Assembly (NCBI RefSeq): GCF_000940845.1
Contig: NZ_CP010341.1
Coordinates: forward strand, 1,230,001-1,262,000
Source of the DNA: Propionibacterium freudenreichii subsp. freudenreichii
Lineage (GTDB): Bacteria > Actinomycetota > Actinomycetes > Propionibacteriales > Propionibacteriaceae
Length of the DNA stretch: 32,000 bases
Direction of reading: 5' to 3'
Both the position numbers and the translations under genes were made by a program. Within the stretch, counting starts at the first letter, position 1, and each line of letters opens with the position of its first letter. Below are positions 1 to 32,000 of the stretch, piece by piece. Below the pieces are notes generated by a model. It worked only from the letters and a program-made list of their open reading frames with translations, did no database searches and was not told the origin of the DNA.

Positions 1-416
1 CCCAGCTGCTGGGGACCGCCTTCAGCGCCGGTGCGGAGAAGCCCTATGAGGTCGAACTTGTCGTGGCCGAGGTGGGCGATGCCGATCCCGACACCGCCGT
101 GGCACAGGGCGGCGACCACGCCGACCGGCTGTATCGCATCAACTTCGACGGCTCGGTCTCCGACGAGGGCCCCTTCGCCGTGATCGGCGGCCACCCGGGT
201 GCCGTGCAGGATGTCCTGCGCACCCGGCTGGATCCCACCGCGCCGCTCGCGATGGTGGTCAGCACCGCCATGGATGCCCTGCGTCGGGGTGGGTCACCTG
301 AACTCGGTCCCGCCGATGTCGAAGTCGCAGTGCTCGACCGCACGCGCATCCCCTCACGCAAGTTTGTCCGCCTTGATGTTGCCCAGGTTGCCGGGCTGCT
401 CGGAAAGGAATCCTGA
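1..416 (+). CDS. prcA: 20S proteasome alpha subunit, C-terminal part (5' end lies outside the window)
   Basis: The frame is open from the window edge. The translation ..AEKPYEVELVVAEVG..LYRINFDGSVSDEGPFAVIGG..VEVAVLDRTRIPSRKFVRL resembles the C-terminus of mycobacterial PrcA as I remember it (PYEVELCVAEV..LYRITYDGSI..LEVAVLD..RAFRRI). Stop TGA at 414-416. Confidence 0.8.
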   Translation, partial: QLLGTAFSAGAEKPYEVELVVAEVGDADPDTAVAQGGDHADRLYRINFDGSVSDEGPFAVIGGHPGAVQDVLRTRLDPTAPLAMVVSTAMDALRRGGSPELGPADVEVAVLDRTRIPSRKFVRLDVAQVAGLLGKES

Positions 417-417
417 C

Positions 418-1512
418 GTGGCCCGCTCCACCTCCACGGCCGACGACGAAGAATCGCAACCCCTCAGCCCGGTGGTCATCATGGGCACCGGGCTGGTCGG
501 CGCATCGATCGGATGTGCCCTCACCGCAGTCGGCGAGGACGTCCGGCTGCGTGACCGCTATCGCTCACATGCCGTCGTGGCCGCAGGCCTGGGCGCCGGC
601 TCGGTCGAACATCCCATCCCCACCTCCGTGCACCTGGTGGTCGTCGCCGTGCCCCCGCAGGCCGTGCCCGAGGTCGTGGACTGGGCCCTGTCGCACTACC
701 GCAATGCGGTGGTCACCGACGTCGCCAGCGTCAAGGCGCCCGTCCTGGCGGACCTGAGGGCCCGGGGACGCGATCTGTCGCGCTATGTCGGCTCGCACCC
801 GATGGCCGGCTCGCAGTACAGCGGGCCCCTGACCGCCACCGCCACCTTGTTCGTGGATCGCACCTGGGTGGTGGCGCGAGGCACCGGGAACGAGGCTTCC
901 CAACGCATGGTCGAACGGCTCGCGGTGATGTGCGGTGCCCATGTGGTGCACCTGGATGCCGACGAGCACGACCGCGCCGTGGCCGAGATCAGCCACATGC
1001 CACAACTGATGAGCAGCCTGACCGCCGCACGACTGCGTGACGTCCCCGCCTCCGACCTGCTGTTGGCCGGGCAGGGCGTGCGCGATGTCACGCGCATCGC
1101 CGGGTCCGATCCGGCCCTGTGGCGCCAGATCATCACCGCCAACAGCACCGAGATCGGCACCCAGCTGAGGGCGATCCGCGGCGACCTCGACAGGCTCATT
1201 GACCAGCTCGACGACCCCGACGCGATTGCCGACCTCGTCGAGCGCGGTCGCGAGGGCGTCGCGGCGCTACCCGGAAAGCACGGCCGCAAGATCGGGGACA
1301 TGTCCGCGGTGGTCGTGGAGATCCCGGATACACCCGGTGCGCTGGCACGGCTGTTCACCGACATCCAGGCGCAGGGAATCAACATTGAGGATCTGTCCAT
1401 CGAGCACGGATTGTCCCGGGAAGTCGGCTACCTGTCGGTGGCCGTCGACGCCGAGCGGGCTCCCGACCTGAGGGCCGCCATGGTGCGGGCCGGATGGGAC
1501 CTGCGCTCGTGA
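418..1512 (+). CDS. tyrA: prephenate dehydrogenase with C-terminal ACT domain
   Basis: GTG at 418 lies one nt after the prcA stop. It has an N-terminal Rossmann motif VVIMGTGLVGASIG, the GSHPMAG motif, and an ACT-like C-terminus VVVEIPDTPGALARLFTDIQAQGINIEDLSIEH. The part of the 199..1512 track ORF upstream of 418 overlaps prcA and was rejected. Confidence 0.85.
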   Translation: MARSTSTADDEESQPLSPVVIMGTGLVGASIGCALTAVGEDVRLRDRYRSHAVVAAGLGAGSVEHPIPTSVHLVVVAVPPQAVPEVVDWALSHYRNAVVTDVASVKAPVLADLRARGRDLSRYVGSHPMAGSQYSGPLTATATLFVDRTWVVARGTGNEASQRMVERLAVMCGAHVVHLDADEHDRAVAEISHMPQLMSSLTAARLRDVPASDLLLAGQGVRDVTRIAGSDPALWRQIITANSTEIGTQLRAIRGDLDRLIDQLDDPDAIADLVERGREGVAALPGKHGRKIGDMSAVVVEIPDTPGALARLFTDIQAQGINIEDLSIEHGLSREVGYLSVAVDAERAPDLRAAMVRAGWDLRS

Positions 1513-1551
1513 GTGCAATGAGCAACGTCAACAACGATCGAGGAGAGGGCC

Positions 1552-2223
1552 ATGGCTGACAAGCCGGCATTGGTGATTGCGATTGATGGTCCCAGCGGGG
1601 CCGGTAAGTCGAGTACGGCGCGCGGGGTCGCCTGCCGCCTGTCCATGGCCTATCTGGATACCGGGGCCATGTACCGGGCCATCAGCTGGGCCTGCCTCAC
1701 TGATGGGGTCGACCCGACGAGCCATTCGGCCCTGTTCGCCCGGGCCGAAACCGCCGACCTGCAGATGGGACTCGATCCCCGCCACCCGACGATCATCGTG
1801 GACGGTCACGACGTGACCCGCGAGATCCGCGACCCGCGCATCTCGGACGCCGTCAGTGCCGTGGCCACCACGCCGGAGATCCGCACGCTGCTGACCTCGC
1901 ACATGCGCCAGATCATCAACCGCAATCCCCGCATCGTGGCCGAGGGACGCGATGTCACCACCCAGGTGTGGCCGCAGGCCCGGGTGCGCGTGCTCCTGGT
2001 CGCCGACGCCGAGACCCGCATCGCGCGACGCGAAGCACAACTGCTCGGCAAGGTCGATCGCCATCGGGTGTCCTCGTCGATCGTCGACCGGGACCGCAAG
2101 GATTCCACGATGAGCGAGTTCGACAAGCCGGCACCGGGCGTGACGCTCATTGACTCGACCTACCTTGACCTCGGCCAGGTGATCGATCAGGTGGTTGGCC
2201 TGGTGCCCACCGAACTGCGTTGA
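1552..2223 (+). CDS. cmk: cytidylate kinase
   Basis: P-loop IAIDGPSGAGKSSTARGVA followed by YLDTGAMYRA. The tyrA-cmk-der order is the conserved actinobacterial one. Confidence 0.95.
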   Translation: MADKPALVIAIDGPSGAGKSSTARGVACRLSMAYLDTGAMYRAISWACLTDGVDPTSHSALFARAETADLQMGLDPRHPTIIVDGHDVTREIRDPRISDAVSAVATTPEIRTLLTSHMRQIINRNPRIVAEGRDVTTQVWPQARVRVLLVADAETRIARREAQLLGKVDRHRVSSSIVDRDRKDSTMSEFDKPAPGVTLIDSTYLDLGQVIDQVVGLVPTELR

Positions 2224-2337
2224 GGCAGGTGCGAGGGGACCGGCGGGAGGCGCGCGGCGTCCCGGGGGCCTGAGTACGTCGTGGTCCGTGGGGCTTGGTG
2301 GTCCGGGGGCTTCGCGCGATCGACTAGCGTTGGGTCC

Positions 2338-3687
2338 ATGACTATCGCCGAGACTGCGCAAGCCCAGTCCACCCGTCCGGTGGTTGCCGTGGTCGGGCGT
2401 CCCAATGTGGGCAAGTCCACCCTGGTCAACCGGATCCTCGGGCGCCGCGAGGCCGTCGTCCAGGACACGCCGGGGGTGACCCGTGACCGGGTGAGCTACG
2501 ACGCCAACTGGGCCGGCCGCGAATTCGTCCTCGTCGATACCGGCGGCTGGATCGCCAAGGCCGAGGGCATGTCCGCGCACATCGCCGAGCAGGCCGAAAT
2601 GGCGATCCAACTCGCCGACGCCGTGCTGTTCGTGGTGGACGCCAAGGTGGGCCTGACCGACGAGGACGAGGCCGTGGTGAAGGTGCTGCGACGCTCGGGC
2701 AAGCCAGTGGTCCTCGCGGCGAACAAGGTGGACGACGAACGCGTGGAGGCCGAGGCGTCGTCGCTGTGGCAACTGGGACTTGGGGAGCCCTATCCGGTCT
2801 CCGCCCTGCACGGACGCGGTTCGGGAGACCTGCTGGATGCCCTGGTGAAGGTGCTGCCGAAGACCTCCGCCGTCGAACCCGACGAGGTCGGCGGCCCACA
2901 TCGCGTGGCGATCGTCGGCAAGCCGAATGTGGGCAAGAGTTCGCTGCTGAACCGGTTGGCGCGCGCCCAGCGTTCGGTGGTCAGCGATGTCTCCGGCACC
3001 ACCGTGGATCCCGTGGACGAACTCGTGACGATCGCGGGGGAGCCGTTCCGGCTGATCGACACCGCCGGCATCCGCAAGCGCGTCAAGGAGGCCAGCGGCT
3101 CGGAGTACTACGCGTGGCTGCGCACCCAGGCCGCCATTGAGCGCTCCGAGGTGTGCGTGGTCGTCATCGACGCCTCTGAGCCGATCAGCGACCAGGACCT
3201 GAAGATCCTGTCCAGCGTCGAGGAAGCCGGACGTGCCATGGTCGTCGCCTTCAACAAGTGGGACCTCACCGACGAGGAACGCCATCGCTACCTCGGCCGC
3301 GAGATCGAGCAGGACCTGCAGACCTGGAAGTGGGCCCCGACGGTCAACATCTCGGCGCTGACCGGCCGTAACGTCGACAAGATCGCCAAGGCGGTCAACA
3401 AGAGCCTGGCCGGCTGGGAGACGCGTGTCTCGACGGGCAAGCTCAATGCCTTCCTCGGCGGCATCGTCGCCGCGAACCCCCATCCGGTGCGGGGCGGCAA
3501 GCAGCCGCGCATCCTGTTCGGCACGCAGGCCCAGAATCGTCCCCCGACGTTCATCCTGTTCACCAGCGGCCTGATGGACGCCGGCTATGTGCGTTTCGTG
3601 GAACGCAAGTTGCGTGAGGAATTCGGTTTCGAGGGGTCACCGGTGCACATCCAGGTGCGGGCCCGCGCGAAGCGCAAGGACCGCTGA
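2338..3687 (+). CDS. der: ribosome-associated GTPase Der/EngA (tandem GTPase domains)
   Basis: Two G-domains, each with a P-loop ([10 protein letters not shown] and [10 protein letters not shown]), DTGG/DTAG and NKVD/NKWD motifs, plus a KH-like C-terminus. ATG at 2338 is preferred over the upstream GTG at 2281. Confidence 0.95.
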
Positions 3688-3721
3688 ACCGGGTCGCACC
3701 CCCGGGCGTCCCGGCCGCCGG

Positions 3722-4231
3722 TCAGAGTCCCTGGTCGCGCAGCCACGCCCTGATTCGTCGCCGTGCATTCGCATACGGCGATGAGCTGTTGAACTGGATC
3801 ATCCGCCCGGCGGTGTGGGTGCGATACCAGGGCCGCCCATAGAGTTCGGTGTCGTCGTGGGCACTGACCAGCTCGATGAGCCCCTGTTCGGCCCGTGCAA
3901 GCCGATCCAGCAGCTGTGGCCAGGTGAGCTCCCCATGGTCGGCGTAGAAGCGCTGGGCAAGCTCGCCCAGCTGGTTCCAGCCCAGCCCCCTGGCCGGGAA
4001 ATCCGGCTCGACGCCGCGTTGGCGCTCGGTGAACCATTCCAGCACCTGCTCATTCCAGTCCACCAGGTACGACACCAGGTCGGCCGGGCTCATCACCGTT
4101 CCGGCGACATGGCCCGGCATCGACGCCTCGCGGGCCCGCGACGCCGGCACGCGCCCCAGGTCGATCGACAACTTCGCATAGTTGTCGGCGATCGCCACCA
4201 GCAGCTCGTCCTTGGTCCGGGGGACGGCCAT
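3722..4231 (-). CDS. ClbS/DfsB-family (DUF1706) four-helix-bundle protein
   Basis: Matches E. coli ClbS as I recall it along the whole length: MAVPxxKxELxxAI, GTxxSxAxLVSYLxxWxExVLxW, WNxLGxLAQxFY, ELYGxPWY, GRMIQFNxxSPYxNA. SD AAAGGAG lies 5 nt upstream of the ATG at 4231. Confidence 0.85.
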   Translation of the reverse strand: MAVPRTKDELLVAIADNYAKLSIDLGRVPASRAREASMPGHVAGTVMSPADLVSYLVDWNEQVLEWFTERQRGVEPDFPARGLGWNQLGELAQRFYADHGELTWPQLLDRLARAEQGLIELVSAHDDTELYGRPWYRTHTAGRMIQFNSSSPYANARRRIRAWLRDQGL

Positions 4232-4354
4232 GGATACTCCTTTGTCGGGTGCGGATCAATCGTCCCATGCCCCGTCGGGAGGACGTCTGCCGACTCGTGG
4301 GATAACCATACGGTTGGTAGGGTTACGCGGGTCGAAATGGGAAGGTATCACCAC

Positions 4355-5858
4355 GTGTCATTGACGAAGCGACAGCGCTGGACGCTGCTGGCGACGGTCT
4401 CCATCGGCCTGTTGCTCATCACCCTGGACAACTCGATCCTCTACACCGCCCTACCGCTCCTGACCGAGGAGCTGGGGGGCCAATGGGTCGCAGACACTGT
4501 GGATCATCAACGCATATCCCGTCGTGATCGTCGGGCTGCTGCTGGGCGCTGGCACGCTGGGGGACCGCGTGGGGCATCGCAGGATGTTCCTCATCGGCCT
4601 GGTGATCTTCGGCGTCGCCTCGGCCGCCGCGGCCTTCTCCCCGAGCCCCGCATGGCTCATCGCCTCGCGGGCGGTGATCGCGGTGGGCGCAGCCGCGATG
4701 ATGCCGGCGACCCTGGCCCTCATCCGGCTGAGCTTCGATGTCGAACGGGAACGAAACTTTGCAATTGCCGTGTGGGGCACGGTCTCGGTGGTCGGCTCGG
4801 CGATCGGGCCGATCGTCGGAGGCCTGCTGTTGGAGCACTTCTGGTGGGGTTCGGTCTTCCTCATCGGCATCCCGTTCGTGGTCATTGCCCTGATCGCCAC
4901 CGTGGTGGTCGCGCCGCCGAATGACCCCGATCCGAGCAAGCACTGGGATGCGATCTCCTCGCTCCAGGCCATGGTGGGACTGGTGGGTGCCGTGTTCCTG
5001 CTCAAGGAGCTGGCCAATGTGCCGCCCAACTGGACCGTGGTTGTCCTGGGCGCCGTGGCCGCAGGGCTCGGCCTGACCAGCTTCGTGCGACGACAACAGC
5101 GGTCGAACGATCCTCTCCTGGACTTCGCGATCTTCCGCAATCGTGCGTTCTCCGCCGGCGTGCTCGCCGCGGCCATCTCGATGTTCGCCGTGAGCGGCGC
5201 CCAGCTCATGACAACCCAACGCTTCCAGCTGGTCGAGGGCTTCACCCCACTGGAGGCGGGCCTGCTGGTCACCGTGGTGGCCATCGGATCGCTGCCCACC
5301 AGCCTGCTGGGGGGCCTGTACCTGGATCGGGTGGGACTGCTGCCGCTCATCGCCGGAGGGCTGGCGGTCAGTGCGATCGGCACTGCGGTGATGATCTTCG
5401 GCATCGAGGACCACTTGTTCTGGTTGATGGTGGCCGGACTCCTGATCTCCGGCATCGGCCTCGGCGCGGTGATGTCGGTGGCCTCCACCGCCATCGTCGG
5501 CAATGTCAGCGCCAGGCGCGCGGGCATGGCCTCCTCGGTGGAGGAGGTCTCCTACGAGTTCGGCTCCCTGATTGCGGTGGCCGTCCTGGGTAGCATGCTG
5601 AACTTCATCTACAGCGCGACCGTCCGGCTTCCCCCGGGCACCCCGGCCGTGGCACGCTCCAGTCTGACCGAGGCGATCGGCGTCGCGCAGGGTGATCAGG
5701 CGATCGTCGGTGCCGCCAATGCGGCGTTCGACAACGGATTCCTGGTGACGATGATCGTGCTCACCGTGGTGTTGGCACTGGGCGCGGCAGCAACCGCCCG
5801 GCTCCTGCGCCACTACGGCCCGGGCTCGCGCTCCCAGGAATTCTCCGACAACCACTGA
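4355..5858 (+). pseudogene. DHA2 (EmrB/QacA-type, 14-TMS) MFS efflux transporter, reading frame broken by one extra G in a G6 run (4474-4479)
   Basis: The N-terminal TM1 motif LLITLDNSILYTALPLLTEELG is in frame 2 (SD GGAAGG at 4341-4346, GTG at 4355; alternative ATG at 4337). The rest, (A)NGSQTLWIINAYPVVIVGLLLGAGTLGDRVGHRRMF.., is in frame 0. Removing one G from the run gives ELGANGSQTLWIINAY, collinear with the paralogue at 10485 (ELGATTDELQWTVDAY). Confidence 0.75.
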
Positions 5859-5883
5859 CCAGACGACCAGCGAGGGAGCGACG

Positions 5884-6462
5884 ATGCGTCCGAGTAAGCG
5901 CGATGCGATCCTTGGGGCCGCCCTGGGCGTGGTGGAGCGGGGAGGTGTCAGTGCCGTCACCTTCGAGTCCGTGGCCACCGCAGCCGGAGTGACCAAGGCC
6001 GGCGTCGTGTATCACTTCCCCACCAGGGAGGCCCTGTTGCTGGCGCTCCAGGAGTACCTGGCCCACCAGTGGCAGCTGGACCTCGAGGCACAGTTGGGCA
6101 CGCCCGTCGAATCTGCCTCGCAGGGTGACAAGCTTGCTGCCTATGCCCGCGACTCGAGCCACAGCTCCTCGCGCGCCGAATTGCTGCTCATGCTGGAGAC
6201 CGTCGACGACCCGCAGGCGTACGCCCCCTGGCACGCCGTGATGTCGCGGTGGACCCCCGCCCTGGACACGGATCAGCCGATGGGCGACGCCGAACTCGAC
6301 CATGCCGTGGCACGCCTGGCGGCTGACGGACTGTGGCTGTATGAGTCACTGTCGACCCACGCGTTGTCCCCGGGCGTGCGCCAGCAGATCGTCTCACGGC
6401 TCTCAGCACTGGCACATCGCCCGGACGGGCCCGCCGCACCGGGCGGTCCCGGCCGGCATTGA
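5884..6462 (+). CDS. TetR/AcrR-family transcriptional regulator
   Basis: N-terminal TetR HTH: RDAILGAALGVVERGGVSAVTFESVATAAGVTKAGVVYHFPTREALLLAL. SD GAGGGAG is upstream, and the gene sits 25 nt downstream of the MFS gene. Confidence 0.9.
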   Translation: MRPSKRDAILGAALGVVERGGVSAVTFESVATAAGVTKAGVVYHFPTREALLLALQEYLAHQWQLDLEAQLGTPVESASQGDKLAAYARDSSHSSSRAELLLMLETVDDPQAYAPWHAVMSRWTPALDTDQPMGDAELDHAVARLAADGLWLYESLSTHALSPGVRQQIVSRLSALAHRPDGPAAPGGPGRH

Positions 6463-6507
6463 TGCGCCGGGCACACCTGGACGCCCACACGTGCCGGGGC
6501 CTCGCGG

Positions 6508-7458
6508 TCAGGCCACGAGGACGACCCGTTGCGTCCCGTGGGTCCCGGTGAGCCATGCCTGCCCCACCTGCGACAGGGGCATGGTGAGGACGTCGCTGGT
6601 GAAGTGCCCGGCGGCGACCTCATCGAGCAGTTCGCCGAGCTCGGCAACGATGCGCGTTGCGGGAACCGAGCCCTGCCCACTGCCCGCAATGTCCAGGCGG
6701 GTCGCCCGCAGCGCGGCCGAGGGAATCGGGGACTCGGTTCCCGCGACGGAACCGATCTGCACCCAGGTGAGCTTCTGGTCGTCGTCATGGCGTGCCGGCA
6801 CGATCGCCCGTAGGGCGTCGGCGGTGGGCCGGCCCCACAAGTAGTCCAGCACCACGTCAACATCGCTGGCCGCCCGGCCGAGCTGTTCAGCCACCCGATC
6901 GGGCGCATCATCCAGCGCGACGATCGCATCGGGGTCCGCTGCGGCCATGCGCTGCGCGCCACGACCCACGGCGATCACCCGGCCCGCCCCCAGGCGCCGT
7001 GCCACGCGCACGGCCATCGCGCCGGCATTGCCGGTGGCCCCCAGGACCAGCACCGACTGGCCGGCTCGCAGGCCGACGCGCTGGCGCAGGGCGATCCATG
7101 ACGACATGGCCGGATTCATCACCGCCGCCACCTGGGCCGGGTCGGCACCGGGCGGAAGCAGGACGCTGTGGCGCACATCGATCACGGCCCGCTGCGCCAT
7201 GGAACCGTGCACGGTGTCACGCAGCACGAAGTAACGCAGACGGCCCTCGGCATCGCGTCCGACGCCGTCGATGCCCGGGATCAGGGGCAGCTCATCAGTG
7301 CTCGTGTAGTGCGATCCGGCCGCCTGCGAACGCACCCGGGGATGGAGCCCCACCGCCACGACGTCGACAACCGCCTCATGCCGACCGGTGGCAACCGGAT
7401 CGGGGACCTCGGTCCATCGGGGTGGTGACCCGAATTCCTCGACGACTGCAGCCCTCAT
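6508..7458 (-). CDS. MDR-superfamily NAD(P)H quinone oxidoreductase / zinc-type alcohol dehydrogenase-like protein
   Basis: MRAAVVEEFG..PxWTEVPDP N-terminus (GroES-like domain) and a nucleotide-binding stretch VLVLGATGNAGAMAVRVARRLGA. Confidence 0.8.
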   Translation of the reverse strand: MRAAVVEEFGSPPRWTEVPDPVATGRHEAVVDVVAVGLHPRVRSQAAGSHYTSTDELPLIPGIDGVGRDAEGRLRYFVLRDTVHGSMAQRAVIDVRHSVLLPPGADPAQVAAVMNPAMSSWIALRQRVGLRAGQSVLVLGATGNAGAMAVRVARRLGAGRVIAVGRGAQRMAAADPDAIVALDDAPDRVAEQLGRAASDVDVVLDYLWGRPTADALRAIVPARHDDDQKLTWVQIGSVAGTESPIPSAALRATRLDIAGSGQGSVPATRIVAELGELLDEVAAGHFTSDVLTMPLSQVGQAWLTGTHGTQRVVLVA

Positions 7459-7566
7459 GGCGCCTGCCTCTCACGTGCGATGGACCGGAACCGCACGTCG
7501 GGGGCGTCACGGTGAATTGACCGGGACGATCCTGACCGGGCGGTTGCGGAGTGCCGGGTGTCGTCG

Positions 7567-8442
7567 TCAGGCCTTCTGGCGACCTCCCGGCTTTCCCGGT
7601 GGTGTGCATACTGCGCCAATACTTGCGCAGATCACCGCCACGATGCCGAATACGTCGTGGATGGTCATGGTTTGTCCGAGGATGAAGAAGCCGGCTGCCG
7701 CGGCCACGGCCGGCGCCAGGGCCAACAGGATCGCGAACGTCGCCGCCGGGGTACGCCGCAGGGCGGTCATCTCCAGCGCATAGGGCGCAACCGATGACAG
7801 CAGCGCAATCCCCAGCCCCGCAATGAGCACATGGGGCCCGAACAGGCGACTACCGGTGGTTGCCAGCGCGATGGGCACCGTGACCACCGAACCCGCCACC
7901 ATCGCGACGGCCAGGCCCTGGATGCCCGCGAAGTGCCTGCCCGTGGCCTTCGACAGCAGGATGTACCCCGCCCAGAAGGCGGCGGCCACCAGGGTGAACG
8001 CCACGCCCAACGGATCAAGGTGGGTGGCCGAACCCCCGAGCAGCACCACCCCGACGAGTGCCAACCCGGCCCACACCAGGTTCATCCATCGACGTCCGGC
8101 CACCACCGACAGTGTCAGGGGGCCCAACAACTCGATGGTCACCGTCGTGCCCAGGGGGAGTCGGTCCAACGCAAGGTAGAAGAACAGGTTCATTCCGGTG
8201 AGCACCAGGCCGAAGGCGATGGCGGTGTACCAGGCGATGGGGCGACGTCCCCGCAGCGAGGGGCGCGCCACGGCGCAGAGGATGATGGCCGAGAAGACCA
8301 GGCGCAACGCGACGATCCCGGCAGGACCCACCGCGGGGAACAACATCACCGCGATCGACGCACCGGTCTCCTGGCAGAACAACCCGGTGACCACCAGCGA
8401 GGGTCCGAACAGCGTGGAACGTGCTGGCAATGCGGGGGACAT
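7567..8442 (-). CDS. EamA/DMT-family (RhtA-like) membrane exporter
   Basis: About 10 predicted TM helices and a duplicated EamA-like organisation. The N-terminal ..GASIAVMLFPAVGPAGIVALRLVFSAIIL resembles RhtA/EamA proteins. Confidence 0.8.
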   Translation of the reverse strand: MSPALPARSTLFGPSLVVTGLFCQETGASIAVMLFPAVGPAGIVALRLVFSAIILCAVARPSLRGRRPIAWYTAIAFGLVLTGMNLFFYLALDRLPLGTTVTIELLGPLTLSVVAGRRWMNLVWAGLALVGVVLLGGSATHLDPLGVAFTLVAAAFWAGYILLSKATGRHFAGIQGLAVAMVAGSVVTVPIALATTGSRLFGPHVLIAGLGIALLSSVAPYALEMTALRRTPAATFAILLALAPAVAAAAGFFILGQTMTIHDVFGIVAVICASIGAVCTPPGKPGGRQKA

Positions 8443-8575
8443 GTGCCCAGCCTTTCAGAGGTGGCCCTGCGCTCCTGGCCGTGATCACGGTGCGGTGGTA
8501 GCCGCGTGTTGTGCCCGGTAGCGCCCCTACCGGGCGTGGGGCGCCCTCCATGACGGAGCGCGTCGCCCGTTTGGG

Positions 8576-8605
8576 TTGCCGACCCGGAAACCCTTTTCGT
8601 AGACT
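8576..8605 (+). promoter_or_regulatory. candidate promoter giving a leaderless mRNA (-35 TTGCCG 8576-8581, 18-nt spacer, -10 TAGACT 8600-8605, 7 nt to ATG 8613)
   Basis: The TANNNT hexamer lies exactly 7 nt upstream of the ATG and there is no Shine-Dalgarno. This is the classical actinobacterial leaderless layout. Confidence 0.4.
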
Positions 8606-8620
8606 TTCCATCATGGAAAG
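8604..8620. promoter_or_regulatory. perfect 17-bp palindrome CTTTCCAT-C-ATGGAAAG overlapping the -10 element and the start codon (candidate operator)
   Basis: Read directly from the sequence. The arms are exact reverse complements, and the ATG at 8613-8615 lies inside the right arm. Confidence 0.45.
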
Positions 8621-9134
8621 CGAATCTGGCGGGGCCGGGAACTTCCACGGGGCCAAGGGTCCACACGCCGAGGGCAGCGCAGGCGACGGTCACCGTGACG
8701 AGGCCGCCGCGACACTGGACGCACTGTCCGCCGACCGCCATCGCCTTGCGGACCGGTTGGCGGTGCCGTGGGCATTGATGGCTGCCTTCGGCGCGTTGGC
8801 GGCCTGGTGGGTCGGCTCGGCGGTCACGACCACGCCGGGGTCGGGTTACGAGCCGCCGCTGGCGGGATGGATGACCCTGCCGGTGGCACTGGTCATCGCC
8901 CATCTGGTGCGACGTGGGACCGGAATCAGGTTCCGCGCCCTGGGGGCCCGGGCCAACGGAGCGATGCTCGCGGTGCTCGTGGCCTGCCTGCTCCTGTTCA
9001 GCGTGTCATTGGGAGCCGTCTCCCTGGGGATGGCCTGGCTGGTCGGGGTGATGAGCCTGGTCGCCTTCGGGGTCACCACGTGGCTGTCCGGCGTCGCCTA
9101 TCGAAGCGCCGTGGAACGCGTACGCCGTGGTTGA
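8613..9134 (+). CDS. small integral membrane protein of unknown function (about 4 TM helices)
   Basis: A hydrophilic N-terminus is followed by hydrophobic helices (WALMAAFGALAAWWVGSAV, WMTLPVALVIAHLV, AMLAVLVACLLLFSVSLGAV, AWLVGVMSLVAFGVTTWL). The stop overlaps the next gene's start (GTGGTTGA). In-frame alternative starts exist at 8550 and 8511. Confidence 0.6.
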   Translation: MESESGGAGNFHGAKGPHAEGSAGDGHRDEAAATLDALSADRHRLADRLAVPWALMAAFGALAAWWVGSAVTTTPGSGYEPPLAGWMTLPVALVIAHLVRRGTGIRFRALGARANGAMLAVLVACLLLFSVSLGAVSLGMAWLVGVMSLVAFGVTTWLSGVAYRSAVERVRRG

Positions 9135-9432
9135 GGCACGCTTTGATGCGGTGATCCATGCGCCGTTGCGGCTTCGCATCTGTGGGCTGCTGCGCCCTGT
9201 CGATGGGCTTGATTTCGCGCTGCTGCGCGATTCCCTGGAGGTGTCGGATGCGACGCTGTCCAAGCATGTCAAGACCCTCACCGCAGCGGGCTATGTGACC
9301 TCCCGCAAGGCCGCCTCCACCGAGCGCAGCGACGGGCGCCGGATCATGTGGCTCTCGCTGACCGGGCCGGGGAGGCTCGCCTTCGACGGTCATGTGCGCG
9401 CGCTGCGCGAGATCGTCGGCACCGGAAGCTGA
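9127..9432 (+). CDS. winged-helix transcriptional regulator (ArsR/MarR-like, HTH_34-type)
   Basis: FDAVIHAPLRLRICGLL..DFALLRDSLEVSDATLSKHVKTLTAAGYVTSRK...RRIMWLSLTGPGRLAFDGHVRAL matches the pattern of this small wHTH family as I recall it. It is translationally coupled to the upstream membrane protein. Confidence 0.8.
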   Translation: MVEARFDAVIHAPLRLRICGLLRPVDGLDFALLRDSLEVSDATLSKHVKTLTAAGYVTSRKAASTERSDGRRIMWLSLTGPGRLAFDGHVRALREIVGTGS

Positions 9433-9595
9433 CGCGCTGGCTCCTGCGCCGCAACGTGGGATGGGCCACCTTTGGGCCACCAGGCCATCAGGGACGGAAA
9501 AGCGGCCCCGAGGGGATGCCACCATGTGGGTAAGAAGTGGGTATTTCATACCAAAGCGGGACCCACCTGATCGGTGAATCCCGCTCTGACTACGG

Positions 9596-9669
<74 letters not shown>

Positions 9670-9828
9670 CCGGGCCTGAAAGACCCGTTGCAGGACTTTA
9701 CCCGACAGCCACCGATCGTGCGAATCGGACACGGCGCCCCGGGGTCGACTTCGCGGCCGCATTAGGCTTGTTGGCGGTGCGGCAACCCGTGGCCGCACCC
9801 CGATGGAACGACCCCCTGAGGAGATTCG

Positions 9829-10293
9829 ATGACCCAGCACATGAACGTCGAGAGCTTCAACCTCGATCACACGAAGGTCAAGGCGCCGTTCATCCGGGTC
9901 GCCGATGTCAAGCACCTTCCCCAGGGCGACACCCTGACGAAATATGACGTGCGCTTCTGCCAGCCGAATGTGAACCACCTGGACATGAAGGCGGTCCATT
10001 CGGTGGAGCACTCCTTCGCGGAATGCGTGCGCAACCACAGCGACTCGGTCATCGACTTCGGCCCGATGGGTTGCCAGACGGGCTTCTACCTGATCATGGT
10101 GGGCGAGCCGGATGTGCCCCGAATCGCCGACCTCGTGGAGCAGACCTTCCGCGACATCCTGGCCCTCGATGCCGTACCCGCCGCCAACGTGGTGCAGTGC
10201 GGCTGGGGAGCCAACCACAGCCTCCAGGGGGCCAAGGACGCCGTCAGCACGATGCTGAGGCATCGGGCCGAATGGGAACAGGTCATGGCCTGA
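9829..10293 (+). CDS. luxS: S-ribosylhomocysteine lyase
   Basis: Contains [17 protein letters not shown], the metal-binding HSVEH motif and the catalytic-Cys motif [18 protein letters not shown] is upstream. Confidence 0.95.
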
Positions 10294-10305
10294 GGCCGAT
10301 ACGGC

Positions 10306-10326
10306 TCATCCCTCGGGATGATTTTT
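10306..10326 (+). terminator. rho-independent terminator after luxS
   Basis: Hairpin TCATCC-CTCG-GGATGA followed by TTTTT, starting 13 nt after the luxS stop. Confidence 0.7.
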
Positions 10327-10484
10327 CCCACCAATCCCGCGGCGTGGCTCCTGATCGGGGTCCCCGCCGCCCACCAATGGTTTAGGTTCGTCTGCGGAAT
10401 GCGGCACCACGTGTCGCCCACCAGGTGCAGCGCCCGAGGCGCACAGGACCATTGAGCGCCCCTGCAGGCGTCTGACGAGAGGCG

Positions 10485-12065
10485 GTGCCGTTGAACCCGA
10501 CACAGCACACCGGCATCAATCCGGATCGCCGTCGCTGGATCGCCCTGATCGTCCTGTCGTTGGCGCTGTTCATGGCGTCCATGGACAACACGATCCTCAA
10601 TGTCGCCCTGCCCACGCTGGGACGCGAACTCGGCGCCACGACCGACGAGCTGCAATGGACTGTCGATGCCTACCAGGTGACCTATGCCGGCTTCCTGTTG
10701 GTCGCCGGTGGCCTGGTCGACCGCTGGGGGCGGACGCGCACCTTCGTCGCGGGCGTGGCGGTCTTCGGGCTGTGTTCCCTGGCTGCGGGATTGTCCACCA
10801 ATACGACGATGCTGATCCTCGCCCGTGGCCTGACCGGCATCGGCGCGGCGCTCCTGACCCCCTCGACGCTCGCCCTGATCTCGGTACTGTTCCGCCGGCC
10901 CGGGGAACGCACCACGGCCTTCGCCATCTGGTCAGGCGCAAACAGTGCCGGTGCCGCCGTCGGACCCCTGCTGTCCGGCGGCCTGTTGGCCCATTTCAGC
11001 TGGGGGTCCATCTTCCTGATCAACGTTCCCGTGGCGGCACTGTGCCTGGTGGGAGCGGTGTTCCTGCTGCCGCGGGTCAGGGCCGAACGCGACGAGGACC
11101 ACATCGACTGGCCCGGTACGGGGCTGTCGATCGCGGGGCTGTGCGCCGTGTGCTGGGCGGTCATCTCGGCACCGGGACTCGGACTCTTCTCGGCGCCCAT
11201 CATCTTCGCCTTCCTCGGCGGCATCGCACTGCTGGTCGGGTTCGTCTGGTGGCAGCACCACGCGAGCGCTCCACTGCTGCGTCTCAGCCTGTTCCGCAGC
11301 CGCCCCTTCGCCGTCTCGGTGGCAGTGTCCGGCCTGGTCACCGCCGGTGGTGCCGGAGCGCTGTTCGTGCTCACCCAGTTCCTGCAATTCGTCCTGCAGT
11401 TCACGCCATGGCAATCGGGACTGAGCATCATGCCGGTCGCCGCCATGATGCTCGTCGGTGCGATCCTGGCCCCGATCAGCCTCAAGCGCATCGGCATCAA
11501 GCGCGCCGTCATCGCAGGCCTGATCTGCGTAGCGCTCGGCTTCACCCTGCTGTCCCTGACCCACGTCGGCATGACCTACCTGCAGATGCTGCCCGGCGCG
11601 ATGTTCTTCGGGCTGGGCGCCGGTCTCCTGATGCCCGCAGCCACCCAGGCCGTCATGGATTCCCTGCCCTCGGAGTCGGAGGGTGCCGGGTCGGCCACCA
11701 ACAGCGCGCTCATGCAGGTGGGCAGTGCGATGGGCGTGGCCATCACCGGATCACTGCTGGCGTGGCGCTACCGCGAGGTGATGAGTGCCGACGCCGCGGT
11801 CAGGGGCCTGGGCGAGCCATTGCACTCCGACATCCTGGCCTCGGTGGGACGCGCCTTCGACCTCTCCTCGGGCGGCGCGCACCCCGACATCCTGGCTGCC
11901 CTGAAGCGGGGATTCGTCTCGGGAATGCAGGTCGGCCTGGGGGCCAGCGCAGCCGTCGTCGTGCTCGCGACGATCGCGGTCGCGATCTTCTTCCCGCGCC
12001 ATCCGGTCGCGCCCGATGAGGCCGAGATCGAGGGCTCCGAACCGAAGGCGTCGCCCGCCCCCTGA
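10485..12065 (+). CDS. DHA2 (EmrB/QacA-type) MFS efflux transporter
   Basis: TM1 motif FMASMDNTILNVALPTLGRELG, then LQWTVDAYQVTYAGFLLVAGGLVDRWGRTRTF (motif A region), with about 14 hydrophobic segments. The start (GTG 10485 or TTG 10491) is uncertain. Confidence 0.9.
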   Translation: MPLNPTQHTGINPDRRRWIALIVLSLALFMASMDNTILNVALPTLGRELGATTDELQWTVDAYQVTYAGFLLVAGGLVDRWGRTRTFVAGVAVFGLCSLAAGLSTNTTMLILARGLTGIGAALLTPSTLALISVLFRRPGERTTAFAIWSGANSAGAAVGPLLSGGLLAHFSWGSIFLINVPVAALCLVGAVFLLPRVRAERDEDHIDWPGTGLSIAGLCAVCWAVISAPGLGLFSAPIIFAFLGGIALLVGFVWWQHHASAPLLRLSLFRSRPFAVSVAVSGLVTAGGAGALFVLTQFLQFVLQFTPWQSGLSIMPVAAMMLVGAILAPISLKRIGIKRAVIAGLICVALGFTLLSLTHVGMTYLQMLPGAMFFGLGAGLLMPAATQAVMDSLPSESEGAGSATNSALMQVGSAMGVAITGSLLAWRYREVMSADAAVRGLGEPLHSDILASVGRAFDLSSGGAHPDILAALKRGFVSGMQVGLGASAAVVVLATIAVAIFFPRHPVAPDEAEIEGSEPKASPAP

Positions 12066-12105
12066 ACCCGGCGACACGGCTGGGCCGCCGACGAGCGGCG
12101 GTGTA

Positions 12106-12111
12106 TATAGT
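12106..12111 (+). promoter_or_regulatory. candidate -10 element TATAGT for the riboswitch-led transcript
   Basis: The TANNNT hexamer sits in a local AT-rich patch (GTGTATATAGTT) about 12 nt before the first riboswitch helix. No convincing -35 was seen. Confidence 0.35.
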
Positions 12112-12123
12112 TGGGGTCAACGT

Positions 12124-12256
12124 TTCAACGTGCCCGGGGTCGGTGTAAGTCCGAACCGGCGGTGACAGTCCGCGAACCGCGGCCCCTCGTGGGGTCCGGC
12201 CGAACCGGTGGGATTCCGGTACCGACGGTGAAAGTCCGGAGGGGAGAGCGCGTGAA
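12124..12256 (+). promoter_or_regulatory. FMN riboswitch (RFN element) aptamer
   Basis: Near-complete match to the RFN consensus as I recall it: CCGGGGTCGGTGTAAGTCCGAACCGGCGGTGACAGTCCGCGAACC ... GAACCGGTGGGATTCCGGTACCGACGGTGAAAGTCCGGAGGGGAGA. It is closed by a P1 helix, TTCAACGTGC (12124-12133) paired with GCGCGTGAA (12248-12256). Confidence 0.9.
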
Positions 12257-12371
12257 CAGTGCGGCGGACGATGCCGCGGCCGGCCCGTGCGGGTCGGCCG
12301 TGTGAGTCGTGTGCAGTCGGACTGTCGAGCACCCCGGTCCACGTTGACCGAGGAAGGAATGTCGACAGCCG

Positions 12372-13262
12372 ATGGCCTCATCACGGTTCACCCGCCATCC
12401 AGCACCCACCGGGGTGCGGATCGGTGCCCCCCTGGTGGTGGGGGCGCTCCTGCTCCTGGCCTGGCATGCGGTCGTGTCGACCCACACCGTCCCACTCACC
12501 TTGTTGCCCACGCCCGGCTCCGTGTGGAGCCGACTGGTGCACGACATCGTCCACGGTGAATTGTTGGCCCGCACGGCCACCACGATCTGGGAAGCGGTCC
12601 TGGGCTGCATCGTGGCCACCGTGTTCGCCCTTCCCGTCGGCTACCTGGTGGCGCGCGTTCGGCTTGCCGAGGCCGCCATATCCCCCTACCTGGCCGCCTC
12701 GCAGGCGATCCCGGCCGTGGCGTTGGCGCCCCTGCTGGTGATCTGGGTGGGTTACGGGCTCACCCCGATTGTCCTGCTGTGCTCCCTGATCGTCTTCTTC
12801 CCCCTGCTGCTGTCCACCGTGCTGGGCCTTCGTTCGATTGACCACGAGGTCGTCGAGGCGGCCGAGCTCGACGGGGCCTCGGGATGGCGCATGATCCGCT
12901 ACATCGAGGCGCCGCTGTCGCGGGCCGCACTTCTCAGCGGGGTGCGCAATGGGTTCACCCTGTCGGTGACCGGCGCGGTGGTCGGCGAGTTCGTCATGGG
13001 TGGCACCGGGCTGGGCCTGGTGGTCTCCATGCAATCGGCCTCGGCCGATACCACCGGCCTGTTCTCCACCCTCATCGTGCTGTGCGTCCTGGCAATGGTC
13101 ATCTACCTCGGCCTGATTGCGGTCGAGCGATTCACCGATCCCTATCGCGTGCCCCGGGCAGCGCATCCCGTGCCACTCGAGACGGCACCGGACCTGCGCT
13201 TGGTGGCCGCCACGCAAGCCCATCAATCCCACACGTCGGCCCAGAAGGAGCTCGTCGCATGA
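12372..13262 (+). CDS. ABC transporter permease (NitT/TauT-ThiX family); RibX-like because of the FMN riboswitch
   Basis: Six hydrophobic helices and an EAA loop EAAELDGASGWRMIRYIEAPLSRAALLSG. SD GAGGAAGG at 12350-12357. It is the first gene after the riboswitch. Confidence 0.85.
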   Translation: MASSRFTRHPAPTGVRIGAPLVVGALLLLAWHAVVSTHTVPLTLLPTPGSVWSRLVHDIVHGELLARTATTIWEAVLGCIVATVFALPVGYLVARVRLAEAAISPYLAASQAIPAVALAPLLVIWVGYGLTPIVLLCSLIVFFPLLLSTVLGLRSIDHEVVEAAELDGASGWRMIRYIEAPLSRAALLSGVRNGFTLSVTGAVVGEFVMGGTGLGLVVSMQSASADTTGLFSTLIVLCVLAMVIYLGLIAVERFTDPYRVPRAAHPVPLETAPDLRLVAATQAHQSHTSAQKELVA

Positions 13263-14266
13263 CCCGTCACAGCAGACTCACCAGATTCCTCCTCGTGCTC
13301 CTTGCCCTCACCCTGGGAACTGCCATGAGCGCCTGCGGGAACCAGTCGGGTTCCTCGTCGGCCTCGTCCAGCGCCGGCATCCCCCTCACCGTCGGGCTCA
13401 CCTACACCCCCGACATCCAGTTCTCACCGTTCTACGTCGCAGTCCAGAAGGGCTACTTCGCCGACGAGGGCCTCAACGTGACATTGCGCCACCATGGCGC
13501 CTCCGAATCCCTGATGGGTGCCCTGCAGTCGGGCACCGAGGACGTCGTCTACGCGGGCGGTGACGAGATGCTCCTGTCGCGCTCCCAGGGCGTCGACGTG
13601 GTCAACTTCGCCACCATGTACCAGAGCCATCCGGCCGAATTGATCGTGCCGCAGGGCTCGTCCATCTCCTCATTCGCCGACCTGCGTGGACACAGCATCG
13701 GAATCCCCGGGCCATTCGGGGAGAACTGGTACGCATTGCTGGCCATGTTGCGGCAGGCAGGGCTGACCCAGGGCGATGTGAACATCCAGTCAATCGGCTA
13801 CACCCAGCAAGCCGCACTCATGGGCAACAAGGTGGATGCCGTGGTCGGATTCTCGAACAACGATGCCGTGAAGTTCGGCCAGGCCGGATTCCCCATCCGC
13901 GAGATCAGGCTCGATGCGGCCACACCGTTGGTTGCCCTGGGCCTTGGGGCCTCGAAGGCGACCGTCACCGACAAGCAGGACCAGCTGAAGGCCATGATGC
14001 GGGCGCTCGACAAGGCCGTCGCCTACTGCACTTCCGATCTTGACGGCACGGTGGCCCTGACCGAGAAGTACGTGCCGGCCCTGTCGGACGATGCCCAACG
14101 GGCAGCGGCCAGGGCAACGCTGGAGGCGACCAACAAGCTCTACGGCTCCCAGCTCGGCAAGCAGGACGCCCAGCGCTGGAGCGACATGGCCACCTTCATG
14201 GCCGAGTCAGGCATCATCTCCAAGCCGGTGGACGCCAAGGAATCCTTCGTGTCGCTGGTCGGCTGA
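13259..14266 (+). CDS. ABC transporter substrate-binding lipoprotein, NMT1/THI5 (ThiY-like) family; RibY-like candidate riboflavin-binding protein
   Basis: The start overlaps the permease stop (ATGA), with SD GAAGGAG upstream. It carries a lipoprotein signal, LLVLLALTLGTAMSAC with a Cys lipobox. The body, LTVGLTYTPDIQFSPFYVAVQKGYFADEGLNV.., is typical of NMT1/SsuA-like binders. Confidence 0.85.
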   Translation: MTRHSRLTRFLLVLLALTLGTAMSACGNQSGSSSASSSAGIPLTVGLTYTPDIQFSPFYVAVQKGYFADEGLNVTLRHHGASESLMGALQSGTEDVVYAGGDEMLLSRSQGVDVVNFATMYQSHPAELIVPQGSSISSFADLRGHSIGIPGPFGENWYALLAMLRQAGLTQGDVNIQSIGYTQQAALMGNKVDAVVGFSNNDAVKFGQAGFPIREIRLDAATPLVALGLGASKATVTDKQDQLKAMMRALDKAVAYCTSDLDGTVALTEKYVPALSDDAQRAAARATLEATNKLYGSQLGKQDAQRWSDMATFMAESGIISKPVDAKESFVSLVG

Positions 14267-14271
14267 CACCC

Positions 14272-14333
14272 ACGGCGACGGGGAACCCGGCCCGGTGTCC
14301 ACCACGCGTGGGTACCGGGCCGTGCCGTCGCGG
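14272..14333 (+). terminator. long imperfect hairpin after the ABC operon (probable terminator)
   Basis: Paired blocks GCGACGG/CCGTCGC and CGGCCCGGT/ACCGGGCCG surround the central self-complementary CCACGCGTGG (14302-14311). It starts 6 nt after the stop. The U-tail is poor (GGTTACTAACCTTGTGGTGTT). Confidence 0.5.
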
Positions 14334-14504
14334 GGTTACTAACCTTGTGGTGTTCGTGAATGACCAGGGAAATGAGAAGAACGTGACACGCATCTGCTCC
14401 ACGACCGGGGCGGCCGCCACCATGGTGCCGGCAGGCGGTCCGGCGCGATGGGGCATCCGGGCGATGGCGACGACGCGGCATCCGCGTCGCGGGGGATACC
14501 GGGC

Positions 14505-15701
14505 ATGACGTCGAGCAGGCACCAGTACCTCCCACCCACCCCCGAGGACATCGTCGAGACGAAGTTCATGGACCTCTTCGACACCCCGGGCGAACCCATG
14601 CACCTGGTCCGCGGCGGAACCCTGCCGGGGATCACGGTGGCCTATGAGACCTACGGCACCCTCAACGAGCGTCGTGACAACGCCATCTACATCTGCCATG
14701 CACTCACCGGGGACGCCCACGCCGCCGGCTACCACGAGGGCGACGATCGTCCGGGCTGGTGGGATGCCCTCATCGGACCCGGCAAGGCCATCGACACCGA
14801 CCGCTGGTTCGTCGTCGCCTCGAACATCCTAGGCGGCTGCTCCGGCACCACCGGTCCCAGCAGCGTCAACCCCGAGACGGGCAAGCCCTACGGGCTCGAC
14901 TTCCCCCTGCTCGACATGCACGACTTCGTCGTCGTGCACCGCGCCCTGCTCACCAAGTTGGGGGTGCCGCATCTGCACGCGGCAGTGGGCGGGTCGCTGG
15001 GGGGCATGCAGGTCCTGGACTGGGCCCTGACCCATCCTGAGGACATGAACCAGGCCGTCGTCATTGCCAGCTCCAGCCGACTGACCGCACAGAACATCGC
15101 GTTCAGCGCCGTCGGCCGTGAGGCCATCATGAGCGACGAGAACTTCATGAACGGCGCCTTCGCCGAGAATGACACGAATCCCGATGTCGGCCTTGCAGTG
15201 GCCCGGATGATGGCCCACATCACCTACACCAGCGAGGAGGGGTTCGAGGAGAAGTTCGGCAGGCGTCCCCAGTTTGACGCCCAACAGCCGGGCTTCGGTG
15301 TCGACTTCGCCGTCGAGAGCTACCTGGACCATCAGGCAAGCAGCTTCATCGGGCGCTTCGATGCCCTGAGCTATCTCTACCTGACCCGCGTCATGGACTA
15401 TTTCAATCCCTTCGCCGACGCCCATGCCCTCGACCGTCTCGTGGCGACTCCGGTGCGCTTCCTGGTGATGAGCTTCGACTCCGACTGGCGCTTCGGCACG
15501 GCCCACTCCCGGCGCATCGTGCGGCGCCTGCAGGACGCGGCCCTGCCGGTGAGCTTCCGCGAGATCCATGCGCCGTGGGGCCACGATTCCTTCCTGCTGC
15601 ACATCCCGCCCTACCTTGACTCCGTGCGGGCCTTCGTCGAACAGCCCGCGGTGCCCCGACCCACGATTCGACGTCGACGACTACGGAAGTGGGGACGATG
15701 A
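14505..15701 (+). CDS. metX: homoserine O-acetyltransferase
   Basis: Contains ITVAYETYGTLNERRDNAIYICHALTGDAH, NILGGCSGTTGPSS and the nucleophile elbow GGSLGGMQ. ATG at 14505 was chosen over the upstream GTG at 14448. Confidence 0.9.
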   Translation: MTSSRHQYLPPTPEDIVETKFMDLFDTPGEPMHLVRGGTLPGITVAYETYGTLNERRDNAIYICHALTGDAHAAGYHEGDDRPGWWDALIGPGKAIDTDRWFVVASNILGGCSGTTGPSSVNPETGKPYGLDFPLLDMHDFVVVHRALLTKLGVPHLHAAVGGSLGGMQVLDWALTHPEDMNQAVVIASSSRLTAQNIAFSAVGREAIMSDENFMNGAFAENDTNPDVGLAVARMMAHITYTSEEGFEEKFGRRPQFDAQQPGFGVDFAVESYLDHQASSFIGRFDALSYLYLTRVMDYFNPFADAHALDRLVATPVRFLVMSFDSDWRFGTAHSRRIVRRLQDAALPVSFREIHAPWGHDSFLLHIPPYLDSVRAFVEQPAVPRPTIRRRRLRKWGR

Positions 15702-16384
15702 GCCAGTCATCAGCGCGTGATTCGGTCATTGGTGGTGCGAACCGCCTGGGTGAGGGACTGTTGCGCCAGGACCTGCAGTCGGTGGCACGGCTCATCCGTC
15801 CCGGCGAGCGGGTACTCGACCTCGGGTGCGGCACCGGTGATCTCCTCGCCTATCTGATCGGGGCGATGGGCTGCTCCGGCACCGGGGTGGAACGCGACCC
15901 CGATGCGGTGTTGCAGGTCATCGGCAGGGGAGTGCCACTCATCGAGCTGGACCTCGACACCCAGCTCGAGGAATTCGGCGATGACTCCTTCGACGTCGTG
16001 GTGTTGTCGCGCACCCTGCAGGCAGTGCTGAAGCCCAAGGAAGTGCTGCTCCAGATGCGACGCATCGGCCAACGCATGATCGTCACGATGCCGAACTTCG
16101 GCTACTGGCGCCACCGGCTGCGCCTACTGACCGGTCGCATGCCCCAGAGCAAGGACCTGCCGTACACCTGGTACGACACCCCCAACCTGCACCACACCAC
16201 GCTGGTCACGCTGGAGGAATTGTTCGACGACTGCGGCCTGGACATTGAGCGACGCATCCCCCTGGACGGTGACGGTCGCCGCCCGCGCCTGCCGCTGGAA
16301 CTGACCCAGCACACGGCGAACGTGCTGGCCGGTTCGGCGATCTACGTGCTCACCCGTCGCGACGCCGCCGACGCCCCGGCCTGA
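15698..16384 (+). CDS. metW: methionine biosynthesis protein MetW (SAM-methyltransferase fold)
   Basis: ATGA overlap with the metX stop. Contains VLDLGCGTGDLLAYL, VVVLSRTLQAV and MPNFGYWRHRLRLLTGRMP..LPYTWYDTPNLHHTT, which is characteristic of MetW. Confidence 0.9.
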   Translation: MSQSSARDSVIGGANRLGEGLLRQDLQSVARLIRPGERVLDLGCGTGDLLAYLIGAMGCSGTGVERDPDAVLQVIGRGVPLIELDLDTQLEEFGDDSFDVVVLSRTLQAVLKPKEVLLQMRRIGQRMIVTMPNFGYWRHRLRLLTGRMPQSKDLPYTWYDTPNLHHTTLVTLEELFDDCGLDIERRIPLDGDGRRPRLPLELTQHTANVLAGSAIYVLTRRDAADAPA

Positions 16385-16468
16385 TAGCAGCGCGCCATCC
16401 GCGCCCGCGGGGGTTACGCCATTTGAACCCGTCTCCCGGGCGGCGCCAGATTTGCGACTATATGGCCC

Positions 16469-16933
16469 ATGGAGTCGACTGACCAACACATTCTTGCGCT
16501 GTTGTCGCGTGAGGGACGCATGTCCTTCACCGAGATCGGGCGCGAAACCGGATTGTCGACTTCGGCGGCCCAACAACGGGTCCGTCGGCTCGAGCAGCGT
16601 GGCATCATCACCGGCTACCACGCACGCATCGACGGTGCGGCCCTGGGCCATACCCTCGCCGCGTTCATCGAGATCCGCCCCCTGGGGCAGGTCGATGAGA
16701 GCTTGGTCGACGTCCTGGCCTCGATGCCCGAGATCGTCAGTTGCTACTCGGTGGCCGGGGACGCCAGCCACCTGTGTCTGGCCGAGGTCACCTCCACGCA
16801 AGAGCTGGACGACCTGCTGACGCGCATCCGCACTGCGGTCAACGTGTCCACCTCAACCACCGTCGTGCTGCGTACCCTGTTCCGTGATCGGCCCCCCATC
16901 GACGACCCTGATGTGCCGGCCGCCAAGCGCTGA
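16469..16933 (+). CDS. Lrp/AsnC-family transcriptional regulator
   Basis: D(Q)HILALLSREGRMSFTEIGRETGLSTSAAQQRVRRLEQRGIITGY followed by a RAM/ACT-like C-terminal domain. Confidence 0.9.
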   Translation: MESTDQHILALLSREGRMSFTEIGRETGLSTSAAQQRVRRLEQRGIITGYHARIDGAALGHTLAAFIEIRPLGQVDESLVDVLASMPEIVSCYSVAGDASHLCLAEVTSTQELDDLLTRIRTAVNVSTSTTVVLRTLFRDRPPIDDPDVPAAKR

Positions 16934-16999
16934 ACGATCAAGGCCATGCGCCCCACCTGCCCACGCTGACCGCCCCGGTACAACGACGCGCGGCGGCGC

Positions 17000-18661
17000 T
17001 TGTGCGGTGCTGTTAGCGTCCCTGATGTGAACACGACCTCCGACATCGTCGCAGCCGGGTCCCCGGTCGCACTGCGCGGCTGGTCGAGGCTGCTGCGGGG
17101 TGACCATGCACCGGTGCGATTGCACTGGGCGCTTGCCAGCCTCCTGTCCCTGGTCGCCGGGGCGCTGCTCGCGCTGGGATTCCAACCCTTCGGGCTGTGG
17201 CCCACCACCGTCGTCGGCATCGCACTGCTCAGCTGGCTGTCCGACCAGGCCCGTGCCCGACGGGTGGCCTGGTGTGGGCTGTTGGCCGGGTTGGCCCTGT
17301 ATTCGATGACAGTGTCGTTCCAGGCAGTGGTGGCATGGTGGCTGCCGGTGCTCATGGTCCCGGTGCTTGCCTGCTGGGTCCTCCTCACCGCCCTGGGGCA
17401 GCACTATGTGCAGTTCCTGCGGGCGTGGCCACTGTGGTCCGCGAGCATCTGGACCCTCGTGGAGGCTCTCTCCGCCCGCTTCCCCTTCGGGGGCTTCGCC
17501 TGGGACCGGCTTGCGTTCACCCTGCCCGATCAGCCACTGGGTGGTTACCTGTGGCTGGTCGGTGCCGCCGGTGCGGGCTGGCTGCTCGCCCTGTCCGGAT
17601 GCCTGGTGGTCGTGGTGGTTCGCGCCGTGGTTGCTCGTGGGGGCCGCTGGCTGCCCCGTATGGCGGCGGGCATCGCCGCGATGGGGCTGCTCGCCGCCGG
17701 CGGGGCCGTCCTGTCTGCCGTCCCGGCGACCACTGGCGCGGGGCGCGGGGTGACGGTTGGTGTGGTCCAGGGCAATGTCGATGGCTCCGCCGGACCCCAC
17801 ACGATGGGCTATGCACGCTCGGTGACCGACAATCACCTGTCCGAGACGATCATGGCGATGGCTAGGGCCCGCACCGGGCTCGACGCGATGCCCGACTTCC
17901 TGGCGTGGCCGGAGAACTCCACGGACATGGATCCCAACCAGGATGAGGAGACCCACCAGCTCATCGCCGACGCGCAGGCGATCGCCGCACGCCCGATCCT
18001 GGTGGGGGCCGTCACCCTGGGGCCCGGCGATGATGGGCGCCAGACCGCTGGCCTGTGGTGGGACGCCAGCGGCGAGACCGCCCGTTACGCGAAGCGCAAT
18101 GCCGTGCCGTTCGGGGAGTTCACCCCTCTGAAGGACCTGGTCTTCGCGATCGCGCCGATGGCCCGGGAGGTTGGCCGCCAGACGATTCCGGGCACCGCGC
18201 CGGGCGTGATCACCGGGACGCTGCCCGACGGCAGCAGCGTGCGGGTGGGTGACATCATCTGCTACGAACTCGCCTTCGATTCCACCGTCTACGACACGGT
18301 GCGCCATGGTGCCGAGGTGGTCGTCGTGCAATCCAACAATGCGACCTACGCCGGCACGATGCAGCCACGCCAGCAGTTTGCGATCACCCGTGTGCGGGCC
18401 ATGGAAATGCGTCGCGAGGTGGTCGTCTCCACGACCAGCTCGCTGTCGGGCCTGATCGACGCGCGGGGCAGGGTGGTCGAGCACAGTCAGGAGGACACCG
18501 CCTGGGCGCGCACCTTCACCGTGCCGACTCGTCAGGGGGTGTCGGCGGGTGTGTCCACCGGGCCTGCGTTCGAGGCCATTGCCTGTGCCGTCGCGGCCGT
18601 GGCCGTCGTGGCCGGACTGGTCGCCCCACGTCGCGCCCGGCGTGGCGGATCGCTACACTGA
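17000..18661 (+). CDS. lnt: apolipoprotein N-acyltransferase
   Basis: Multi-TM N-terminal half, then a CN-hydrolase domain with VGVVQGNV, LAWPENS, K in AKRNAVPFGEF, and the catalytic Cys in ICYELAF. The start is uncertain (TTG 17000 or GTG 17027). Confidence 0.9.
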   Translation: MCGAVSVPDVNTTSDIVAAGSPVALRGWSRLLRGDHAPVRLHWALASLLSLVAGALLALGFQPFGLWPTTVVGIALLSWLSDQARARRVAWCGLLAGLALYSMTVSFQAVVAWWLPVLMVPVLACWVLLTALGQHYVQFLRAWPLWSASIWTLVEALSARFPFGGFAWDRLAFTLPDQPLGGYLWLVGAAGAGWLLALSGCLVVVVVRAVVARGGRWLPRMAAGIAAMGLLAAGGAVLSAVPATTGAGRGVTVGVVQGNVDGSAGPHTMGYARSVTDNHLSETIMAMARARTGLDAMPDFLAWPENSTDMDPNQDEETHQLIADAQAIAARPILVGAVTLGPGDDGRQTAGLWWDASGETARYAKRNAVPFGEFTPLKDLVFAIAPMAREVGRQTIPGTAPGVITGTLPDGSSVRVGDIICYELAFDSTVYDTVRHGAEVVVVQSNNATYAGTMQPRQQFAITRVRAMEMRREVVVSTTSSLSGLIDARGRVVEHSQEDTAWARTFTVPTRQGVSAGVSTGPAFEAIACAVAAVAVVAGLVAPRRARRGGSLH

Positions 18662-18747
18662 CGCGGGTGTCGGCGACCCCGCCCATGAGCTGGTCGGTGA
18701 GTCGCCAGGGGCACTTTCTCACTAGTCATCTGGGCGAATGGAGCGTC

Positions 18748-19554
18748 ATGGTCGACCACAGCGAGTCGCTCGACAAGGTTCTGGTTATCATCCCGACCTA
18801 CAACGAGGCGGAAAACATCGAGTCGATCGTCGAACGACTGAGGCAGGCAGTTCCCCAGGCCGATGCCCTCATTGCCGACGACAATTCCCCGGACGGAACC
18901 GGCGACATCGCCGATCGCCTGGCAGCCGACGATGATCACATCCACGTGCTGCACCGGGCCGGCAAGCAGGGCCTGGCCGCCGCCTACGTCGCAGGTTTCC
19001 GCTGGGGCCTGGAACGTGGCTATGACGTCCTGGTGGAGATGGATGCGGACGGTTCCCACCAGCCGCAATTCCTGCCGTCGATGCTGAACGCCCTGCGCGA
19101 TGCTGACATGGTCAAGGGTTCACGGTGGATGCCCGGCGGTGAAGTCGTCGACTACGACAAGAAGCGCGAGTGGCTCTCGCGGCTCGCCAACATCTGGGTG
19201 CAGGCCAGCATGAACATCCCCGTGCGCGACACCACCGGCGGTTTCAATGCCTTCCGGGCCTCCGCACTGCGAAAGATGAACCTGGACACCATCGCGTCGA
19301 AGGGATACACCTTCCAGATCGACCTCACCCGTCGCGTGCTTGACGACGGTGGGATCGTGCGGGAGGTGCCCATCAGCTTCCCCGACCGCGAGAAGGGGGA
19401 GTCCAAGATGAGTGGATCGATCATCGGCGAGGCATTGCTGCGCACCACGCAGTGGGGTGCCCAGCGTCGAGGTGCCCAGGTGGCCCAATTCGCCCGCGAA
19501 GCCGCCGACCGGGTGGAACCGCTGGTCGACCGGGTCAAGGACAAGCTCGACTGA
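18748..19554 (+). CDS. ppm1: polyprenol-phosphate mannosyltransferase (GT2)
   Basis: Contains VLVIIPTYNEAENI, DDNSPDGT, EMDADGSH and GGFNAFR. It lies directly downstream of lnt, as in other actinobacteria. Confidence 0.9.
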   Translation: MVDHSESLDKVLVIIPTYNEAENIESIVERLRQAVPQADALIADDNSPDGTGDIADRLAADDDHIHVLHRAGKQGLAAAYVAGFRWGLERGYDVLVEMDADGSHQPQFLPSMLNALRDADMVKGSRWMPGGEVVDYDKKREWLSRLANIWVQASMNIPVRDTTGGFNAFRASALRKMNLDTIASKGYTFQIDLTRRVLDDGGIVREVPISFPDREKGESKMSGSIIGEALLRTTQWGAQRRGAQVAQFAREAADRVEPLVDRVKDKLD

Positions 19555-19564
19555 CGAACAAGCC

Positions 19565-19608
19565 AAAAGGGTGGTGCCCCCGACCTTGGTCGGGGGCACC
19601 ACCCTTTT
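19565..19608. terminator. bidirectional rho-independent terminator between convergent ppm1 and rbpA
   Basis: Perfect hairpin AAAAGGGTGGTGCCCCCGAC-CTTG-GTCGGGGGCACCACCCTTTT, with an A-tract on one side and a T-tract on the other. Confidence 0.85.
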
Positions 19609-19649
19609 CACCGCCGTATTGCGGCGGTTCGTCATGTCTTCAGTGGGTC

Positions 19650-19988
19650 TCAGTAATGCGGGGACTTTCGGACGACCTCAAGCCTCTCGGCGAGCAGGTC
19701 CTCCAGCTCCGACACCGAACGACGCTCCAGGAGCATGTCCCAGTGCGTGCGGGGCGGCTTGACCTGCTTGTCCTCTGCCTTCGTGCCGTCGCTACGGGTG
19801 GCAACGGCACCGCACCGCGGGCATTCCCATTCGGTGGGTAGGTCCGCCTCCGTCGAGAAGGTGACCTCGAAATGATGTCCCTTGGGGCATGTGAAGCCCA
19901 GTACCTTGCGGGTGGCGAACTCCACACCCTCCTCGTCCTCGAAGCTCTTGGCCCCGAGACCCATGCCGCGTAACGCTCGATCCGCCAT
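19650..19988 (-). CDS. rbpA: RNA polymerase-binding protein RbpA
   Basis: MADRALRG.., a zinc-ribbon-like C..H...CPRCG, and the highly conserved KPPRTHWDMLLERRS..ELE.LL.ERL. SD AAAAGGAGA is upstream. Confidence 0.9.
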   Translation of the reverse strand: MADRALRGMGLGAKSFEDEEGVEFATRKVLGFTCPKGHHFEVTFSTEADLPTEWECPRCGAVATRSDGTKAEDKQVKPPRTHWDMLLERRSVSELEDLLAERLEVVRKSPHY

Positions 19989-20094
19989 GCTGTCTCCTTT
20001 TCTGCCGCCGAGTTTCCTGACCTGTCGCGATCATCCCATGACTGGCCGGGGCGATGGTCTTATACACAACAAATCCCGGCTCGGGGATGTTCCC

Positions 20095-20892
20095 TCACCA
20101 TAGTGCGCGCTCGCGGGCCACCCGGCGCAGCACATCGATGCGGTTCGACACGATGCCGTCCACTCCACTGTCCATGAGTTGCACCATCTCGTCGGACTGG
20201 TCGATCGTCCATACGTGGATCCTCATGGCCCGCGAAGCTGCCACGCGCGCCAGATTCCGGGTGAGCACCGGTATCCCCACCGCGCCGAACGCCTGGGACG
20301 TGGGGATCTGGAAGACCTGCGCACCCGAGTTGAGCACCCGGGGCAGCCAGGGCACATAGGCGCTCCACGCCACCGCGCCCACGGACACCGACGTCGCCAC
20401 CCGATCGCCCATCAGGGCCCGGAACCCGGCCAGTCGACGCGGGCTGAAGCTGGCGACGCACACCCGGTCCTCGGCCCGATGGGCCCGGATCGCCGCCGCA
20501 AGCGGGGCGATTGCTCCCGATTCCTTGATGTCGATGTTGATCCGGGTGTTGGGCAGGGCCTCGAACACCTCGTCCATCGTCGGAACGGGTTCCGATCCGC
20601 CGATCCGTGCCCGACGCACCACCCGCCAGGGCAGCCCGGCCACGGCTCCGTGCATATCAGTGACCCGATCCAGCCGGGTGTCGTGAAGGGCAACCAGCAC
20701 GCCATCCGCCGTGGCGTGCACGTCTGTTTCCACGTACCGGTATCCGAGGTCGTTCACCGCATGCTCGAAGGCGAGCAGGCTGTTCTCGAACCGGGCCGGG
20801 ACCAACGCATCCCAGCCTCCCCGATGGGCCATCGCCGCAAACGGGGCGTCAAAGAATTCGTAGTCATCGGCAGTACGGCGTCGGGACACCAC
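20095..20892 (-). CDS. glycerophosphodiester phosphodiesterase family protein
   Basis: Contains AHRGG, ENSLLAFEHAV, YVETDVHATADGVLVALHD, INIDIK and VHVWTI. GTG at 20892 was chosen because the longer track ORF (to 21144) overlaps the upstream PGPGW gene. Confidence 0.8.
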   Translation of the reverse strand: MVSRRRTADDYEFFDAPFAAMAHRGGWDALVPARFENSLLAFEHAVNDLGYRYVETDVHATADGVLVALHDTRLDRVTDMHGAVAGLPWRVVRRARIGGSEPVPTMDEVFEALPNTRINIDIKESGAIAPLAAAIRAHRAEDRVCVASFSPRRLAGFRALMGDRVATSVSVGAVAWSAYVPWLPRVLNSGAQVFQIPTSQAFGAVGIPVLTRNLARVAASRAMRIHVWTIDQSDEMVQLMDSGVDGIVSNRIDVLRRVARERALW

Positions 20893-20936
20893 ACCAGTAT
20901 GGCCGGATCGGCGGGCCCGGGTCGGGTGGATGCCCC

Positions 20937-21380
20937 TCAACCCCGCACGCCGGGCAGCATGGCCAACGCCGCGTGCAACCAGCCCGGAAGCCATCCGGGC
21001 GAGCCCACGATGATCAGTGCCACATAGCCGAGCAGCAACACTGCCGCCAGGAATCCGCAGACCAGGAGGGTCTTGCGACGCCGCGATTGGCGTCCGAAGG
21101 CCCGCAGCACGCCCATCGCCCGGATGGTGAGCGAATGCGCCCACCGGAACTCACTGGCCAGAATCGCCATCCCGGCCAGGAACAGGGGAATCCCACCGGG
21201 CCCGGGTAGCCATCCGGTGAGGCCAGCAGCGATGATGAAGGCAAATCCGATGATCGCCACCACGACGCGGTAGGCCAACAATGCCGGCGGGTTGGCCCTG
21301 ATGCGTGCGCGCCAGGCGAAGCGCTCCCGGCGCGGAATGTCGCGACGCGGCAGGGCCGGTGAGATGCCATGGGTCGCCAT
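20937..21380 (-). CDS. PGPGW-motif small transmembrane protein (TIGR02611-like)
   Basis: LTGWLPGPGGIPLFLAGMAILASEF carries the PGPGW-type motif, and four hydrophobic helices are present. The start is uncertain (ATG 21380, or ATG 21461 as in the track ORF). Confidence 0.65.
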   Translation of the reverse strand: MATHGISPALPRRDIPRRERFAWRARIRANPPALLAYRVVVAIIGFAFIIAAGLTGWLPGPGGIPLFLAGMAILASEFRWAHSLTIRAMGVLRAFGRQSRRRKTLLVCGFLAAVLLLGYVALIIVGSPGWLPGWLHAALAMLPGVRG

Positions 21381-21598
21381 CACGGATGCGCGCTGCCTCA
21401 GCCGCGTCAAGTGGGCACAACGCAGCGAGCGGTCGGTCGACGTGAGACTCACATATTCCATTCTGCAGGCTGGTCACGCAGAATCCACCCTTGAACCAGC
21501 AATGGGGGAATGTCGGGGGTCACCAGCGCCGCAGCGCCGGTGCGACCAGGCGGCACGACGAACCGGAGCGTCCGGCCGGTGAATGTCAGAATGCAGCC

Positions 21599-22303
21599 AT
21601 GACTCGAATCCTGTCGGTCCAGTCCGAAGTCTCCTACGGCTTCGTCGGGAACTCGGCCGTCGTCTTCGCACTACGACGGATCGGCGTCGATGTGTGGCCG
21701 GTCAACACCGTGCAGTTCAGCAACCACACCGGATATCCCAGCTGGCGTGGGCCGCGGCTGACACCGATCGATGAAGCCGAGATCGTTCGCGGCCTCGACG
21801 AGTTGGGGATCCTGGGGCAACTCGATGGCGTCCTCACCGGGTACCTGTCGGGTCCATCGATGGGCCGGCAGATCATGGCGGCCGTGCAGTTGGTGAAGCG
21901 ACGGCGACCAACCGCACTCTATTGCTGTGATCCGGTGCTGGGGGACGACGAGACCGGCTTCTATGCGGCGCCCGGGACACTTGAGCTGTTCCGCGAACAG
22001 GCGCTGCCGCTGGCACAGGTCATCACGCCGAACCGCTTCGAGCTGGCCGCATTGACCAACCTGCCGACGAGCAGCCTCGAGGAGATCCTGATCGCCGCCG
22101 ACACCCTGCTCGACGCGGGGCCCTCCACTGTCGTGGTGACCTCGGTGCCCTCATTGCGCCCATCGCAGGGCGCCGGCCACGACGACCGGATCGCGATGGT
22201 GGCCGTGCAGCGCGACGGCGCCTGGCAGGTCTCCACGCCCCGCCTGCCGGGATGCATCCAGATCAGTCGTAGAAGGTCTCGATGTCGGCGCCCAGGGCGT
22301 TGA
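21599..22303 (+). pseudogene. pdxY: pyridoxal kinase (PdxY/PdxK family), apparently truncated at the 3' end
   Basis: MTRILSVQSEVSYGFVGNSAVVFALRRIGVDVWPVNTVQFSNHTGY is collinear with E. coli PdxY. Similarity stops near codon 218 (..AWQVSTPRLP, about nt 22252), after which the frame reads an Arg-rich tail antisense to the next gene. The C-terminal GxGD/ATP-binding region is absent. Confidence 0.6.
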
Positions 22304-23798
22304 GCCTGGCCGGCAGGTCCTCGTATCCGCGATTGATCACGTAGACGTCGTGCAGCACGCTGGTTCCGGTGGCGGCCAGCATGGCCAGCATGATGGTGAC
22401 CGCAGGGCGCAGCGCCGGGGGGGAGACCATCTCGCGTCCGCGCCAGCGGGTCGGGCCCTGCACGATGAGGCGGTGCGGGTCGAGCAACTGCACGTGGGCC
22501 CCGAGCTGGTTGAGCTGGAGCAGGTGGATCGCCCGGTTCTCGAACACCCAGTCATGGATCATGGTCTGGCCGTGGGCCGTGGCGGCCAGCACGGCGAAGA
22601 AGGGAAGGTTGTCGATGTTGAGGCCGGGGAAGGGCATCGGGTGGATCTTGTCCGGCGGGGCCTTCAACTCGCTGGGATAGATCGTCAGGTCGACCAGGCG
22701 GGTGAGTCCATTGCCCGACTTGTACTCGCTGCTCAGCCCGTAGTGCAGGCCCATCTCCTCGCCGAGGATCGACAGTTCGATCTCGGTGAACTCGATCGGC
22801 ACGCGGGTGATGGTGAGTTCCGACTTGGTCACCACGGCGGCGGTGATCAGGCTCATGGCCTCGATCGGGTCCTCACTGATCTCATAGGACACGTCCATGC
22901 TGGGCGCCTCCGACAGGCCCCGGACGGTGAGGGTGGTGGTACCCACGCCATCGATCTCCACCCCGAGCAGCATCAGGAAGGCGCACAGGTCCTGCACCAT
23001 GTAGTTGGAGCTGGCATTGCGGATGACACTCACGCCCGGCGAGACCGCCGCCGCCATCAGGGTGTTCTCCGTCACCGTGTCACCACGCTCGGTGAGCACG
23101 ATGTGCCGGGTGTCCGGCCCGGTGCGGGTGACGCTGGCGCGGTAGAAGCCCTCGGTGGCCAGCACGTTGACCCCGAAGTGGCGCAGTGACTGCATGTGCG
23201 GTTCCACGGTGCGCACGCCCAGGTCGCAGCCGCCTGCGTAAGGAAGGCGGAACTCTGAGAAGAACCGACTGAGTGGGCCCATGAACATCAGGATCGAACG
23301 CGTCCGGCGCGCTGCTGCGACGTCCATGTTCTCCAGGTCAAGGGTCTCCGGGCGCTGCAGGGTGAGGTCCTTGCCGTCAGGCGACCAACTGGCGTCCACT
23401 CCGATGCTCGTGAGCACCTCCAGCAGGCGGTTGACCTCCTCGATGTGCGCTATTCCCTTCAGCACCGTGCGCCCCTGGTTGAGCAGGCAGGCACACAGCA
23501 GGGCCACTGCGGCGTTCTTGCTCGACCGGGTCTCGATGGACCCTGACAGGTGGGTCTCGCCACCGATCCGGAAGTTGAGGGTGCTGGAGTTCCCCGGCAC
23601 GATGAGGGGAGACTCGAGCGCCCCGGCGATCCGGTTGATCGTCTCGAGGGAGAGGTTCTGGTGCCCGGACTCGATCCTGTGGATCGCGCTCTGGCTGGTG
23701 CTGAGTTCTTCAGCGAGCTGATTCTGCGTCATGCCGCGCTGCTTGCGCGCGTCGCGGATGAGCCGGCCGATCCTGGCGGGCGTAGTTTCCTGAGTCAC
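22263..23798 (-). CDS. fusion protein: N-terminal XRE (Cro/C1) HTH domain plus a MurA-like UDP-GlcNAc 1-carboxyvinyltransferase (enolpyruvyl transferase) domain
   Basis: Residues about 8-63, IGRLIRDARKQRGMTQNQLAEELSTSQSAIHRIESGHQNLSLETINRIAGAL, form an HTH_3-type domain. The remainder is collinear with MurA: SSKNAAVALL, LPYAGGCDLGVRTVEPH (Cys/Arg loop), ENRAIH, ALRPA, INRGYEDL. GTG start at 23798. Confidence 0.85.
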   Translation of the reverse strand: MTQETTPARIGRLIRDARKQRGMTQNQLAEELSTSQSAIHRIESGHQNLSLETINRIAGALESPLIVPGNSSTLNFRIGGETHLSGSIETRSSKNAAVALLCACLLNQGRTVLKGIAHIEEVNRLLEVLTSIGVDASWSPDGKDLTLQRPETLDLENMDVAAARRTRSILMFMGPLSRFFSEFRLPYAGGCDLGVRTVEPHMQSLRHFGVNVLATEGFYRASVTRTGPDTRHIVLTERGDTVTENTLMAAAVSPGVSVIRNASSNYMVQDLCAFLMLLGVEIDGVGTTTLTVRGLSEAPSMDVSYEISEDPIEAMSLITAAVVTKSELTITRVPIEFTEIELSILGEEMGLHYGLSSEYKSGNGLTRLVDLTIYPSELKAPPDKIHPMPFPGLNIDNLPFFAVLAATAHGQTMIHDWVFENRAIHLLQLNQLGAHVQLLDPHRLIVQGPTRWRGREMVSPPALRPAVTIMLAMLAATGTSVLHDVYVINRGYEDLPARLNALGADIETFYD

Positions 23799-23805
23799 GA
23801 AGAGG

Positions 23806-23811
23806 ATTCTA
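23806..23811 (-). promoter_or_regulatory. candidate -10 element TAGAAT (minus strand), 7 nt upstream of the GTG start of the HTH::MurA gene (leaderless layout)
   Basis: The minus strand reads TAGAAT-CCTCTTC-GTG. There is no SD, and the hexamer sits in a local AT-rich patch. Confidence 0.4.
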
Positions 23812-23931
23812 ACTCAGATGTGAGATAAACAGCCGATGGGGGCTCGTGTTTCCAGGTGTGTCGCGCGTGGGGCTGCTCCCGCCCACAGCGAAACGTCGAA
23901 TCCGTCCGGTCCCACGCCGCGCGCCATCCTC

Positions 23932-23937
23932 TACAGT
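23932..23937 (+). promoter_or_regulatory. candidate -10 element TACAGT, 7 nt upstream of the lpd ATG (leaderless layout)
   Basis: TACAGT-GACGAAC-ATG with no SD between them. Confidence 0.4.
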
Positions 23938-23944
23938 GACGAAC

Positions 23945-25345
23945 ATGAGCGCTCATTACGATGTCGTTGTACTCGGTGCAGGGCCCGGCGGCTACGTCGC
24001 CGCAATCCGGGCCGCCCAGCTTGGGCTGAAGACCGCAATCATTGAGAAGAAGTGGTGGGGTGGCGTCTGTCTGAACGTCGGCTGTATCCCCACCAAGGCA
24101 CTGCTGCGCAACGCTGAGCTGGCGCACCTGGTGCAGAAGGAGGCCGACACCTTCGGCATCAGCGGACAGGTCAGCTTCGACTACGGCAAGGCCTTCACCC
24201 GCAGCCGCCAGGTCAGTGAGCGAATGGTCAAGGGCGTCCATTACCTCATGAAGAAGAACAAGATCACCGAGTACAACGGGTGGGCCACGTTCAGCGACGC
24301 ACGCACCCTGCAGCTTGCGGGCAACGACGGGACCACCGACACCATCACCTTCGACAACGTGATCCTCGACACCGGTGCCACCGTGAAGATGCTGCCGGGC
24401 ACCTCGAAGTCGGCCAATGTGCTCAGCTACGAGGAGCTGATCATGTCCGATTCGCTTCCCGAGTCCATCATCATCGGCGGTTCGGGCGCTATCGGCACCG
24501 AGTTCGCCTATGTGCTCAACAGCTACGGCGTCGATGTCACCATCGTCGAGTTCCTCGACCGCATGGTGCCCAACGAGGACGCCGACATCTCCAAGGAGCT
24601 GACCCGCCAGTACAAGAAGCTCGGCATCAAGGTGCTCACCAGCACGGCCGTGCAGTCGGTGGTCGACACCGGCAGTGGCGTGGACGTCACGATTGCCCCG
24701 GCCGCAGGCGGGGAGGCACAGGTGCTGCATGCCGACAAGATGCTGCAGGCGATGGGCTTCGCACCGCGTACCGAGGGCTATGGGCTCGAGAACACCGGCG
24801 TGGCGCTGACCGACCGTGGCGCTGTCGCCATCGACGACTTCTGCCGCACCAATGTGCCCGGCGTGTACGCCATCGGAGACGTCACCGCCAAGATGATGCT
24901 GGCCCATACGGCCGAGGCACAGGGCGTGGTCGCGGCCGAGACGATCGCCGGCGCCGAGACGATGGCCGTGGACTACCGCATGATTCCGCGCGCCACCTAC
25001 TGCCAGCCCCAGATCGCCAGCTTCGGACTCACCGAACAGCAGGCCAGGGACGAGGGCTACGACGTCAAGGTCGCCAAGTTCCCGTTCTCCGCCAACGGCA
25101 AGGCGGTCGGCATGGGCGCCCCCGATGGGTTCGTGAAGATCGTGGCCGACGGCCGCTACAACGAGATCCTGGGCGCGCACATGATCGGCGAGGGCGTCAC
25201 CGAGCTGCTGCCCGAGCTGACCCTGGCGCAGAAGTTCGATCTGACCACCGAGGAGATCTCCCGCAACATCCACTCGCACCCGACGCTGGGTGAGGCCGTC
25301 AAGGAGGCCGCCGAGGGCATTGAGGGGCATATGACGAATCTGTGA
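23945..25345 (+). CDS. lpd: dihydrolipoyl dehydrogenase (E3)
   Basis: Contains [23 protein letters not shown], the redox disulfide [16 protein letters not shown] and the C-terminal HSHPTLGE. Confidence 0.95.
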
Positions 25346-25374
25346 TCACTGAGTAGTGTTCACAGAAGAATCCT

Positions 25375-25434
25375 GGGGCCACAGGGGTACGTCTCACAGT
25401 TTGAATCACTGGGAGCGTTTGCCCTTGTGGCCCT
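25375..25434 (+). terminator. long stem-loop after lpd (probable terminator; possibly regulatory for the liv operon)
   Basis: A 12-bp outer stem GGGCCACAGGGG (25376-25387) / CCCTTGTGGCCC (25422-25433) with one G-U pair. The inner extension ACGTCTC/GGGAGCGT leaves a loop of about 15 nt. It is followed by TAGATTT. Confidence 0.45.
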
Positions 25435-25540
25435 AGATTTCGCACGGACACCATGAGGGGTGCCGGGCTTGTTCAATCTGTTTCCCCAGCGGGGGAGCAC
25501 AGCCGTCCAGCGGTGCTGGAGCTGTCACGGGGGTGGCGCA

Positions 25541-26704
25541 ATGAGACGTGCGGTCAGTGCGGTGTTGGCCGCCGTGGTGGGCCTGGGCATGGTGGCCTGC
25601 GGACCCAACAAGGTGAATTCGGCGGTCGGCGACACGATCAAGATCGGCGTCAACTATGAGCTGTCGGGCACCGTGGCCTCCTATGGCTCATCGAACGTCA
25701 AGGGCATCGAGATGGCCATTGACGAGATCAACGCCGCTGGGGGAGTGCGGGGCAAGCAGCTCAAGGAGGTCAAGTACGACTCGAAGTCCGAGCCGGCCGA
25801 GGCCACCACGCTGGCGACAAAGCTGACCAGTCAGGACAAGGTCGTCACCATCATCGGGCCGGCCACTTCCGGGTCCTTCAAGGCAACCATCCCCGTGGCC
25901 AACAAGCACGAGGTGCCGGTGGTCTCCGGGTCGGCGACCGCCAACGATGCAACCGTCCTGCACGGCAAGGTGCAGCCGTATGCCTTCCGCACCTGCTTCT
26001 CCGACAACTACCAGGGCACCGGGATGGCCGATTACGCGGTCAAGCGCATGAAGGCCACCAGGGCAGTCATCATCAAGGACAACTCCTCGGACTACTCCAA
26101 GGGCCTGGCCGAGAGCTTCCGCCAGAAGATGACCGAGGAGGGTGGCACCATCACCAATGAGGTCACCTACAACACCGGTGACCAGGACTTCAATGCGATC
26201 CTGACCAGCATCAAGAACCAGAAGTTCGATGTGATCTACCTGCCCGGCTATTACGCCGAGGCCGGCCTCATCATCAAGCAGGCCCGCGCGCAGGGCATCG
26301 ATACGCCGATCCTTGGTGGCGACGGCTGGGACAGCCCGAAGCTGGAGGACCTGGCCGGGGACTCCGCCCTGAACAATGTCTTCTTCTCCAACCACTACTC
26401 CTCGCTGGACCCCTCGGCCCAGGTGCAGGACTTCATCAAGGCCTACAAGGCCCGCTACGGAGCGGAACCCGATGCCTTCAATGCGCTGGGCTATGACACG
26501 GCCAAGTTCGTGGCGGACTCGATCAACCGGGCCAGCAGCATCGACGGACCGTCGATCGCACAGGCCATGGCCACGACCACGAACTTCAGCGGCGTCACCG
26601 GCACCTTCAGCATGGACGCCAACCACAACCCCGTGAAGTCAATCGTCGTGGTGGGGCTGACAAACGGCAAGCAGGCATCCAGCGAGAGCTACAAGGCCTC
26701 CTGA
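25541..26704 (+). CDS. livK: branched-chain amino acid ABC transporter substrate-binding lipoprotein (LivJ/K-type)
   Basis: Lipoprotein signal LAAVVGLGMVAC, then IKIGVNYELSGTVASYGSSNVKGIEMAIDEINAAGGV.., typical of the Leu/Ile/Val-binding family. Confidence 0.9.
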   Translation: MRRAVSAVLAAVVGLGMVACGPNKVNSAVGDTIKIGVNYELSGTVASYGSSNVKGIEMAIDEINAAGGVRGKQLKEVKYDSKSEPAEATTLATKLTSQDKVVTIIGPATSGSFKATIPVANKHEVPVVSGSATANDATVLHGKVQPYAFRTCFSDNYQGTGMADYAVKRMKATRAVIIKDNSSDYSKGLAESFRQKMTEEGGTITNEVTYNTGDQDFNAILTSIKNQKFDVIYLPGYYAEAGLIIKQARAQGIDTPILGGDGWDSPKLEDLAGDSALNNVFFSNHYSSLDPSAQVQDFIKAYKARYGAEPDAFNALGYDTAKFVADSINRASSIDGPSIAQAMATTTNFSGVTGTFSMDANHNPVKSIVVVGLTNGKQASSESYKAS

Positions 26705-26800
26705 GGCAAACAGGTCGGGCCCGACAACAGGACAAACACAGGGGCGTGCAGTGCGACACCAATATGGTCGCGCCGCGACGTGCGGAGGGGAGAGGGATCG

Positions 26801-27685
26801 GTGGATCAGATCCTGCAACAGCTGGTGAATGGGGCGTCACTCGGCAGTGTCTACGCCCTGATCGCCCTCGGCTATACGATGATCTACGGCATCATCCAGC
26901 TGATCAACTTCGCCCACGGTGACGTGTACATGGTGGGCGCCTACGTGGGTTATGCATGCATGGCGCACTTCCACCTGGGCTTCTTCACCTCGTTGGTGGT
27001 GGCGATGGCCGTGTGCACCGTGCTCGGCGTCGTGATCGAACGTGTCGCCTACAAGCCGCTGCGCAAATCAAGTCGAATAGCCGTGCTCATCACGGCCATC
27101 GGGGTGAGCTTCCTCCTCGAGTACACCATGATGTTCTTCGTCGGGGCCGATGTGCGCTCCTACCCGCCGCTGCCACATTGGATGCAGGTCTCATGGCACC
27201 TGGGCGGGGTGATCATCACCTCCCTGCAGGTGCTGATCTTCGCCATCGCCGTGGCCCTCATGATCGCCCTGCAACTCATCGTGCGGCGCACGCGGCTGGG
27301 CAAGGCGATGCGTGCCGTCTCCCAGGACGCCGATGCGGCCCGCCTCATGGGCATCAATGTGAACAACACGATCTCGTTCACCTTCGCGCTGGGGTCGGCG
27401 CTCGCCGGCGCCGCCGGAGTGCTCGTGGCGGTGTACTACAACTCGATCAATCCGCTGATGGGCATGGTGCCCGGCCTGAAGGCGTTCATCGCCGCAGTCC
27501 TCGGCGGAATCGGACTGCTGCCCGGGGCACTGATCGGCGGTTACTTCATCGGCGTGGTCGAGACCTTCGTGTCGGGCACCGGCTTCTCGACGTTCAAGGA
27601 CGCCGTCGTCTATGCGCTGTTGATCATCATCCTCGTCGTCAAACCATCCGGCCTGCTCGGCAAGAACGAGAAGGAGAAGGTGTGA
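26801..27685 (+). CDS. livH: branched-chain amino acid ABC transporter permease LivH-type
   Basis: VDQILQQLVNGASLGSVYALIALGYTMIYGIIQLINFAHGD is the canonical LivH N-terminus. GTG at 26801 is preceded by GGGGAGAGGGA. Confidence 0.9.
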   Translation: MDQILQQLVNGASLGSVYALIALGYTMIYGIIQLINFAHGDVYMVGAYVGYACMAHFHLGFFTSLVVAMAVCTVLGVVIERVAYKPLRKSSRIAVLITAIGVSFLLEYTMMFFVGADVRSYPPLPHWMQVSWHLGGVIITSLQVLIFAIAVALMIALQLIVRRTRLGKAMRAVSQDADAARLMGINVNNTISFTFALGSALAGAAGVLVAVYYNSINPLMGMVPGLKAFIAAVLGGIGLLPGALIGGYFIGVVETFVSGTGFSTFKDAVVYALLIIILVVKPSGLLGKNEKEKV

Positions 27686-27687
27686 CC

Positions 27688-28701
27688 ATGAGTGGCTCCC
27701 AGACCCTTGGGCTCGACACGTCCACGACCCCCTCACGTTCCTTCGTGCACGCCAGTTGGTTCCGCAAGACGGTGCTGCTCGCGGCCGTCTACCTGGTGGT
27801 GCTCCTGCTCGTCCAGGCCGATGTGATCAATGACTACCGCCTGATCACCATCGCCACCATCTGCATCAACATCGTGCTCGCCACCAGCCTCAACCTGATC
27901 ACCGGTTTCACCGGACAGTTCTCGTTGGGTCACGCCGGGTTCATGGCGATCGGCGCCTATGTGACGGCCCTGGTCACCATTCAGATCGACTCGGTGTGGG
28001 GATTCGTCCTGGGCCTGTTGGCCGGTGCCCTGCTGGCCTCCCTGGTCGGGCTGTTAATCGGCCTGCCGACCCTGCGGCTGCGCGGCGACTATCTCGCCAT
28101 CGTCACCCTCGGCATGGCCGAGATCATCCGCATCGTCCTGCTCAACCTCAAGGTGACCAATGGTGCTGCTGGCCTCCAGGGCATTCCCCAGTTCGTCAAC
28201 TGGACCTGGCTGTTCATCCTCACCGCCGGCAGCGTCGTGCTGATCTCGAACTACCTGCATTCGCGCCACGGGCGGGATTCGATCGCCGTGCGCGAGGACG
28301 AGATCGCCGCCGAGTCCATCGGCGTGAACTCCACCCGCACCAAGACGATGAGCTTCATGGTGGGTGCCTTCTTCGGTGGCATCGCCGGGGGGATGTACGC
28401 GTCGTTCTTCTACTTCATCAAGCCGGACACCTTCAACTTCATGAAGTCGGTCGACATCCTGGTGATCGTGGTGCTGGGCGGACTCGGGTCCCTGTCGGGA
28501 TCGGTCATCGCGGCAATCCTGCTGGCCATCGTGTCAACGCTGCTCCAGCCCTTCCCCGAGATTCGCATGATCCTGTACGCGCTGATCCTGATCCTCATCA
28601 TGATCTTCCGACCACAAGGACTCATGGGCTCGCGTGAGCTCAGCGTCAAGCTGTTCTCGCGCCTGATCCCCGGCCGCGCACGAAAGGAGCGGACGCGATG
28701 A
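27688..28701 (+). CDS. livM: branched-chain amino acid ABC transporter permease LivM-type
   Basis: Contains NLITGFTGQFSLGHAGFMAIGAYV and LPTLRLRGDYLAIVTLGMAEIIR. The start is ATG 27688 (or GTG 27682, which overlaps the livH stop). Confidence 0.9.
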   Translation: MSGSQTLGLDTSTTPSRSFVHASWFRKTVLLAAVYLVVLLLVQADVINDYRLITIATICINIVLATSLNLITGFTGQFSLGHAGFMAIGAYVTALVTIQIDSVWGFVLGLLAGALLASLVGLLIGLPTLRLRGDYLAIVTLGMAEIIRIVLLNLKVTNGAAGLQGIPQFVNWTWLFILTAGSVVLISNYLHSRHGRDSIAVREDEIAAESIGVNSTRTKTMSFMVGAFFGGIAGGMYASFFYFIKPDTFNFMKSVDILVIVVLGGLGSLSGSVIAAILLAIVSTLLQPFPEIRMILYALILILIMIFRPQGLMGSRELSVKLFSRLIPGRARKERTR

Positions 28702-29489
28702 GCCAACCCATCCTCACCGTTGAGCACCTGACCAGGAACTTCGGGGGACTGGCGGCGCTGTCCGATATGTCCATGACGCTGAACCGCGGCGAGCTGGTGG
28801 GGCTCATCGGCCCGAACGGTGCCGGCAAGACGACCGTGTTCAACATGCTCACCGGTGTCTATGCCCCTTCCAGCGGCTCCATCACCTTCGACGAGCACGG
28901 CACTGCGGTGGAGCTCGGCGGGCGCAAGCCCAATGCGATCTGTCGGGCCGGTGTGGCACGCACCTTCCAGAACATCCGACTGTTCAAGGAACTGACGGTG
29001 CTGGAGAATGTGGTCAGCGCCATGCAGTTGCAGGAGAGCTACGGCCTGCTCGCCACCTTCGGGCACACGCCGGTCTGGAAGCGCAGCGAGGCCGACATCC
29101 GGCAGCGCAGCCGCGAGATGCTCGGCATCCTGGGACTGGCGGACAAGGAATCAGAGCTGGCCCGCAACCTTCCCTACGGCGACCAGCGACACCTGGAGAT
29201 CGCGCGGGCCCTTGCCACCGCCCCCTCGCTGTTGCTGCTGGACGAGCCCGCGGCCGGCATGAATCCCGCCGAGACCGCCGAGCTCACCACGCTGATCAGC
29301 TGGATCCGTGAGAACTTTGACCTGACGATCCTGCTCATCGAACACGACATGAGCCTGGTGATGACCATCTGCGAGCGTATCTACGTGCTCGACCACGGCA
29401 TCGTGATCGCCTCGGGAACCCCCGATGAGGTGCAGCACGATCCACAGGTGATCGAGGCATACCTGGGCCAGGAGGCCAGCGATGTTTGA
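28698..29489 (+). CDS. livG: branched-chain amino acid ABC transporter ATPase LivG-type
   Basis: Walker A GPNGAGKTT, LPYGDQRHLEIARAL and Walker B LLLLDEPAAGMN. ATGA overlap with livM. Confidence 0.95.
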   Translation: MSQPILTVEHLTRNFGGLAALSDMSMTLNRGELVGLIGPNGAGKTTVFNMLTGVYAPSSGSITFDEHGTAVELGGRKPNAICRAGVARTFQNIRLFKELTVLENVVSAMQLQESYGLLATFGHTPVWKRSEADIRQRSREMLGILGLADKESELARNLPYGDQRHLEIARALATAPSLLLLDEPAAGMNPAETAELTTLISWIRENFDLTILLIEHDMSLVMTICERIYVLDHGIVIASGTPDEVQHDPQVIEAYLGQEASDV

Positions 29490-30186
29490 GATCCATGACC
29501 TCCAGGTCAACTTCGGCGGAATCCAGGCGCTCAAGGGCATCTCGCTGAGTGTCGAGGACGGCCAGATCGTCACCCTGATCGGTGCCAATGGGGCGGGCAA
29601 GACCACGACCCTGCGCACTGCATCGGGCCTGGAGCGCCCCAGTGGCGGCACGATCACCCTGGCCGGCCAGGACATCACCAGGGCTTCCGCACGCGAACGC
29701 GTCAAGCAGGGACTCGTCCAGGTTCCCGAGGGGCGTCGCGTCTTCCCCAAGATGTCGGTGCTGGAGAACCTCGAACTGGGCGCCTTCCTGCGCAAGGATC
29801 GGGCGGGGATCACCCGGGACCTGCGCGATGTCTACGAACGGTTCCCCGTGCTGGCTGATCGGCTCAAGCAACAGGCCGGCACCCTGTCGGGCGGCGAGCA
29901 ACAGATGCTGGCCATGGGACGCGCCCTGATGAGCCGCCCGAAGATGCTGCTCCTCGATGAACCGTCAATGGGCCTGGCCCCCTTGTTCGTGCAGGAAATC
30001 TTCGACATCATCAAGGCGATCAACGAAGCCGGCACCACCGTCCTGCTGGTGGAGCAGAATGCAAATATGGCCCTTCAGATCGCCGATCACGCATATGTGA
30101 TGGAGACTGGCAGAATCGTCCTGTCCGGCACCGCAGCCGAGCTGTCTGCCAGCGACGAGATCAAGCGCGCCTACCTGGGAGGCTGA
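29482..30186 (+). CDS. livF: branched-chain amino acid ABC transporter ATPase LivF-type
   Basis: Walker A GANGAGKTT, signature LSGGEQQMLAMGRAL and Walker B LLLLDEPSMGLAP. It overlaps the livG stop. Confidence 0.95.
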   Translation: MFEIHDLQVNFGGIQALKGISLSVEDGQIVTLIGANGAGKTTTLRTASGLERPSGGTITLAGQDITRASARERVKQGLVQVPEGRRVFPKMSVLENLELGAFLRKDRAGITRDLRDVYERFPVLADRLKQQAGTLSGGEQQMLAMGRALMSRPKMLLLDEPSMGLAPLFVQEIFDIIKAINEAGTTVLLVEQNANMALQIADHAYVMETGRIVLSGTAAELSASDEIKRAYLGG

Positions 30187-30187
30187 G

Positions 30188-30838
30188 ATGTTCATCCGAG
30201 ACCACATGACGGCGAATCCCTTCACCGTCACCCCCGACGACACCGTTCCCAAGGCCGTCGAGGTCATGAAGCTCAACCATGTGCGCCACCTGCCGGTGCT
30301 GCGCGACGGCAAGGTGGTCGGGGTGATCGCAAACTCCGACATCGCCAAGGCCTCACCGTCCCAGGCCACCAGCTTCAGTATCGGCGAGATCACCTACCTC
30401 TTCAGCAAGCTGAAGGTCGGCAAGGTCATGAGCCGCGACGTCTACACCATCGCGGCCGATGCCCTCCTCGAACAGGCCGCCGTGCTCATGCGCGACCACA
30501 AGATCGAGATGGTCCCGGTGATGGAGGGCGACAAGCTGGTCGGGGTGATCACCGAGAGCGACATCCTCGATTCCTTCGTCGACATCATGGGAATGCGGAT
30601 GCGTGGCACGCGACTGGTCCTCGAGGCGACCGATGCGCCGGGTCAGCTGTCGAGGATCACCGGCCTGGTGGCCGACCACGGCATGAATATCACCCACCTG
30701 GCGGTGTACCCGGGCTCTGGCACCAGCCAGATCGTCCTGGGGGTGAACAGCCTGAACACCGCCGACCTGGAAACCCAATTGGTCGGGCTGGGCTATCGAG
30801 TGATCGCGCGGCTGCGCAACGAGCCGGGCAAGGACTGA
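30188..30838 (+). CDS. CBS-pair plus ACT domain protein (AcuB-like)
   Basis: Two CBS motifs (IRDHMTANPFTVTPDDTV..HLPVLRDGKVVGVI and KVMSRDVYTI..MVPVMEGDKLVGVITESDIL) and a C-terminal ACT-like LVLEATDAPGQLSRITGLVADHGMNITHLAV. The ATG lies 1 nt after the livF stop. Confidence 0.85.
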   Translation: MFIRDHMTANPFTVTPDDTVPKAVEVMKLNHVRHLPVLRDGKVVGVIANSDIAKASPSQATSFSIGEITYLFSKLKVGKVMSRDVYTIAADALLEQAAVLMRDHKIEMVPVMEGDKLVGVITESDILDSFVDIMGMRMRGTRLVLEATDAPGQLSRITGLVADHGMNITHLAVYPGSGTSQIVLGVNSLNTADLETQLVGLGYRVIARLRNEPGKD

Positions 30839-30869
30839 GCAGACAGCCTTCCGGCGTCGGCCACCGGCC

Positions 30870-31292
30870 TCACCGGTCGTCGGTGACCGTGTGGTGACGG
30901 CTGGCAGGGCCCGTGCGCCATGACGCGACGCTGGAGACGCCCGCAGCCTTCGCAGCACTCACGGCACGGGGCACGTGGGTCTCCTGCTGGGCCAGGGTGG
31001 ACACGTCGATGACCATCGGTAGGTTCACCCCGGTCACCACATCGCTGTCCAGGTGACGGCTGCACCAGCGCACGGCCGCGTTGTAGGGGCTGCCACCCAG
31101 CAGGTCGACCAGGAAGATCACGCCCGCGGCGTCCTTGGTCGCATCCTGGACCGAACGATAGAGGGCGTGGACGTCGCCTTCGGGGTCGAAATCAATCGCC
31201 ACCACATCAGGATTCGAGCCCAGGATCATCGCGGTGGACTTCACCAAGGCGCTTGCAAGGTTCCCGTGGGCAGCCACGACGACACGAATCAC
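30870..31292 (-). CDS. PTS EIIA component, mannose/fructose/sorbose (or DhaM-like) family
   Basis: VIRVVVAAHGNLASALVKSTAMILG (active-site His context), ..VIFLVDLLGGSPYN... SD AAGGAGGA lies 6 nt upstream of the GTG at 31292. The longer track ORF (to 31790) was rejected. Confidence 0.8.
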   Translation of the reverse strand: MIRVVVAAHGNLASALVKSTAMILGSNPDVVAIDFDPEGDVHALYRSVQDATKDAAGVIFLVDLLGGSPYNAAVRWCSRHLDSDVVTGVNLPMVIDVSTLAQQETHVPRAVSAAKAAGVSSVASWRTGPASRHHTVTDDR

Positions 31293-31427
31293 GAAAGTTC
31301 CTCCTTGAACCGACCGGCTCATGGTACCGCTAACATGCCCCGATCCCGGAGCGGACGAGGCGGGGGAGGCCGCCACGGGAGAACTCCCAATCCCCGCAGG
31401 CCGGCGAGCACGAACCACCACCCATTG

Positions 31428-31459
31428 TTCGGAACCTTCGTGATTCGGGACCTTCGTGC
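31428..31459. repeat. tandem 16-bp direct repeat TTCGGAACCTTCGTGA / TTCGGGACCTTCGTGC
   Basis: Read directly from the sequence. The two adjacent copies share 14 of 16 positions and lie in the 470-bp intergenic region upstream of the EIIA gene. Confidence 0.6.
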
Positions 31460-31650
31460 CGCAGACTGCCCGGGAGTGCCGGGCACGTGGGCACGCATCA
31501 AATCCCGGGCGGTAGTTCTTCCTCGGTCGGCGGCCGGGACGAGCCCCGCGGCATCCACCGCGAAGGCAGAAGCGGGCTCCATGCACGAGGTGACACATGC
31601 GCGATGAAAGGGGGTGGACGATGATCAGGAAGACCGGTGACGTTTGACCG

Positions 31651-31664
31651 ATAATGTACATTAT
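31651..31664. promoter_or_regulatory. perfect 14-bp AT-rich palindrome ATAATGTACATTAT (candidate operator/promoter core)
   Basis: Exact reverse-complement symmetry. It contains TANNNT-type hexamers on both strands (TACATT on plus, TAATGT on minus). TTGACC sits at 31644-31649. It is the most AT-rich spot of the window. Confidence 0.45.
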
Positions 31665-31764
31665 GTCAGAACGGGGAAATTTGGGCCCGTCACGCTCGCA
31701 GCGCCTGCCTCCCCCGGGATCGGCTCCACGAGGAGTGGCCGGCCTGCCGGGATAGCCTGAGATC

Positions 31765-32000
31765 ATGACGACGGATGGATTGCTGCGCACGGCTTCGGTC
31801 GACGAACTGACCGCACGTCAGCAGATGCTCAGGGCCAGGGCGGCACGTTCCGGGGTTGATGCGGTGGTGATCAGCACCGGTGCCGACATGCGCTATCTGC
31901 TGGGCCGGAGCCAGGGTTCCCACGAACGACTCACCGCCCTCGTGGTGCCCACCAAGGGGTCGGCCTTCCTGATCGTGCCCGAGCTGGAGAGGCCCGGGTG
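31765..32000 (+). CDS. M24-family Xaa-Pro aminopeptidase/dipeptidase, N-terminal part (3' end outside the window)
   Basis: The open frame from ATG 31765 runs to the window edge. ..RQQMLRARAARSGVDAVVISTGADMRYLLG...ALVVPTKGSAFLIVPELE resembles the creatinase/prolidase N-terminal domain. Confidence 0.7.
   Translation, partial: MTTDGLLRTASVDELTARQQMLRARAARSGVDAVVISTGADMRYLLGRSQGSHERLTALVVPTKGSAFLIVPELERPG

Follow-up and report, generated by a model that had tools for sequence, protein, structure and literature searches.

The ribXY operon of Propionibacterium freudenreichii: a probable FMN-repressed riboflavin importer with its ATPase encoded elsewhere

The locus described here is very probably (we put this at about 0.88) a ribXY operon, encoding a binding-protein-dependent riboflavin importer that is repressed by FMN through a riboswitch in its 5′ leader and that depends on an ATPase encoded elsewhere. 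In such an importer RibY, a lipid-anchored protein with the NMT1 fold, would capture extracellular riboflavin and hand it over to a dimer of the RibX permease, and the ATPase from another locus would drive transport. The locus is already known, as ribXY of P. freudenreichii was published with its riboswitch in 2015: the supplement of Gutierrez-Preciado et al. lists PFREUD_11030 as “ribX,ribY” with “YES” for a riboswitch, and a second riboswitch of this species on ribD-C-AB-H (PMC4418817). The genome analysed here shows that same layout, with one riboswitch for ribXY and another for a rib operon; the tags PFREUD_11020, 11030 and 11040 are not mentioned in the paper texts. A sequence-only reading of this DNA had taken the locus for an actinobacterial version of an importer predicted mainly in Chloroflexi. 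Such a version it is, but the reading underestimated prior knowledge, since the 2015 work already included actinobacterial RibXY and this very species. The operon itself calls for no new explanation; what the present analysis adds is a prediction of how the leader switches, the single NitT/TauT-type ATPase of the genome, and a set of RibY-positive genomes without a close match to that ATPase.

All features of the operon lie on the plus strand of the window, the 32,000-nt stretch of DNA that was analysed. A cmscan of the window placed an FMN riboswitch aptamer (RFN element, RF00050) at 12126-12255 with 88.3 bits (E 4e-19; gathering score 66.2), which bears out the RFN element previously recognised from the letters at 12124-12256. 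The match covers model positions 1-138 of 138 without truncation and corresponds to a complete six-helix aptamer closed by P1 (12128-12135 with 12246-12253; 8 pairs, one mismatch). The aptamer stands in the 5′ leader of ribX, on the same strand, with 116 nt between its end and the start of the gene. A consensus promoter scan returned no full sigma-70-type promoter, and only the −10-like hexamer TATAGT (12106-12111), read from the sequence, is visible as a candidate promoter element.

The two genes are as the sequence-only reading had described them. ribX (12372-13262) encodes an ABC permease of 296 aa with a BPD_transp_1 domain (99.4 bits), which among the NCBIfam models comes nearest to the SaoP, TauC and SsuC permeases without reaching any of their cut-offs. 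ribY (13259-14266) encodes an NMT1-family substrate-binding lipoprotein of 335 aa (PF09084, 134.9 bits) with a signal peptide and a lipobox at Cys26. The HMM searches therefore agree with the NitT/TauT-type permease and NMT1-family lipoprotein proposed before, and the ATGA at 13259-13262, where the genes had been said to be coupled, is indeed a 4-nt overlap. The terminator-like hairpin noted after ribY was also recovered, at 14275-14331 (about −49 kcal/mol, z = −2.3); it has no U tract and fails the U-tailed terminator pattern. The operon is flanked by an MFS efflux gene upstream (10485-12065) and metX downstream (14448-15701), and no ABC ATPase is encoded between the two, in keeping with the earlier claim that the operon lacks one; the nearest ABC_tran matches in the window (28758-29967) belong to an unrelated system.

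The ribX leader is most likely a translational OFF switch, as folding predicts two alternative states of similar energy and opposite accessibility of the Shine-Dalgarno sequence. When P1 is forced to form, a sequestor hairpin is predicted at 12316-12373, in which the Shine-Dalgarno (12350-12358) is enclosed and the A and U of the AUG at 12372 are base-paired; in this fold the pairing probability exceeds 0.85 for G12350, G12352, G12353 and positions 12362-12373. The two states differ in the partner of a switching segment (12332-12347) delimited by constrained folds and unpaired probabilities. With P1 formed, its CCCC (12332-12335) is predicted to pair with the GAGG of the Shine-Dalgarno; in the alternative state, the whole segment is predicted to pair with 12125-12139, that is, the 5′ strand of P1 and CCGGGG, in a duplex of −25.7 kcal/mol. 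Thus, when FMN is abundant, the aptamer would close P1 and release the switching segment for the sequestor hairpin, which would pair the GAGG, bury the start codon and leave ribX untranslated. When FMN is absent, the 5′ strand of P1 and the adjacent CCGGGG would hold the switching segment and leave the ribosome-binding site free. In both cases ribY would presumably follow ribX through translational coupling at the ATGA overlap.

At least 13 of the 29 family loci have the same switching layout as their best duplex. Cognate pairings are slightly stronger than non-cognate ones (−20.9 versus −19.6 kcal/mol), with a permutation p value that is inflated by relatedness, and when the long-range helix was tested for covariation, the 5′ strands of P1 proved too conserved for any real signal. 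Comparison therefore supports the switch weakly, because the pairing segments are conserved and not covarying. A GC-rich hairpin (12276-12301), found in constrained and unconstrained folds, has no U tract and is probably not the regulated element, since it is formed in both predicted states. A regulated intrinsic terminator is for these reasons not favoured, and no U-tailed terminator was found in the ribX leader. The absence of such a terminator is shared with translational FMN riboswitches, as is the three-element logic of aptamer 5′ part, switching segment and Shine-Dalgarno; Vitreschak et al. reportedly proposed Shine-Dalgarno sequestration for the FMN riboswitches of Actinobacteria in 2002. 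In contrast to those riboswitches, the alternative helix predicted here is unusually long-range, reaching about 200 nt over the whole aptamer and the constitutive GC hairpin.

The name RibXY was given by Sun et al. in 2013, and the system was tested by Gutierrez-Preciado et al. in 2015, who showed that ribXY of Chloroflexus aurantiacus complements an E. coli ribB auxotroph, the growth rescue being riboflavin-dependent (PMC4418817). Additionally, ribXY of Streptomyces has been described as a riboflavin importer (PMC11039241). Riboflavin as the substrate of the present system is taken from this literature, by analogy with the homologs. Compared with C. aurantiacus RibXY (Caur_0816-0817), the locus has the same FMN riboswitch, COG0600 permease, COG0715/NMT1 binding protein and lack of an ATPase gene. 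Nothing essential differs, although the present RibY is a lipoprotein and its host, a Gram-positive actinobacterium, also keeps the full biosynthetic operon. RibY is 47% identical (E 4e-103) to a riboswitch-linked RibY from Chloroflexia (Chloroflexota), which is not Caur_0817 itself; the C. aurantiacus protein was absent from the best 120 matches of a second homology search.

The assignment to RibXY is supported by this identity and by the conservation of the layout. RibY homologs were detected in 63 of 101 Propionibacteriaceae genomes, and the riboswitch lies upstream of ribX-ribY in 28 of the 29 family loci that were fetched, the 29th ending at a contig edge. The same arrangement was observed in 8 of 11 more distant loci, and it occurs in Gulosibacter, Enemella, Arcanobacterium, Trueperella, Georgenia, Actinotignum and two Chloroflexota; Actinobacteria had been listed before as carriers of ribXY with a riboswitch (PMC4418817). 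In 76 of 80 distant loci, ribX immediately precedes ribY in the same orientation.

The FMN riboswitch is thus kept over more than 25 genera and two phyla, which speaks against a riboswitch association that is merely incidental to a ThiXY-like importer of pyrimidines (HMP/FAMP) or an Ssu/Tau-like importer of sulfonates. Such a reading draws on the nearest solved structure to RibY, which is ThiY (3ix1; E 2e-16, only 63 bits), and on its best NCBIfam match, which is SsuA_fam. However, RibY falls far under the cut-offs (95.6 versus 163.5 for SsuA_fam, 32.5 versus 304.25 for TauA), no TPP riboswitch (RF00059) is found in the window, and the true Ssu-like system of the genome lies elsewhere, its NMT1 binding protein being 25% identical to RibY. 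Consequently, we consider a pyrimidine or sulfonate importer highly improbable. SsuABC/TauABC, of the NitT/TauT family (TC 3.A.1.17), have the permease and binding-protein superfamilies in common with RibXY, and the genome's own such system supplies its only cognate-type ATPase; RibXY, in contrast, stays under every equivalog cut-off and is regulated by a flavin riboswitch. The likeness to ThiXYZ likewise consists of the NMT1 periplasmic-binding fold family of ThiY and the permease family, but ThiXYZ has its own ATPase, ThiZ (PMC3766115), whereas an FMN riboswitch and no ATPase are present here. Thiamine riboswitches have been reported upstream of some ribXY homologs (PMC4418817). With RibXY as the preferred identification, ribX/ribY (riboflavin ABC importer, FMN-riboswitch controlled) would be a suitable annotation in place of the generic names that close homologs carry, such as “ABC transporter substrate-binding protein” or “NitT/TauT family”.

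The missing ATPase of RibXY was already remarked on in 2013. An adjacent ATPase gene, ribZ, has been reported in a few Chloroflexi; nothing like it was seen in the approximately 110 loci examined here, where tblastn detected no ABC ATPase near ribXY, either within ±1.5 kb (30 family loci) or within ±6 kb (80 distant loci). A partner encoded elsewhere may nevertheless be reasonably inferred from the conserved core of the RibX coupling-helix motif (EAAELDG...IEAP, residues 162-181): among 107 homologs the A, A, D, G and P positions are invariant or nearly so, and the first residue, E, varies. The best candidate in this genome appears to be its one NitT/TauT-type ATPase (C1:2470764-2471555), a SaoA/TauB/SsuB-like protein matching TIGR01184 over its full length with 201 bits, which is encoded in a sulfatase-linked operon (C1:2467741-2471555) alongside a binding protein and two permeases that belong to this operon. 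The second-best TIGR01184 match (C1:2289423) was considered as a hidden TauB-like ATPase and rejected, as it is the CysA of a complete CysPTWA sulfate system.

A close match (E <= 1e-40) to the NitT/TauT-type ATPase was not found in 21 of the 63 RibY-positive family genomes, and the best matches within the same genus are only 42-44% identical. Ten of these 21 genomes, all of them 98-100% complete, have no full-length match to TIGR01184, and their best matches resemble the background of the present genome (CysA, ProV and UgpC types). Four near-complete genomes among the 21 (G006, G018, G020 and G012) encode no NMT1 binding protein other than RibY. Because RibY-positive relatives exist in which no TauB-type ATPase is detectable, the partner of RibXY would not always be a taurine/sulfonate-type ATPase. 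These genomes narrow the ATPase question standing since 2013 and make it testable.

The same absences, and a conserved coupling-helix core that makes some partner expected, would also fit a shared ATPase of a different ABC family, for instance the orphan UgpC/MsiK-like protein encoded at C1:1986397-1987491. A crude ORF scan showed no membrane-protein gene on the same strand within 4 kb of its gene. At 69-85% identity, the protein recurs in 93 of 101 genomes, and it has a match in all RibY-positive ones except four that are fragmented (G042, G058, G068 and G087). However, an ATPase that is nearly universal says nothing specific on RibXY by its presence, and a cognate-type ATPase does exist in this genome. 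Furthermore, we know of no NitT/TauT-type permease shown to use a MalK/UgpC-type ATPase. The GlnQ-like orphan ATPase (C1:1023773-1024492), tested likewise, was rejected as a partner, since several RibY-positive genomes, G012, G018 and G020 among them, gave no match at E <= 1e-70. Energising by a shared ATPase is, on balance, a tentative possibility. It is equally doubtful, though conceivable, that RibXY represents a type-I ABC importer that routinely uses a non-cognate shared ATPase (e.g., UgpC/MsiK-like) or no dedicated one, a view prompted by at least four near-complete Propionibacteriaceae genomes that have no NitT/TauT-type system besides RibXY and no detectable TauB/SsuB-type ATPase. If true, this would mean that the sharing of ATPases, known from sugar (CUT1) transporters, is not confined to them.

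A second FMN riboswitch in the genome (2.65 Mb, 67% G+C) precedes and controls a ribD-ribE-ribBA-ribH operon, so flavin uptake and synthesis would be repressed by one and the same signal. A riboswitch reports FMN status alone, and the transported species is not defined by it; the substrate might therefore be not riboflavin itself but something flavin-related, such as FMN, FAD, lumichrome, a lumazine precursor or, as an accidental substrate, roseoflavin. For C. aurantiacus RibY, a passage of PMC4418817 that cites its reference 48 reports the binding of flavins (plural). P. freudenreichii is sensitive to roseoflavin (PMC1570366), and therefore some uptake route for this compound exists; PnuX/RibM was not found in the genome, and its single ECF S-component, located beside tandem ATPases, has no riboswitch. 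Against a substrate other than riboflavin stand the riboflavin-dependent rescue of E. coli and the description of the Streptomyces importer cited above, and we regard it as unlikely.

RibXY is the leading candidate route for roseoflavin entry, because PnuX/RibM was not found and no other transporter in the genome is marked by an FMN riboswitch. Roseoflavin selection is known to yield riboflavin-overproducing strains, and resistant mutants could therefore carry their mutations not only in the rib leader but also in ribXY or the ribXY leader. P. freudenreichii, a food-grade dairy species, makes the lower ligand of B12 from a flavin, and its flavin supply thus also feeds B12 production.

The importer encoded by ribX and ribY is a known system, already published down to the species' own locus. 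RibXY was named in 2013 for a ThiXYZ-like transporter of Chloroflexi that is controlled by an FMN riboswitch and comes without an ATPase (PMC3766115), and in 2015 a riboflavin-auxotrophic E. coli was rescued by the ribXY operon of C. aurantiacus (PMC4418817). The latter study states that ribXY and the riboswitch occur in Actinobacteria, Chloroflexi and Thermobaculum, and that in a few Chloroflexi an ATPase gene, ribZ, adjoins ribXY. Its supplement lists, for Propionibacterium freudenreichii CIRM-BIA1, both "ribX,ribY PFREUD_11030 YES transporter" and "ribD,ribC,ribAB,ribH PFREUD_21470 YES biosynthetic" (PMC4418817). The sequence-only reading of the locus as an actinobacterial RibXY was correct.

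When the whole window was scanned against Rfam, two matches were obtained: a tRNA (9596-9669, minus strand) and an FMN riboswitch (RF00050; 12126-12255, plus strand), the latter covering the entire model, untruncated, and scoring 88.3 bits (gathering score 66.2). On the same strand, ribX (12372-13262) codes for a 296-aa membrane protein (BPD_transp_1, 99 bits) that comes closest to the NCBIfam models for the permeases SaoP, TauC and SsuC but stays far under the equivalog cut-off of each. It is followed by ribY (13259-14266), whose 335-aa product carries a signal peptide, a lipobox cysteine and an NMT1 domain (PF09084, 135 bits), with a score that does not reach the SsuA and TauA cut-offs. The ribX stop codon and the ribY start codon overlap in ATGA (13259-13262), and GAAGGAG is located 9 nt 5′ of the ribY start. 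The terminator-like structure that had been described after the genes is a strong hairpin at 14275-14331 (plus strand; about -49 kcal/mol, z = -2.3) that has no U tract. The unit is flanked upstream by the gene of a DHA2-type MFS efflux pump and downstream by metX. As no ATPase gene was found among the genes of the unit and the structural features are as described, the sequence-only account of the operon is accurate. About 15 kb downstream, two neighbouring ABC ATPase genes and a 7-TM permease gene (28758-29967) constitute a separate, complete ABC system outside ribXY. Additionally, the protein clusters of near-identical strain variants include a few records with shortened RibY (279 and 313 aa), and a single 2,426-bp contig encodes both the 279-aa RibY and a RibX present as 241-aa and 55-aa proteins; these may reflect an operon broken in some strains or assembly artefacts.

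An inventory of further RFN elements and rib biosynthesis genes, suggested by the sequence-only reading, located both. The genome is a single contig (C1) of 2,649,166 bp with 67.3% G+C, of which the window occupies 1,230,001-1,262,000, and it has only one FMN riboswitch besides that of ribXY. This second element (C1:2277771-2277905, minus strand; 93.9 bits) precedes ribD, the riboflavin synthase gene, ribBA and the lumazine synthase gene (5728-9906 of fetched locus L003). The arrangement with two riboswitches equals the one published for P. freudenreichii, and their relative positions on the contig, 47% and 86%, agree with locus tags 11030 and 21470. As riboswitches are found on both ribXY and the rib operon, the organism is predicted to make and import riboflavin, with both routes responding to FMN; synthesis and uptake would be governed by one common signal. 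A search of the genome for a PnuX/RibM-type transporter found none, and its lone ECF S-component has no riboswitch.

Of the 101 Propionibacteriaceae genomes sampled, 63 carry a RibY homolog, representing 25 of 40 genera, and RF00050 lies 5′ of ribX-ribY in 28 of 29 fetched family loci, the remaining one being interrupted by a contig end. A wider scan gave 80 loci with RibY homologs, from sources including Propionibacterium, Brooklawnia, Enemella, Streptomyces, Kitasatospora, Actinotignum, Arcanobacterium, Trueperella, Georgenia and two Chloroflexota, and in 76 of them ribX is immediately 5′ of ribY on the same strand. Unlike the collinear order elsewhere, the two genes are on opposite strands in Streptomyces chumphonensis (L089) and a Kitasatospora sp. 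(L107). Eleven distant loci were scanned for RNA families: the riboswitch is directly upstream in eight, including both Chloroflexota. In Kitasatospora (L085) and Saccharothrix (L075) it lies on the opposite strand at a distance of several kb, and none was found near the Streptomyces iranensis locus (L066). The closest named homologs belong to Propionibacterium species (60-67% identity); RibY shares 47% identity (E 4e-103) with the riboswitch-linked RibY of a Chloroflexia genome and, within its own genome, only 25% with the remaining NMT1 protein. Among solved structures, its best match is FAMP-binding ThiY (3ix1, 63 bits), with no nearer one found.

Regarding control by the leader, region 12100-12400 was folded with either P1, the closing helix of the aptamer, or an alternative helix enforced. 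With P1, a hairpin forms at 12316-12373 in which the Shine-Dalgarno GAGG (12350-12353) pairs with CCCC (12332-12335) and the outer stem extends to the first two bases of the AUG. When the alternative helix is imposed instead, 12125-12139 pairs with 12332-12347 (8 + 6 pairs, -25.7 kcal/mol), and the Shine-Dalgarno bases buried under P1 become mostly unpaired. Thus, P1 formation would hide the Shine-Dalgarno and part of the AUG, whereas the alternative helix would expose the former. The ensemble energies are similar (-144.2 and -147.3 kcal/mol), and a GC hairpin (12276-12301) is common to both states and, consequently, is unlikely to be the regulated element. Across the 29 family loci, the sequence that pairs best with the 5′ strand of P1 stops 0-5 nt short of a purine-rich ribosome-binding site in at least 13; the pairing segments show conservation instead of covariation, and cognate pairs have just a slight advantage over non-cognate ones. 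The behaviour predicted by folding fits translational sequestration, a mode that has been proposed for actinobacterial RFN elements. A direct repeat, TCAACGT (12117-12123 and 12125-12131), lies at the 5′ border of the aptamer; pairing of its upstream copy with CACGTTGA (12340-12347) could provide an additional register.

The remaining interest of the system lies in the identity of its energising subunit. Among 107 RibX homologs, the A, A, D, G and P of the coupling-helix motif are invariant or nearly so (its first residue, E, is variable), and, as this core is retained, a nucleotide-binding partner is expected. A tblastn search with an ABC ATPase query found none in 30 family or 80 distant ribXY loci, and the same query gave 46 ATPase regions in the present genome. 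Only two NMT1 binding proteins are encoded there, the second by the first gene of an operon without a riboswitch (C1:2467741-2473217; L004 4741-10217) that further comprises genes for two permeases, one ATPase and one sulfatase and that resembles a system for scavenging sulfonates or sulfate esters. Its ATPase (C1:2470764-2471555), SaoA/TauB/SsuB-like and the sole TauB-like one of the genome, is the only full-length match to the NitT/TauT-type model (TIGR01184, 201 bits) and, therefore, the natural partner candidate for RibXY in this genome. The second-best match was ruled out as a further ATPase of this type, being the CysA of a complete sulfate system.

The earlier proposal of a borrowed ATPase stands insofar as a partner is expected, but a TauB-like donor seems unlikely as the general answer. 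In 21 of the 63 RibY-positive genomes there is no match to this ATPase at E <= 1e-40; ten of these, each 98-100% complete, also lack a full-length match to TIGR01184, and in four of the ten RibY is the only NMT1 protein. Judged by this distribution of homologs, the family-wide data argue against this type of ATPase as the general partner. Two orphans were also considered. A GlnQ-like ATPase (L117; C1:1023773-1024492, minus strand) has no obvious cognate permease: in a crude ORF scan, nothing encoding a membrane protein on the same strand turned up within 4 kb. It was rejected because its distribution does not track RibY. A UgpC/MsiK-like ATPase (L121; C1:1986397-1987491, plus strand) is found at 69-85% identity in 93 of 101 family genomes, and in all RibY-positive ones save four that are fragmented. 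It is probably a shared ATPase of sugar importers and, being nearly universal, no more than a permissive candidate for RibXY.
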